Assembly: GCA_031255005.1 (NCBI GenBank)
Contig: JAIRTH010000001.1
Span: 768 to 64,767, forward strand
Direction of reading: 5' to 3'
DNA: 64,000 nucleotides
Source of the DNA: Puniceicoccales bacterium
GTDB lineage: Bacteria; Verrucomicrobiota; Verrucomicrobiia; Opitutales; LL51
Each line of letters begins with the position of its first letter. Within the stretch, counting starts at the first letter, position 1. Both the position numbers and the translations under genes were made by a program. The notes beneath the pieces are model-generated. The model was given only the letters and a program-made list of their open reading frames with translations. It searched no databases and was not told the origin of the DNA. This document shows positions 1-64,000 of this stretch, piece after piece.

Positions 1-198
1 GTAAATTGTCAACATTATGGCGATGCCATTAAGTACCATATTTGGAGGTACTTGCTGTACGCCAAGTGCATTTCGGATGAGGGTTAGTACCACGACTATT
101 TTGACAAAGGACGAGATCAATAGCAACACGAATGGTGCCATGGTCAGTGTTGTCAATATGATGGCTACGGTGGTTGGATCGAAGGTGATGCTGTTCAT
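1..198 (-). CDS. sctR: T3SS export-apparatus protein SctR (YscR/FliP family); 5' part only, gene runs off the left edge
   Basis: Not in the ORF track. Manual reverse-complement translation from ATG at 198-196 gives MNSITFDPTTVAIILTTLTMAPFVLLLISSFVKIVVVLTLIRNALGVQQVPPNMVLNGIAIMLTIY. The 'SFVK..VV..L.RNALGVQQ.PPNM' block is the SctR/YscR signature. The ATG overlaps the upstream gene's TGA stop (ATGA). Confidence 0.85.
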   Translation of the reverse strand, partial: MNSITFDPTTVAIILTTLTMAPFVLLLISSFVKIVVVLTLIRNALGVQQVPPNMVLNGIAIMLTIY

Positions 199-1097
199 TT
201 GTCAAAAATTTCTAATATTCTAACACCGGTTTTTCCACTAACATTCACCAGTTCGCCGCTGCCGATAGGGGTGCCATTGGCACAGATGGTAACCGGGCTT
301 TCCGCTGGATTGTCACAGGAAAAAACGTAGCCTTTGTCGATGGTTTCCAATTCACTGATCGGTATTTTTTGGTCAAAGATTTCAAAGGTTAGGGTTACCT
401 GATGCTTTGGTTTTTTTCCATGATATTCTTGAACTTCTTCTAATGTAGATAGTTCTGTGTCGCTCGGATTCACATGTTTGGTTTGTCTATTTTCGTCATC
501 AATGGAAGGGGCGACAGCATGGTCTGGTTTAGCTACGGTTTCGGGCATGATTTCCGTCAGGCTGGTATCGTTTTGGCTTTTAATTTTCTCAATATTTTGT
601 TCGATTTCTTCCAAAGAAGACGCTGATGGATTTTGGCCTGGTATTGATTGAATTGCTTCGGAGGTTTGAGATTGGCCAGAGTCTTCCGGGCTAGGCACTT
701 GCGTGGCATCGGAAGGCGGATTGGAATTGGCTCCGTGCTCGGCTTCGGAGGTTTGAGATTGGCCAGGGTCTTCCGGGCTAGGCACTTGCGTGGCATCGGA
801 AGGCGGATTCTTAGGCTGGTTTTGGTTTTCCATAGTATTTGCAGATTTATGTTTTTTTTTTTCAGACAACTCTGGTAGGTTACTAATAATTGGGGCAGAA
901 GCGGATGTTTGTGGCTCATCATCCACAGCTTCGTCAAGTTTCACGGATTGTTCCGACGGAGGCAATGGTGTTTCTGGCGCTGGGTTTTCTTCGGGATTAG
1001 CCTGGAAAGCTTCGTTGACGAGATCATCTATGGTAGTGGTATCTATGTACTCGATATCATCTTCCTCGGTTTCTTCTATTTGGTTTTGCTCATCCAT
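195..1097 (-). CDS. SpoA-domain T3SS sorting-platform protein (SctQ-C/FliN-like) with a ~210-aa acidic, Pro/Ser-rich N-terminal extension
   Basis: C-terminal 'VTLTFEIFDQKIPISELETIDKGYVFSCD...PVTICANGTPIGSGELVNVSGKTGVRILEIF' fits the FliN/SpoA consensus. It lies immediately upstream of, and overlaps, sctR. The N-terminus is low-complexity with a 29-aa tandem repeat. Confidence 0.75.
   Translation of the reverse strand: MDEQNQIEETEEDDIEYIDTTTIDDLVNEAFQANPEENPAPETPLPPSEQSVKLDEAVDDEPQTSASAPIISNLPELSEKKKHKSANTMENQNQPKNPPSDATQVPSPEDPGQSQTSEAEHGANSNPPSDATQVPSPEDSGQSQTSEAIQSIPGQNPSASSLEEIEQNIEKIKSQNDTSLTEIMPETVAKPDHAVAPSIDDENRQTKHVNPSDTELSTLEEVQEYHGKKPKHQVTLTFEIFDQKIPISELETIDKGYVFSCDNPAESPVTICANGTPIGSGELVNVSGKTGVRILEIFDK
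655..810. repeat. 87-bp tandem duplication inside the FliN-like gene
   Basis: 655-723 and 742-810 are identical except for one base (gcttcggaggtttgagattggccag[a/g]gtcttccgggctaggcacttgcgtggcatcggaaggcggatt). Encodes NPPSDATQVPSPED(P/S)GQSQTSEA twice. Confidence 0.9.
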
Positions 1098-1109
1098 GGT
1101 ATCGTGTTC

Positions 1110-1844
1110 CTAGAAAATAGGTTTTCTGTTGGCTATTACCTTTCCGTCGGCTATGGTAGCTGTAATCCCAAGGCCTTTGATCGGAATAGCTTGGCCGGAG
1201 TTTAGGTGATTAATTTCTATAAAAATTATATCGTTCTGATTAATGCTCGAATATTCCTCGTTTGTTAAGTATGTTCGGCCCACTTCGATGGAATACTCCA
1301 ATGGCACCGAATTTAGTTTATGTATTTTTTTCGGCATGGTTTCCATGATCTTCTTTCGAATAAAACTCATTATCCCTGGCGTACCGGAAATATAGAGATT
1401 TGTTGCGAACGAATCATCATTGGTTTTGAAGTACATACAGATCTCATCTGGTGTCACCGCCGGATGATGCACCTTCGAAACCTTTGATAAAGTGATATGG
1501 TACCTGAAAAATGATTCGGCTTTGTTCAAGATTTCGCTGACAGCAGCTTCGATGACCAAGAGATGGATTTCTTCGGAAAGGGAATTAAGGTCAACTTCAT
1601 TACTAAAGCCGTTTGATAACATAAACAACTGAGGAAAGTTACAGAACGATATACCCAGGTCCTCCATGCCTATGGACAGATCAAGCCGGACGCATTCACT
1701 GGCCACCTCGGTGGGTGTAGTTAGTCCAAAGGAAAAGACATTCCCTCCACAGAAAATTTGCCATTCCCTTTGTTTTGCGTATAACTCATTGAAAGAAAGG
1801 ACGTTACTTTCTATGTCCTTAGTCATCAACACATCCATCCCCAT
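1110..1844 (-). CDS. Putative SctQ-like sorting-platform protein (N-terminal part plus a first SpoA-like segment)
   Basis: C-terminal 'VPLEYSIEVGRTYLTNEEYSSINQNDIIFIEINHL...' resembles the start of a SpoA domain (L.VE.GR..L...E...L..GD.I.L). First gene of the co-directional run ending in sctR. The rest has no motif I recognise. Confidence 0.5.
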   Translation of the reverse strand: MGMDVLMTKDIESNVLSFNELYAKQREWQIFCGGNVFSFGLTTPTEVASECVRLDLSIGMEDLGISFCNFPQLFMLSNGFSNEVDLNSLSEEIHLLVIEAAVSEILNKAESFFRYHITLSKVSKVHHPAVTPDEICMYFKTNDDSFATNLYISGTPGIMSFIRKKIMETMPKKIHKLNSVPLEYSIEVGRTYLTNEEYSSINQNDIIFIEINHLNSGQAIPIKGLGITATIADGKVIANRKPIF

Positions 1845-1857
1845 AGCTAGATTAGTA

Positions 1858-1885
1858 ATACTATTATTTATTTGAAGCTAAACAA
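1858..1885 (-). promoter_or_regulatory. Candidate sigma70-like promoter upstream of the T3SS genes
   Basis: On the minus strand: TTGTTT, 16 nt, TAGTAT, about 14 nt before the ATG at 1844. Weak match, motif only. Confidence 0.2.
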
Positions 1886-1920
1886 GAAAAATAGATTATT
1901 AGATTTGGGGTAGAGTAAGT

Positions 1921-3114
1921 TTATATTTCCTGGCCGATTTCGTGTAGCATATCCATAAACCATTGATTGGTAACATCGAATGGCTTTCCACCTTTGATTC
2001 GTGAAAATTCTATGCAGCGTAATTCATTGCCATTTTGTTCATCAAATCCGACGACACCTGATTTGCGCTCGATGGCGCATCGTATTGCAACATCAACACT
2101 ATCAGAGATTATCGACAGATCCCTTGGGTTTGCTGGTGCTGACCGAGCGAAGTAGCCACTTTTTTGAACGACGGTTTTTTCAGCGCCTATAAGTTTCGAA
2201 AATTCTGATGCAAGCCATTGGCCTGGATTGACTTGATCGAGCTTAACGTGCCCAAAGGCATCTCTTATCACACTGGTACCAGATTTTTCAAGTGCTTCGA
2301 TGATGGTTTCGAGGCAAGCACCTTCACTTAGAAATATATTTGCGCTATCTATTTCGTCCATAATCCTGCGAAGTCTTGCAGCTTCTTTTTCTATATCTAC
2401 TTGAAATTCAGGTAGATAAATGCCATGAATATCTAGCTTCTTGATGGATAATCCTGCCTCTGGCACAAATTTTTTAGCTTTAAGCGATTGCCTGTAGAGG
2501 TCGGCGGTTTTGGCAGCAAGCCATCCGCAGTGGCGTCCCATGACTTCGTGAACTATTAATATTCTTGGACTTGCGGTACATTCGTAGACCACGTTTGCAA
2601 AAAATTTTGCGCCTTGCTCGGCGGCGGTTAACGCACCTAGACTTTGAGAAATTGGGTAGACATCATTGTCTATGGTTTTTGGTAACCCTATTACTGTCAA
2701 AGAATAACCATTTTTTTTCAAAAATTCCGATAGATCCGCAGCTGCAGTGTTTGTGTCGTCTCCACCAAGGGTGTGCAATATATCTATTTTATCTGCAACT
2801 AGTTGCTGTGCGGCAACCTGTTGTGGGTTTTGACCAGTTGACACATAACCTCTTTTTAGACAATCATCTATATTTGTTAATTTAACTCGGCTATTTCCAA
2901 GAGCGCTGCCTCCATGGCCGATCAATATTTCGGCATTTTCGCGAATAGCTTGAGTCACAACTATCTTATCACCAAGAAGAAGGCCTTTATACCCATTTTT
3001 ATACAGGACAATTTCAGCATCCGGAGCAATTTCAGTGTATTTTTTTATTAAATTCCCGACAGTGGCTGACAAACATGGGGCAAGCCCACCAGCAGTTAAA
3101 ATCCCAACAATCAT
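1921..3114 (-). CDS. pfp: 6-phosphofructokinase, probably pyrophosphate-dependent type
   Basis: PFK family motifs 'GILTAGGLAPCLS', 'LGGDDTNTAA', 'PKTIDNDV', 'MGRHCGWLA'. GGDDT and PKTIDND (rather than GGDGS and PGTIDND) are the classical PPi-type signatures. Confidence 0.85.
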   Translation of the reverse strand: MIVGILTAGGLAPCLSATVGNLIKKYTEIAPDAEIVLYKNGYKGLLLGDKIVVTQAIRENAEILIGHGGSALGNSRVKLTNIDDCLKRGYVSTGQNPQQVAAQQLVADKIDILHTLGGDDTNTAAADLSEFLKKNGYSLTVIGLPKTIDNDVYPISQSLGALTAAEQGAKFFANVVYECTASPRILIVHEVMGRHCGWLAAKTADLYRQSLKAKKFVPEAGLSIKKLDIHGIYLPEFQVDIEKEAARLRRIMDEIDSANIFLSEGACLETIIEALEKSGTSVIRDAFGHVKLDQVNPGQWLASEFSKLIGAEKTVVQKSGYFARSAPANPRDLSIISDSVDVAIRCAIERKSGVVGFDEQNGNELRCIEFSRIKGGKPFDVTNQWFMDMLHEIGQEI

Positions 3115-3216
3115 GATTAAACTCTAGGCAAATATGAACGGATAGTAAAGCATAAAACTAACAGATCCAACAACTTAACGCAATTGAGGCCAAAATATTT
3201 TCAACAATAACCTAGG

Positions 3217-3248
3217 TCATGGCCCTGGAAATTCATGGCCCTGGAAAT
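3217..3248. repeat. Perfect 16-bp tandem duplication in an intergenic region
   Basis: tcatggccctggaaat occurs twice back to back (3217-3232, 3233-3248), between the end of the alpha operon and pfp. Confidence 0.9.
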
Positions 3249-3314
3249 AAAACTTCTGGCGACTAGCAGATCATAGCGAAACGTAACTTCAACAAAAGCC
3301 AAGGAATAGGGTGG

Positions 3315-3527
3315 TCAAAACATCAATCTAATACACACATCTCCGCAGGCCAAACATTTGGTCGTTTTGAGCGAGGAAGAAAAAATCAAACCACAAGCTA
3401 TGCAACGAACAACATGACGCTTTGATTTACTTATGGTTGGATTACAGATATCGGAAATCGCCCAATAAAAAAATAGGGCAAAAACCAAAACAGCTATAAA
3501 AAAAACGACTATATAACATACGACCAT
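3315..3527 (-). CDS. Small hypothetical protein: N-terminal TM helix plus C-terminal CxxC...CxxC
   Basis: 70 aa. Hydrophobic 'VVCYIVVFFIAVLVFALFFYWAI', then 'CIACG...CLACGDVC'. The ATG lies 2 nt after the rplQ stop. No family recognised and no clear SD. Confidence 0.35.
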   Translation of the reverse strand: MVVCYIVVFFIAVLVFALFFYWAISDICNPTISKSKRHVVRCIACGLIFSSSLKTTKCLACGDVCIRLMF

Positions 3528-3529
3528 TT

Positions 3530-4084
3530 TTAGGAATTGGTTTGCATTGCCGTTGCTACATCAGTGTCATCATCAACAGTGTTTTTGATCTCATCTTCCT
3601 TTGGTGTGCCGGCCAATGCCTCCGTTCCTTCCTTTTTTTCGGAAAATTTGTCAGTGGACGAACGTTTGCGTCGCCTTGAACTTTGTTTTTTATAGCCGCG
3701 ATCGGCCGCATTTACCTGTTCTATTATAGCCATTTTGGCATCATCTCCTCGACGAGGCAATAGTTTATAGATCCTTGTATATCCGCCGTTTCTATTCAAA
3801 AACTCATTAACCTTTTCGTCAAACAATCTACCTATGGCATTGGTGTCGCGCACGCGGGATATGGCTAGTCTGCGTAAGTGTAACTTAACCGCTTGATCTG
3901 AAGCTACATTAGCATGTTTCGCCAATGTTATTATTTTTTCTGCAAAGGGACGCAACGCCTTAGCTTTAGCCAGGGTTGTCGTTATTTTTCCATGGGTGAA
4001 AAAAGCGCTAGCCAAATTTGCCATAAGAGCTTTTCTGTGTTCTTTCTTTCTTCCTAATAAGTACTTATGTTTACCATGACGCAT
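3530..4084 (-). CDS. rplQ: 50S ribosomal protein L17 with ~55-aa C-terminal extension
   Basis: 'MRHGKHKYLLGRKKEHRKALMANLA' and 'GGYTRIYKL..RRGD.A.MAIIE'. Follows rpoA as in alpha operons. Confidence 0.95.
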   Translation of the reverse strand: MRHGKHKYLLGRKKEHRKALMANLASAFFTHGKITTTLAKAKALRPFAEKIITLAKHANVASDQAVKLHLRRLAISRVRDTNAIGRLFDEKVNEFLNRNGGYTRIYKLLPRRGDDAKMAIIEQVNAADRGYKKQSSRRRKRSSTDKFSEKKEGTEALAGTPKEDEIKNTVDDDTDVATAMQTNS

Positions 4085-4103
4085 TTAAGCCTCCTATTTT
4101 ACA

Positions 4104-5105
4104 TTAATATCTGAGTGGATGATCAAGTAACCTTTCGTCAATTTTCATTCCGAGAGATAGGCCTAATTCTTCCAATTTATTCTTAATCTCATTGAGAGAT
4201 TTTTTTCCGAAGTTCCTGTAGCGCAACATTTCGGCTTCGCTTTTTAGAGCCAACTCGCCAACACAGGTAATGTTTGCATTATTCAGGCAATTTGCTGCTC
4301 GAACCGATAATTCTATTTCGTTGACACTCATGTTCAAAAGTATGCGTAATTTATTTTGCTCTTCGGTCGTTTCTTTGGTCACCACATTAAACTCTATTAT
4401 GTCATCAGTTATCGTGTCGAAAACATCCAAGTGTTGCTTCATTATGGCAACGGAATCTTTTAGAGCTTCATCCGGCGAAATTCTTCCATCGGTCCAAATC
4501 TCTAAAACTAGTTTATCAAAATCAGTCATGTGTCCAACCCGAGTGTCTTCAACCGAATATTTCGCCAGCTTTACTGGACTAAAAAGTGAATCAATCGGAA
4601 TGATGCCAATGTCCTGGTCTTGTTTTTTATTGTCATCGGCAATGGAATAACCTCGCCCAGTTTTGACCTCTATGTTCATATGCAGCTTGCGCTTATCATT
4701 AATCGTACATATGATCTGATCGAGATTTATAACCACAACCTCTGGAGGACAAACTATGTCTGATGCTAACACAGGCCCTTCTTTGTCAACATTTATATAT
4801 AGCGGTGCAGGATTAGTTGTCGTGCTTTTGAGCAGTACTTTCTTCAAATTAAGCACGATATCGATCACATCTTCCACCACGCCAGGTATGCTCTGATATT
4901 CATGCCGAACGCCATCTATTCTTATCGAAGAAATGGCAGTGCCTTCAATGGAGCTTAAGAGTATCCGCCTCAAAGAGTTACCTATACTGTGGCCGTAACC
5001 AGACTCGAATGGCTCAGCCACATACATGGAGTAGGTATCAGTGGCCGTGTCATCAATTTTGTCCAATTTTTTCGGTAATTCAAATTTTCCTAAACGCTTA
5101 ATCAT
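4104..5105 (-). CDS. rpoA: DNA-directed RNA polymerase subunit alpha
   Basis: N-terminal 'GYGHSIGNSLRRILLSSI.G'. C-terminal domain 'ELSVRAANCLNNANI..VGEL...L...NFGKKSL.EIK'. Confidence 0.95.
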   Translation of the reverse strand: MIKRLGKFELPKKLDKIDDTATDTYSMYVAEPFESGYGHSIGNSLRRILLSSIEGTAISSIRIDGVRHEYQSIPGVVEDVIDIVLNLKKVLLKSTTTNPAPLYINVDKEGPVLASDIVCPPEVVVINLDQIICTINDKRKLHMNIEVKTGRGYSIADDNKKQDQDIGIIPIDSLFSPVKLAKYSVEDTRVGHMTDFDKLVLEIWTDGRISPDEALKDSVAIMKQHLDVFDTITDDIIEFNVVTKETTEEQNKLRILLNMSVNEIELSVRAANCLNNANITCVGELALKSEAEMLRYRNFGKKSLNEIKNKLEELGLSLGMKIDERLLDHPLRY

Positions 5106-5123
5106 AAATGTAAAAAATAAAAA

Positions 5124-5732
5124 CTATCTACTATAAAACTCAACTATTAACTGGCCATTTATTTTTTTATCTAACTCTTCCGGTGATGGATCGCGCTCAA
5201 CTTTTCCATTGAGCATAGTTCTATCCTGAGATAACCATGCTGGTATCATTCTATAGGTGGAATCAATAAGACTTTGAGTCGCATATCTTTTTGATGGTGA
5301 TGAATTTCTGACACCAACAGCATCTCCTGTCTTGCATATATAGCTGGCAATATCAACGCATTTTCCATTAACAGTAATATGACGATGGGATACGAATTGT
5401 CGTGCAGCTCGTCTAGTTTTGGCTAAACCTAATAGATAAACAATACTATCTAACCTCATCTCTAGCAAGCGCATGAAGCATTCACTTGTGATGCCAGGCA
5501 ACCCTTTGGCCATATTGAAAAAAAGCCTAAACTGCTTTTCTGTTAATCCGTACATGAATCGCAATTTTTGTTTTTCATTCAAGCCAAGAGAGTACTCGGA
5601 CATTTTACGGCGTAACCGCGGCCCATGCATACCAGGCAAATACGGTTTACGTTCAACGGCTCTACATGCAGGAAATATTTCCTGATTGAAACGCCTATTT
5701 ATTCTTGCTTTAGGACCAGTATAACGAGACAT
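5124..5732 (-). CDS. rpsD: 30S ribosomal protein S4
   Basis: 'MSRYTGPKARINRRF' and the S4 domain 'RLDSIVYLLGLAKTRRAARQFVSHRHITVNGK'. I chose the internal ATG; the track ORF starts 21 nt upstream. Confidence 0.93.
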   Translation of the reverse strand: MSRYTGPKARINRRFNQEIFPACRAVERKPYLPGMHGPRLRRKMSEYSLGLNEKQKLRFMYGLTEKQFRLFFNMAKGLPGITSECFMRLLEMRLDSIVYLLGLAKTRRAARQFVSHRHITVNGKCVDIASYICKTGDAVGVRNSSPSKRYATQSLIDSTYRMIPAWLSQDRTMLNGKVERDPSPEELDKKINGQLIVEFYSR

Positions 5733-5757
5733 AACTACTTCTTTCCATTGCACTTAA

Positions 5758-6234
5758 TTACACGCGTCTGCGCTTCGGCGGACGACAACCATTATGAGGG
5801 ACCGGCGTATTATCAAGAATATTGCCCACAACCAATCCAAGGGATTGTAATGTTCTTATGGCCGAATCTCGCCCCATGCCTGGTCCTTTAACTTTCACAT
5901 CAACTTCTTTAAATCCGTGCGATATAGCAACTTTACCAGCATCCTGGGTTACAATCTGTGCCGCATAGGGAGTGGATTTCCTTGAACCTTTGAAATTGCA
6001 TTTTCCGGAACTTGACCAAGATATTACATTGCCATTAATGTCCGAAAAACAAACTTTAGTATTATTGAATGTGGCTAATATGCGGCAGAGTCCTTTGGTG
6101 ATATTTCTGCTATTTTTTGCGCGGCGAACCTTAACTTCACCTGCATTGCCACCAAGAATGGTCGAAATAGACTCATCTGATTTTGAGTCCACATCAACCG
6201 TTTGGTCATCCTTTTTTTCTATTTCATCGCTCAT
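5758..6234 (-). CDS. rpsK: 30S ribosomal protein S11 with ~34-aa acidic N-terminal extension
   Basis: Core '[26 protein letters not shown]...[12 protein letters not shown]' and '[12 protein letters not shown]'. Confidence 0.95.
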
Positions 6235-6243
6235 ATTATAAAC

Positions 6244-6621
6244 CTACTTTTTATTACGCACAACACCAATCGTTTTTCTCGACCCTTTTCTTGTCCTTGC
6301 ATTGGTCGATGTTCTTTGGCCGCGCACCGGAAGTCCGCGGTAATGTCGCAACCCTCGATAGCACTTAATTGCTTGCAGTCGTTTAAGATTTGCGACAATC
6401 TCCCTTCGCAAATCACCTTCAATTTTCCAACCATTTTCGACGATGGCCGACGATATTTTATTAATATCTTCTTCGCTCAATTCGCCAGAACGCATATTCG
6501 GATTAAGGCCAGTTTGCTCGACGATCAAATCCGCCCTAGTCGGCCCGATGCCATATATATAGCGCAGGGCAAAGGGAAGTTTTTTATTATTGGGTATATC
6601 TATTCCTAATAAACGCGGCAT
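6244..6621 (-). CDS. rpsM: 30S ribosomal protein S13
   Basis: '[14 protein letters not shown]' and '[26 protein letters not shown]'. Confidence 0.95.
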
Positions 6622-6669
6622 AATTTTACTTTCTCATGAACCAATTCTCTACACTTTTATTTCTAAAAA

Positions 6670-7446
6670 TCATTTTTTTACTAAAGTCAAGATCTCTGGT
6701 TCATTATTTGTGATTAAAATTGTATGTTCCCAGTGAGCAGCCACAGATCCATCGACAGTTTTTATTGTCCAACCATCATCGGCCGTAAATATATGTGGTT
6801 GACCAAGAGTGAGCATCGGCTCTATGGCGATGGTCATGCCTTCTCTCAGCATTGGACCGATGTTTGGCTTTCCATAGTTAGGGACCTGCGGTTCTTCATG
6901 CATTTCTCTACCAACGCCATGGCCAACGAGTTCTTTGACGATACCATGGCCATGTATGTCAGCGCAACATTGAATTGCATAGGAAATATCGCCAATGTGA
7001 TTGCCGGAAACCGCAGCGTCTATGCCTGCTTGAAGGGCCAATTTCGTTGCATTTACTAAATCTTTGGCTTTTTTATCGACATTACCCACCAGTACAGTCT
7101 GTGTATTATCTCCAACAAATCCGTCATAAGATGTTGCAATATCGATACTTATCACGTCACCATCTTTTAAAATAATCTCATCCGATGGAATTCCATGCAC
7201 AACCACGTCATTTATGGAAAAACAGGCATAACCTGGAAACTCTTTATTGCCATTTTTGTAATGATAGGTGGTGCTGATTGCCTTGTGTTTTTTCATGGAT
7301 TTACAGGTTAATTCGTTGAGTTCTGCTGTCGAAATGCCAATTTTTACCTGAGAAACCACCTCATCTAAAATTTCTGCTGCAACTTGTCCAGCTTTTCTCA
7401 TTTTCAGTATATCAGATTTAGTTTTTATATTTATCATGGATAACAC
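6670..7446 (-). CDS. map: Methionine aminopeptidase type I
   Basis: M24A motifs 'DVVVHGIP', 'GDVISIDI', 'HGVGREMHEEPQVPNYG', 'TIAIEP', 'AHWEHTILIT'. Confidence 0.93.
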   Translation of the reverse strand: MLSMINIKTKSDILKMRKAGQVAAEILDEVVSQVKIGISTAELNELTCKSMKKHKAISTTYHYKNGNKEFPGYACFSINDVVVHGIPSDEIILKDGDVISIDIATSYDGFVGDNTQTVLVGNVDKKAKDLVNATKLALQAGIDAAVSGNHIGDISYAIQCCADIHGHGIVKELVGHGVGREMHEEPQVPNYGKPNIGPMLREGMTIAIEPMLTLGQPHIFTADDGWTIKTVDGSVAAHWEHTILITNNEPEILTLVKK

Positions 7447-7448
7447 TC

Positions 7449-8957
7449 CTATCCCTTTCTAAGAAAGAGTGATACGAGACCTGCAAGGAGTAATACGCCG
7501 ATGGCTATCCAAAATTTTTTAGTCCTTGAAGCAAAATCAGTTACATCCCGGAATGTGCCCTGTTCTCCGCCGGATGGCAACGCTCTCGTCTTGATCTTTC
7601 CTTTCGCCCAAAATCCATCATAGTTTCTTTCTATTAAATGTACCTCCATTTGTTTCATCGTTTCCAATATGACGCCAACAGAAATCAATGTTCCGGTTCC
7701 GCCAAAAAACATGGCGATCGAGTAGGGGATACCAAAGGAGAAATACAATAGATCCGGTAGTAAAGCTATTATGGTCAAGAAGATAGCGCCTGCCAAAGTA
7801 AGCCGCGTCATCACAAAATCCAAAAATTCTGCCGTTGCTGGCCCAGGGCGAATTCCTGGAATATAGCCACTATTTCTCTTTAAATCATCGGCTACTTGGG
7901 TTGGTTTAAACATTATCGAGACCCAGAAGTAGCTGAAAGCCAATATCAATGTGCCGTATATGGTATAATATACATAGGAACCATGGGACAGAATATAGGC
8001 CAGTTTTTGGAAAAATGAAATTCCTGTGGCACCGCCGATGTAGGCAAGTACTTGCTGTGGAAACATTAGTATTGTGCTCGCGAATATTACTGGCATAACT
8101 CCAGCATAGTTAACTTTCAATGGCAAAACCGACGCTTGTCCACCAATAACTTTCCTACCAATTACTTGTTTTGCATATTGTATTGGAATTTTTCTTACGG
8201 CTTGGGTAACGGCCACCATACTGCTCACCACCATAAGGAGTAAAATCGTCATCATAACCAGCTGAGGGAATCCCAAAAGAGAGCCTTCGGTGCCAAGTGG
8301 ACTGTAAAGCATTTCAAATAAACGAGATATGGCCTTTGGCAAGGAAGATAAAATACCAACGGTTATCAATATCGAGACACCATTTCCTATACCAAATTGT
8401 GTGATTCTTTCTCCGAACCATGTTAAAATCATTGTGCCAGCAGTCAAAAATATTGTTGATGTCACAAAAAACATGCCTCTATGCATCACAACTATGTCGC
8501 CATACACCTCCTTATCAAACCCGATGAATAATTTTTCAGGATAATTTGCCAGGGCGAGAACTAAAAGCATGCCCTGGATTACACAAATTAACACGGTTAA
8601 ATATCTGGTGTATTGAGCTATTCTTTGACGACCGCCATGTTCTCTTTGAATCCTGGCGAGCGTAGGTGCAACAGCCGTAAGAAGTTGCAGAATTATGGAT
8701 GCACTTATATATGGCATAACACCTAGCCCAAAGATCGCTCCTTTCAAAAAAGCGCCACCAGTGAACATATCGTAGAGACCGACCAATCCACCCGAAGCGC
8801 TACGTTGGGCAAGAAAAAAATCATACAAAGGTTTAGGATCTAAGCCAGGAAGCGGAATGTTAGCGCCAATTCTGGCAACAAAAACCATAGATAAAGTGAA
8901 GATTATTTTCTTCCTCAATTCTGGAATTTTGATACAATTTATAAACGCTAATAACAT
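7449..8957 (-). CDS. secY: Preprotein translocase SecY with ~43-aa C-terminal extension containing an extra hydrophobic helix
   Basis: 'GVMPYISASIILQLL', 'GYIPGIRPG', 'ETMKQMEVHLIERNYDGF'. The extra tail is 'ALPSGGEQGTFRDVTDFASRTKKFWIAIGVLLLAGLVSLFLRKG'. Confidence 0.95.
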   Translation of the reverse strand: MLLAFINCIKIPELRKKIIFTLSMVFVARIGANIPLPGLDPKPLYDFFLAQRSASGGLVGLYDMFTGGAFLKGAIFGLGVMPYISASIILQLLTAVAPTLARIQREHGGRQRIAQYTRYLTVLICVIQGMLLVLALANYPEKLFIGFDKEVYGDIVVMHRGMFFVTSTIFLTAGTMILTWFGERITQFGIGNGVSILITVGILSSLPKAISRLFEMLYSPLGTEGSLLGFPQLVMMTILLLMVVSSMVAVTQAVRKIPIQYAKQVIGRKVIGGQASVLPLKVNYAGVMPVIFASTILMFPQQVLAYIGGATGISFFQKLAYILSHGSYVYYTIYGTLILAFSYFWVSIMFKPTQVADDLKRNSGYIPGIRPGPATAEFLDFVMTRLTLAGAIFLTIIALLPDLLYFSFGIPYSIAMFFGGTGTLISVGVILETMKQMEVHLIERNYDGFWAKGKIKTRALPSGGEQGTFRDVTDFASRTKKFWIAIGVLLLAGLVSLFLRKG

Positions 8958-8971
8958 GTAATAGTACCCAT

Positions 8972-9427
8972 TTAATTTTCAACACCCGTAGCAGAATTTA
9001 ACCTAACCACAGTTCCTCCGAGAGCTAGAATTTTTTTCTCCGCTGCAGCAGAAAAAAAATCAACTTTTACGGTGACTTTTCTTTCAAGTTCCCCTGCTCC
9101 AAGCACTTTTACGACAGCATCTGGTTTATTTATGAGGCCATATTTGAATAATATTTCTTTATCGATCACGTCCTCAATAATCCGCGCTAGTCCTGAAATA
9201 TTTACAATGGCAATATTTGTTTTGAACAGAAAATTTTTAAACCCACGCTTCGGCAGTCTTCTATAATAAGGTATTCCACAACAGCAAGGTGCTGGTGAAT
9301 AACCAGATCTCGCTTTGCCCCCCTTGTGCCCTCGACCGCTGGTCCCGCCTCTTCCACTGCTATCACCACGCCCTCTTCTTCGAGTGTGATCGCTGTTCCC
9401 AATTTTAACTAAATTATGCAATTTCAT
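8972..9427 (-). CDS. rplO: 50S ribosomal protein L15
   Basis: 'MKLHNL' and 'RRGRGDSSGRGGTSGRGHKGGKARSG'. Internal ATG chosen (the track ORF extends 24 nt further and would overlap rpsE). Confidence 0.92.
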   Translation of the reverse strand: MKLHNLVKIGNSDHTRRRGRGDSSGRGGTSGRGHKGGKARSGYSPAPCCCGIPYYRRLPKRGFKNFLFKTNIAIVNISGLARIIEDVIDKEILFKYGLINKPDAVVKVLGAGELERKVTVKVDFFSAAAEKKILALGGTVVRLNSATGVEN

Positions 9428-9444
9428 AACTAACCAAAAATAAA

Positions 9445-10011
9445 TTAACAATCGCCATCGGCATGACGTATGGCCATAACTTCTTCTCGTGTACGGAGTT
9501 GCGAAAGCGCATCCAATGTTGCCCTGACCATGGCAAATGGATTATTTGATCCCATGGATTTTGTGAGTATATCTGTCACTCCAAGAACTTCCAGCACGGC
9601 ACGCACACCTCCGCCAGCTATAATCCCAGTACCAGGTGCCGCCGGACGTAGCAAAACTCTACCTCCATCTGCAACACCAACAGCTATATGCGGAACGGTT
9701 GAATTACAAATGGAATAGGATCTTATATTTTTTTTAGCTTGGTCAATGGCCTTGCGAACGGCATCTGGTGTTTCTTTTGCTTTGCCGACGCCAATGCCAA
9801 CGCGACCGGCCTTATCGCCGATCACTGCCAATGCAGAAAATCCAAATCTGCGGCCACCTGTAACTACTTTCGCGCAACGGTTTATGCGTACAACCTTATC
9901 AACAAATGGAGTCTCGGAACTCTCTTTTTCTCTGCTAGCTGCGCTATTTCTTAATCTCCTTCTTCCACGAAAATCAGCACCACCTCCAGAAAAACTTCTA
10001 TCGCTACTCAT
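9445..10011 (-). CDS. rpsE: 30S ribosomal protein S5
   Basis: 'VVRINRCAKVVTGGRRFGFSALAVIGD..GRVG.G.GKA.E.P.A..KA'. Confidence 0.95.
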   Translation of the reverse strand: MSSDRSFSGGGADFRGRRRLRNSAASREKESSETPFVDKVVRINRCAKVVTGGRRFGFSALAVIGDKAGRVGIGVGKAKETPDAVRKAIDQAKKNIRSYSICNSTVPHIAVGVADGGRVLLRPAAPGTGIIAGGGVRAVLEVLGVTDILTKSMGSNNPFAMVRATLDALSQLRTREEVMAIRHADGDC

Positions 10012-10017
10012 AATGTC

Positions 10018-10380
10018 CTAAAAGCTTAATCCAGATTCCCTTGCTGCATTCGCAAATGATGCAATTACCCCATGATATTTTTTTGTACTTCGGTCAAACA
10101 CAACCTGTTTTATGCCATAAGATAGGACGTGTTTTCCGAATTCAATGCCAAATTCACTGGCCCCATTGACGTTTGGTTTAATTTTTTTGTCCCTCAATGG
10201 CAATGCTAGGGTGGACAGCGCAGCAATGGTCAGACCTGTATCATCATCTATGCATTGGGCATAGACATGTTTAGTGCTGAAATGAACAGATAACCTTGGC
10301 CTATCTCCGGTACCATGAATCCGCCGCCTAATCCTAAGCCTTCGCCTTTCACTGGATTTCTTTTTATCTTTGTAATTCAT
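10018..10380 (-). CDS. rplR: 50S ribosomal protein L18
   Basis: 'RRRLRIRRRI.G...RPRLSVHFSTKHVYAQCIDD'. ATG at 10380 preferred over the upstream TTG used by the track. Confidence 0.92.
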   Translation of the reverse strand: MNYKDKKKSSERRRLRIRRRIHGTGDRPRLSVHFSTKHVYAQCIDDDTGLTIAALSTLALPLRDKKIKPNVNGASEFGIEFGKHVLSYGIKQVVFDRSTKKYHGVIASFANAARESGLSF

Positions 10381-10400
10381 AAATAAAACAAACAAATATT

Positions 10401-10937
10401 CTAAGATGCCTTTTTTCCTTCTTTTCGCCGAACATGCTCGCCGACAATCCTAACCCCTTTTCCTTTATAAGGTTCCACCGGATAAAAATGTTTTATATCC
10501 GAAGCCACTTGCCCAACCATATGTTTATCTGGACCCTCAACCAAAATTTTTGTGTTTTCTTGAACAACAATTTTTATTCCTTCTGGTATTTTGTAACGTA
10601 TTGGATGTGAATAACCTAACGATAAATCCAGCAAATTGCCTGAAACAGCTGCTTTGAAGCCAACTCCATTTATTTCAAGATTTTTTGAAAAACATTTTTG
10701 AACTCCAATTACCATCGAATTTATAATCGATCTGACGGTACCATACATGGCTGCCGAATGGGAATTATTATCTTTGCGTGACACAGAAATGATTCCATCA
10801 GAAATGCTTATTTTAACCGATTTATCGAACTTTTTGCTGAGATTTCCACAGGGACCACTAACATTAATCACATCTCCATCTAAGGTAATCGTAACGGAAG
10901 CGGGTATCTCTATGGGTAATTTTCCAATTCTACTCAT
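10401..10937 (-). CDS. rplF: 50S ribosomal protein L6
   Basis: 'MSRIGKLPIEIP' and 'GYSHPIRYKIPEGI', with spc-operon position. Confidence 0.95.
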   Translation of the reverse strand: MSRIGKLPIEIPASVTITLDGDVINVSGPCGNLSKKFDKSVKISISDGIISVSRKDNNSHSAAMYGTVRSIINSMVIGVQKCFSKNLEINGVGFKAAVSGNLLDLSLGYSHPIRYKIPEGIKIVVQENTKILVEGPDKHMVGQVASDIKHFYPVEPYKGKGVRIVGEHVRRKEGKKAS

Positions 10938-10948
10938 AACATATTCTC

Positions 10949-11338
10949 CTACCAGACTTTACATAATAATTCACCACCCACATTCATCCTGATAGCATCA
11001 CGATTAGACATTATGCCTTTGGAGGTGCTAAGTATGGATAATCCAAGTCCGCTTATGACCGGAGGTATGGATTTTGCGCCAAAATAAATTCTACACCCAG
11101 GTTTACTGCAACGAGTAAGTTCAACTATTGCAGGCCTATTATTGACATATTTAATAAAAATTTTCAACAATGGAAAATTTTTTTCGATATCAATTTTGGA
11201 ATAATCGGCAACATAACCATTGGCTTTTAGTATAGAAGCTATGGACTCTCTCATTTTAGAGTACGAAAGAATACAAGTCTCTTTGCCAGCAGAACTTGCA
11301 TTTCTTATCGCGGTTAAAAAATCTCCTACAGTATCCAT
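10949..11338 (-). CDS. rpsH: 30S ribosomal protein S8
   Basis: 'DTVGDFLTAIRNA', and ends 'GGELLCKVW'. Confidence 0.95.
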   Translation of the reverse strand: MDTVGDFLTAIRNASSAGKETCILSYSKMRESIASILKANGYVADYSKIDIEKNFPLLKIFIKYVNNRPAIVELTRCSKPGCRIYFGAKSIPPVISGLGLSILSTSKGIMSNRDAIRMNVGGELLCKVW

Positions 11339-11354
11339 CAGATTGCAAATTAAA

Positions 11355-11660
11355 TTACCAAGATGCCTTGACCAATCCCGGAATCAGTCCAGACAAAGCA
11401 AATTCTCTCAATTTAAGCCTCGAGATGCCAAATCTACCATGAAATGCACGGGGTCTTCCGGTTATGCAGCATCTATTTCTCAATCGCACCAATGATGAAT
11501 TCCTTGGAAGCCTGTTTAAGTTGTACAAGGTCTTAAAAAACATATCATCATCTACATCGGGATTGCTGAGTATTTTTTTATATTCTTTTCTCTTCGCCGC
11601 GAACTTTGCAACGAGAGCCATCCTTTTTTCATTTCTTTTTATTACTGAAATTTTCGCCAT
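11355..11660 (-). CDS. rpsN: 30S ribosomal protein S14 (long, ~101 aa form)
   Basis: 'MAKISVIKRNEKR' and 'RNRCCITGRPRAFHGRFGISRLKLRE.A..G.IPGLVKASW'. Internal ATG chosen; the track ORF's upstream extension overlaps rplE. Confidence 0.92.
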   Translation of the reverse strand: MAKISVIKRNEKRMALVAKFAAKRKEYKKILSNPDVDDDMFFKTLYNLNRLPRNSSLVRLRNRCCITGRPRAFHGRFGISRLKLREFALSGLIPGLVKASW

Positions 11661-11667
11661 AATATTA

Positions 11668-12228
11668 CTAGGAATTAATTTTTTTCTTAAAGGGCATGCC
11701 CAGCATCCTGAGAAGATCCCATCCTTCATCGTCGGTTTTCGCCGTTGTGACAAATGATATATCCATTCCTATGGTTTTTTTCTCGCGGTCAACACTAATT
11801 TCAGGAAATATGGTATGATCGGTTACCCCAATGGTATAATTCCCGCGGCCATCCATTTTGTTTGAAACACCACGAAAATCTCTGACGATAGGAAGCGCGA
11901 TACATGTAAATCTCAAGAAAAAATCGTACATGGCATCACCACGCAACGTAACTTTTATGCCATTTGGTACGCCCTTTCTAAGTTTGAAATTAGAAATACT
12001 TTTCTTAGCAGCAACCACCACAGGTTTTTGGCAGGTTATCAATCCTATATCTCTCGTAAGATCTTCAATGTAAGACTTATCGCAGCTTGAGTTTATTGCA
12101 GAATTTACGACAATTTTTTCAAGCTTTGGCACATCATGACGATTGCGATATCCGCGAACCTTCTCAAGCTCAGGAGCAATCGATTTAAGATACAAATCCT
12201 TTAATGCAGATCTAACTTTCATAACCAT
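11668..12228 (-). CDS. rplE: 50S ribosomal protein L5
   Basis: 'LKDLYLKSIAPEL', 'PKLEKIVVNSAI', 'RGDAMYDFFLRF..IALPIVRDFRG'. Confidence 0.95.
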   Translation of the reverse strand: MVMKVRSALKDLYLKSIAPELEKVRGYRNRHDVPKLEKIVVNSAINSSCDKSYIEDLTRDIGLITCQKPVVVAAKKSISNFKLRKGVPNGIKVTLRGDAMYDFFLRFTCIALPIVRDFRGVSNKMDGRGNYTIGVTDHTIFPEISVDREKKTIGMDISFVTTAKTDDEGWDLLRMLGMPFKKKINS

Positions 12229-12261
12229 AACTATTATAGCACAACAACATAGAAATTAACC

Positions 12262-12519
12262 TTACGAAGCGTCTTTTGCTCTCTTTGAATCGTATTTCGA
12301 GGCCAACATAACATTGGAATAATGAATCGATGACTCGATTTTAATTTCACCACCCTCTGGATTGGACTGGCTCTTTTTTATGAATTGTCTTCGCAATGCA
12401 ACTCCTTCCACTACAACACGACATGAATTTCGCAAAACACTAATTATTCGACCACGTTTGCCTTTATTAGTGCCCGAAATAACAACCACATCATCACCTT
12501 TTTTTATTGAATATTTCAT
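12262..12519 (-). CDS. rplX: 50S ribosomal protein L24 (short, 85 aa)
   Basis: KOW motif '[21 protein letters not shown]'. ATGA overlap with rplN. Confidence 0.9.
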
Positions 12520-12881
12520 ATTACCTCCGGAGACAGCGACACTATTTTCATGAAATTTTTTTGTCTTAATTCTCGAGCCACTGGCCCAAAAATTCTAGTT
12601 CCAGACGGATTGTTTTTGTCATCTATTATCACGCAGGCATTGCTATCGAAGCGCAAATAGCTGCCATCTTCACGTCTTATCGGATAGGCTGTTCTAACTA
12701 TAACTGCCTTAGCCACAGTACCTTTCTTCACGGATGCTTCCGGTATACTATCTTTTATGGCGACCACAATGACATCGCCAACCGAAGCAGTCCTTTTGTT
12801 CTGTCCGAGGCGTCGAATCATCATTGCCTTTTTGGCTCCGGTATTATCCGCTACATCTAATATGCTCTGTTGCTGTAACAT
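12516..12881 (-). CDS. rplN: 50S ribosomal protein L14
   Basis: '[17 protein letters not shown]' and '[12 protein letters not shown]'. Confidence 0.95.
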
Positions 12882-12902
12882 ATAAATCTCCTCTTATATT
12901 TA

Positions 12903-13184
12903 TTACAAAACTGGTGCCTTTTTTACCGTGTTGACAAATCGCCAACGCTTCAATTTGCTTAATGGTCGCGTCTCTACTATTTCAACTTCATCGCCCAAAG
13001 AGCATTCATTGTTTTGATCATGGACATATACAAGTGTCCTTCGCCTAACTTCTTTTTTATAAAGAATATGTGGAATTTTATAGGAATAGGAAACTTTGAT
13101 GGTTTTGTCACCACAACGTCCGATCACAACCCCGACCAATCTCTTTCTTGCATTTTTTCTACTATTATTACCGCTCTCCGACAT
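12903..13184 (-). CDS. rpsQ: 30S ribosomal protein S17
   Basis: 'RLVGVVIGRCGDKTIKV', 'YVHDQNNEC.LGDEVEIVETRPLSKLKRWR'. Confidence 0.93.
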   Translation of the reverse strand: MSESGNNSRKNARKRLVGVVIGRCGDKTIKVSYSYKIPHILYKKEVRRRTLVYVHDQNNECSLGDEVEIVETRPLSKLKRWRFVNTVKKAPVL

Positions 13185-13193
13185 ATTACAATC

Positions 13194-13409
13194 CTAACAT
13201 GTTAGTGTTTGACAAAACTTGCAAGCCTTTTGTCTCAAAAAAGTTTCAATTTTTGCAATTTCTTTTCTTGTTTTGGTGATAGAAGCAGAATTTTCCAACT
13301 GAGCCGATGATTTTTTCAATCGCAGCTGGAACAGTTCTTCATGCATTTTTTCCAATTTTTTCCTGAGATCAATAATAGAAAGCTCACTATAATCAATTTT
13401 ATCAGTCAT
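13194..13409 (-). CDS. rpmC: 50S ribosomal protein L29
   Basis: 'LSIIDLRKKLEKMHEELFQLRLKKSSAQLEN' and position between rplP and rpsQ. Confidence 0.9.
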   Translation of the reverse strand: MTDKIDYSELSIIDLRKKLEKMHEELFQLRLKKSSAQLENSASITKTRKEIAKIETFLRQKACKFCQTLTC

Positions 13410-13837
13410 TTATATTCCTCCAAACTTTCACGACTAATGAATCTACAATGGATCGGCAATTTGCAATCAGCCAACCTAAGTGCTTCACGTGCTAATGTTA
13501 ATGAAACGCCAGCCAATTCAAATAATATTACTCCTGGTTTTACCGCGGATGCCCAATATTCAACAGGACCTTTTCCTTTGCCCATGCGTGTTTCGGCTGG
13601 CTTTTTAGTTATTGGTTTATGTGGAAAAACTCTGACCCATAATTTGCCTTTTCTTTTTAAATGCCGAGATATGGAAACCCTCGCTGCTTCTATCTGAGAC
13701 GCAGTCATACTGCATCGTTCGAGTGCTTGAATTCCAAAATCGCCAAAGGCCAAAGAATCGCCACCTTTGGTTTTCCCACGGTTTCTCCCTTTTTGTACCT
13801 TTCTATATTTGGTTCTTGCTGGTGATAATTTGCTCAT
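13406..13837 (-). CDS. rplP: 50S ribosomal protein L16
   Basis: 'PARTKYRKVQKGRNRG' and 'RMGKGKG.VEYW'. Confidence 0.95.
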   Translation of the reverse strand: MSKLSPARTKYRKVQKGRNRGKTKGGDSLAFGDFGIQALERCSMTASQIEAARVSISRHLKRKGKLWVRVFPHKPITKKPAETRMGKGKGPVEYWASAVKPGVILFELAGVSLTLAREALRLADCKLPIHCRFISRESLEEYK

Positions 13838-13849
13838 TTTCTACAATTT

Positions 13850-14482
13850 TTATACCTTTAATTCGTCATTACGACAAATCCAACATTTAATTCCAACCTT
13901 ACCATAAACTGTTCCGGCTTCGGAAAAACCGTAGTCTATATTTTCCTTAAGAGTATGCAATGGAACACGTCCGGCTCTCTGAGATTCGGTTCTAGCTATT
14001 TCAGCGCCGCCCAAACGTCCGGCACATTGAAGCCTAATTCCATCAGCTCCCAAGCCAATGGCAGTCTGAACTGCTTTTTTCATTGCCCTCCGAAATGATA
14101 CGCGACGCTCCAATTGAATTGCGATATTCTCTGCCACTAATTGAGCCACCAGGTCAGGTCTTTTAATTTCTTGAATATCAACGATTGCTTCCCGGCCGGT
14201 CAATGTTTTCAAATCATCACACAATTTATCGAGCTCCTGGCCCTTTCGACCTATCACAAGGCCTGGCCGTGATGTAAATATTTTGACCCGTGCGCGATTT
14301 CCTGCCCGTTCTATGGATATCTGAGAACAAGCTGCCGGCCCTAACTTCTCCTTAAGAAATGATCTTATTTTAAAATCTTCATGTAATAGCTTTGGAAAAT
14401 CTTTTTTGGTCGCATACCAATGCGAACCCCAATTTCTCCTAACTAATAAACGCAAACCAACTGGATTAACCTTTTGTCCCAT
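13850..14482 (-). CDS. rpsC: 30S ribosomal protein S3
   Basis: 'MGQKVNPVGLRL', KH domain, 'RLGGAEIARTE....GRVPLHTL'. Confidence 0.95.
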   Translation of the reverse strand: MGQKVNPVGLRLLVRRNWGSHWYATKKDFPKLLHEDFKIRSFLKEKLGPAACSQISIERAGNRARVKIFTSRPGLVIGRKGQELDKLCDDLKTLTGREAIVDIQEIKRPDLVAQLVAENIAIQLERRVSFRRAMKKAVQTAIGLGADGIRLQCAGRLGGAEIARTESQRAGRVPLHTLKENIDYGFSEAGTVYGKVGIKCWICRNDELKV

Positions 14483-14513
14483 AGCTACTTAATAAATTAC
14501 TTGTTATCCCTTT

Positions 14514-14849
14514 TCATTTCAAATTATCAGTAAGAATCACTTTTATGTGGCTGGTTCGTTTTCTTATTGGATGAGCCGATCCTCTGGCCGCAGGAATGGA
14601 TCTGTGAAGCGAAAACCCTTGTTCTGCAATGGCATCTTTGACATAGAGCGAAGCTGAACCTACATTTTTGCATTCAGCATTTGCCATGGCACTGGCCAAA
14701 GTTTTCGCCAATAAATAAGCAGATTTTTTGTTTATAAGTTTCAGCAGTTGCAAAGCTTTTTCCGCGGGCATGCCTACTACAGAACGGGCAACTGTATGCA
14801 CCTTCTTCGGCGACATTCTTGCATATTTTATTACAGATCTTATTTCCAT
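14514..14849 (-). CDS. rplV: 50S ribosomal protein L22
   Basis: 'ARMSPKKVHTVARSV.G' and 'ARGSAHPIRKRTSHI'. Confidence 0.95.
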   Translation of the reverse strand: MEIRSVIKYARMSPKKVHTVARSVVGMPAEKALQLLKLINKKSAYLLAKTLASAMANAECKNVGSASLYVKDAIAEQGFSLHRSIPAARGSAHPIRKRTSHIKVILTDNLK

Positions 14850-14866
14850 ATCAAAAAAATAACTAA

Positions 14867-15136
14867 CTATTTCTGAGTGTGAGGGTTGTGTGTTTTAAAT
14901 GTGCGAGTAGGGGAGAATTCACCGAGTTTGTGACCTACCATATTTTCTGTTATGTGAACATCAACGAAAATTTTACCATTGTGAACTTGAAAATTTAAAC
15001 CAACAAAATCGGGTGTAATAGTGGACCGTCGAGACCAAGTTTTTATCGGTTTCCTACTATCCGAACTGGCCGCAATATCCACTCGATCCAATAGCCCAGG
15101 GTCGACAAAAAATCCTTTTTTAGAAGAACGTGCCAT
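14867..15136 (-). CDS. rpsS: 30S ribosomal protein S19
   Basis: '[12 protein letters not shown]' and '[17 protein letters not shown]'. Confidence 0.95.
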
Positions 15137-15140
15137 ACAA

Positions 15141-15989
15141 TTAACCTTTTTTCACCTTTCTACCATTTCGCCTAACTATAATCATAGCATTGGTTGGTTT
15201 TGATTTTTTCCTGGTGGGCAATCCCTTAGCCAATTGTGCCCAGGGAGAAGTTGGATGTCTTCCGCCGGATGAACGACCTTCGCCACCACCCATTGGATGA
15301 TCCACTGGATTCATTGCAACACCACGAACTCTTGGTCTACGTCCGAGCCAACGATTTCTGCCAGCTTTCCCAAGAGATTGCTTAAAGTGTTCGCCATTAC
15401 CAACTTCGCCTATGGTCGCACGACATTTAGGATTCAATAATCTTATTTCACCGCTGGGCATTTTGACCGTTGCAAACTTACCGTCCATGGCAACCAATGT
15501 GGCCCGAGTACCGGCGCTACGAGCTAAAACCGCCCCACAGCCAGGATGTAATTCAATACAATGGATAGGAATGCCAAGCGGCATCATATTCAACGGCAAC
15601 GACATACCAACACTGAAATTATCCGTTGAAGAATTTAAGCTGATCACCTTCGTGCCAATTCCAGTGTCACGAGGGCACGGAATGTAGCGTTTTTCTCCAT
15701 CGCCATAAATCACCAATGCAACATCGGCTGACCTATTGGGATCATATTCAATCCTGGAAATGGTTCCAGATACATCGAGTTTATCTCTTTTAAAATCAAT
15801 GACTCTATAGAGTTTTTTATGCCCGCCGCCTCGCCTGCGCGATGTTATTCTGCCATAACAATTTCTGCCACTGCTGCGAATTTTACTGACAATAAGTCTA
15901 CGCTCAGGTCTATTTTTATGCAACTGGCGTCTACTCAGGTGCAAAAATCTTTGACCTGGCGTCCTTGGATTATGTTGAATAATGCTCAT
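15141..15989 (-). CDS. rplB: 50S ribosomal protein L2
   Basis: '[17 protein letters not shown]' and '[24 protein letters not shown]'. Confidence 0.96.
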
Positions 15990-16007
15990 CTACTAAAAAT
16001 TTTAAAA

Positions 16008-16298
16008 TCAAACAACCTCTATTTTCTGTTCTTTTTTAATGCCGACTATCGCAAGCTTTTTGCAACTCGTTCTGCCATAGCACCCGCGTCGCGATCTATC
16101 TCTTTTCAATTTTCCACGCCTAATAATCGTATTGATGCTAACAACATCCACCCCAAAGGCTTTTTCAATGGCATGCTTAATAGACATCTTGTTTGCGCCT
16201 CGATGAACCTCAAATGCATATTGATTTAACATAGATGATAGACCTGTAAACTTTTCTGTACAGTAGATACGAGTCAAAATTTTGTCAATAAAAATCAT
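16008..16298 (-). CDS. rplW: 50S ribosomal protein L23
   Basis: 'YAFEVHRGANKMSIKHAIEKAFGVDVVSINT' and position between rplD and rplB. Confidence 0.9.
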   Translation of the reverse strand: MIFIDKILTRIYCTEKFTGLSSMLNQYAFEVHRGANKMSIKHAIEKAFGVDVVSINTIIRRGKLKRDRSRRGCYGRTSCKKLAIVGIKKEQKIEVV

Positions 16299-16304
16299 AA
16301 TTAT

Positions 16305-16937
16305 TTATATTCCTGCTCTGTTTATTAAAACCTCAAAAGCTGCCTCTGAAACTAAATAGTGATCATAACGTACTAAATCCAAGGCGTTTACATAAGCTGC
16401 AGTCATCCTATATATTCTGGTGCAATTTCGTGAAGCTAAAATAAATTCCTTAGAAAATTCTGTATCTATGACGAGAATTTTATCATCATTTGGTGGATAA
16501 ATTTTGTTTATAAATTCTATCAGTGCTCTAGATTTTGCATTTATTTGCGGAAATGCCTCTATGGCAGACAGTTCTGATGATAATACTCCATCGTATATGG
16601 TGCGACCCAGAGCCAATCTTTTCACTTTTTTGTTTATTTTTTTGTAATAACTGCGCGGATGTGGCCCAAAAACAATACCACCGCCGCTCCATAGAGGACT
16701 TCTAATCGACCCATGCCTAGCGTTGCCGGTGCCTTTCTGTCTATAAGGTTTTTTGCCACTGCCACTTACGGTTGAATGTGTCTTGGTTGAAGCATTGCCC
16801 TGCCTTTTATTAGAAAGAAAAACATCCAGAACAAATTTCACAGCATTGATGCCACGATCACCATCAAATGCCGTCAACTCAGCTATTTCCTTTTCGTTAG
16901 ACAACTCTCCTGAAGAATTATAAATCCTTAATTTCAT
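16305..16937 (-). CDS. rplD: 50S ribosomal protein L4
   Basis: 'KPYRQKGTGNARHGSIRSPLWSGGGIVFGP'. Internal ATG (MKLRIYNSSG) chosen so that it does not overlap rplC. Confidence 0.93.
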   Translation of the reverse strand: MKLRIYNSSGELSNEKEIAELTAFDGDRGINAVKFVLDVFLSNKRQGNASTKTHSTVSGSGKKPYRQKGTGNARHGSIRSPLWSGGGIVFGPHPRSYYKKINKKVKRLALGRTIYDGVLSSELSAIEAFPQINAKSRALIEFINKIYPPNDDKILVIDTEFSKEFILASRNCTRIYRMTAAYVNALDLVRYDHYLVSEAAFEVLINRAGI

Positions 16938-16950
16938 ATCAGCAATCCTC

Positions 16951-17604
16951 TCAATCTTTTTTGCCACATTTCGCTTTTTGTGACTTGCGTATGGCAACTA
17001 AACAATCATTGGCACCGGGGACGCCACCTTTCACTAAAATAATACCACGATCCTGTTTTAAATCAACGATTTCGAGATTTTGAATCGTTATCCTATCGCA
17101 ACCGGCATGACCGGGCATCTTTCGGCCTTTATATACATGTCCAGGCCATTGCCGTTGTCCATAGGATCCACCTCGTCTATGAAACATCGAACCATGCGAC
17201 GCTGGTCCACCAGAAAAACCATATCGCTTCATAACTCCTTGAAATCCACGGCCTTTTGATGTTCCTATCACATCAACTTTTTCACCTTTGGAAAAAATTG
17301 ACATATCTATGATATCTCCAATTTGATAAGCCGAATCGCCATTCGTTCTGAATTCACAAATAACACTACCGACGCTTAAATTATTTTTAGAAAAATGTCC
17401 GAGCAATGGTTTTGTGATATTCGATTGTTTTTTTTGCTCAAAAGCTATCTGAATGGCAGAATATCCATCCCTTATCTCGGTTTTTATCTGACTTACATAA
17501 CATGGTCCGGCCTGAATAACCGTTACAGGAATAAGCTTCCCAGATTCGATGAATACCTGGGTCATTCCGATCTTTCTACCTAAAATTAATGTTTTATCCT
17601 TCAT
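16951..17604 (-). CDS. rplC: 50S ribosomal protein L3
   Basis: 'GRKIGMTQVF' and 'GTSKGRGFQGVMKRYGFSGGPASHGS'. Confidence 0.95.
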   Translation of the reverse strand: MKDKTLILGRKIGMTQVFIESGKLIPVTVIQAGPCYVSQIKTEIRDGYSAIQIAFEQKKQSNITKPLLGHFSKNNLSVGSVICEFRTNGDSAYQIGDIIDMSIFSKGEKVDVIGTSKGRGFQGVMKRYGFSGGPASHGSMFHRRGGSYGQRQWPGHVYKGRKMPGHAGCDRITIQNLEIVDLKQDRGIILVKGGVPGANDCLVAIRKSQKAKCGKKD

Positions 17605-17701
17605 TTTTCTAAGAGGTAAGCGACAATTTACGCTAGGTTATTGCACTTCTTTTAACGAATGATCAATTGTCAAGAAAATAAAAAATTTTAAAAATCCCAT
17701 A

Positions 17702-18007
17702 TTATGCTTTAATACTTATCTCAACCCCTGCAGGTAAATTCAATTTTTTTAACGAATCTATAGTATTGCTTGTCGGTTCATGAATCTCGATCATCCTATC
17801 ATGCGTACATAATTCATATTGATCCATTGATTTTTTGTCTTTATGGGGAGATCTATTAACCGTAAAGCGTTCTTTTCGCGTAGGTAATGGAACGGGGCCC
17901 ACCACCCTTGCACCGGAACGTTTAGCAGTGTCAACAATTTCTGCCGATGACAAATCAACCAATCTATAATCAAAACTTTTCAATTTTATCCTAATTCTAT
18001 GAGCCAT
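17702..18007 (-). CDS. rpsJ: 30S ribosomal protein S10
   Basis: '[39 protein letters not shown]'. Confidence 0.95.
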
Positions 18008-18016
18008 AAAACTACC

Positions 18017-20203
18017 CTAAGCACGTGCGACGGCACGTATGGAATTTTCAACTATTTGCTGGAGCGAATTCGCAGGAACTTGCTCAAAATGCGACGGTGT
18101 CATGGAATAACTTGCACGCCCTTTGGTTAATGAACGAATATCTGTCGCATATCCGAACATGGTTTCAAGGGGAACAAAAGCGATCACACTAGCAAAAGCC
18201 CCCCTCGTTTCCATACTTTGAATTTGCCCACGACGCCTATTTATATCACCCATTATATCTCCTTGATATTCATCTGGTGTAGATATTTCGACCTTCATTA
18301 TTGGTTCAAGCAATATGGGTGATGCCTTTTTCATCGCCTCTTTAAAGGCAAAAATGCCGGCCATCCTAAACGCCATTTCCGAAGAATCAACTTCATGAAA
18401 ACTTCCATCAATTATTCTTACCTTAAAATCTATCACTTGGTATCCAGCCACCACACCATTCTTCGATCCTTCAATTATGCCATCCTGAGTCGGCTTTATA
18501 TATTCCTTTGGAATAGCACCACCAACTATTTCATTGATAATTTCAATGCCTTCGCCTCGAGAAGTAGGTTCAATCTTAACAATTGCATGGCCATATTGAC
18601 CGCGCCCGCCGGACTGTCTTATAAATTTACCTTCGCCGGTGGCTTCTGCTGAAATGGTTTCTTTATAGGCAATTTGCGGTCGACCAGAGGTCACATTGAC
18701 GCCAAATTCCCGAAACAATCTGTCGCATATTATTTCGAGATGTAACTCACCCATGCCGGCTATTATCATCTGCCCTGTTTCGGTATTTGTAGAAACCTTA
18801 AACGTTGGATCTTCCTCAGCTAAATTTTGCAGTGCTGTGGACAATTTTTCCCTATCATCTTTTGCCTTCGGTTCGATGGACATACTTATCACTGGCTCGG
18901 GAAATGTGGGCGGTTCTAAAATTACTTCCGCATCCCGTGTACACAAAGTGTCGCCGGTGACAATGCCCTTGATGCCTATGAGAGCGCAAATATCGCCAGA
19001 ATAGGCCACACTTATATCTTCGCGAGAATCAGCTTTCATGATCATTAACCTGCTGACCCTTTCGGTTTTGCCAGTGCGCGGATTGTAAACACTATCTCCT
19101 TTTTTAAGCTGACCGGCATATACTCTACAAAAAATAAGCTTTCCCACGTAGGGATCCGACATCAATTTGAAAGCCAATACCGCTGGATTTGCGCTATCAT
19201 CGGGAGCAATTCCAATTTCAGAACCATCATCATTAAATGCCTTCATTGGTGGCAAATCCAATGGAGATGGCAAATATTCCACCACGGCATCGAGCAAAAA
19301 CTGAACCCCTTTTTTCTTAAATGAACTGCCCGGTATAACTCCTATAAAATCCATCGATAGAGTAGCTTTTCTTATGGCAATGCGTATTTCATCGATTGAT
19401 AACTCTTTGCCTTCTAAGTATTTTTCTGCAATTGTGTCATCGTAATCAGCTATGGCTTCGATTAATGCCTCTCTATGTTTTTTTGCTTCATTTAGATATT
19501 CGGCCGGTATTTCAATCGTATCATACTTAGTCCCAAGCTCATCGGATTCATCGTATACATAGGCCTTCATTTTTACCAAATCGATGAGGCCACGAAAATT
19601 TTCTTCTTGACCAAAATTCAAATATAGCGGATGGGCATTGCCACCAAGTTTGGTTCTTATATCTTCAACAGCACCGAGAAAATCTGCGCCGGTACGATCC
19701 ATTTTATTTATGAACGCTATTCTTGGGACATTATACTTATCCATTTGCCTCCAAACGGTTTCCGATTGTGGTTGAACGCCGGCCACGGCACAAAATACAG
19801 CCACAGCTCCATCTAGTACCCGCAACGACCTTTCCACTTCGGCCGTAAAATCTACGTGACCAGGTGTATCGATAATATTTATTTGATGCTTTATTCCAGA
19901 AAAATTACCTTCATTTGTTTTCCATGAACAACTTATGGCAGCGGAAGTTATGGTTATTCCTCGTTCTCTTTCTTGTTCCATCCAATCGGTAACCGCGGTA
20001 CCATCGTGAACTTCTCCCATTTTATGGACCACCCCGGTGTAATATAATATCCTTTCGGTGGTGGTGGTTTTTCCGGCATCTATATGAGCGGCTATGCCAA
20101 TATTTCTAGTATATTCCAGCGGCGTGCTACGATCTGGAGAGTTTACCGACGAAATCTTTTTACGATCTGAAGGATTTATTGACGAAATCTTTTTAATGGC
20201 CAT
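18017..20203 (-). CDS. fusA: Elongation factor G with an N-terminal extension built from an 11-aa tandem duplication
   Basis: '[24 protein letters not shown]', 'DTPGHVDF', 'NKMDR', domain IV/V motifs. ATG at 20203 (MAIKK...) preferred to the TTG at 20218. Confidence 0.95.
20130..20195. repeat. 33-bp tandem duplication at the 5' end of fusA
   Basis: cgatctggagagtttaccgacgaaatcttttta (20130-20162) and cgatctgaaggatttattgacgaaatcttttta (20163-20195). Encodes [11 protein letters not shown] / [11 protein letters not shown]. Confidence 0.9.
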
Positions 20204-20220
20204 AATGAAAATATACAAAT

Positions 20221-20694
20221 TTACCAGACTAGATGCGCAAAAGCCCGATTTGCTTGAGCCATTTTGTGCATTTCTGTCTTTTTTTTGACCACCGCGCCGA
20301 TATTATTATAGGCATCAACTATTTCCTGGCCAAGAGCGTTGCGCATGCATTGGCCTTTTCTGCCATTCGCCATTTTGACCATCCATCTAAATACAAGACT
20401 TTGCTGCCGCACATAAGGTACTTCCATGGGAACTTGATAGGTGGCGCCGCCTATTCGACGACTCTTTACCTCAAGCTTTGGCCTAGCATTTTCAATGGCT
20501 CCCATCAGTAATTCTATGGGATCACCTTTGCTAAGTTGTTCACTGGCATACTCTATTGCCCCGTATACTATGGAGCAGGCAAGAGATTTCTTGCCACGCT
20601 CCATTACTATATTAACCAACTGACCTACCAATTGGCTATTAAACCTAGGATCCTTCGCTATTTCTCGCTTCTCTGCTCTTCTGCGCCTTGACAT
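20221..20694 (-). CDS. rpsG: 30S ribosomal protein S7
   Basis: '[16 protein letters not shown]', and ends '[10 protein letters not shown]'. Confidence 0.95.
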
Positions 20695-20717
20695 ACCTAC
20701 CTCCGCATCTCCGTTGA

Positions 20718-21101
20718 TTACTTTTTATTAGCCTTTGGTCTTTTGACTCCATATTTGGATCTGCTGCGACGACGTTTTTCAACTCCCGTACAATCAAGTG
20801 CTCCACGAACCACGTGATACCTAACTCCAGGTAGATCTTTTACCCTTCCTCCGCGAACTAGAACGACGCTATGCTCTTGCAAACTATGTCCTTCATCAGG
20901 AATATAGGCAACTATCTCCATTTTGTTAGTTAATCGAACCTTAGTAACCTTACGAATGGCCGAATTTGGTTTTTTTGGTGTGCGCGTCATAACCTGTATA
21001 CAAACACCACGCCGAAACGGATTACTCCTCAGCGCCGGAGCTTTTGATTTTACTAAACTACTAACCCTTGGGTTATTTATTAACTGATTAATTGTAGGCA
21101 T
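20718..21101 (-). CDS. rpsL: 30S ribosomal protein S12
   Basis: 'MPTINQLI', '[11 protein letters not shown]', '[16 protein letters not shown]'. Confidence 0.96.
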
Positions 21102-21207
21102 CGAAACACTAATTTATTATTGTTATTAAACGAATCCGAGTAGAGGTAGAATTAAAAAACTGTGTGAATGCAAGCATTTATTTATAAAATTACACAATTT
21201 ATATATA

Positions 21208-24200
21208 TCACACATGAGTTGCGGTTAAATTTTCAATAACTTCTGGAACGAAATTATTGCCTTTAACTTCCTGTTTTTTATCATCTAAGTATATTATTTT
21301 CAGCTTTCTATATTTCGGCAATCCGGTACCAGCTGGTATCAAATGGCCCATTATAACATTTTCTTTAAATCCTTTCAATTCATCGACCTTGCACATGGTG
21401 GCTGCATCGGTCAAAACCCTCGTGGTTTCCTGAAATGAGGCTGCCGATATGAAGCTTTCTGTTTCCAACGAAGCCTTTGTCACTCCTAACAACACCGGAT
21501 CTGCTTCAGCTGGTTTGCCTCCGGCTTCAATTATCTCATTATTCCGTTCCATAAACTCATCTTTATCAATCTGTTCGCCCCAGAAGAAATCTGAATCGCC
21601 AGGATCTGTGACCCGAACCTTTCGCAACATCCTTGCAACAATGAGTTCAATATGCTTGTCATTGATTGTAACGCCTTGTAACCTATAGACTTTTTGAATT
21701 TCAGCGATGAGATATTCCTGGACGCTGGAAACACCGAGAATCTCTAAAACTTCATGAGGGTCGGCAGATCCATCGGTTAAATGTTGGCCTCTACTGACAA
21801 AATCTCCTTCATGGACAACAATTTGTGTGCTATGAGGGATTAAATGTTCTTCCCTTCGGCCAGTTTCAGAATCAGTGATCCAAATCCTCTTTTTATTTCT
21901 AACAGTGCCGCCAAATGATACAACACCATCAATTTTTGCCATTTCAGCAGCTTCTTTGGGTCTTCGCGCTTCAAATAGTTCTGCCACACGGGGTAATCCA
22001 CCTGTGATATCATGCGTTTTTGAAGCAGATCTTGGAGTCTTGGCAAGCAAGGCACCAGCTGAAATCATATTTTCATCATCCACAATGACCTGAGCACCGG
22101 TCGGAATTGCATAGGATGCAACTACTTTGGACTCATCACCATCGGATTCTTCCAAAATATCTATGATAGGATTCAGATCTTCTTTGTGTTCAACGACAAT
22201 CGTTGTGATTTTATCACTGGCTTCGTCTATGTCTCTACGTATTGTAACTCCTTGAATCATATCGCGAAATCGAATTCGTCCAGAACATTCAGACATAATT
22301 GGCACATTATGTGGGTCCCATATGGCCAGCAATTGACCCTTTTCCACAGCGGCCTCATTGTCCGCAGTCAAAACGGCGCCGTGCACCAGACTATATCTAT
22401 CGATTTCATTACCGTCCTTCGTATACAGGGCCAGATAGCCAGATTTATTTAGAACAATATTCGCACCGTCGGCAGTTTTCACAAGTCGAGTGTCTATGTA
22501 TTTTATTATGCCATCTTCACAAGCTCGCAGTTCTGGAGTTTTAAGCATCTGACTAGCAACGCCTCCGATATGGAATGTACGCATCGTAAGCTGGGTGCCA
22601 GGCTCGCCTATGGATTGAGCTGCAATTATGCCCACCGCCGAGCCGCATTCCACCATGCTATTCGTAGCCGGATCGATGCCATAGGAAAGTGCAGAAATAC
22701 CATTTCTTCGCATACTGGTGAGCGGCGACAAAATTTTAACCCTTTCTATACCACAATCATCAATTTTTTTCGCGATGTCTGTAGTGATCAAGCCAGCTGC
22801 ATAAATTATCACCTCATCTGGTTTGAATGGATTATGAATATCGTCGGCCGCACATCGTCCAACTATACGCTCTTTCAGGCTAACCACTTCATTTTCACCG
22901 TCCATGATCGCCTGTTTCCATACGCCATTGCGCACTTCATCGTCATAGCAACTCACTATGCAATCCATCGAAACGTCGCATAATTTACGAGTCAAATAGC
23001 CTGCGTCGGCGGTTTTCAATGCCACATCTGCTAAGCCTTTACGCGCGCCATGGGTCGAGATAAAATATTCCAACACCGAAAGTCCTTCTCTAAATGAAGA
23101 AAGAATTGGCTGTTCAATTATTTCGCCGGATGGTTTGGCCATCAATCCGCGCATGCCGCATAACTGCCTGACCTGCTGCCTATTACCTCTTGCTCCGGAG
23201 TCCATCATCAAGTAGACAGGGTTTATAAAATCTCTGCCATCATTTTTTTGTAGACTTTTGAAGACATTATTGGAAATTTCATCGGTGGTATTGGTCCAAA
23301 TGTCCACAATTTTATTATACCTTTCCCCGGAAGTTATTATGCCTTTTTTGAACTGATTATCAACCTCTGCGACCTTTTCTCTAGCCTTCGAGATGTCCGA
23401 TGTCTTATTATTCGGAATTATCATATCCGTAACGCCGATGGATAGGCCGGCTTGCATCGCGCTGGAAAATCCTAGATTTTTTAATCGATCTAACATGGCT
23501 ATGGCTTCTTTCTGGCCTGCCACTTTGTAAGTCGCTGCTATTAAATCACCTAGCAATCCTTTTCCCACGGATTCGTTGGCAAATCCAAGGCTTTTCGGAA
23601 AAATGCTATTAAATATTACCCTGCCTACGGTGGTTTCGATTATCTTTTTCTTTGGATCGCCATGCCTGGTGGCGCGATCGTAATCCGGATTTGGAATATG
23701 TACCCAATCGTGGACGGTCAGATAGCCATCTGCCTTAGCCATAAGGACTTCCTCATAGCAACTAAACAGTGGAATTCTCTTAGATTTTTCAGTTTTTTTA
23801 GGTTCATAGGTAAGATAATATACGCCCAGTATTATATCTTGGGACGGCGTCAATATGGGCTTGCCGCTGGATGGTGAAAACATGTTATTTGTGGCCATCA
23901 TGAGCAACTTACATTCCATGACGGCTTCTATGGATAGAGGCACATGCACCGCCATTTGATCTCCGTCAAAATCAGCATTGAATGGAATGCATACCAATGG
24001 GTGTAACCTAATTGCTTCGCCTTCAATCAGTATTGGTTCAAATGCCTGGATCGACAATCGATGCAAAGTAGGGGCTCGATTCAATAATATGGGATGACCT
24101 CGGGTTACTTCTTCCAAAATATCCCATACCTCTGGCGATTGTTTCTCTATCATTTTCCTCGCGCTTCGTACAGTATGAACAAATCCAAAGTCCTTTAACC

Positions 24201-25356
24201 GCCTGATTATAAATGGTTCAAATAATACAAGTGCCATTTTCTTCGGTAGACCACATTGATGCAGTTTTAATTCTGGGCCGATGACAATGACCGAACGTCC
24301 GCTGTAATCAACACGTTTTCCAAGTAGGTTTTGCCTAAATCGACCTTGTTTCCCTTTAAGCATGTCACTCAATGACTTAAGTGGACGATTGCCTGATCCA
24401 AGAACTGCTTTACCATGCCGGCCATTGTCAAAAAGGGCATCCACGGCTTCTTGGAGCATGCGCATTTCATTATGTACAATCACGTCCGGTGTTTTCAATT
24501 GCAGTAAGCTCTTCAGCCGGTTATTTCTATTAATCACGCGTCGATACAGATCGTTAAGATCGCTGGTGGCAAATCGACCGCCATCCAAGGGAACCAATGG
24601 CCTGAGATCCGGTGGCAATATGGGTAGAGCTTCCAGAATCATCCACTCTGGTCGAGAGCCGGATTTTGAAAATCCAGATATGAGTTTTAGTCGCTTGGCT
24701 AGCTTTTTTTTCAATTGCTTAGAGTTCGTGTTGTACATGTCCTCCTGGATGTTACAAATCATATCGTCCAGATCCATCACCGATAAAATTTCTCTCAGGG
24801 CGATGGCACCCATCTTTGCAGTGAATGCATCGTCACTATATTCGGAACATAACTCGTTGTATTCCTGTTCACTTATGAGTTGTTTCTTTTTTAGCGGTGT
24901 TGTGCCGGGATCGATGACCATGTAGCTTTCATAATATATGACCTTTTCCAGTTCTCGAACCGTCATGTCTAGAAATAGGCTAAGTCTACTGGGTAGACTT
25001 TTCAAAAACCATATGTGAGCGACCGGAATTGCCAGCTCCACGTGCCCCATTCGTTCGCGCCTTGTCCTGGAAACAGTTACTTCCACGCCGCAGCGATCGC
25101 AGATGGTGCCTTTATATTTTATTCTTTTATATTTACCGCAGGCACATTCGTAATCACGAGTTGGGCCGAATATTCTTTGGCAAAACAAACCGCCAGGTTC
25201 TGGTTTGAATGTTCTGTAATTTATTGTCTCAGGGTTTTTTACCTCACCGCGTGACCAGGAACGAATGGCATCCGGCGAAGCGATAGAAATGGCAACACTA
25301 TCGAAGTTATCGTCACCTTCGAACCCTAAAAACTCTCTTACCTCTTGATTGCTCAT
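21208..25356 (-). CDS. rpoC: DNA-directed RNA polymerase subunit beta'
   Basis: Zinc motif '[23 protein letters not shown]', catalytic '[14 protein letters not shown]', 1382 aa. Confidence 0.97.
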
Positions 25357-25374
25357 TATGAATTATAATATATA

Positions 25375-28300
25375 TTAATCAACAAAACTGTCTTCGTTTT
25401 CGAGTCTTACATCCAGGCATAGACTTTGAATTTCCTTCATAAGTACATTAAATGACTGAGGCATACCGGCTTGCAGTGAATTATCACCTTTAACCAGTGA
25501 CTCATAGGTTTTGGTCCTACCTTGGACATCATCGGATTTGACCGTTAAAAGTTCTTGCAATGTATAGGCTGCACCGTAGGCTTCCAGTGCCCAGACTTCC
25601 ATTTCACCAAATCTCTGACCGCCATATTGGGCTTTGCCGCCAAGCGGTTGTTGGGTTATCAGACTGTATGGTCCCACGGCTCTGGCATGTATCTTGTTGG
25701 ACACGAGGTGGTTCAATTTCATCATATATATGTATCCTACCACCACGTCTTGATCGAAGATTTCACCGGTTAGTCCGTCGAAAAGACGGGATTTACCGGT
25801 TTCGGGGAGATCTGCTTTTTTAAGAAACTCTCGAATTTTCAATTCCGGCATTCCATCAAATATGGGAGTTGCTGCTTTTAGGCCGAGCTTTTGGCAAGCC
25901 CAACCGAGATGAGTTTCTAAGACCTGACCGACATTCATTCGGCTTGGGACGCCCAGCGGATTTAGGATGATATCCACCGGTGTGCCATCGGGCAAAAATG
26001 GCATATCTTCTTGCCGCACAATGTTGGAAACAACACCTTTATTTCCGTGACGCCCAGCCATTTTATCGCCCACCTGAATCTTTCGTTTAGTGGCTATGTA
26101 GACCTTCACATTCTTTATAATGCCGCTGTCATCTATGTCACCGGATTCGATGGATTCTATTTTTTTAACCCTTTCTTGCTCAAGTTCTTCGAATCTACCT
26201 TTGTAATTTTCAACTATTTCCATGATTCGGTTTTTAACCGGCGAAGCGGCGATTTCCACCGAGTCGAAACAGGAAGCTAATTTGCGAAGCAGAGTTTTGG
26301 TTATTTTTCTATTTGCTGGTATAATTATTTCGCCATTTAAACCATTTATGACATCAAGCGGAATTTTTTCGCCGAGCAAAATACTGGATAGCGCTTCGGT
26401 CAGATCATCCTTCAATTTGTCGGATTGACTACGAAATTCCTCATTGACTTTCTTTGTTCTACGTCGCAAATCAGCCGTCGAAATATCTTCTTTTTCTCGA
26501 TCAATGTGTCCGGATACCTTCACATCCATGACTATGCCAGAACATCCCGGTGGTACAGTAAGCGACGAATCTCGGACATCGTCGGCTTTTTCGCCGAAAA
26601 TCGCTCGGAGTAATTTTTCTTCGGGGATCAAATCGGTTTCACTTTTGGGAGTTATTTTACCCACAAGTATATCTCCAGGTTTTACTTCTGCACCAATTTT
26701 TATTACACCGTCTCTGCCAAGATTTTTCAATGCCTCTTCGCTGACATTGGGAATATCTTTCGTTATTTCTTCGGCACCAAGTTTTGTGTCTCGGGCCACC
26801 ACTTCGAATTCCTCTATGTGAATAGATGTGAACACATCGTCTTTTATCAGCCTGTCGCTCAATATAATAGCATCCTGGAAGTTGTAACCGTTCCAGGGCA
26901 TGAATGCTACCAAGACATTTCGACCCAGTGCGAGTTCGCCATTGTCAGTGGCTGCGCCGTCGGCTAAAACATCTCCGGCACAGACGCTTTGACCCCTTTG
27001 GACCTCTGGTCTTTGATTAAAGCAGGTGGCGGCATTGGATCGTACAAATTTTCGCAAATTATATACCGATAAGTCCTTGTTCGCTATAGCCTTAGAGTCA
27101 ATTCTTTTGGGAAGCTTACCATCTTTGGTGACTATTATGCGAGATGAATCGACCGAGGTTACGATTCCGTCAAATTTTGCAATTACCACATTTTTCGAAT
27201 CGACTGCCACTCTTTTTTCTATGCCGGTACCGACGAAAGGCGCTTCCGGAGCGATTAATGGCACTCCTTGACGTTGCATGTTCGAGCCCATCAACGCTCG
27301 GGCTGGATCGTCGTGTTCGATAAAAGGGATTAATCCGGCGGCGACCGATAGAACCTGTTTTGGCGAAACATCCATGAAATTTACCTCTCGAGGATCCACT
27401 TCCAGAAATGCATCTCCCTTTCTGACTTGTACTTTGCCCACAAGATATCCATTTCCATCCACTTCAGAATTTGCCTGGGCGATGACTGCATCTTCCTCTT
27501 CGGAGGCATCCATGTACATCACTTCGTCTGTAACCTTGCCTTTTTTGACCACGCGATAGGGCGTTTCGATGAAACCAAACTCATTGATTTTGGCATAGAT
27601 ACTGAGCGAATTTATCAATCCAATGTTTGGACCTTCCGGTGTTTCTATGGGGCAAATTCTGCCGTAGTGAGAAGTATGCACATCCCGAACGTCAAGACCA
27701 GCTCTGTCACGGCTCAATCCTCCTGGCCCTAAAGCAGATAATCTGCGTTTGTGAGCCAGCTCAGCCAGTGGATTAATTTGATCCATAAATTGAGATAACT
27801 GACTGCGGGCGAAGAAGTCGCGAATCACGCTCATGAATATTTTTGGATTGACTAATTTTTGCGGAACAATGGCATCGACACTGTTATCAAATAATGCAAT
27901 TCGTTCTTTTACAAGACGTTCCATTCTTGATAAGCCTATTCTACATTGATTCATGAGAAGCTCGCCCACATTGCGAATTCTTCTATTGCCGAGGTGGTCT
28001 ATGTCGTCGATGGAATGCTCTCCTTTTTTTAGTCGACATAGCCTTTTGGTTGCTTCCACAATGTCATTGGCGTCCAGAAGCCTGTCCTCTAAATTCCTGC
28101 GCATCTTGAGCTTCTGGTTCAATTTTTTTCTACCAACCCGACCCAAATCATAGCGTTTGCGATCTCCAAATAGCCGCAACATCATTGCCTTGGCATTGGT
28201 GGTGGTGGCTGGTTCGCCGGGTCGAAGTTTTCGATACATTTCTCTCAGCGCTTCGTCTGTATTTTTTGTGGTATCTTTCTTTAGACTGCGCACGATCATA

Positions 28301-29139
28301 CCGTCATCTAAGCTCGCATCCACCACAGAGATATGTGCAATGCCGGCATTTTTAAATGTGTCTATAATGGTTTTCGAAAGCTGTTCATGTTCCCTGGCTA
28401 ATACAATTCCATCTTTTGTGTCGATAATATCTTCTACCAGAACGTAATCCGAAATGTTGTCGCATTGATCAAAAAATTCTAATGGTTTTTCTTCTAAATT
28501 ATAAAATAATTTGAGTATTTCTATGTCAGATCCATGACCAAATGCACGTAACAGTGTGGTAACCAAGAACTTCCTTCGACGTCTTCGGCGATCCAAATAA
28601 ACATACAGTAAATCGCTTTGGTCGAATTGAACTTCTATCCAAGTGCCGCGATCTGGAATTACTCGGAAGGAGTACAAAATTTTTCCACTGGTATGTCGAG
28701 TTCCTTCGTAGCATATGCCTGGAGATCTATGTAGTTGACTGACAACGACGCGCTCAGCACCATTTATCACAAAAGAACCACGTTCTCCCATTATTGGTAA
28801 TTCTCCAAAATATATCTCCTCTTCTTTTATTTCGTTACCTTCTCGTAATCTAAGTGTCACATACAGAGAGGTCGAATAGGTAATGCCCTCACGCACGCAG
28901 TAATCTTCATGATGCCGCGGTTCACAAATTCTATAGGAAACATATTCAAGGCTGCAACGCCCATCATAGCTTCCTATGGGAAAAAATTCGCGAAGGACGC
29001 TTTCTAGCCCAACATCCATGCGATTGCTAATGGGCACATTTTTTTGAAGAAATTCGTCAAAAGAATTTACCTGAATTTCTATGAAATTTGGCGGAGCTAT
29101 TACCTCTTTAAGTCGCCCGAAATCAACACGTTCTGACAT
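25375..29139 (-). CDS. rpoB: DNA-directed RNA polymerase subunit beta
   Basis: 'GRHGNKGVVS', 'PFIEHDDPARALMGSNMQRQ', 'PSRMNVGQ', 1254 aa. Confidence 0.97.
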   Translation of the reverse strand: MSERVDFGRLKEVIAPPNFIEIQVNSFDEFLQKNVPISNRMDVGLESVLREFFPIGSYDGRCSLEYVSYRICEPRHHEDYCVREGITYSTSLYVTLRLREGNEIKEEEIYFGELPIMGERGSFVINGAERVVVSQLHRSPGICYEGTRHTSGKILYSFRVIPDRGTWIEVQFDQSDLLYVYLDRRRRRRKFLVTTLLRAFGHGSDIEILKLFYNLEEKPLEFFDQCDNISDYVLVEDIIDTKDGIVLAREHEQLSKTIIDTFKNAGIAHISVVDASLDDGMIVRSLKKDTTKNTDEALREMYRKLRPGEPATTTNAKAMMLRLFGDRKRYDLGRVGRKKLNQKLKMRRNLEDRLLDANDIVEATKRLCRLKKGEHSIDDIDHLGNRRIRNVGELLMNQCRIGLSRMERLVKERIALFDNSVDAIVPQKLVNPKIFMSVIRDFFARSQLSQFMDQINPLAELAHKRRLSALGPGGLSRDRAGLDVRDVHTSHYGRICPIETPEGPNIGLINSLSIYAKINEFGFIETPYRVVKKGKVTDEVMYMDASEEEDAVIAQANSEVDGNGYLVGKVQVRKGDAFLEVDPREVNFMDVSPKQVLSVAAGLIPFIEHDDPARALMGSNMQRQGVPLIAPEAPFVGTGIEKRVAVDSKNVVIAKFDGIVTSVDSSRIIVTKDGKLPKRIDSKAIANKDLSVYNLRKFVRSNAATCFNQRPEVQRGQSVCAGDVLADGAATDNGELALGRNVLVAFMPWNGYNFQDAIILSDRLIKDDVFTSIHIEEFEVVARDTKLGAEEITKDIPNVSEEALKNLGRDGVIKIGAEVKPGDILVGKITPKSETDLIPEEKLLRAIFGEKADDVRDSSLTVPPGCSGIVMDVKVSGHIDREKEDISTADLRRRTKKVNEEFRSQSDKLKDDLTEALSSILLGEKIPLDVINGLNGEIIIPANRKITKTLLRKLASCFDSVEIAASPVKNRIMEIVENYKGRFEELEQERVKKIESIESGDIDDSGIIKNVKVYIATKRKIQVGDKMAGRHGNKGVVSNIVRQEDMPFLPDGTPVDIILNPLGVPSRMNVGQVLETHLGWACQKLGLKAATPIFDGMPELKIREFLKKADLPETGKSRLFDGLTGEIFDQDVVVGYIYMMKLNHLVSNKIHARAVGPYSLITQQPLGGKAQYGGQRFGEMEVWALEAYGAAYTLQELLTVKSDDVQGRTKTYESLVKGDNSLQAGMPQSFNVLMKEIQSLCLDVRLENEDSFVD

Positions 29140-29189
29140 AAGTTAAACACATAAATATCACACAAAAGCATGATTTTAAATAAATTGTT

Positions 29190-29234
29190 TGTAAAAATAA
29201 AAACAGTTGCTCAAGCCACCATGGCGATGGCTTG
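29190..29234 (-). terminator. Candidate attenuator hairpin plus T-run between rplL and rpoB
   Basis: On the minus strand: caagcca-tcgccatgg-tggcttg (7-bp stem, 9-nt loop), then agcaactg, then tttttattttt. The 8-nt spacer before the T-run is not canonical. The position matches the known rplL-rpoB attenuator of other bacteria. Confidence 0.3.
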
Positions 29235-29283
29235 CGAAACAGTGAATCACTAAAATTCCAACGAGACACTGCTGTGAAAGATA

Positions 29284-29667
29284 TTATTTCAGTTCTACCT
29301 TAGCCCCAGCATCTTCTAATTTCTTTTTTATATCTTCGGCTTCGGTTTTCGATATTCCTTCTTTCAACAACTTTGGCGCTCCCTCTACCAAATCCTTTGC
29401 TTCTTTAAGGCCGAGGCCAGTGACTGCTCGAACCTCTTTTATCACGCCGATTTTGTTTGTGCCGGCAGAGATCAAATTGACACTGAATTCAGTTTTTTCT
29501 TCGGCCACTTCAGCACTGGCTGCTGCTGGAGTAGCTGCCGAGATTGCCACAGGTGCAGAAGCACTTACGCCCCACTTGGCTTCTAAATCTTTAACCAACC
29601 CAGAAATTTCCAAAACGGACTGGGCACTTAACCATTCTACAACTTGTTCTTTTGTAATATTTGACAT
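29284..29667 (-). CDS. rplL: 50S ribosomal protein L7/L12
   Basis: '[13 protein letters not shown]' and '[21 protein letters not shown]'. The internal ATG is preceded by 'aggaggaaaaaag'. Confidence 0.95.
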
Positions 29668-29741
29668 CTTTTTTCCTCCTAAAGCATCCTTAGCGACAAA
29701 TGCCATTTAAGGGAATATCCCCCTAAGGATACAGTTAAAAT

Positions 29742-30263
29742 TTATACTCCCTGCTTCACTTTTGCATGTAACACATTGACAACACCTTGGGGAATCGCGT
29801 TTAAAATTCTTACCAAACCGCTGGCTGGTTCATTTAGAAGCGAAAGCAATTTTGCCTGCAACACTTCTAAACTCGGCAGCTCAGCCATGGCATTTATCTC
29901 ATTTGGTGACAATTTGTTAGATTTAAGTATACCTCCCTTAAACCACATTCTATTTTCATTGTCTTTGGAAAATTTTGCCAAGACCTTTGCCACAGCGGAA
30001 GGGTTGCTACCACCAACGATCATTGCCGTGTGACCAGCAAACCAAGACTTATCGAAGGAGTCAACCTTATTTTTCAGTGCTATGCGCAAAATGCTGTTTT
30101 TTACTACATGACACTCGGCGGCTTCGTTTCGTAAATTATTGCGCAGTATAGATATAGCTAAAACAGAAACACCAGTAAAATCCGATAAATAAACATAATC
30201 AGACTTACTGAGATGTTTTACGACCTCATCGACAAAAAATGCTTTTTCACTCCTCATTATCAA
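29742..30263 (-). CDS. rplJ: 50S ribosomal protein L10
   Basis: Position between rplA and rplL, size 173 aa, 'AECHVVKNSILRIAL'. Confidence 0.9.
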   Translation of the reverse strand: MIMRSEKAFFVDEVVKHLSKSDYVYLSDFTGVSVLAISILRNNLRNEAAECHVVKNSILRIALKNKVDSFDKSWFAGHTAMIVGGSNPSAVAKVLAKFSKDNENRMWFKGGILKSNKLSPNEINAMAELPSLEVLQAKLLSLLNEPASGLVRILNAIPQGVVNVLHAKVKQGV

Positions 30264-30268
30264 TTCTC

Positions 30269-30967
30269 CTAGGCAACTTCCTTGTTATATTCTGTTGGTA
30301 CAATTCTCAGACCTGGAGTCATAGTCCCACTTATCGACATTCCTTTTATGAAAGTCCCGCGAAAATTTGCAGGCCTAGCTTCATTCACCGATGCGATGAC
30401 GGCTTTTATGTTTTCAATGATTTTATCATATTCAAATGACCTTTTACCTACCACAATTCCTGCATTGGCCGTCTTATCCATTTTGAATTCAACGCGGCCG
30501 GCCTTAACATCGGTGATGGCAGAGACTATGTCGTCTGATACAGTGCCGGACTTTGGATTTGGCATTAAACCTCTTGGGCCTAAAATTTTTGCAACATTTC
30601 TGACTTGTTTCATCGCCAATGTGGTTGCCACGGCCACATCAAATTCTAGCCAACCAGAACTTACTTTTTCAATCATATCCTCTAGGCCAGCAAAATCAGC
30701 CCCAGCTTTGATTGCAGTCTCTGGTGACTCGGTAAATGCGAGGACTTTGACATTTTTACCACTACCATGTGGTAATTTAACCGTGCCGCGTACCATTTGA
30801 TCACTTTGCTTTGGATCAACGCCAAAATGAATAGAAATTTCGACTGTTTCATCAAATTTAGCTCGGGACATCTTATTTAGCAATACGACGGCTTCTTCTA
30901 TTCCAAATGACCGACTTAAATCTGCAACTTCCTGGCTTTTTAAATGGCGTTTGCTTCGATTTTTCAT
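30269..30967 (-). CDS. rplA: 50S ribosomal protein L1
   Basis: 'RGTVKLPHGSGK' and 'AKILGPRGLMPNPKSGTV'. Confidence 0.95.
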   Translation of the reverse strand: MKNRSKRHLKSQEVADLSRSFGIEEAVVLLNKMSRAKFDETVEISIHFGVDPKQSDQMVRGTVKLPHGSGKNVKVLAFTESPETAIKAGADFAGLEDMIEKVSSGWLEFDVAVATTLAMKQVRNVAKILGPRGLMPNPKSGTVSDDIVSAITDVKAGRVEFKMDKTANAGIVVGKRSFEYDKIIENIKAVIASVNEARPANFRGTFIKGMSISGTMTPGLRIVPTEYNKEVA

Positions 30968-30993
30968 AAAATTACAATTAAAATTTAAAAAAC

Positions 30994-31419
30994 TTAAGAA
31001 ATGATTTCTATCCCCATGCTTCTTGCTGTACCTTCTATCATTAATCCAGCAGCTTTTTGATTAACGGCGTTGAGATCTTTCATTTTTATTTTTACAATCT
31101 CATCTATTTGGGCCTGAGTAACTTTGCCGACTTTATCGCGATTTGGTATACCAGATCCTTTTTGAGCTCCAGCTGCTTTTCTGAGCAATACCGAGGCCGG
31201 CGGAGATTTTAGTTCAAATGAAAACGATTTATCTGCATACACTGATATGACTGCCGGAATTATCATGCCTGTTTGATCTTTCGTCCTGGCGTTGAATTCT
31301 TTGCAAAACCCCATAATGTTTACTCCGGCTGCACCCAAAGCCGGGCCAACCGGTGGCGCAGGATTTGCTGCCCCAGCAGGTAATTGCAATTTTATTTGTT
31401 TTACTACTTTTTTTGCCAT
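30994..31419 (-). CDS. rplK: 50S ribosomal protein L11
   Basis: '[36 protein letters not shown]'. Confidence 0.96.
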
Positions 31420-31427
31420 AAACTTAC

Positions 31428-32003
31428 CTATTCTTCGTTAACAATATTGGCTTGCCAAAATTCCAATTCCACCGGAGTGTCGCGACCAAACAACGAAACC
31501 GACACCTTCATTTTTCCATTCGCCACATCTATGTCCACCACATTACCAATGGATTCCATAAATGGCCCGTCATTTATCTTCACTCGATTTCCTATTTCAA
31601 ACGAGACTCTTTGCACCGGAGCACTTCCGATTTTTTTGGCCTGCTCAAGAATTCTATCAACTTCGGACTGTTTTAATGGAACTGGATTATCTTTTCCGAC
31701 AAAACTGACAACACCTTCGGTATTTCTCACAAACTGCCAAGGATCCTGTAGTAAATTTCCATCGTCGTCAAGCAATTTCATCTTTATAAATACATATCCT
31801 GGATAAAATTTTTTCACGCGTTGATATCTTTTGCCATTTTTTATCTCCATAACATTTTCCGATGGAACTAGAACTTCATCAATGAAATCATTTAAGCCAT
31901 TTATTACCATAAACTTATCTATATATAACTTGACCTTATTCTCTTGGTTTGTTAGAACCTGTAAAGCATACCATTTGAAATCATCGACTGCAGCCATTGC
32001 CAT
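31428..32003 (-). CDS. nusG: Transcription termination/antitermination factor NusG
   Basis: NGN '[15 protein letters not shown]' and 'FPGYVFIKM'. KOW '[11 protein letters not shown]'. Position between secE and rplK. Confidence 0.92.
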
Positions 32004-32006
32004 TTT

Positions 32007-32225
32007 TTAACCAATGCAGCCTCTTACCCAAGAACTTACAGTATTTACGAAACCACCCAAGGCAAAATCCAATATGGACACATATATTCCCCATACTAGC
32101 ATTCCAACTAATACAGCAATGGTAGATCTTCGCAATTCTTTGGCATTTGGCCATGAAGCCTTTTTCAACTCTTCAATGGTTTCGCCGCAAAATAAACTAA
32201 CTCGTCTAAATGGATTCATATTCAA
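32007..32225 (-). CDS. secE: Preprotein translocase subunit SecE
   Basis: 72 aa, 'ELKKASWPN.KEL' followed by a single TM helix. Lies between tRNA-Trp and nusG. Confidence 0.85.
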   Translation of the reverse strand: MNMNPFRRVSLFCGETIEELKKASWPNAKELRRSTIAVLVGMLVWGIYVSILDFALGGFVNTVSSWVRGCIG

Positions 32226-32233
32226 AACTAAAA

Positions 32234-32309
32234 TGGCAGGAGAAGAGGGACTCGAACCCCCAACCTACGGTTTTGGAGACCGTTGCTCTGCCAATTGAGC
32301 TATTCTCCT
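32234..32309 (-). tRNA. tRNA-Trp (anticodon CCA)
   Basis: Reverse complement AGGAGAATAGCTCAATTGGCAGAGCAACGGTCTCCAAAACCGTAGGTTGGGGGTTCGAGTCCCTCTTCTCCTGCCA. Acceptor AGGAGAA/TTCTCCT, anticodon loop CTCCAAA, encoded CCA end. Confidence 0.93.
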
Positions 32310-32371
32310 ATTTCCGAAGGTGAATACTAAAAGTGCATTTGTTGTAAAAAGTCAACACAATTTTACAATTT

Positions 32372-33562
32372 TTATGCAATAATTTCTGTAATCCTTCCGG
32401 CTCCTATGGTCCTTCCTCCCTCCCTTATGGCGAATCTTTGGCCTTTTTCCATCGCTATTGCCTTTTGTAGTTCCAAGCTGACGTTTAAATTATCACCGGG
32501 CATCACCATTTCAGCATTTTCTGGAAGTGTTACAATGCCGGTAACATCTGCAGTGCCAAAGAAAAATTGCGGTCTATATCCATTGACAAATGGTGTATGG
32601 CGGCCACCTTCATCTTTGGTTAGCACATATATTTCAGCCTTTGCTTTGGTGTGGGGCGTAATGCTTTTTGGTTTAGCTATGACATGACCTCTTTCCACGT
32701 CTTTCTTCTCAAGGCCGCGAAGCAAGAGTCCCACATTGTCACCAGCGCGACCTTCGTCTAGCAATTTGCGAAACATTTCCACACCAGTACATGTTGTTTT
32801 TTTCGTTTCTCCAAGTCCAACTATTTCAATCTCTTCACCGACTTTTATGATGCCTCGTTCAATGCGGCCGGTGGCAACGGTGCCGCGACCGGTAATCGAA
32901 AATACATCTTCTACAGCCATTAAAAACGGTTTATCGATATTGCGGACAGGCTCTTCGATGTCACTATCCAGGGCATCTAAAAGTTTTCCAATGGCAGCTG
33001 CACCTTCTTCTTTTCCTTCAAGGGCGGCCAAAGCTGATCCACGTATCACGGCTATTTTATCTCCATCGAACTCATATTTACTCAATAGCTCGCGAATTTC
33101 CATTTCAACCAAATCAATAAGTTCTGGGTCGTCCAGAAGATCTACTTTATTCAAAAAAACCACGATATTTGGTACACCAACCTGCCGAGCAAGTAGTATA
33201 TGCTCGCGTGTTTGCGGCATGGGACCGTCGGCTGCACTCACGACTAGAATTGCACCGTCCATTTGAGCGGCTCCGGTGATCATATTTTTTACAAAATCGG
33301 CATGTCCTGGGCAATCGACATGAGCATAGTGTCGCTTTTCGCTTGAATATTCAACGTGCGATACTGCTATTGTAACTGTTTTTGTCGAATCACGGACTGT
33401 ACCGCCTTTGGTCACATCTGCATAGGATTTACGCTCAGCCAAGCCTTTGTCTGCCTGGACCTTAAGCAATGCAGTTGTGAGCGTCGATTTGCCGTGATCA
33501 ACATGCCCGATAGTACCGACATTTACATGCGGTTTTGTTCTAACGAATGTTTCTTTTGCCAT
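32372..33562 (-). CDS. tuf: Elongation factor Tu
   Basis: '[12 protein letters not shown]', '[25 protein letters not shown]', 'NKVD', 396 aa. Confidence 0.97.
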
Positions 33563-33635
33563 GTTTTATTCCTATAATTCCTATATTAAAAACTAAAATA
33601 AACTTTATTATTTAACGACTTCCATGTCCGCCAAT

Positions 33636-33711
<76 letters not shown>

Positions 33712-33730
33712 GAACAGAACCGTGGCTATG

Positions 33731-33759
33731 AATCTGAAAACCTGATACCTGGAGGTCAA
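33731..33759 (-). promoter_or_regulatory. Candidate promoter for tRNA-Thr/tuf
   Basis: On the minus strand: TTGACC, 17 nt, CAGATT, about 19 nt upstream of the tRNA 5' end. Good -35, weak -10. Confidence 0.25.
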
Positions 33760-33978
33760 TACTAATTTTGCAATTTTGATCATTTTGTAAAAATATATAC
33801 AAAAAATCATAGCTAATAAGAGATTAGCGAAGGCCAATGTTGTAATATTGTGCATTGGGTCGCGCCAACGACTAGTGCTGGTCCATGCCGATCTTATGCT
33901 GTTTTTCATTAAAATTTTTTGAATATATATATGCATCATATTTGTGTCATATTTTATTTATATATTTTGCTTTGGCCG

Positions 33979-35517
33979 TCAATTGCGATCAAGCGATCGA
34001 TATTGAATTGCCTCCAGTAGATGTTCTTCTTTTATTTTGGTCGATAGATTTAGGTCGGCTATCGTCCTTGCTACTTTTATAATTCTAGAATGAGCTCTGG
34101 CGGAAAATGAAAACTGGGCCATGGCCGACTCGAGCAATTTTGTGCAATTTGTGTCCATTTCGCAATATTTTTTCATTTCTCCATTGCTTGCTCTGGCGTT
34201 GATTATTTTTCCTTTGTATCTTTCTTGCTGAACTGACCTTGCTGCTTCGATGCGTTTCTTTATGCTTTCCGAGGATTCGCTGGGCATGTCGTATACTAAC
34301 TCGTTGGCTTGTACGGCCTTAACATTTATATGAATGTCAATTCTATCCAGCAGTGGTCCGCTGATTCTTGATCTATATTTCTGGATCCTGTCGGCAGAGC
34401 AATGACAAATGACTTTTGGATTGCCAAAATGTCCACATGGGCATGGGTTCATTGCTGCAACCAGCATGAATTCGCAGGGAAATGTTATTTTTCCGGCGCT
34501 TCGCGATATGGAAACCGTTCCGTCTTCAAGTGGTTGTCGCAGAACCTCTAAGGTGGATCTTTTGAATTCTGGGAGCTCATCGAGGAATAGTACTCCATTG
34601 TGAGCCAGTGATATTTCGCCAGGCATGGGAATTTTGCCGCCTCCGAGTAGTCCTATATCGCTTATGGTGTGATGTGGAGATCTGAATGGTCGGCAAAATA
34701 TCCTCTGTTGTAGCAATGAATCCACGTCAGTAAGTGATTCTATGCGAAGGTTTTCCAGGAATTCACTGATGGTTGGATCTGGCATAATGCTTGGAATTCT
34801 CTTTGCTACCATGGATTTGCCAGATCCTGGCGAGCCTATCATCATCATATTATGACCCCCAGCCACGGCCACTTCCACTGCGCGACGCAGGGCAAATTGG
34901 CCTTTTACATCAGAAAAATCTATGTTTTGTTCGCGCATGTTTTTGCCAAAGGCCTCGTGGATATTGCTTTGTTTTGGTTCTATATTTATCATGCCGGTGA
35001 GAAATTGTACCGCATGGTCCAGCGATTTGACGCCCACTACGCTCACATCGTTGAGCAGCGAAGCTTCTTCGGCTGATGCTTCTGGTAATATTATGGATTT
35101 TCCTAGTTTTTTGGCCAAAATTCCGAGAGATATGGCGCCTCGAACCGGCAATGTTCTTCCGGATAAACTTAGTTCGCCGGCTATTAAAAATTTATCCAGG
35201 CTGTGAAAGACCGCTTGATTCATGCTCGCGATGATACCTAGTGCGATTGGTAAATCATAGAGCGGTCCTTCTTTCTTTATATTGCCTGGAGACAAATTGG
35301 CTGTGGTTCGTGTTTTTGGTGGGCAAAATCCAGAATTAGCCAGAGCGGAATATACTCTGCCTTGGGATTCTTTGACCGCCGCATCGGGCAATCCAACCAG
35401 AACAAATCTCGGTTCTCCGGCTTCGCCAGAATTTATTTCGATGTTGATCGGCAGTGCGTCTATACCAAGAATTGCCCCTGATTGTATTATTGCTAGCATC
35501 GTTGTGCATCCAACCAC
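33979..35517 (-). CDS. comM: Mg-chelatase-like AAA+ protein YifB/ComM family
   Basis: Walker A 'GSPGSGKSM', Walker B '[10 protein letters not shown]', 'AAMNPCPCG', Lon-like N-domain. The true start may be MLAIIQSG at 35499. Confidence 0.85.
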
Positions 35518-35528
35518 GATGCTTGTGA

Positions 35529-36089
35529 TTAGTCAAGTACAAATTTCATCATAGGTTCATTGCAATTTACATTATTATAGACTTTTGTCACAAACTTGTC
35601 GCATAAGTATATATCGCTGTCATACTTAAATAAATGCGAAAATTTTGGAAAAAATGTATCCCCGGCAAAACTTCCATGCACATGGGAGATTATTAATTGG
35701 GAACATTTGGCTAACAACATGTTATATATTTCAGCGCCGCCGCAAACCCATAGCAATTTATGATTTGGTGGAGCGCTAAGCTCTTCTGGTTCATGCAGAA
35801 CCGTTAGATCATCGCGAGGTTGCATCGATCTGCTAAGCACAATATTATGGCGATTTGGCAATGGTTTTCCGATGGATTCGTAGGTTTTTCTGCCCATTAC
35901 CAGGCTATGGCCGGTGGTGATTTTTTTGAAAACATCAAATTCTTCTTTTATTTTCCATGGTAATTTTCCGTTGATGCCGATGGTCATATTATCGTCGATG
36001 GCCGCTATTGCTTTGAGCCATATAAGGATAGATGTATTATTGATGTTTATCATGATTGCCATTGCTAAGATGGTGCAAGGGGTTTGCAA
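35529..36089 (-). CDS. folA: Dihydrofolate reductase
   Basis: '[18 protein letters not shown]', '[24 protein letters not shown]', 'WVCGGAEIY'. The N-terminal start is uncertain. Confidence 0.85.
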
Positions 36090-36214
36090 ATTTATTTACA
36101 TAAGTTAAGTCTGTTATTGGCAGATTGTTAAAGTAGGACGTGCAGCTATTTGTAAAAGAAGTGTGTATAATTCAGTTGACTTTTCGATTATTGCCCACAA
36201 TGCTATCCTCATAA

Positions 36215-38224
36215 GTGATGTTAGATATGTCGCGAAGGAGATATACATGGGCTGATTTTTTTCATTATATATCAATGGAAACAGTTAATTCGTTTAAATT
36301 GTTTGTCCTATTGGCACCAATTTTTACATGTCTCCGCGCGACATTATTTTTTTCGCATATGTATTTGTGGCAGGACAGGGAATTGTCAGGTTTGTGGGTA
36401 CTGTTTCGGCATGGATTTTTGTTTGATTTGAAGATAGTTAGCGCAGTGACTTTGCCTATTTTTGTGCTGCCATTATTTTTATTTTTTTGGCGAAGAGCCG
36501 AAAATTTTTTACCAGTTTGTCGTCGGGTATATGGGTATATTTTAATAGTGTCTGCCATTGGGTTGAGTGTGATAGATTTCGTTTATTTCGAAGAATATAA
36601 CGATCAATTCAATTGGTGGATTTTGAACTTTTTATTCGACGATAAAGTGGCCATACTGAAGACCATATGGAGCGATTATCCGATCGTTAAGATGGCTTTG
36701 ATCACTGGATTTATATCTGGAATTCTCTGTTATCTTTATATAAAATTAGACAGGTGTCTTTGTTGCAGAAAGCTTTGCAAGGCAAGCATTTTTTGCAAAT
36801 TTGCAGCCATGGTGATATTTGTGATTGGATTTGTGTTTGCGTTGCGAGGTACTTATACGCGGCGACCGCTCCAAGTACTAGATGTGGCAATAACCGGTAA
36901 TACTTTTTTAAATAAACTTGTAATTAATCCGGCCTATGCACTATATTATTTGCTGTTTAGAAACTATTGGCGTAAATCTTTGGAGGAGCAAGTAAAAAAT
37001 AATTTATCGGCAGATCATGTGAAGGAGTCGATGAAGTTTTTATTTGGTGATGGGATTGATACCACGAGTATTGATGCTGTTCTTGAGCGGCAAGCTTCTG
37101 GGTTTCAATTAAATCCAAAACCAAAGCATGTGTTTATTATTGTGGCAGAAAGCATGGACATTTGGCCATTTTTAGACAAATATAAACATCTTGATTTGGT
37201 GAATGATCTTCGTTCTGTGGCTGAAAATGGGCTTTTTGTGCGGACGTTTTTGCCAATGGCTGACATGACGATTGGGGCCATATCGTCACAGTTATGCAAC
37301 TTTTCGTATTCACGTTTGTTTATAAACCACATGACCGTATGTCAGAAAGAGTTGCCATATTCCGTTGGCTCAATATTTTCCAGGTTAGGCTATGAAACTA
37401 ACTTTTTTTATGGTGGATATATGAGTTGGCAGAATATTGGTAACTTTGCATCTGGCAATGGCTTCAAAAATGTATATGGCGGGGATGTTATGGGTGAGCT
37501 GACTGGCAAGGAATGGGGCATAGATGATGATGGACTATTCGATTTTGTTCTAAAAAAAATTCCTAAAAATATTCCTACGTTTAATTTGATTTTAAATACA
37601 TCTAATCATCCTCCCTACGAAGTGGATGTGGATAGCAAAAGTATTCCACGAAAGGCACTTACGGCCGTTGTAACAGATGACAAGAAGATAAAACAGCTAC
37701 GGCATGCGTGGTATGCTAACAATTGCATCGCGGATTTTGTGAAAAAAGCAGATGAAAAATTTGAAAACTGTTTATTTGTAATAACCGGCGATCATTTTTC
37801 TCGCAGGCATATAAATGATCTATCTCCATTCTATGAAAGGAGTTGTGTACCTTTGATCATTTATGGAAAAAATTACTTAACTCAGCTAAAGCTTGATTTT
37901 TCACCGGTGGGTGCTCATGTGGATATCCCTTCGACGGTGATTGAATTATGTGCAGATCCTGGGTTTAGCTATCATACTTTTGGAAAAAATATATTGGATA
38001 AAAATTCGATAAAGGAGGGCTATGGTTTTGCTGCCGTGGTATTTAGCGACGGCATATGTGATTCTGTTAATGGATCGCTTTACGGAATTCCAGATATGCC
38101 ATTAGGGAACTATGATAGTGATAAAATCGATGCCGCTATAAAGAGGCAAAATGCATGGAAAGAACTTTCTCAGTGGCGGATTTTGTTTGGCAATAATGTC
38201 GAATCTATTCCTGCAAAAAAATGA
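36215..38224 (+). CDS. Membrane-anchored sulfatase-fold transferase (LtaS / phosphoglycerol-transferase-like family)
   Basis: Several N-terminal TM helices, then an alkaline-phosphatase-superfamily domain ('VFIIVAESMD', 'NTSNHPPY', 'FVITGDHF'). Confidence 0.6.
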   Translation: MMLDMSRRRYTWADFFHYISMETVNSFKLFVLLAPIFTCLRATLFFSHMYLWQDRELSGLWVLFRHGFLFDLKIVSAVTLPIFVLPLFLFFWRRAENFLPVCRRVYGYILIVSAIGLSVIDFVYFEEYNDQFNWWILNFLFDDKVAILKTIWSDYPIVKMALITGFISGILCYLYIKLDRCLCCRKLCKASIFCKFAAMVIFVIGFVFALRGTYTRRPLQVLDVAITGNTFLNKLVINPAYALYYLLFRNYWRKSLEEQVKNNLSADHVKESMKFLFGDGIDTTSIDAVLERQASGFQLNPKPKHVFIIVAESMDIWPFLDKYKHLDLVNDLRSVAENGLFVRTFLPMADMTIGAISSQLCNFSYSRLFINHMTVCQKELPYSVGSIFSRLGYETNFFYGGYMSWQNIGNFASGNGFKNVYGGDVMGELTGKEWGIDDDGLFDFVLKKIPKNIPTFNLILNTSNHPPYEVDVDSKSIPRKALTAVVTDDKKIKQLRHAWYANNCIADFVKKADEKFENCLFVITGDHFSRRHINDLSPFYERSCVPLIIYGKNYLTQLKLDFSPVGAHVDIPSTVIELCADPGFSYHTFGKNILDKNSIKEGYGFAAVVFSDGICDSVNGSLYGIPDMPLGNYDSDKIDAAIKRQNAWKELSQWRILFGNNVESIPAKK

Positions 38225-38260
38225 TATTGTTTGCTAAGTGTCTATGCAATAAAAAGATAG

Positions 38261-40225
38261 GTGCGAGCTTGTCGCATTAAATATCTAATGAATAAGTTTG
38301 TGAAGTTTGACGATAGAATTTTAAGTTCATCGAAGGAGAGTATTCTAGAACTTGGTGTAAACTATCGAAGAATATTAATTCGGCGAATAAGCGTTTTCCT
38401 CGTTATTTTTTTTATAGTTTTAGCTATTGGCATAAATATAATGCTTTTTCAGGAAAAAACCTACGAGGCTACAGCTACAATTCAAATTCTGCATGAATCT
38501 CCTAATGCTCTGGGGTACAAAGAGTTAGCCAAAACCGAGGTGAAAAATTTTGAAGATGTTAATACTCAACTTAACTTATTTGATAGCAACAGCTTATTTT
38601 TATTAGTTCTCAAATCTATGAGCCCTGAGGATAAAAAAAATTTACTTTCTCCCTATTTCAAAAACTGGGAAAAGCTATCCAAAGGCGAAATTCATGAATT
38701 TGTGCTGAGTCGAAGGAAGATTAACTTGTTGCGTAAGAGTTACGTTGTTGACGTTTCATTTAGTCATCGCTCGCCGGAGGTTGCTGCTATGATGGCAAAT
38801 AAATTTGCGGAATTTTTCTGTGAATTTTCGCTTAAAACGGAACGAGACGTGGTTTTAAGATCCATAAATGACCTCACCAGCAAGGTCGATAATCAACGAA
38901 AAGTCATTGAAGATCAAGAGCGTAAGTTATTAAAATACCGTGAAACCTATGGTGCTATTTCATTGGATTCTAAAGATGATGTGGCTCATCAACAGTTGAC
39001 TATGCTAAATAATGCATTGGTAAACAAGAAGTTAGAGTATGATTTGTTGAAAAATTCATGTTTATTGATTAAGGAATACGAGGAAAAGGGCAAGCAGTTG
39101 ATAACATTGCCATTTGTCTATTCAAATGGTTATGTTGAAAATATACTTTCTAACATGTCGAGGCAAAGAGCTGAGCTCTCACTGCTGACGGAAAAATATG
39201 GAGATAAATATCCGCTAATGGTTTGTAAGAATAGCGAACTTAAGCAGTTACAGGCCGAATTAGATTCAGCTATTAAATTTGTGATCAATGGCGTGATTTC
39301 TAAAAAAACTAAATCCAAACGCGAGTATCACCTTCTCTCAGAAAAATTTAAGCAAAAAGAGGCAGAAATTATAGAGTTGAATCGGATTGCCGTCGAATAT
39401 AATTCTTTGCTGAGAGATTTGGATGTCAGTCTAAATCTATACAATACAATTAATAACAGATTGCACGAGCAAATTGCGCAGCTTAATGTTTTGATGCCGA
39501 ATGTGACGATTATCGATCTGGCACTTCCTTTGGACCAACATGTATGGCCAGATTTTAAGGTAGAAATTTTCGTTTTTCTGTTGCTTGGTATAATGTTTGG
39601 CATTTTATATGTAGTCATTGCAGAAATTTTTGACAATAGAATTAGATGCGAAAGTGATGTGCGTAACTTGTTCGATGATAATGTGGTTGGGTTCATTAAA
39701 ACGGTGAATCAAAGTATAATTGAAAGCAATTTACACCATGTATCTGCAAAAATCAATGATGCCTTAGAAAAGTATGATTCAAGGACTATTAGTATAATTG
39801 GTCAAATTCCTGTGAATTTGATTCCATGTGTTGCGAATGGCTTTATGTCGTTGGGTTACAGTGTATTAGTAATCACTGATAGGCCGATAGTGTTTAGCGA
39901 AAAATTGGTGTCTTATAGGGAAATAGATGGCAATATGGGGCATATGGGTATCATTGATGAACGGTATGCTGTGTTAAATTTGAATCAAAAGAGCTGCAAT
40001 TTCGATGAAAAGGCGTTGAAATATATTTGCGAAATAAAAGAAAAGTATGATAAAGTAATAGTAAGTCTCTCTTGGAGTGAGGCTTGTAAAACCTACAAGC
40101 TATTTGGAGATGAACTATTCTTGTTAGCCATTAGATACAATTTAACAAAAACCACCGATATTCTCCATTGCATGCAAAATACACTCACTTTACGTGAAAA
40201 AATATATTGTGTCGTGCTATTCTAA
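38261..40225 (+). CDS. Polysaccharide co-polymerase (Wzz/Wzc/GumC-like) with a C-terminal domain lacking a recognisable P-loop
   Basis: TM1 'ISVFLVIFFIVLAIGINIMLF', long coiled-coil region, proline motif 'LPLDQHVWPDF' and TM2 'VEIFVFLLLGIMFGILYVVIA', then a ~190-aa tail. Start ambiguous (GTG 38261 or ATG 38288). Confidence 0.5.
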   Translation: MRACRIKYLMNKFVKFDDRILSSSKESILELGVNYRRILIRRISVFLVIFFIVLAIGINIMLFQEKTYEATATIQILHESPNALGYKELAKTEVKNFEDVNTQLNLFDSNSLFLLVLKSMSPEDKKNLLSPYFKNWEKLSKGEIHEFVLSRRKINLLRKSYVVDVSFSHRSPEVAAMMANKFAEFFCEFSLKTERDVVLRSINDLTSKVDNQRKVIEDQERKLLKYRETYGAISLDSKDDVAHQQLTMLNNALVNKKLEYDLLKNSCLLIKEYEEKGKQLITLPFVYSNGYVENILSNMSRQRAELSLLTEKYGDKYPLMVCKNSELKQLQAELDSAIKFVINGVISKKTKSKREYHLLSEKFKQKEAEIIELNRIAVEYNSLLRDLDVSLNLYNTINNRLHEQIAQLNVLMPNVTIIDLALPLDQHVWPDFKVEIFVFLLLGIMFGILYVVIAEIFDNRIRCESDVRNLFDDNVVGFIKTVNQSIIESNLHHVSAKINDALEKYDSRTISIIGQIPVNLIPCVANGFMSLGYSVLVITDRPIVFSEKLVSYREIDGNMGHMGIIDERYAVLNLNQKSCNFDEKALKYICEIKEKYDKVIVSLSWSEACKTYKLFGDELFLLAIRYNLTKTTDILHCMQNTLTLREKIYCVVLF

Positions 40226-42546
40226 AGATGGTCTGTGTTCGTTTGAAAAAATTCAATGACCTTTGGAATTTCATTATATGTTCCGGCCAAAATCAATATG
40301 TCGTTTGCTTCCAAGACCATACTGCGTGATGGCGTAACTATTTTTTCGCCACGGCGTTGAATACCAACAATATTTACCCCAAATTTTCCGCGTAAATTTG
40401 CGTCGCCAATGGTTTGCCCAACTAGTTCATTGGTTGCTCCGATGCAAACCGTTTCTATGGCAAATTTTTGCTTCACAACTTGTTCCTTTGTAATTTCTTG
40501 TGATTTTTCTAGCAACTCAATAGCTACGTCGATTTGATGTTTTTCGCCGAGTAGCAATAATTGATCTTCGGGAAATATCGTGCTGTAAGGGTTTGGTGCA
40601 TAACATGTATAGCCACCGCGCGTGACAGCTACAATCGTGGCGCCTGTTTCTTCTCTAAGTTTTGAATCAATAATTCTAATTCCTACAAATTGACTGCCTT
40701 TCTTAATTTTATGGTTTTTGATTTGCACATCCCATGGATACTTTGCTTTAATTTTCTGCAAAGTATTATCGCGCAATTCGTCATCTTTATTTTGCACTTC
40801 GCTGTTGAAAGTTTCCATGAACATAATTTCAAAGCGATTATTCGCATATATCAACTTGCTCCAGAAGAAGATACATAATGCGCCGGATAATAATACGAAA
40901 ACTGCCAATGCCGTTCCTGTGGGAAGATAATTTGATGCAACTGATAAAAATATGGCTCCGAATATTAACATGGAGATCGCTAACACAATGGATTTGATGA
41001 AGTTAACAGTCCGACCACCTCTCGCCATATTGGTTTTTAACGAAAGTAAAGCTTCATGGGTGATAGAGGTGATAATTAAATTTATGTTTTTAATTGCTCC
41101 AATAAATATCGGCATGGTCACGAATGCCGCCAGTATCCAGGTGGCGATCACTGCCTGAGGTTTGTATTTTCCTAAAATTTTAATATCATTGGACTCAATG
41201 AAATGTGAAGTGTAATAAGATAAAAACATCAAGCCAGTGAGAAGAAAAAAATACCATATTATTTGTAATGCTGGCCGACGTATGATTTTTATGAGTGCAC
41301 TTTTCCCGATCTCTAAGCTTATGATATGCAAAAGGTTATGATAAAAAACTCCCACGTGTTTCAAAAATTCCGGAGTCCTTTTTGAAATAGATGCATATAA
41401 GATTTCATGATGTTTTGTCATGATTGTCGATCCGATGATAGTTAGCAGTGATACGCCGACGGCTATTGATATTAGTGACGGATTTGTAACTCCTAGCGAA
41501 TTGCCCATTGCAGCAATGATGAAACTGAACTCACCGATCTGAGATATATAGGTAGCCGATTGGAAGGCTATGTCTGATCTTTCGCCCGACGCGAACAACC
41601 CAAACCAACAGGCTGCTGATTTTGCTAACAAAACTATCACTGAAATTATCAAAATTTGCGGTAAATTTGAAACTATCGCTGCCGGATCGATCATCATTCC
41701 TATGGTTGCGAAAAATATGGAGCTGAATATATCGCGAAATGGCTCGATTATATGTTCAATTTGTTTTGATATGGCAGATTGCGACAATATGGACCCAGCT
41801 AAAAATGCTCCAAGCTCAACCGAAAAGTGAAATTTGTTCGCGAGCTCACCAAGGCCTAGGGCAAAACCTATTATCACAAGAACAAAAAGTTCTGGGACCG
41901 TGACCTTTTGCATGATTCTTATGAGCCTTGACGCGAAGAATTTACCTCCAACGAAAACCATTACCACAAAGACTCCGACCAAAAATGTCACTCGCCCAAC
42001 GGCTTCCCATTCAAGGTAGCCGGTTATGGCAATACCGGATAATATGACCAGTAAAAGTATTGCAACAATGTCCTCCAGTATGAGAATTCCCATGGTCAAT
42101 TGGGCAAAATTTTTACTCATCGCGTTCTGGCCCTTGAGCATAGGGATCGTTACCATGGTCGACGTGATTGCCAGCAGGGCGCCAAGAAACATTCCATTCA
42201 GCCCAGACCATCCAAATAATGGAGCGATCAGTATCCCTATGAGTACCATGCATATAGTTTGCGAAAGCACAGCAAGAAGTGCTGAACCGGCAGCTCGTTT
42301 TAATTTTTCCAGATCGAATTCTATTCCAACGTAAAACATCAAAAATATTACGCCAAGTTCGCTAAGTTGTTTTATCGTATATGCATCGGTTACGAATGGT
42401 GTGGATAGGAAATGTGGACCAATGATGAATCCACTAACTATGTATCCAAGCAGTAGCGGTAAGCGCAGGAAATGAAACAACATGCCTACGGTTCCTGCCG
42501 AGACAACGACAATCGCCAAATCTTTTATCAATGATCCTTCTTCCAT
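40222..42546 (-). CDS. Cation:proton antiporter (CPA2/Kef-like) with two C-terminal RCK_C/TrkA-C domains
   Basis: ~13 TM helices of Na+/H+ exchanger type, and two RCK_C repeats ('VGIRIIDSKLREETGATIVAVTRGG', 'GQTIGDANLRGKFGVNIVGIQRRGE...LEANDILILAG'). Confidence 0.8.
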   Translation of the reverse strand: MEEGSLIKDLAIVVVSAGTVGMLFHFLRLPLLLGYIVSGFIIGPHFLSTPFVTDAYTIKQLSELGVIFLMFYVGIEFDLEKLKRAAGSALLAVLSQTICMVLIGILIAPLFGWSGLNGMFLGALLAITSTMVTIPMLKGQNAMSKNFAQLTMGILILEDIVAILLLVILSGIAITGYLEWEAVGRVTFLVGVFVVMVFVGGKFFASRLIRIMQKVTVPELFVLVIIGFALGLGELANKFHFSVELGAFLAGSILSQSAISKQIEHIIEPFRDIFSSIFFATIGMMIDPAAIVSNLPQILIISVIVLLAKSAACWFGLFASGERSDIAFQSATYISQIGEFSFIIAAMGNSLGVTNPSLISIAVGVSLLTIIGSTIMTKHHEILYASISKRTPEFLKHVGVFYHNLLHIISLEIGKSALIKIIRRPALQIIWYFFLLTGLMFLSYYTSHFIESNDIKILGKYKPQAVIATWILAAFVTMPIFIGAIKNINLIITSITHEALLSLKTNMARGGRTVNFIKSIVLAISMLIFGAIFLSVASNYLPTGTALAVFVLLSGALCIFFWSKLIYANNRFEIMFMETFNSEVQNKDDELRDNTLQKIKAKYPWDVQIKNHKIKKGSQFVGIRIIDSKLREETGATIVAVTRGGYTCYAPNPYSTIFPEDQLLLLGEKHQIDVAIELLEKSQEITKEQVVKQKFAIETVCIGATNELVGQTIGDANLRGKFGVNIVGIQRRGEKIVTPSRSMVLEANDILILAGTYNEIPKVIEFFQTNTDHL

Positions 42547-42613
42547 ATGTTGGACTGTGCCGCAAATGATTGGATAGAATTTTTATTCACGATCAAGTCA
42601 AACCGAGGATATA

Positions 42614-43354
42614 TTAATAATAGACTTTGTCTAGAAATAATCCTAAGGCCGGTGCAGTTACTATTTTTTCTTTTCGTTGTTTATCTGTAAAGCATTCCAG
42701 CACATAGTTTTGTGACAATGCGCCAATGCCTACCTCTACCATGGTCCCCACTATGGTTCTGACCATTTTGTATAGATAACCACTGGCTTCGGTGGAAAGT
42801 GTTATGTAGTTTCCTTGGCGTGAAAAAGATAGCGAATGCATAGTTTTTATTGTACATTCATTTTTATCATCTTTTCGTTTGGCTCCAAAGGCTATAAAAT
42901 CATGACATCCAAGCAATGCTTGACCCAATGTATTCATTTTTTGGATATCTAATTTTTTGCTTTTCAATTCCCATAAAAACTTGTACTCGAATGGGTTAGC
43001 GATACCTTCTCGTAGGCGATATACATATCTTTTTTTTATGACGGAAAACTGGGCATGAAAATTATTTTCAACTTTTTGAATAGATTTTATGCTAATATTT
43101 TTTGGGAGCTTTGAATCAAGGGCGAGCAATAATTTATTTTCACCATGTTTCCAATCTGCATCAAAATGAAAGACTTGATTGTTTGCATGCACACCGGCAT
43201 CGGTTCTTCCGCTGCCAAATATCCGGATATTTTTTTTAAAAATGTAAAAAAGCCATTGTTCTATTGTATCCTGTATAGTATTTTTGTTAGGCTGACTTTG
43301 CCATCCATGAAAACCTGTTCCGTCATAAGCACATACGCAACACCATCGGGTCAT
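42614..43354 (-). CDS. truA: tRNA pseudouridine(38-40) synthase
   Basis: 'YDGTGFHGWQSQP' and the catalytic 'GSGRTDAGVHA'. Confidence 0.9.
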   Translation of the reverse strand: MTRWCCVCAYDGTGFHGWQSQPNKNTIQDTIEQWLFYIFKKNIRIFGSGRTDAGVHANNQVFHFDADWKHGENKLLLALDSKLPKNISIKSIQKVENNFHAQFSVIKKRYVYRLREGIANPFEYKFLWELKSKKLDIQKMNTLGQALLGCHDFIAFGAKRKDDKNECTIKTMHSLSFSRQGNYITLSTEASGYLYKMVRTIVGTMVEVGIGALSQNYVLECFTDKQRKEKIVTAPALGLFLDKVYY

Positions 43355-44613
43355 TTTGCCAATCCCCAGCGATGTGTAAATGGATACATTATAATGATTG
43401 CTTGTCCTACAATTTCTTTAGATGGGACAAACCCCCAATATCGGCTATCTAGGCTATTTGGTGAGTTATCTCCCAGCGCAAAATAATTTTCCGCTGGTAC
43501 GATCACTTCTCGACCTTTTGCTAAATTGCCTCTTGCCACATAGCCTGGATAGTTATTTGTTTTTAACTTATTGTTATGGAAGGCCTTAGATCCAGTTATT
43601 TCGGTGCCATTTCTCATCAAGCCAGAATTTTCTATATGCAGCGCATCATGGGGTGTACCGACCAGTCGTTTTATATAGTATTTGTCGCTGTTAAGTGCTT
43701 TTATTTTTCTGGTTTTGAAGACGATCGGATCGCCGATTTTTGGGGGCATGAAATTGTACGCGAACTTGTTGACTATAAGCATATCTCCGGTTAGTATATC
43801 AAAGGACAATACTTCTTCACCTGCGTTCTTTTTTATTTCAGTGTTAAAAAACATTCGGTCATTGATCTTTACAAAAGAATTTTTGTTATTGTTTGCAATA
43901 ATATCATGATAGGTAACGTTTTTATTAAAAAGCGCTTCGAGAACGACGTCATCCAATGAGAAATCAAGTGGAACTCGCAATGAAGAGGGTTTATTTCCCA
44001 CAATGAAAGTATATTCTCGCAGTTTTGTTGGTAAAAGCCCGAACCATTTTCGTGCGTTAACTATTTCATAATCAATTACTCCGCCATAGGAACTGTCATG
44101 TCTTTTGTTTTTGGATTTTTTCATTAAAGGTACATATACAGTACCCGTAGATTGGGTTTTCATCGAATAGTTAATTGCTCCAAGAAATATAAATCTCTTA
44201 AGTCGTTCTAGTTTGCTTAACTTTTTGCCAGTCAACTCGAAAGTCATTCCGGCGTAGGTTGGCAGCATGGAATTTGTCGGTATTTTGAATGGCTGAAAAA
44301 AAAATGTCCGAATTCCCAGTGATAGGATGGCTGCAAACATCAATATTTCTGCGTTTTCTGCTATAAAACTTTGGGGAAATATGTCTCCTCCGATCAACTG
44401 CAATTTTTCCCTGTATTCTTCGCACATGATATTAAGTTCAGTATTACTTTTAGTGTTCGTGAGCAACAGGTTATGTCTTATTTCTTCCAATGTTTTTAAT
44501 TGATCATCCGCTAAAACATCTCGGCGGTAATTATATATTCTTTTGGCTATTCCGCGTAGAAATTTTACTGAATCGTCCAAATTTTTTCTACTGACTTTCT
44601 GCAAAGATTTCAT
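43351..44613 (-). CDS. lepB: Signal peptidase I (long form)
   Basis: 'PTNSMLPTY' (Ser box), 'YIKRLVGTP' (Lys box), 'GDNSPNSLDSRYWGFVP'. Confidence 0.88.
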   Translation of the reverse strand: MKSLQKVSRKNLDDSVKFLRGIAKRIYNYRRDVLADDQLKTLEEIRHNLLLTNTKSNTELNIMCEEYREKLQLIGGDIFPQSFIAENAEILMFAAILSLGIRTFFFQPFKIPTNSMLPTYAGMTFELTGKKLSKLERLKRFIFLGAINYSMKTQSTGTVYVPLMKKSKNKRHDSSYGGVIDYEIVNARKWFGLLPTKLREYTFIVGNKPSSLRVPLDFSLDDVVLEALFNKNVTYHDIIANNNKNSFVKINDRMFFNTEIKKNAGEEVLSFDILTGDMLIVNKFAYNFMPPKIGDPIVFKTRKIKALNSDKYYIKRLVGTPHDALHIENSGLMRNGTEITGSKAFHNNKLKTNNYPGYVARGNLAKGREVIVPAENYFALGDNSPNSLDSRYWGFVPSKEIVGQAIIIMYPFTHRWGLAK

Positions 44614-45716
44614 TATAATATCCAGTCGTAGTTAAAATTTGACAGCATTTCGCAGTTAAATTCTTTAATCACAATCACATCTTCTAGTCTAACTCCGCCG
44701 ATATCCCTGTAATACAAACCTGGTTCAATCGTTACGACCATGTTGTTTTGTAGTGCGACATCGAGATTTCCAATGCCTGGAAATTCATGGACGTCTAAGC
44801 CGAGTCCGTGGCCAGTGCTATGAAAAAATCCTTCTGATTTGGCGTAATCTGTATGAAATTCTAGGCTGGCAAATAACTTCAAGTTGTTATTATGTATATA
44901 CTTACAAGACGCGCCGGCCTTTGCATTTTTGATGCTATCGGTCTGGGCTTTTTTTACAGCGTTGTACATTTGGATTTGCGAGTGTGATGGTGTGCCTTTA
45001 ATAAAAGTCCTAGTCATGTCTCCATGATAACCGGTGGTCATGACCTTTGGAAATATGTCTATTACTATGAACTGGTTAGCGAACAGTGGGCCTTTTCCCG
45101 GATTGTGTGGTTGGGCCGAATGCTTTCCGCAGGAAACTATGGTATTTTTGGCCACGGCCCCATTTTTTGCGCAAACTATTTCGATTTCCCTTCGCAGTTG
45201 GTTGGATGTTAACATATTGCCCTTGAATATCAATATATTATTATTATCCGGCATTGAGTCGGCAATTATTGATTGCGCTACATCCAGAGCTTTGGCTGTT
45301 ATTTCACAGGCTTCTTTTATGTATCTAATTTCCTCAGATGATTTTATGGTACGCTCTTCGATAAATCGTTCTTGTTCGCAAAAAGATAACCTAGTGCCTT
45401 CGGATTTAAGTTTTACCCAAAGGCCAGCTGGAAAATCATAGGGCACGGACCATTTATCCACATCATACTTAGCGCCAAGGGTTTTTATTATCTCAGCCGG
45501 ATCGCGATTTTTGCAAAGTACCTCGTCTATATTAATAATGTCATGAAAAGCCGAGTTTTTTTTCATATTTTCGAGTTCTAGTGAGTTTACCACAGCAATT
45601 TTTTGGCCATTTATTTCAAATGCAATAAATGGATCAGGGATAGCTATCTTACTCCAATATAACATATTAGAATTGCATTGAGAATTAGCGAATTGCAATT
45701 TTGCTGTAAACCCCAT
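44613..45716 (-). CDS. M24-family Xaa-Pro aminopeptidase/dipeptidase
   Basis: 'DIFPKVMTTGYHGDMTRTF', 'HSTGHGLGLDVHEFP', 'VVTIEPGLYY...GGVRLEDVIVI'. Confidence 0.82.
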   Translation of the reverse strand: MGFTAKLQFANSQCNSNMLYWSKIAIPDPFIAFEINGQKIAVVNSLELENMKKNSAFHDIINIDEVLCKNRDPAEIIKTLGAKYDVDKWSVPYDFPAGLWVKLKSEGTRLSFCEQERFIEERTIKSSEEIRYIKEACEITAKALDVAQSIIADSMPDNNNILIFKGNMLTSNQLRREIEIVCAKNGAVAKNTIVSCGKHSAQPHNPGKGPLFANQFIVIDIFPKVMTTGYHGDMTRTFIKGTPSHSQIQMYNAVKKAQTDSIKNAKAGASCKYIHNNNLKLFASLEFHTDYAKSEGFFHSTGHGLGLDVHEFPGIGNLDVALQNNMVVTIEPGLYYRDIGGVRLEDVIVIKEFNCEMLSNFNYDWIL

Positions 45717-45742
45717 ATTTTAAGCGAATGCTATAATAATTA

Positions 45743-46381
45743 TCATATTTCCATTTCATTTCGAGTATCTTCCGCAATGGCCTTCCAATTACTGCCGAAA
45801 TTTCCTGATATCACCTGTTCCAGTGCTGCCGCAGCATTTTTTATGTCTTTATTATGTTGAAAAAATCTAGCCAAAAGCATAAGTGCTTCTGCCCGAAGGC
45901 TTGAAGGTGCAGATCCATCCTGGCTTAGTTTCAGCAAATTTTGTTTACCCAGATCGATTTTCCCTGCCTTTATCAGCGATACGCATGCTCCGATGGCAGC
46001 CCTACTTCCTGGTGGAGAATTTTTTAGACTTATTCTGGCGTTGTTGTATCTATCGGCGGCCACGTCGAAGACTCCACTTTTGTAAGCCCTATCAGCTAGT
46101 TCCATAAACACAACACCACCAAGTTGTTTTGATTTATATTTATTCGCAAAATACAGTTTCTGTTCATCGGTTTCCAGTTTCATGAAGGCATTTTTCATAG
46201 CATTAATTCCACTATTATATATAACCATAGCTAGTCCTAGAATTGCTAACAGAACGCAACATGTTGCAATGCAGAGAGTTATTTGTTTTTTGTATTTATT
46301 AATAAGCATCCATGCCCTATCGCTTAGATCTGCTGAACAAAGCACTTCATCTATCAATTCATTACTCTTTGATTTTTCCAT
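45743..46381 (-). CDS. Hypothetical membrane-anchored helical-repeat protein (YfgM/TPR-like architecture)
   Basis: One N-terminal TM helix ('ITLCIATCCVLLAILGLAMVIY') followed by an Ala/Leu-rich helical region. No diagnostic motif. Confidence 0.3.
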   Translation of the reverse strand: MEKSKSNELIDEVLCSADLSDRAWMLINKYKKQITLCIATCCVLLAILGLAMVIYNSGINAMKNAFMKLETDEQKLYFANKYKSKQLGGVVFMELADRAYKSGVFDVAADRYNNARISLKNSPPGSRAAIGACVSLIKAGKIDLGKQNLLKLSQDGSAPSSLRAEALMLLARFFQHNKDIKNAAAALEQVISGNFGSNWKAIAEDTRNEMEI

Positions 46382-46391
46382 AATCTTGCGA

Positions 46392-46476
46392 TGGTGCTCA
46401 AGAGGGGAGTCGAACCCCTATGCCTTTCGGCACTGCCGCCTGAAGACAGCGTGTCTGCCAATTCCACCACCTGAGC
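46392..46476 (-). tRNA. tRNA-Leu (anticodon CAG)
   Basis: Reverse complement GCTCAGGTGGTGGAATTGGCAGACACGCTGTCTTCAGGCGGCAGTGCCGAAAGGCATAGGGGTTCGACTCCCCTCTTGAGCACCA. Long variable arm, anticodon stem CTGTC/GGCAG, loop TTCAGGC. Confidence 0.9.
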
Positions 46477-46662
46477 GCACTAGCGGGTAAACTTGAAATA
46501 ACACGCCTTTTGTCAAGAAAAGTTGATTTATTTTTGCAGATTTGTGAAAAATTTTTATTTCTTTTATTTAAATTTTGGCCAAAAGTCGCTTGACTTATGA
46601 AAATTTTTATCATAACTATCCATCATATTGGTAAATTTTAAAACATTTTATTTATAGGTAAT

Positions 46663-46923
46663 ATGGCTGACAAGACTGTGGAGCAACGAGTTAAGGAGAT
46701 TATTATTAATCAGCTTGGTGTGGGTGAAGACAGAGTAGTGCCTGAGGCATCATTTCTTGATGATCTTGGGGCGGATTCTCTGGATACGGTTGAGCTAATA
46801 ATGGCTTTTGAAGATGAGTTTAAAACCGAACTGCAAGGGGAAATTCCGGAGTCCGATGCAGAGGGGTTGCAAACTGTCCAGGATGTCGTAGCCTATATAG
46901 AAGGTAAGTTGGATAAAGAATAG
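46663..46923 (+). CDS. acpP: Acyl carrier protein
   Basis: '[19 protein letters not shown]' with the phosphopantetheine-attachment Ser. Confidence 0.95.
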
Positions 46924-46930
46924 ATTTCAG

Positions 46931-48202
46931 GTGTCGGAGTGTGATTCGAAATCTGTTAGAGACCTGCGGGTGGTAGTGACCGGGTTGGGGGCCATTACAC
47001 CGTTGGGCTTTGGTGTCGATTCGCTTTGGAATTCTTTGATTTCTGGTCGTAGTGGAATAAAGGCCATAAAATCCTTTGATACGTCGCCATTTAATTGCCG
47101 AATTGGCGGAGAGATTGTGGATTTTGATCCGACTGAATACATGGATTATAAGGATGTCAAGCGGAATGACAGGTTTGTGCATTTTGCCGTGGCTGCAGCG
47201 CACGAAGCCATAGCGGATGCTGGGTTGTCGCTGGCCGATGAAGAGAAGTTGCGCGCTGGAGTGATGATTGGATCTGGCATTGGCGGGATGACTACCATAG
47301 AGTTTCAATCTGAAAAATTTCATACGGTGGGCCAAAATAAGGTTTCGCCGTTCATGATTCCGGCATTGATATGCAACATAGCTTCAGGGGTTGTGGCCAT
47401 AGAGACTGGATTTATGGGGCCAAATCTATCGGTGGTGACGGCATGTGCTTCCGGAGCCAATTCTATAGGAGAGGCTTACAGCACGATGAAACTTGGCAAG
47501 GCCGAGGTGATGCTGGCAGGAGGCAGTGAGGCGGCACTAAATGCTCTAGGGTTTGCTGGTTTTTGTTCGATGAAGGCGATGAGTACTGGATTCAATGATA
47601 ATCCTGCCATGGCCAGTCGGCCCTTCGATGCCAAGCGAGACGGTTTTGTGATGGGCGAAGGTGCTGGTTTGTTAATCCTTGAGACTCTGGAACATGCGAG
47701 TGCGCGTGGGGCAAAAATATATTGTGAACTGGCCGGGTACCATTGCACCAGCGATGCTTTTCATATAACTATGCCCCATCCGAAAGGTTTTGGTCTGGCG
47801 GAATGCCTCCGGTCTGTGATGCGTGAAGCTGCTGTATCGCAAGAAGATATTGATTATATAAATGCCCACGGAACGTCGACACAGTATAACGATAAATATG
47901 AGACTGTGGCGGTAAAATCTGTTTTTGGTGACCTGGCAAGTCAAATCCCGCTGAGTTCGACCAAGAGTATGACAGGTCATTTGCTTGGGGCGTCTGGCGG
48001 GGTGGAAGCCATTGCTTGTGTAAAGGCGATCCAAACTGGCCAAATTCCTCCGACGATAAATTACGAATTTCCCGACATAGAATGTGATTTGAATTACGTT
48101 CCAAATAAAGCACTTAGCAAAGAAGTGAAGGTGGCGATAAGTGAAAATTCTGGTTTTGGCGGCCATAATGTTGCTTTATTGTTCAAAAAGTTTTCAGGCT
48201 GA
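46931..48202 (+). CDS. fabF: 3-oxoacyl-ACP synthase II
   Basis: 'VVTACASGANSIGEA' (active-site Cys), 'INAHGTST', 'KSMTGHLLGASGG'. GTG start. Confidence 0.93.
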   Translation: MSECDSKSVRDLRVVVTGLGAITPLGFGVDSLWNSLISGRSGIKAIKSFDTSPFNCRIGGEIVDFDPTEYMDYKDVKRNDRFVHFAVAAAHEAIADAGLSLADEEKLRAGVMIGSGIGGMTTIEFQSEKFHTVGQNKVSPFMIPALICNIASGVVAIETGFMGPNLSVVTACASGANSIGEAYSTMKLGKAEVMLAGGSEAALNALGFAGFCSMKAMSTGFNDNPAMASRPFDAKRDGFVMGEGAGLLILETLEHASARGAKIYCELAGYHCTSDAFHITMPHPKGFGLAECLRSVMREAAVSQEDIDYINAHGTSTQYNDKYETVAVKSVFGDLASQIPLSSTKSMTGHLLGASGGVEAIACVKAIQTGQIPPTINYEFPDIECDLNYVPNKALSKEVKVAISENSGFGGHNVALLFKKFSG

Positions 48203-50103
48203 TGATCGTCAGATTTTTATTGGGATTTGCTGGTATTTTGTTTGCGCATCTACCGCGATGGTTTGTTTCATATATATGTTCAATTTGCGGTGGGCTTCTT
48301 TATTATTTTCACCCATCGCGGCGTAAAATTTTATTGTCAAATCTAGATCATGCGTTTCCGAAAAAAAGTTTTCAATGGAAAAAAAGCATTGCCCGAACTA
48401 GCTGTGCAAGAACTGTCGAGCTTGGGCTATTGTCCATAACCATTCCGTGGTTTTCGAGGCAAAAACTAAAAAAATTTTTTTCTGTTGATGCCTCGGTGGA
48501 TGCTTTAATTTCAGATGCTGAAAATTACAGTTCAAAGAAAAACACAGCGAAAATAATACTTGTCCCACATTTCTCTTCCATGGAAGCAATGACCACATTA
48601 CCAGTACATTTATCTAATATAAAATTCTCAAAAATCGGCGTGATCTATAGGCCTTTTAGCCACGTCGATGTCGAGGCATATATAAAACATGCTAGAGGAA
48701 AATTTGGATTTGCATTATTGTCAAGAAAAAATGGCCTGTTAGCTGCAAAAAAAATACTGAAAAATCGCGGCATACTTGCGTTATTGTTCGATCAAAATGC
48801 CGGAAAAAATGGCCTATTGACTACGTTTTTTGGAAGAATTGCATCCACCACAGGTCTTCCGGATATTTTTCGTACTAAATTTAATACCAAAGTTTTTGTT
48901 CTGTTTTCCAAAAGAATAGGATTTTGGAAAAGTATTAGTAGCTTTCAACAGCTTGAACTGCAAGGTGATAGCAAATATTCTGTGGCATTTGCTATGAATC
49001 GTTGGCTGGAAAAAACATTGTCATCCAGCGATGAGGTTTGTGCGGATTGGCTTTGGATGCATAACCGATGGCATTGCCAAGATGATGCCAACACTTTTTT
49101 GCATATCTCGGCCAAGAGGATCGATGATCTGCATCTGATGGAGAAGAAAACTCGAATTTTCTTGAGGTTGCCCAATTGGCTTGGTGATGTGCTGATGGTG
49201 TTGCCGGTAATAAAAGCCATATCTTGTTCGCGCAAAGACGCTTGTGTGACAATAATTGCCAAGGCGCAATTTTGCGAACTGCTCAAATATCTTTGCATTG
49301 GCGACAATCATATCCCATTGCCAAAGAAAAATTTTCTGTATTTTTATAGAATTTTTCAGCACAGAAGATTATTTCCAGACTTTTATATACTGCTCACGAA
49401 TTCCTTTCGTGGAGATTTGGAGGCAAAAATAATTGGCTGTGCGAAAACCTTTGGGATGGTCGTCGGCGGTGGATTTCGTCCACTCCTAACCGATGGATGG
49501 AAGGTTCCGGAATCTCTCTCCTCGGCCAGAGTTCATCAACGGCTAGTGATCCAGAAGTTCTTCGAGGCGATGGGACTTAACGCTCATATGGATTTAGCGC
49601 CGTGGCGAAACAAACCTGAGAAAGATAAAAAAATAGCATTGATCTGTGGCAGCGAAAATTTTCCTGCTAAAAGATGGCCGGTGCAAAAATGGTGCAAATT
49701 AGTGGATGTGTTGTTGGAAAAATATTGTGGCTACGAAATTTTGTTGATCGGTACCGATGCAGATGGACAAATAGCTGGAGCTATAAAGAATGATTTCCAA
49801 AAAAATCGTGCTGTAACAAATTTAGCCGGAAAGACTTCGTTGACGGAATGTTTGGAAATATTGGCCGCCTGCGCAGTGGCCGTTGGCAACGACACCGGTG
49901 GTATTCATCTGGCCAACATGGCTGGTTGTCCGGTGGTGGTGGTCTATGGCCCGACGAATCCTTTGCGGACTGGTCCAATTTTTGCTAGCCCAATAAAAAT
50001 TTTGAAAAAATCAGAAGATTTGGTAATCTCTGCAGATATATCGACGGTCGATGTCAGCGATGTCGTTGCGGCAGTTGAAGATGTGATTCATAAATGGCAA
50101 TGA
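48202..50103 (+). CDS. Fusion protein: lipid A late acyltransferase (LpxL/HtrB family) N-terminal half plus GT9 heptosyltransferase (WaaC/WaaF-like) C-terminal half
   Basis: N-terminal half: 'ILVPHFSSMEAM' (H-x4-E acyltransferase dyad) and 'LLFDQNAG'. C-terminal half (from about 49150): 'LRLPNWLGDVLMVLPVIKAI', 'PAKRWP', 'GKTSLTECLEILAACAVAVGNDTGGIHLANMAGCPVVVVYGPTNP'. Its ATG overlaps the fabF TGA by 1 nt. Confidence 0.8.
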   Translation: MIVRFLLGFAGILFAHLPRWFVSYICSICGGLLYYFHPSRRKILLSNLDHAFPKKSFQWKKSIARTSCARTVELGLLSITIPWFSRQKLKKFFSVDASVDALISDAENYSSKKNTAKIILVPHFSSMEAMTTLPVHLSNIKFSKIGVIYRPFSHVDVEAYIKHARGKFGFALLSRKNGLLAAKKILKNRGILALLFDQNAGKNGLLTTFFGRIASTTGLPDIFRTKFNTKVFVLFSKRIGFWKSISSFQQLELQGDSKYSVAFAMNRWLEKTLSSSDEVCADWLWMHNRWHCQDDANTFLHISAKRIDDLHLMEKKTRIFLRLPNWLGDVLMVLPVIKAISCSRKDACVTIIAKAQFCELLKYLCIGDNHIPLPKKNFLYFYRIFQHRRLFPDFYILLTNSFRGDLEAKIIGCAKTFGMVVGGGFRPLLTDGWKVPESLSSARVHQRLVIQKFFEAMGLNAHMDLAPWRNKPEKDKKIALICGSENFPAKRWPVQKWCKLVDVLLEKYCGYEILLIGTDADGQIAGAIKNDFQKNRAVTNLAGKTSLTECLEILAACAVAVGNDTGGIHLANMAGCPVVVVYGPTNPLRTGPIFASPIKILKKSEDLVISADISTVDVSDVVAAVEDVIHKWQ

Positions 50104-50168
50104 TAATGGTTTTGATAGATTTTTATCGACAAAGCTATGTTCCAATTTAGGGTTCAGTAAAAGCGGAT

Positions 50169-50253
50169 GCTCAGGTGGTGGAATTGGCAGACACGCCAGA
50201 CTTAGGATCTGGTGCCGCAAGGCGTAAGGGTTCGAGTCCCTTTCTGAGCACCA
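50169..50253 (+). tRNA. tRNA-Leu (anticodon TAG)
   Basis: GCTCAGGTGGTGGAATTGGCAGACACGCCAGACTTAGGATCTGGTGCCGCAAGGCGTAAGGGTTCGAGTCCCTTTCTGAGCACCA. Anticodon stem CCAGA/TCTGG, loop CTTAGGA. Confidence 0.9.
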
Positions 50254-50377
50254 CACAGGTTTTGTTTTTAGGTTTTTTATGCTTTTTATATTTTTTACTC
50301 CAGAAATATGTTTGCAAAGAGCTAAAAATCCTTTGTAGTAATTCTGAGAATATTAGGTTTGCTGAACCGGCTTATAG

Positions 50378-51421
50378 ATGAGGTTGTTGCAAAAATTTAA
50401 AAACAACATTGGGAGGATGCTTGGATTTCTATCCCATGACATAGGTATTGATCTTGGCACCGCTAATACCCTGGTTTTTGCCAAGGACCGCGGTATCATA
50501 ATTAGAGAGCCAAGTGTTGTGGCTGTGTATACGAACTCGCGGCGGGTGCGGGCCGTTGGGCTCGATGCGAAGCGCATGTTGGGCCGAACGCCTGGTAATA
50601 TTACTGCCATAAGGCCGATGAAAGATGGCGTCATTGCTGACTTCGATGTCACCGAAGCCATGCTACGCTATTTTATAAATAAGGCATCGCGCAGTGTGAA
50701 GTTTATCCCTCCGCGGGTTGTGGTTGCGGTGCCGTCGGGCATAACCGAGGTAGAGCGTCGGGCTGTGAAGGAGTCCGCCATCCATGCTGGTGCACGGGAT
50801 GTTTTGTTATTGCAAGAGCCTGTGGCAGCGGCAATTGGAGTCGGTTTGCCCATAGATGAACCGGCGGCAAGCATGATCGTTGATATCGGCGGCGGCACCA
50901 CCGAAGTGGCGATTCTATCGCTGAGTGGCGTTGTATTTTCCCAAAGTATCCGCATTGGCGGCGATGAAATTGACGATTCAATCATTGCCTATGTCAAAAA
51001 AATGTACAATTTGGTGATTGGCGAGAGAACGGCCGAAGATATAAAAATTCGGATTGGTTCGGCTGCGCCGCTGGACAATGAGCTTGATATGTTGATCAAG
51101 GGTCGAGATGCCATCATTGGGTTGCCGCGCACCATAAAAATAACTTCAGAAGAGGTCCGCGAAGCCATAACTGGTTCTATCCGAGGGATTGTCGAGATTG
51201 TGAAAACGGCGTTGGAAAAGTGTCCGCCGGAGTTATCGGCGGATTTGGTCGATCGAGGCATAGTTCTCGCCGGAGGTGGATCGATGATTCGGCAATTGAA
51301 TAATGCGATAAGTAATGCAACCGGTTTACCTGTAGTAGTTTCCGATGATCCATTGAGTGCCGTTGCCAACGGAACAGGCACCGTGTTGCAGGATTTAGGT
51401 CTTTGGTTGGACGGAGAGTGA
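50378..51421 (+). CDS. mreB: Rod-shape-determining protein MreB
   Basis: 'IGIDLGTANTLVF', 'EPVAAAIG', 'DIGGGTTEVAI', 'GIVLAGGGS'. Confidence 0.95.
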   Translation: MRLLQKFKNNIGRMLGFLSHDIGIDLGTANTLVFAKDRGIIIREPSVVAVYTNSRRVRAVGLDAKRMLGRTPGNITAIRPMKDGVIADFDVTEAMLRYFINKASRSVKFIPPRVVVAVPSGITEVERRAVKESAIHAGARDVLLLQEPVAAAIGVGLPIDEPAASMIVDIGGGTTEVAILSLSGVVFSQSIRIGGDEIDDSIIAYVKKMYNLVIGERTAEDIKIRIGSAAPLDNELDMLIKGRDAIIGLPRTIKITSEEVREAITGSIRGIVEIVKTALEKCPPELSADLVDRGIVLAGGGSMIRQLNNAISNATGLPVVVSDDPLSAVANGTGTVLQDLGLWLDGE

Positions 51422-52221
51422 GATTCGCGAGGCAGTGCAGTGTCCTGGGAGTTATTGGAATGGGCTGTGTTGGTTGGTGGATCTTTTCGTCTATTATCAA
51501 CTTCGATGTCAATAGTTTGCTGAACGTCAGGACCTGGTCGATTTGCCTGACATCAAAGCTGGATACACTGCTAGATCCGCTTAGAATTCGTCGATTGCCG
51601 AAGGATAAGTTGCTCAATTTAGCGTTAGATTTGTATAGTAAGGATTTGGAGAAGAATGAGTTGAGCGTTAAATGTGCCGAGCTAAAGCTAGAGAATGTCA
51701 GGTTGCGGGAGTTGCTTGGCTTGAAACCTCCATCAAAGCACAAAGTTGTTTATGCCGAAGTGATTCGCCGCGACGCTTCGGCCTGGTGGGATCGACTGTG
51801 GATAAATAAAGGCAAAGCTGATGGACTAAGCATCGGCGATGGAGTGGGTTACATCGGCGGCATTGGTGGAAAAATTTCAGAAATTTTCGAGACCAAGGCA
51901 GTGGTTGAACTTTTGACCAGTCCAAACTTTAGGATAGCTGTTCAGCTGGCCGGAGATTCCAGGCCGTTTATTTACTGTGGGACGAAGCATGTTAGGTTTA
52001 AAAGAGTTGGGAAACTTTCTGATCTGCCTCAGGATTTGTTTGACATCAAAGAGACAAAAGTTGTCAGCAGTGAAATGAGCTCGAAGTTTCCTGGAAATTT
52101 GTTTGTTGGGCGACTGACGAAAAAAATTCATGGCAATGGCATTTATTTTGATGCTGAATGCGAGATTCCTAACTCATTGAAGGACTTGCGTGAAGTAATG
52201 ATTTTTGTAAACCCAAAATAA
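51403..52221 (+). CDS. mreC: Rod-shape-determining protein MreC
   Basis: Follows mreB. TM helix, coiled coil 'ELSVKCAELKLENVRLRELLGLK', beta-rich C-terminal half. Alternative starts are GTG 51418 (GTGA overlap with the mreB stop) or ATG 51460. Confidence 0.75.
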   Translation: MVGRRVRFARQCSVLGVIGMGCVGWWIFSSIINFDVNSLLNVRTWSICLTSKLDTLLDPLRIRRLPKDKLLNLALDLYSKDLEKNELSVKCAELKLENVRLRELLGLKPPSKHKVVYAEVIRRDASAWWDRLWINKGKADGLSIGDGVGYIGGIGGKISEIFETKAVVELLTSPNFRIAVQLAGDSRPFIYCGTKHVRFKRVGKLSDLPQDLFDIKETKVVSSEMSSKFPGNLFVGRLTKKIHGNGIYFDAECEIPNSLKDLREVMIFVNPK

Positions 52222-52222
52222 T

Positions 52223-52687
52223 ATGCTAGGTCCTAGGCAGGGAAATTTTCTTCCGCTTTACGGTGGGTCAGGTGCGAAAAATGGCAAAGTTAAGCAGCAT
52301 TTGTCGATGCTATTTTTTGCTCTGTGGGCAGAAATTTTAGCAAATTTTATGGGGCATAGATTTGGCCTCAGGGCATTTATATTTTGCCCATGGGCCTTTC
52401 AATCTGCCTTCGAAATCTTTGGAAAACCCATAGGAATCCTTACGGCGACGTTGGTCTGTGGTCTCTATGCCAAGGCCATCGGTTTCACCTTCTGGATCGA
52501 TCACTATCTTGCTTCATTACTTACCAATTTATTGTTTCTTATGTGCCCTGTTAGGAAGATGTTAGTGTTTGTTTATATGGTCGCACTTTATCTATTTTCT
52601 GGGCCCTGCGATGGCTGGCTGTTTTTCCTGGATAGCATTTATTCATTTGCAATATTTTCTTTGGTTATGAAACTCGAGAAATCATGA
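52223..52687 (+). CDS. mreD: Probable MreD (small polytopic membrane protein)
   Basis: 154 aa with several hydrophobic helices, immediately downstream of mreC. Called by position and architecture only. Confidence 0.45.
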   Translation: MLGPRQGNFLPLYGGSGAKNGKVKQHLSMLFFALWAEILANFMGHRFGLRAFIFCPWAFQSAFEIFGKPIGILTATLVCGLYAKAIGFTFWIDHYLASLLTNLLFLMCPVRKMLVFVYMVALYLFSGPCDGWLFFLDSIYSFAIFSLVMKLEKS

Positions 52688-53442
52688 ATGTTGCTCTGGA
52701 AGAGATTGTAAGTTATTGTAATAAAAGGCTTAGCATCGATGGTATGTTCGACTATCCCAATGCATTTAATGGTTTGCAGTTCGGGAATTCAGGGAAAATT
52801 TCTAAAGTGGCATCCGCTGTCGATGGCTCGTTGGAATCGATTCGCCTGGCCAGAGATGTCGGAGCAAACCTATTAATGGTGCACCACGGGCTATTCTGGG
52901 GTAAATCCATACCGGTGATTGATGAGGTTTATGTCAAATATAAGGTCTTAATGGACAATGATATAGCTGTTTATAGTGCTCATTTACCGCTGGATGCTCA
53001 CCAGGAGATTGGCAATAACGTCCTACTGGCCAATGAACTAGGCCTGAAAGTTTCAAGCTTCGAGAATCTAGGTTTTCATGATGTGAAAATTGCTGCTGTT
53101 GTAAATGAACAAATTGATCGAGAAGAGCTTGCGCATAGGCTGGCAAATAAATTTAAATCGATGGTTAGCCTGGAATTTGGGCCGAAGACAGTGAGGAAAT
53201 TGGCGATAATTTCCGGTGGCGGAGGTCAGGCTATCCCGTCTTTGCGCAGTCTAGGCATCGACACATTTATCACTGGAGAATGTAGACAACACAGCTATTC
53301 TGAGGCCTATGAGCACGACTTAAATGTTTATGTATGTGGACATTACGCTACAGAACGATGGGGGATTATAGCCCTGGCCGATGAGCTATGCAGTGCATTT
53401 TCTCTGCCCCATGTTTTTGTGGAAACTTCCTGTCCGCTGTGA
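52684..53442 (+). CDS. Nif3-family dinuclear-metal protein (GTP cyclohydrolase 1 type 2 homologue)
   Basis: 'NGLQFGN', 'ANLLMVHHGLFW', 'VYSAHLPLDAH', 'CGHYATERWG'. ATGA overlap with the preceding gene. Confidence 0.85.
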   Translation: MNVALEEIVSYCNKRLSIDGMFDYPNAFNGLQFGNSGKISKVASAVDGSLESIRLARDVGANLLMVHHGLFWGKSIPVIDEVYVKYKVLMDNDIAVYSAHLPLDAHQEIGNNVLLANELGLKVSSFENLGFHDVKIAAVVNEQIDREELAHRLANKFKSMVSLEFGPKTVRKLAIISGGGGQAIPSLRSLGIDTFITGECRQHSYSEAYEHDLNVYVCGHYATERWGIIALADELCSAFSLPHVFVETSCPL

Positions 53443-53445
53443 AAT

Positions 53446-54360
53446 CTAATTATATGTGAATGTGTTTTGTTTCTTATTTCTCAGCAAAAAATTCCTTATG
53501 GTCGTCATTCCCAAAGCCTTAGAGTCTTCTAACACGTAGTGACCGCAGTCATTTAATTTTATCACATGAGGATCCTCAAACGCATCTATCCAGGTTTGTA
53601 AAAAGGATTCGGTGAAACAGAAATCTTGCAGGCCCCATAGGATAAGCGATTTCTTTTTTCGTAGTAAATGAAGATTTTGGCTTATTTTCATCAATGTGGC
53701 CCAGGATCTGTGGTTAGGATCCATTGGTATGTCTTGCACAAACCGCAACGTGGCAATCCGATTGGCTTTGGAATTATATGGATAGAGATAACATTTGCGG
53801 ACTTCGCTGGTTACCGGATACCTAAGAGACATATAGCTTGATCCAATGGCAAATAGGTTAAACCTAAGTATGAGAAATTTTGCGAGCCATGATGTTCTGC
53901 AAAAATTTATTCTTTTCGGTATCTCCTTGGACGGGAACGCTGCTCCATTCATTATTGTGATGGTTTCAATGCGTTCTGGCCATCTTTCAGCAATCGCCAT
54001 GCCTATGGCACAACCCCAATCATGCATCACCAAATGAAATTTATCAAAATTTAGACTTTCCGTAAGATCGCAGGCATTGCGTATGTGATTATCTAAGCAA
54101 TAGTCATATTTTTGTGGCTTATCGGATAATCCGCAGCCCAGGTGATCAAAGGCAACGCACCGAAAGCTACTATGCATGGTTTTTACTAACTCTCGGAAAT
54201 AGAAAGACCAAGTAGGATTTCCATGGAGCATCAATACTCCCTCACCTCGGCCCTCATCCACATAGTGCAGTCTGTGTCCATTCTCATTGACAAAAAAATT
54301 ATTATAAAAGGGATATTCCTCTTTTAAATACTTTGGTAAATTTAATTCAAACATTTTCAT
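53446..54360 (-). CDS. Alpha/beta hydrolase, haloalkane-dehalogenase-like
   Basis: 'LMLHGNPTWSFYFR' and the nucleophile-elbow 'LVMHDWGCAIG'. Confidence 0.7.
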   Translation of the reverse strand: MKMFELNLPKYLKEEYPFYNNFFVNENGHRLHYVDEGRGEGVLMLHGNPTWSFYFRELVKTMHSSFRCVAFDHLGCGLSDKPQKYDYCLDNHIRNACDLTESLNFDKFHLVMHDWGCAIGMAIAERWPERIETITIMNGAAFPSKEIPKRINFCRTSWLAKFLILRFNLFAIGSSYMSLRYPVTSEVRKCYLYPYNSKANRIATLRFVQDIPMDPNHRSWATLMKISQNLHLLRKKKSLILWGLQDFCFTESFLQTWIDAFEDPHVIKLNDCGHYVLEDSKALGMTTIRNFLLRNKKQNTFTYN

Positions 54361-54371
54361 AATTTATGTAA

Positions 54372-55046
54372 TTAACCAGTGAAATAAAATAATATATCTC
54401 CGGCAAAACCGACGATCATACTGCTTATATAAATAATGTGCCAAAATATGTAATTTATGATATGGCCGAAAAGAATACGAAACTGTTGCATGTTCACCAA
54501 TATAAACAAGGCCAAGTAAGACCAGTGAGCTACAATAATAAATGTTTCTTCTCGCATATTTATTAGATATCTAAGTAAATGTGAACCATCCAGTGGTGGC
54601 AAGGGTAAAAGATTAAAAACTGCTATGGATATGTTGATTATAATGGCAAACTCGAGTAATTCTCCAAGATTGGAATTGTACCTCATCATAGGCAAACAGC
54701 TGATAATCGCGAGAAAAATGGCAGTAATGAGGTTAGACAATGGTCCGGCCAAGCTGGTGCATATATCCCCCAATGCTCGGTGTTTAAAGTTATAAATATT
54801 TACTGGCACCGCTTTTCCCCAACCAATGATAGATATGCCGTTGGGAACCATCACCATGAGCAATGGGATGAAAACACTGCCAATCCAGTCCAGGTGTGCA
54901 ATTGGATTTAATGTAAGCCGACCATAGTCCTTAGCTGTGTGGTCACCAAACAAATAGGCAACCAAAGCATGAGAAAATTCATGAATACTATTGGATAAAA
55001 TAAACAGCAAATAACAGGCGATTGATTGCTGTATAGAAAAATTCAT
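54372..55046 (-). CDS. M50-family (site-2 protease-like) membrane metalloprotease
   Basis: 'HEFSHALVA' (HExxH) and 'NLLPLPPLDGSHLL'. Polytopic. Confidence 0.85.
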   Translation of the reverse strand: MNFSIQQSIACYLLFILSNSIHEFSHALVAYLFGDHTAKDYGRLTLNPIAHLDWIGSVFIPLLMVMVPNGISIIGWGKAVPVNIYNFKHRALGDICTSLAGPLSNLITAIFLAIISCLPMMRYNSNLGELLEFAIIINISIAVFNLLPLPPLDGSHLLRYLINMREETFIIVAHWSYLALFILVNMQQFRILFGHIINYIFWHIIYISSMIVGFAGDILFYFTG

Positions 55047-55223
55047 CTATTCCTATGGAACTGATGATTCATTAAAAATCAACAATAACTTACAGTTTTG
55101 GTCTTTTAATGTAAAAAATTCTACGAATAGGTGTTATTTTTCTGGTAATCAATCATTGTTATCCTCATTCTCAGAGACACTATCGGTTGAATCTTTTTTC
55201 TTTGTAAATATCTGAAATGATGG

Positions 55224-56279
55224 CTAGTTATTTATTGTACATTTAGAGCTATCTTTACAGCTATCATCGGTATAGATATTTGGTGATTCCTCTTCGTCAT
55301 TGCCTTCCATGTAGTTGCTATCTTCATCGCCGAAATTCTCATCGGATGTGCTATTATTGGCACTGCCTTCGCTATCTTCGGCATTCAGCCATTGGGTAAT
55401 CTTATTAATGGCACAATTAAAGATTTCTTGAACATCAGCATTTGTAGTGGAAGGTAGACAGAGTATAAGATCATAGAGTTCATAATGAACGATAATACTA
55501 ATTATTTTTCCAATAAATTTCACCAATACACCTATGTCCGGCGCTTCAGAAAAATTTAGTATATCAATGGAATTTGGCGTTTCGGCAGAATTTGGCGTTT
55601 CGGCAGAATTTATGGCATAAACAATCTGATAAATTGACCATGTAATCACTGCAGGACATCTATATTCTGGATCAAATATTCCGAGCGTTCCTGTATCCTC
55701 GCCTTCGGTTTCATTACTCGATAGATTGATCAATTGTGATCTTAATAATGCTGCAGGTATATGTAATTTATTCATAAAACGATTCATAAAATTTTTCCAT
55801 TTTTCAGATATTAAATTATATTCTTCGATTAACCAGTTTGTTACATTAGGATCATAGCGACAGCAAATTTCGTTCCATATGTAAAAAAGACGCAGCACAT
55901 CTTTACAAATTGCAGTATCATTACTGACTAAGGTAGTGCTATTAATGCTATTGTTAATATTATTTTCTATTTTATCGAATAAGTTTTTGAGGAAACCAAT
56001 ATTTCGTGAATTTAAGGCGGATTTGGTAATACTTTTTATAATGATTTCGAGAGAAATATATTCATTGTCATGGGATAAATAGAACTGCTGGTGGCCGATG
56101 GGGATATTATATTTTTGCTTATCCAGTAAATTTTCGAAAATGGACAATTCGGTTGTCGCAGTTTCTTGTTCCTGAGATTCTCCTTTGTCATCGGCATTAT
56201 CGCCACCATGACTATTAATAAACAAGCCGCCAAATAAAATTTGGCAGCTAAGAACACTAGTTAAAACTATTTTTTTCAC
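55224..56279 (-). CDS. Hypothetical secreted protein with acidic termini (ORFan)
   Basis: Signal-peptide-like 'MKKIVLTSVLSCQILFGGLFINSHG', AETPNS x2 repeat, acidic C-terminus 'DENFGDEDSNYMEGNDEEE'. No family recognised. Confidence 0.6.
   Translation of the reverse strand: MKKIVLTSVLSCQILFGGLFINSHGGDNADDKGESQEQETATTELSIFENLLDKQKYNIPIGHQQFYLSHDNEYISLEIIIKSITKSALNSRNIGFLKNLFDKIENNINNSINSTTLVSNDTAICKDVLRLFYIWNEICCRYDPNVTNWLIEEYNLISEKWKNFMNRFMNKLHIPAALLRSQLINLSSNETEGEDTGTLGIFDPEYRCPAVITWSIYQIVYAINSAETPNSAETPNSIDILNFSEAPDIGVLVKFIGKIISIIVHYELYDLILCLPSTTNADVQEIFNCAINKITQWLNAEDSEGSANNSTSDENFGDEDSNYMEGNDEEESPNIYTDDSCKDSSKCTINN
55570..55611. repeat. 18-bp tandem repeat (2.3 copies) inside the 351-aa gene
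   Basis: gaatttggcgtttcggca x2 plus a partial copy. Encodes AETPNS AETPNS. Confidence 0.9.
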
Positions 56280-56288
56280 GATAATTTA

Positions 56289-57314
56289 TTAATCCTGAGG
56301 CCCATCAGCTTGAATGGAACTATTTTCAAGCGAAGTATCTTTCAAATCATTATATATTTCATAAAATGTTTTTCCAGAATCGGTTTTTTTGGCTTCGATA
56401 AAGAATGCTTTATTTTTAGCTGACTTTTCGATTTTTTCGTGTATTTCTTCCATATTTTGTAATATTTTACATAAATCTTCATCTGATGCATTTTTATTAT
56501 AGGTAAATTTATTCAACCAATCTATACAATACAACAGCATCTGATTATCGTTTAAAGAAGTTGTTTCATTGGCAGCTTTATTCAGCCAGAATGATATGAG
56601 CTCAAAGATGGAAACTAATTTGTTTTTAGGATCTGATAAAAATTCATTCAATATTGGTATAATATTTTTGCACGTATCTTTAAAATTATCATCAGCATAT
56701 TTGATTACATTGGCACCATTTATTAAATCCATTATTAAACATGCATAGCCACCAATTTTAGCTATCTGCCCATCGTCTAAATTCTCCATTGTGCATAGTT
56801 TTTCTAATTTTTGGAGCACATCGAGAATGATATGTAACACACTTAGTACCACATTTTTATCCGAATTTTTGTCGTCTATTTTATTTTTAATTTCTTCCAC
56901 GAGAGCAGAAACGTTTTCAATGTAGGCATTCACATCATTTATAGACGTTTCATCATTATCTGTAAGTTCTTCGATCTGAGTATTCCGATCTAAATCTAGT
57001 GCTTCTGCTGATAAATCTAATGCTTCTGCTGATACAGCCTGTGCGGCATTTAATTCTCCTTGATTTTCAGCGACTTCATCCGATGCGGCATTCAGTTCTC
57101 TTTGATTTTCAGCGGCTTCATTTTCAATTGGTTGTACCACTATTTCTATGATCATTTCTTCATTTACTTGTCTTCGAACAGTTGATTCAGTATCATTGCC
57201 TTCTATTATATTAATATTATTTATATAATCTTTTGCAGATAAATTCCATGGTAGAAATGAAGAGCACAGTGTCCCAACCAAAGCCAATCTTTTTATAATA
57301 ATTTCATTTTTCAT
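56289..57314 (-). CDS. Hypothetical secreted protein with acidic repeat region (ORFan)
   Basis: Signal-peptide-like 'MKNEIIIKRLALVGTLCSSFLPWNLSA'. Repeats 'AENQ(R/G)ELNAA' and 'SAEALDL' x2. No family recognised. Confidence 0.6.
   Translation of the reverse strand: MKNEIIIKRLALVGTLCSSFLPWNLSAKDYINNINIIEGNDTESTVRRQVNEEMIIEIVVQPIENEAAENQRELNAASDEVAENQGELNAAQAVSAEALDLSAEALDLDRNTQIEELTDNDETSINDVNAYIENVSALVEEIKNKIDDKNSDKNVVLSVLHIILDVLQKLEKLCTMENLDDGQIAKIGGYACLIMDLINGANVIKYADDNFKDTCKNIIPILNEFLSDPKNKLVSIFELISFWLNKAANETTSLNDNQMLLYCIDWLNKFTYNKNASDEDLCKILQNMEEIHEKIEKSAKNKAFFIEAKKTDSGKTFYEIYNDLKDTSLENSSIQADGPQD
56991..57032. repeat. 21-bp tandem duplication inside the 341-aa gene
   Basis: taaatcta[g/a]tgcttctgctga x2. 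Encodes SAEALDL twice. Confidence 0.9.
57042..57125. repeat. 42-bp imperfect tandem duplication inside the 341-aa gene
   Basis: tgcggcatttaattctccttgattttcagcgacttcatccga versus tgcggcattcagttctctttgattttcagcggcttcatt... Encodes two 14-aa AENQxELNAA units. Confidence 0.8.
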
Positions 57315-57453
57315 AAGTCGTCTCCTATTTTTGCGTTATATCGACGAACGTCAAGCCTATGATTTATGTTTTTTTTACAATTATATAAAATTCAAGTTTG
57401 TAGACCTTTACCATTGACAATTATTTTAGCTTTTATGCACTAAATGGTGTTTT

Positions 57454-57530
57454 GGGGGATTAGCTCAGCTGGTTAGAGCATCTGCTTCACACGCAGGGGG
57501 TCGGTGGTTCGAGTCCACTATCTCCCACCA
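57454..57530 (+). tRNA. tRNA-Val (anticodon CAC)
   Basis: GGGGGATTAGCTCAGCTGGTTAGAGCATCTGCTTCACACGCAGGGGGTCGGTGGTTCGAGTCCACTATCTCCCACCA. Anticodon stem TCTGC/GCAGG, loop TTCACAC. Confidence 0.9.
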
Positions 57531-57666
57531 GTGTGATGAATTTTGTAAAAAAAGTAAAATTCAATGTATTTGTCCTTGGTCAGCCTCTCAAATTCTTTGC
57601 TAAATTGATTGTTTTTGTTGCTAGGCTTTAGCTTTTCCTGTCCACAGCATTGGTGCTAAAAATTGC

Positions 57667-58152
57667 TTATTTATTGATTTTTGATGAAGTGGGTATCAAT
57701 TTTTTAGCTCTGGTTTTATTCGTAGATGGTTTTCTGCGGCTATCCAATTTGAGGAAGGAAGTTTTCTTTGGCGAGGATTTTTTTCTAACTTGTGGTTTTT
57801 TAGGGTTTTGATAGCTATGTTCTTGAGAATAAAATGGATCTGGCAAAAAGCCCACTTCATCAATTTCTTCGGCAACTTCGTCGATGATGCAATCATTATC
57901 TATTCTATTGTAATAGTGGTGTAGCTCAAGAAATGGCCAATGGATTCTATCATTATTATTATAATCGCTGATTTTCATGCATTCGCGATAGGCCAGGATT
58001 AATATGGTGGCTGCATTTCTTGCCGTGGTTTGCTTCTTTGCAGAGAGATATGCATTGGCCATGTTTTTTCTATTTTTCACGGAATAAACAGTGCTGTCGA
58101 ATTCGAAGGCGGAAATCATTGGGCATAGAACAGCCATTACCAATATTGCCAA
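57667..58152 (-). CDS. Small signal-peptide protein with Lys/Arg-rich tail, paralog 1 of a local family
   Basis: Shares 'F(E)F...Y..K......Y....KQ.T..NAAT.L....RE' and 'I.EVA..I' with the next two loci. The frame stays open upstream to 58191 but has ATA where the paralogs have ATG. Confidence 0.55.
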   Translation of the reverse strand: MAILVMAVLCPMISAFEFDSTVYSVKNRKNMANAYLSAKKQTTARNAATILILAYRECMKISDYNNNDRIHWPFLELHHYYNRIDNDCIIDEVAEEIDEVGFLPDPFYSQEHSYQNPKKPQVRKKSSPKKTSFLKLDSRRKPSTNKTRAKKLIPTSSKINK

Positions 58153-58259
58153 AACGCTCAGCAGCTTAGTTATAATTGAGTGTAATTTTATTGCTCCATT
58201 GGGTCAATGCCATTAATGCAGGTATGAATAATACAGTGGGCTTTGGTGAGAATTTTTTT

Positions 58260-58781
58260 TTAATCATTAATTAACAATTTATTCATAACATATAGTATAT
58301 CTTCGCTTTGCAGTACTTCTTTTTCATTATTTTTTTCCTTTTGGTGTATTTTTTTCTGTTTAAGTAATCTCTTTTTTTTGTTTCTATTTTTTGCCATGGC
58401 CTTCTGTTGGGCGGTGGCACTTTCATTTTCATAAAAATTATCCTGTTGATCGAGCATGAATTCACTTTTTTCTATTTTTTTAGCAACTTCGTAGATAACA
58501 TTATTGGAATATAAGGAATTGAAATAATCATTTTGGTTAAGAAACTTAAATTTACCATGCCTAGTGGATCTATTGTTATTGGCTTGTGTGTATTCACGGA
58601 AGCCGAAGACCAGCAAGGTGGCTGCATTTTTTGATGTCTTTTGTTTGCTGGCTATTTTGTATAGGTCATACATGTCTTTCATGCATTTAATATTGTAAGT
58701 TTTTCCATAAAATTCGAATCCGGAGGCAGATAGACTGATGCTTATCAATCCTAATATACTTATTATTAATGTTTTATTCAT
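58260..58781 (-). CDS. Small signal-peptide protein with Lys-rich tail, paralog 2
   Basis: 'MNKTLIISILGLISISLSASG' signal peptide, conserved core 'KNAATLLVFGFREY' and 'VIYEVAKKIEKSEF', tail 'KNRNKKKRLLKQKKIHQKEK'. Confidence 0.6.
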   Translation of the reverse strand: MNKTLIISILGLISISLSASGFEFYGKTYNIKCMKDMYDLYKIASKQKTSKNAATLLVFGFREYTQANNNRSTRHGKFKFLNQNDYFNSLYSNNVIYEVAKKIEKSEFMLDQQDNFYENESATAQQKAMAKNRNKKKRLLKQKKIHQKEKNNEKEVLQSEDILYVMNKLLIND

Positions 58782-58872
58782 ATTTTTTTAACAATTTAAT
58801 ATGAATCAAATGTCAAATTTTTTAGCCATTATTTTTGGCTGTGGCAGATAACTTATATCCGCTTTGTAATTT

Positions 58873-59339
58873 TTATTCTTCGATTCCATTTTTTTTCTTA
58901 CATTCTTTCTTTGGTTTACGCAATGGCGCTTTTTTTATGTTTTTCGTCCTAACTCTAGTTTTGGTAGTGATATTTTCATCCATATCGCTATCTTTTTTTT
59001 GATTGATAATAAAATTTTCTTTCTTCATTTTTTCCATAACCTCATTTATGCCTTTTCATCAGCCATTATACAATGATCATCGTCATTATGAAGATCAAGG
59101 AAAGGCAATGATTTTACATTAAAAATTTTGTAGTCGACGGCCTTCATGTATTCTCAATGGGCCAAAATTAGCATGGTGGATGCATCCTTTGTGCTGCTTT
59201 GGCTATGGGCAATTTCGTACATATACTGCATGTTGCCTATGGTTTTAACTTTGTAAGCGATGCCATTAGGTCTGAATATGAAGGTAGATAGATGGATGCT
59301 CATTAGGCCTAATATGCTTATTGTTAATAATTTGTTCAT
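58873..59339 (-). pseudogene. Decayed paralog 3 of the small secreted family (in-frame TGA plus a frame change)
   Basis: 'MNKLLTISILGLMSIHLS...STMLILAH' stops at TGA (59156-59154), where paralog 1 has Arg ('LILAYRECMK' versus 'LILAH*EYMK'). Homology continues ('LPFLDLHN') to a second stop at 59048-59046, then resumes in another frame ('INEVMEKMKKENF...KKAPLRKPKKECKKK'). Confidence 0.75.
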
Positions 59340-59558
59340 GATTTTTGTTTATTTGGCCTATGAAATTGCTAGATCAATGGCATTTGTGTTATTTGGGCCA
59401 ATGGATTACGTTTTTTTATAGATTCAATGCTAGAGAGTTAAGTTTGTAGTCCTAGGTTTTTTACATTTACATCAGGACGCTTGGCCGCAAAATAAATTGT
59501 GGTATTTCCATGTTTTTTAATTGAAGAAGATTTGAATTTAGCCAGTGGATTATTCGCT

Positions 59559-64000: not shown

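Follow-up and report, generated by a model that had tools for sequence, protein, structure and literature searches.

Three small paralogous genes arranged head-to-tail on the minus strand at positions 57667-58152, 58260-58781 and 58873-59339 (ORFs or ORF remnants) belong to a new, previously undescribed protein family that is clade-restricted, vertically inherited and rapidly diverging. They lie on a contig of a termite-gut 'Puniceicoccales' metagenome-assembled genome (MAG), of which a 64-kb stretch (64,000 nucleotides), here called the window, was analysed. All three copies have a common architecture of a signal peptide, a core of ~90 residues and a tail rich in lysine and arginine. Our preferred explanation, which is a tentative one, is that they are Sec-exported, fast-evolving host-interface proteins whose tails either bind polyanions (nucleic acid, chromatin) or serve as nuclear localization signals (NLSs).

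When each copy was used as a tblastn query against the window, the other two copies were matched with E-values of 1e-9 to 4e-16, and no further paralogs were found there, all remaining matches having E > 0.06. Homology among the copies is well above chance, with core identities of 28-35%, and the three-member tandem family of signal-peptide proteins described in a sequence-only reading of this DNA is borne out. The core motifs and tail strings of that reading are also present, except that its 'F.F' motif is shifted in copy 3 (FIF followed by RP) and its 'PFL.LH' motif is missing in copy 2 (FKFLNQ). Copy 2 (58260-58781; 173 amino acids; NCBI locus tag LBH49_00350) is the sole fully intact member within the window, and consists of a signal peptide at 58719-58781 with cleavage between ASG and FEF, a core at 58449-58718 and a tail at 58263-58448 (KNRNKKKRLLKQKKIHQK). 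Copy 1 (57667-58152; locus tag LBH49_00345, annotated at NCBI with 137 amino acids) encodes 161 amino acids from a TTG at 58150-58152 to a stop at 57667-57669. Its signal peptide (58108-58152) and core (57838-58107) are followed by a polybasic tail (57670-57837) that has 17 Lys or Arg versus 2 Asp or Glu residues and contains one SPKK. Copy 3 (58873-59339) retains an N-terminal stretch of 61 codons (59157-59339) closed by an in-frame TGA (59154-59156), a middle segment (59049-59153) that ends in TAA (59046-59048), and a tail ORF at 58873-59037 (KKAPLRKPKKECKKK). The mature family proteins are ~15 kDa.

Related loci share the order tmk, array, tRNA-Val, acidic signal-peptide orphans and M50 peptidase. 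In the window, the divergent tmk gene (thymidylate kinase; 59499-60188, plus strand) is the conserved anchor on one side of the array. On the other side, tRNA-Val(CAC) (57454-57530, plus strand), which is in the same position in L161 and L165, marks the boundary with two acidic signal-peptide orphans of 351 and 341 amino acids (55224-57314, minus strand). These orphans form the far side of the same fast-evolving island and have positional counterparts in L161 and L165. An Rfam and promoter/terminator scan of the locus found nothing beyond the tRNA. The common slot holds three array members in the window and in L161, and at least two each in L163 and L165; on the L001 contig, only the tmk-adjacent slot is readable.

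Core alignments give identities of 20-41% between genomes for the family, and acidic orphan 351 is ~30% identical, whereas the neighbouring mreB, mreC, 154-aa ORF, NIF3, abhydrolase, M50, tmk, holB and CesT genes are 57-96% identical. Because paralogues and orthologues are at most 41% identical in amino acids, synonymous sites are saturated; the near-identical pairs are one or two substitutions apart. The members are deeply diverged in a star-like tree, and the array is ancient with a fixed three-slot structure, not a recent expansion. The 'birth-and-death' pattern proposed earlier was therefore overstated: the same slot is occupied across loci, divergence is deep and star-like, and only decay is visible, with no recent births.

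A profile search shows the family to be confined to this clade. This search, of 1.84e9 protein representatives, yielded nine matches, and no members outside the window and L001, L161, L163 and L165 were found among these 1.84 billion sequences. Word-indexed protein searches brought up no sequences other than those of the window itself and P0003, P0007 and P0010, and the remaining members were recovered only through the exhaustive HMM profile search. A metagenome scan with the family alignment gave 45 pattern matches, none of which was confirmed, and a scan with tmk (generic pattern EGIEGTGK) recovered only distant tmk genes of at most 48% identity.

Copy 3 is a pseudogene at the level of assembled sequence. 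Its TGA is at codon 62, where the aligned codon is Arg CGC in copy 1 and Arg CGT in copy 2, and where the L001 orthologue has Lys. A frame change occurs near 59046-59056, downstream of which the 54-codon tail ORF remains open, and the copy also lacks a -3/-1 signal-peptidase site. The sequence-only reading was thus right about an in-frame TGA at an Arg position and a later frame change; the CGA ancestor it proposed for this stop is plausible but inferred. Recoding of TGA, as it occurs in the relatives Ca. Organicella and Ca. Pinguicoccus, was rejected as the cause because TGA closes 14 of the 37 long ORFs in this organism, rpoC and holB among them. Sequencing error had been named as a possible objection. 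An independent Logan assembly of run SRR14710884 (L164) aligns to positions 57757-60075 without gaps and with a single mismatch at 57774, and both lesions lie inside this stretch and are identical there. Since they recur in an independent assembly, the lesions are not assembly artefacts. The genes at the equivalent tmk-adjacent position in L001, L161 and L163 are intact.

The start of copy 1 is also altered, a feature absent from the sequence-only reading. DNA alignment places an ATA (58171-58173, minus strand) at the position occupied by ATG in copies 2 and 3 and in the L001 orthologue, and the in-frame I-T-K-L-L-S-V-L that begins at this ATA still aligns with the MNKLL of other members. Downstream of the ATA, the first codon that can serve as a start is a TTG seven codons away, from which the signal peptide is 15 residues long and has an n-region without charge. 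The ATA site is unchanged in L164, which begins at 57757. Single copies are dispensable, given one dead gene (copy 3) and one with a damaged start (copy 1), and the visible decay comprises copy 3 and perhaps also the copy 1 start.

Signal peptides were judged by rule, as a hydrophobic core in the first 25 residues plus a site at -3/-1. Their best 10-residue hydrophobic windows score 2.2-3.6 (Kyte-Doolittle), and in all 10 intact members the conserved F-x-F comes directly after an (A/V/S/I)-x-(A/G) site. This n-h-c organization with small residues at -3/-1 is that of substrates of Sec and signal peptidase (SPase) I, in agreement with the signal peptides called from sequence. A lipoprotein (SPase II) reading was rejected, as there is no lipobox [LVI][ASTVI][GAS]C. 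Seven of 11 members have a Cys in the h-region (ILC, MLC or VLC), and L161_c has one near the end of that region (ICW), but the preceding residue is Leu or Ile and never Gly, Ala or Ser; copies 2, 3 and L161_b have no such Cys.

The core was modelled (pLDDT 78.5, pTM 0.73) as a ~90-residue domain with a predicted beta-hairpin and three or four helices that matches no known fold or family. The C-terminal tail, which is poorly ordered and rich in K, R, P and S, appears in the model as a long helix of low to moderate confidence (block pLDDT 46-74). A Foldseek search of PDB gave no significant match (best E 2.3 among the 50 matches listed), and no family or fold was matched by family members in Pfam, NCBIfam, PDB or BFVD. 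The concern that the core might prove to be a known housekeeping or periplasmic family is consequently not supported by Pfam, NCBIfam, PDB profile or PDB Foldseek searches. As regards CpxP/Spy-type proteins specifically, there was no Pfam LTXXQ match and no such structure among the Foldseek PDB matches listed. Two other candidates were set aside: 7rdr, a designed circular tandem repeat protein that was the sole match in the PDB sequence profile search (E 1e-10, no passing stretch), is a repeat or composition artefact, and an NCBIfam match to the Dot/Icm effector Lem8 was sub-threshold and involved one of 11 members (E 0.004).

Tail statistics cover five genomes with 11 members in total. In 10 of these tails the net charge lies between +4 and +18, and PSORT II-type pat4, pat7 or bipartite NLS patterns occur in eight, all three window copies included; L161_a, L163_2 and L165_1 have tails without NLS-type or basic clusters. 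The NLS-like basic tails previously noted are therefore a feature of most members but not of these three, and the objection that orthologous tails might not be basic holds only in part, as the net positive charge extends to 10 of 11. NLS patterns have low specificity, with high false-positive rates in Lys-rich proteins. Among 72 non-overlapping ORFs in the window, a density of at least 9 K/R per 20 residues is reached by copies 1 and 2 and by few others, namely six ORFs of the ribosomal operon block that resemble ribosomal proteins (not identified one by one), a 96-aa ORF at 16008-16298 and a 1254-aa ORF at 25375-29139 that we read, by size and position only, as a putative rpoB. The tails are thus in the charge-density class of ribosomal proteins, as is more typical of proteins that bind nucleic acids.

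Nucleotide composition also bears on this charge. Adenine makes up 38-58% of the coding strand of the tails, AAA is used for 95 of 116 Lys codons and AGA for 24 of 44 Arg codons, and compositional drift therefore contributes to the Lys/Arg excess. The tails might accordingly have no specific function and represent A-rich, low-complexity drift in an AT-biased, decaying genome, in which case at most the core would be functional and the resemblance to NLSs coincidental. The lack of alignability between members, the three non-basic tails, the presence of one pseudogene and one copy without ATG, and the low GC content of the locus (0.33-0.36 versus ~0.40 for the window) are all consistent with this idea. 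We nevertheless regard it as unlikely, because the sign of the charge is kept in 10 of 11 tails although their sequence has completely turned over, and because the Arg-rich clusters KSKPRRRKRPARSKNKRP and KLKRRRKRKNKR are hard to explain by AAA bias. Moreover, the neighbouring orphans have a similar A content (36-41%) yet are strongly acidic (52 and 63 D/E versus 24 and 32 K/R), which means that a basic tail is not an inevitable product of composition alone.

In bacteria with two membranes, most proteins with a signal peptide remain in the periplasm or outer membrane, which counts against a host-interface role. As envelope residents, the array proteins could use their tails to attach to anionic components of the bacterial cell's own envelope (acidic phospholipids, lipid A or LPS) or could pair with the acidic signal-peptide proteins nearby, and their rapid divergence would stem from exposure at the surface or from constraint that is relaxed as the genome shrinks. 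Such residence is the default fate of Sec substrates in bacteria of this type, the strongly acidic orphans always adjoin the array, and the window contains LPS and envelope genes (a lipid A acyltransferase-heptosyltransferase fusion, MreB/MreC). In addition, no outer-membrane secretion system is linked to the family, for which no outer-membrane export route was identified. We consider this explanation somewhat doubtful, however, since the family matches no known periplasmic proteins, those of the CpxP/Spy type included, its divergence is extreme compared with all neighbours, its copies are dispensable, and a tail charge density like that of ribosomal proteins is more often a mark of nucleic-acid binders.

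Two further proposals concern export to other targets or by other routes. Small, exported, cationic, fast-evolving proteins in tandem arrays might be antimicrobial, bacteriocin-like agents directed against co-resident bacteria in the flagellate or gut. This is very unlikely, as there are no recognizable immunity, processing or ABC-export genes adjoining the array, a protein of ~150 amino acids with a folded core is above typical cationic peptide size, and neither Pfam nor NCBIfam gave a match. Alternatively, because type IV secretion substrates are characterized by positively charged C-terminal tails, the basic C-terminus could be a translocation signal for a dedicated (VirB/VirD4-type) system and not a host-targeting or binding element, a proposal to which the Lem8 match might lend some weight. 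It strikes us as highly improbable. Cleavable Sec signal peptides, present in this family, are normally absent from substrates of type IV and type III systems, and neither the window nor the related loci examined contain type IV genes. Among the neighbours, secretion is represented only by the gene for a CesT-type type III chaperone (61079-61501, opposite strand to the array), which lies beyond tmk-holB, 1.7 kb from the array, is well conserved, and has its own orphans (candidate effectors) downstream. This chaperone suggests that the organism injects proteins into a eukaryotic cell. The array proteins themselves do not have the uncleaved, non-hydrophobic N-terminal signal of type III effectors, their N-termini being hydrophobic, cleavable and Sec-type.

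The closest genome to the window is MAG Gsp477_bin142 from Glyptotermes sp. Small, low-GC Opitutales MAGs found only in lower termites are considered to be flagellate endosymbionts related to the intranuclear Ca. Nucleococcus (PMC11257099; PMC8204192). Most likely, the organism is a verrucomicrobial symbiont (Opitutales/Puniceicoccales) with a reduced genome that inhabits a protist in the lower-termite gut, and we infer a place for the MAG in this endosymbiont or Nucleococcus cluster. A eukaryotic target would therefore at least be available. Verrucomicrobial endosymbionts of termite-gut flagellates, Ca. Nucleococcus included, are uncultured, and no description of a host-interaction protein from them was found in the literature searched.

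Several known systems offer partial parallels to a host-interface role. LntA of Listeria monocytogenes is a Sec-dependent nucleomodulin acting in the host nucleus. Like the array proteins, it is small and basic, has a Sec signal peptide that is cleaved off, folds into helices, carries a putative bipartite NLS and lacks homologues beyond its own lineage (PMC3903274). However, there is no sequence or fold similarity (2XL4 is not among the 50 Foldseek PDB matches listed), the basic residues of LntA are on the surface of a five-helix bundle and not in a separate C-terminal tail, and LntA comes from a Gram-positive bacterium without an outer membrane, whereas a comparable role for the array is proposed from sequence. 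More generally, Pfam, NCBIfam, PDB profile and Foldseek searches with the family gave no match to any characterized nucleomodulin (LntA, SET-domain effectors, Ank proteins and others). Chlamydia, which is in the same PVC superphylum as Verrucomicrobiota, has Sec-dependent secreted proteins, such as CT311, that reach the host cytosol or nucleus, and the endonuclear Holospora obtusa releases a 63-kDa periplasmic protein that binds macronuclear DNA. These intracellular or intranuclear bacteria thus have signal-peptide proteins that reach a host compartment and contact the nucleus or DNA, but they share no homology with the array proteins, and their localization is experimental.

The tails also resemble the C-terminal domain of histone H1 and chlamydial Hc1/Hc2 in being rich in Lys, Pro, Ser and Ala at comparable charge density, with one SPKK in copy 1 that could be due to chance. 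Unlike the array proteins, H1 and Hc1/Hc2 have no signal peptide and bind the chromatin of the cell that makes them, and no array member matched a histone-like family in Pfam. Lineage-specific effector arrays, such as type III families sharing N-terminal modules, are similarly orphan, fast-evolving and clustered with occasional pseudogenes, and this array lies in an island of low GC content, with a type III chaperone and candidate effectors close by. It differs from them in its Sec signal peptides, which replace uncleaved type III signals, and in an ancient, fixed three-slot structure in place of recent copy-number change.

In our preferred explanation, the proteins would cross the inner membrane via Sec with cleavage of the signal peptide, and would then presumably be released or exposed at the symbiont-host interface. 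There, the tail may bind polyanions, with host nucleic acid or chromatin as the most plausible ligands, or may act as a classical importin-dependent NLS, and the core would supply the specific interaction. Against this stand the three of 11 members without basic clusters, the A-rich tails with their AAA and AGA codons, in which mutational bias acting on weakly constrained sequence could account for part of the Lys/Arg excess, and the absence of likeness to any known nucleus-targeted bacterial effector in Pfam, NCBIfam and PDB searches. The array proteins as host- or DNA-binding factors are thus plausible but unproven.

A more specific scenario, whose chances we rate as slim, is that a bacterium of the Nucleococcus cluster, a group of verrucomicrobial endosymbionts that in some cases inhabit protist nuclei, exports histone-H1-like binders of chromatin or nucleic acid, built on a previously unseen fold, that tether the symbiont to host chromatin or modulate it; the adjacent acidic exported proteins might then be charge-neutralizing partners. 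If true, no effector family would have been described before this one for symbionts that live inside the cells or nuclei of termite-gut flagellates. The locus offers short, easily synthesized candidates, namely Sec-exported orphans with NLS- or histone-like tails, along with a nearby type III chaperone and candidate effectors. Even if the tails are compositional noise, the array would still be a clean case of an orphan island that evolves fast, decays in part and keeps a fixed place in a reduced genome.

The minus strand holds three related genes, copy 1 (57667-58152), copy 2 (58260-58781) and copy 3 (58873-59339). They align from an N-terminus that looks like a signal peptide, through a ~90-residue core, to a tail rich in Lys and Arg. 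When compared with the whole window by tblastn, each copy matched the other two alone, at E 1e-9 to 4e-16; all other matches had E >= 0.06, and no fourth member was found in the 64 kb. This stretch therefore contains a genuine family of exactly three genes. Alignment and tblastn thus agree with the sequence-only reading, which had proposed such a paralog family, and the motifs and tail strings it listed can be seen in the sequence, copies 2 and 3 departing from them slightly. Copies 1 and 2 correspond to NCBI entries LBH49_00345 and LBH49_00350 ("MAG: Puniceicoccales bacterium", 65,634-bp contig).

Copy 2, an ORF of 173 aa, is the sole unambiguously intact copy in the window. Copy 1 has ATA (58171-58173, minus strand) where the other family members, among them copies 2 and 3 and the orthologue in MAG Gsp477_bin142, carry an ATG start; the nearest start codon it could use is a TTG seven codons downstream. 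From this TTG the ORF is 161 aa long, versus 137 aa in the NCBI call and 150 aa in that of JGI. Translation of copy 1 may begin at the TTG, which would shorten the signal peptide; alternatively, the gene may be heading for inactivation. The C-terminus of copy 2, ...VMNKLLIND (58260-58290, minus strand), resembles the family's N-terminal MNKLLI, and a 31-nt direct repeat of 77% identity links its 3' end (58251-58281) to its 5' start region (58768-58798); a fourth copy, since deleted, may have left this repeat behind, or it may be a coincidence of low-complexity sequence.

Copy 3 is broken. The proposed in-frame TGA lies at 59154-59156, a position occupied by Arg in copy 1 (CGC) and copy 2 (CGT) and by Lys in the Gsp477_bin142 orthologue, and the later frame change maps near 59046-59056, beyond which the basic tail stays open for 54 codons. 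The TGA is a genuine stop rather than a Trp codon, because TGA ends 14 of the 37 long ORFs in the window, including rpoC and holB. A Logan assembly of this locus (run SRR14710884) aligns to 57757-60075 without gaps and with one mismatch over 2319 bp, a non-synonymous S127T change at 57774 in the basic tail of copy 1. Both lesions are therefore independent of the assembler. Two further signs of decay had escaped the sequence-only reading: the ATA of copy 1 and the loss of the -3/-1 signal-peptidase site from copy 3.

Nine matches came out of a profile search against 1.84 billion representative proteins, and each lies either on this contig or at one of four related metagenomic loci; word-indexed protein searches recovered fewer members. 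The loci are L161 (JGI 3300042605, also NCBI MAG LBB20, a 101-kb contig), with three array members, L163 (JGI 3300042612) and L165 (JGI 3300042636), each with at least two before the contig ends, and Gsp477_bin142, with at least one. L161 and its Logan copy differ by two substitutions in 4861 bp, one of which is the N-to-D difference between their copy-b translations. The loci share a common layout: tmk-holB-CesT, the opposite-strand array, tRNA-Val(CAC), one or two acidic signal-peptide orphans, an M50 peptidase, an alpha/beta hydrolase, NIF3 and mreCB. The tRNA marks the boundary between array and acidic orphans in all three loci that show it (57454-57530, plus strand, in the window; 10531-10607 in L161; 1193-1269 in L165). 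Since layout and array recur at every related locus, the array is ancestral to the clade, and the suggested birth-and-death pattern does not hold in the sense of recent expansion. A 14-nt direct repeat, AAGTTTGTAG(A/T)CCT, brackets the tRNA and the three genes at 57394-57407 and 59440-59453 (plus strand). A -35-like hexamer follows each copy after about 10-15 nt, one belonging to tRNA-Val and the other to tmk, both plus-strand genes; there is no further copy in the window and none in L161 or L165; the repeat may be due to chance or a shared promoter-proximal element.

Flanking genes are well conserved across these loci: identity to the window is 96% for mreB, 86-89% for CesT, 79-80% for tmk, 73-78% for NIF3, 69-74% for mreC, 68-76% for the abhydrolase, 63-68% for holB, 60-67% for the M50 peptidase and 57-72% for a 154-aa ORF. 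Family members are at most 41% identical in the core alignment, and their distance tree is star-like. The two acidic orphans, with signal-peptide-like N-termini (55224-56279 and 56289-57314, minus strand), diverge similarly: the 351-aa protein is ~30% identical to its L165 counterpart, and the 341-aa protein shows 27% identity over 124 residues. Judged by these identities, the island from tmk to the M50 peptidase is evolving far faster than its surroundings. The acidic orphans carry short internal repeats (AETPNS, SAEALDL and AENQxELNAA, each twice) and adjoin the array at the same position in L161 and L165, with 27-30% identity across genomes. One speculation is that they pair with the basic-tailed proteins, whose charge they would complement.

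In all intact members the N-terminus is strongly hydrophobic and A/G occupies -1, immediately ahead of a conserved F-x-F; there is no lipobox. AlphaFold2 predicts for the core alone (pLDDT 78.5, pTM 0.73) a beta-hairpin and then helices at mature residues 13-23, 29-46, 62-65 and 74-84; when the whole mature protein is modelled, the tail comes out as a long helix, at low to moderate confidence (block pLDDT 46-74). Foldseek listed no significant PDB match (best E 2.3, TM 0.3-0.4), BFVD gave nothing at E < 1, Pfam and NCBIfam assigned no family to any of the 11 members, and a PDB sequence profile search gave an artefactual match only. The core thus matches no known housekeeping periplasmic family in these databases, and every attempt to establish homology to nucleomodulin, periplasmic or histone-like families failed. 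Predicted Sec export would also suit proteins that reside in the envelope, a rather unlikely reading that nevertheless ranks second.

The tails were described as resembling nuclear localization signals. PSORT II-type patterns do occur in 8 of 11 tails (for example KNRNKKKRLLKQKK, KSKPRRRKRPARSKNKRPVAKRM, KLKRRRKRKNKRNNR, KKKAKSRKRKRE and KPRKQKKYRKKSKKSK) and 10 of 11 are net positive (+4 to +18). At least 9 K/R per 20 residues are reached in the window only by ribosomal-protein-like ORFs, one 96-aa ORF, putative rpoB and copies 1 and 2. Against a specific function, three members lack a basic cluster, tails of different members defy alignment, and mutational bias contributes to the basicity, since A makes up 38-58% of the tails and AAA and AGA codons predominate. 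In favour of one, the neighbouring orphans are similar in A content (36-41%) yet strongly acidic, so a basic tail is not forced by composition alone. Compositional drift is an improbable explanation. That these polybasic exported proteins are antimicrobial seems very unlikely, and that the tail, in proteins already bearing a signal peptide, is a secretion signal is the least likely reading of all.

The tmk gene is 79-80% identical to that of Gsp477_bin142, the next best genomes reaching at most 54%. Gsp477, in the data set of Mies et al. (PMC11257099), is a metagenome of the hindgut of Glyptotermes sp., a lower termite from Thailand. That study describes small low-GC Opitutales MAGs (GTDB families LL51 and UBA9783) found in lower termites only, and treats them as protist endosymbionts related to the endonuclear Ca. 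Nucleococcus. GC averages ~0.40 in the window and is 0.33-0.36 at the array. We infer that this MAG belongs to the lower-termite endosymbiont cluster and that the organism is probably a protist endosymbiont. Overlapping the end of holB, 1.7 kb from the array, is a CesT-family type III secretion chaperone (61079-61501, plus strand; PF05932, 52 bits), 86-89% identical to its L161 and Gsp477_bin142 orthologues. Two plus-strand orphan ORFs follow (61507-62724, 405 aa; 62875-63234, 119 aa), which share 55% identity over their first ~100 residues (E 3e-30); type III effectors with a common N-terminal chaperone-binding module would be expected to look like this. These genes suggest that the verrucomicrobial symbiont has a type III system.

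The observation behind the sequence-only reading is thus confirmed and its interpretation partly supported. The family is a clade-restricted orphan group of small, predicted Sec-exported proteins whose core is novel and whose tail is mostly polybasic, set in a fast-evolving island of conserved position, with one dead and one start-damaged copy in this genome. Composition and context point, tentatively, to a host-interface role directed at polyanions or the nucleus, the leading reading though short of an even chance; action on the host is suggested by the probable endosymbiosis, the nearby conserved type III chaperone, orphan status and extreme divergence. No host-interaction factor for this organism group was found in the literature searched. 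The closest functional analogue is Listeria LntA, a small, basic, lineage-specific protein with a Sec signal peptide, a helical fold and a putative NLS (PMC3903274), although the family resembles it in neither sequence nor fold and differs in architecture. We place this undescribed family among candidate effectors that are exported, confined to one lineage and equipped with NLS-like basic regions. If the symbiont is cytoplasmic, the NLS reading of the tails applies; if it is endonuclear, an NLS would be unnecessary and a chromatin-binding tail would fit.
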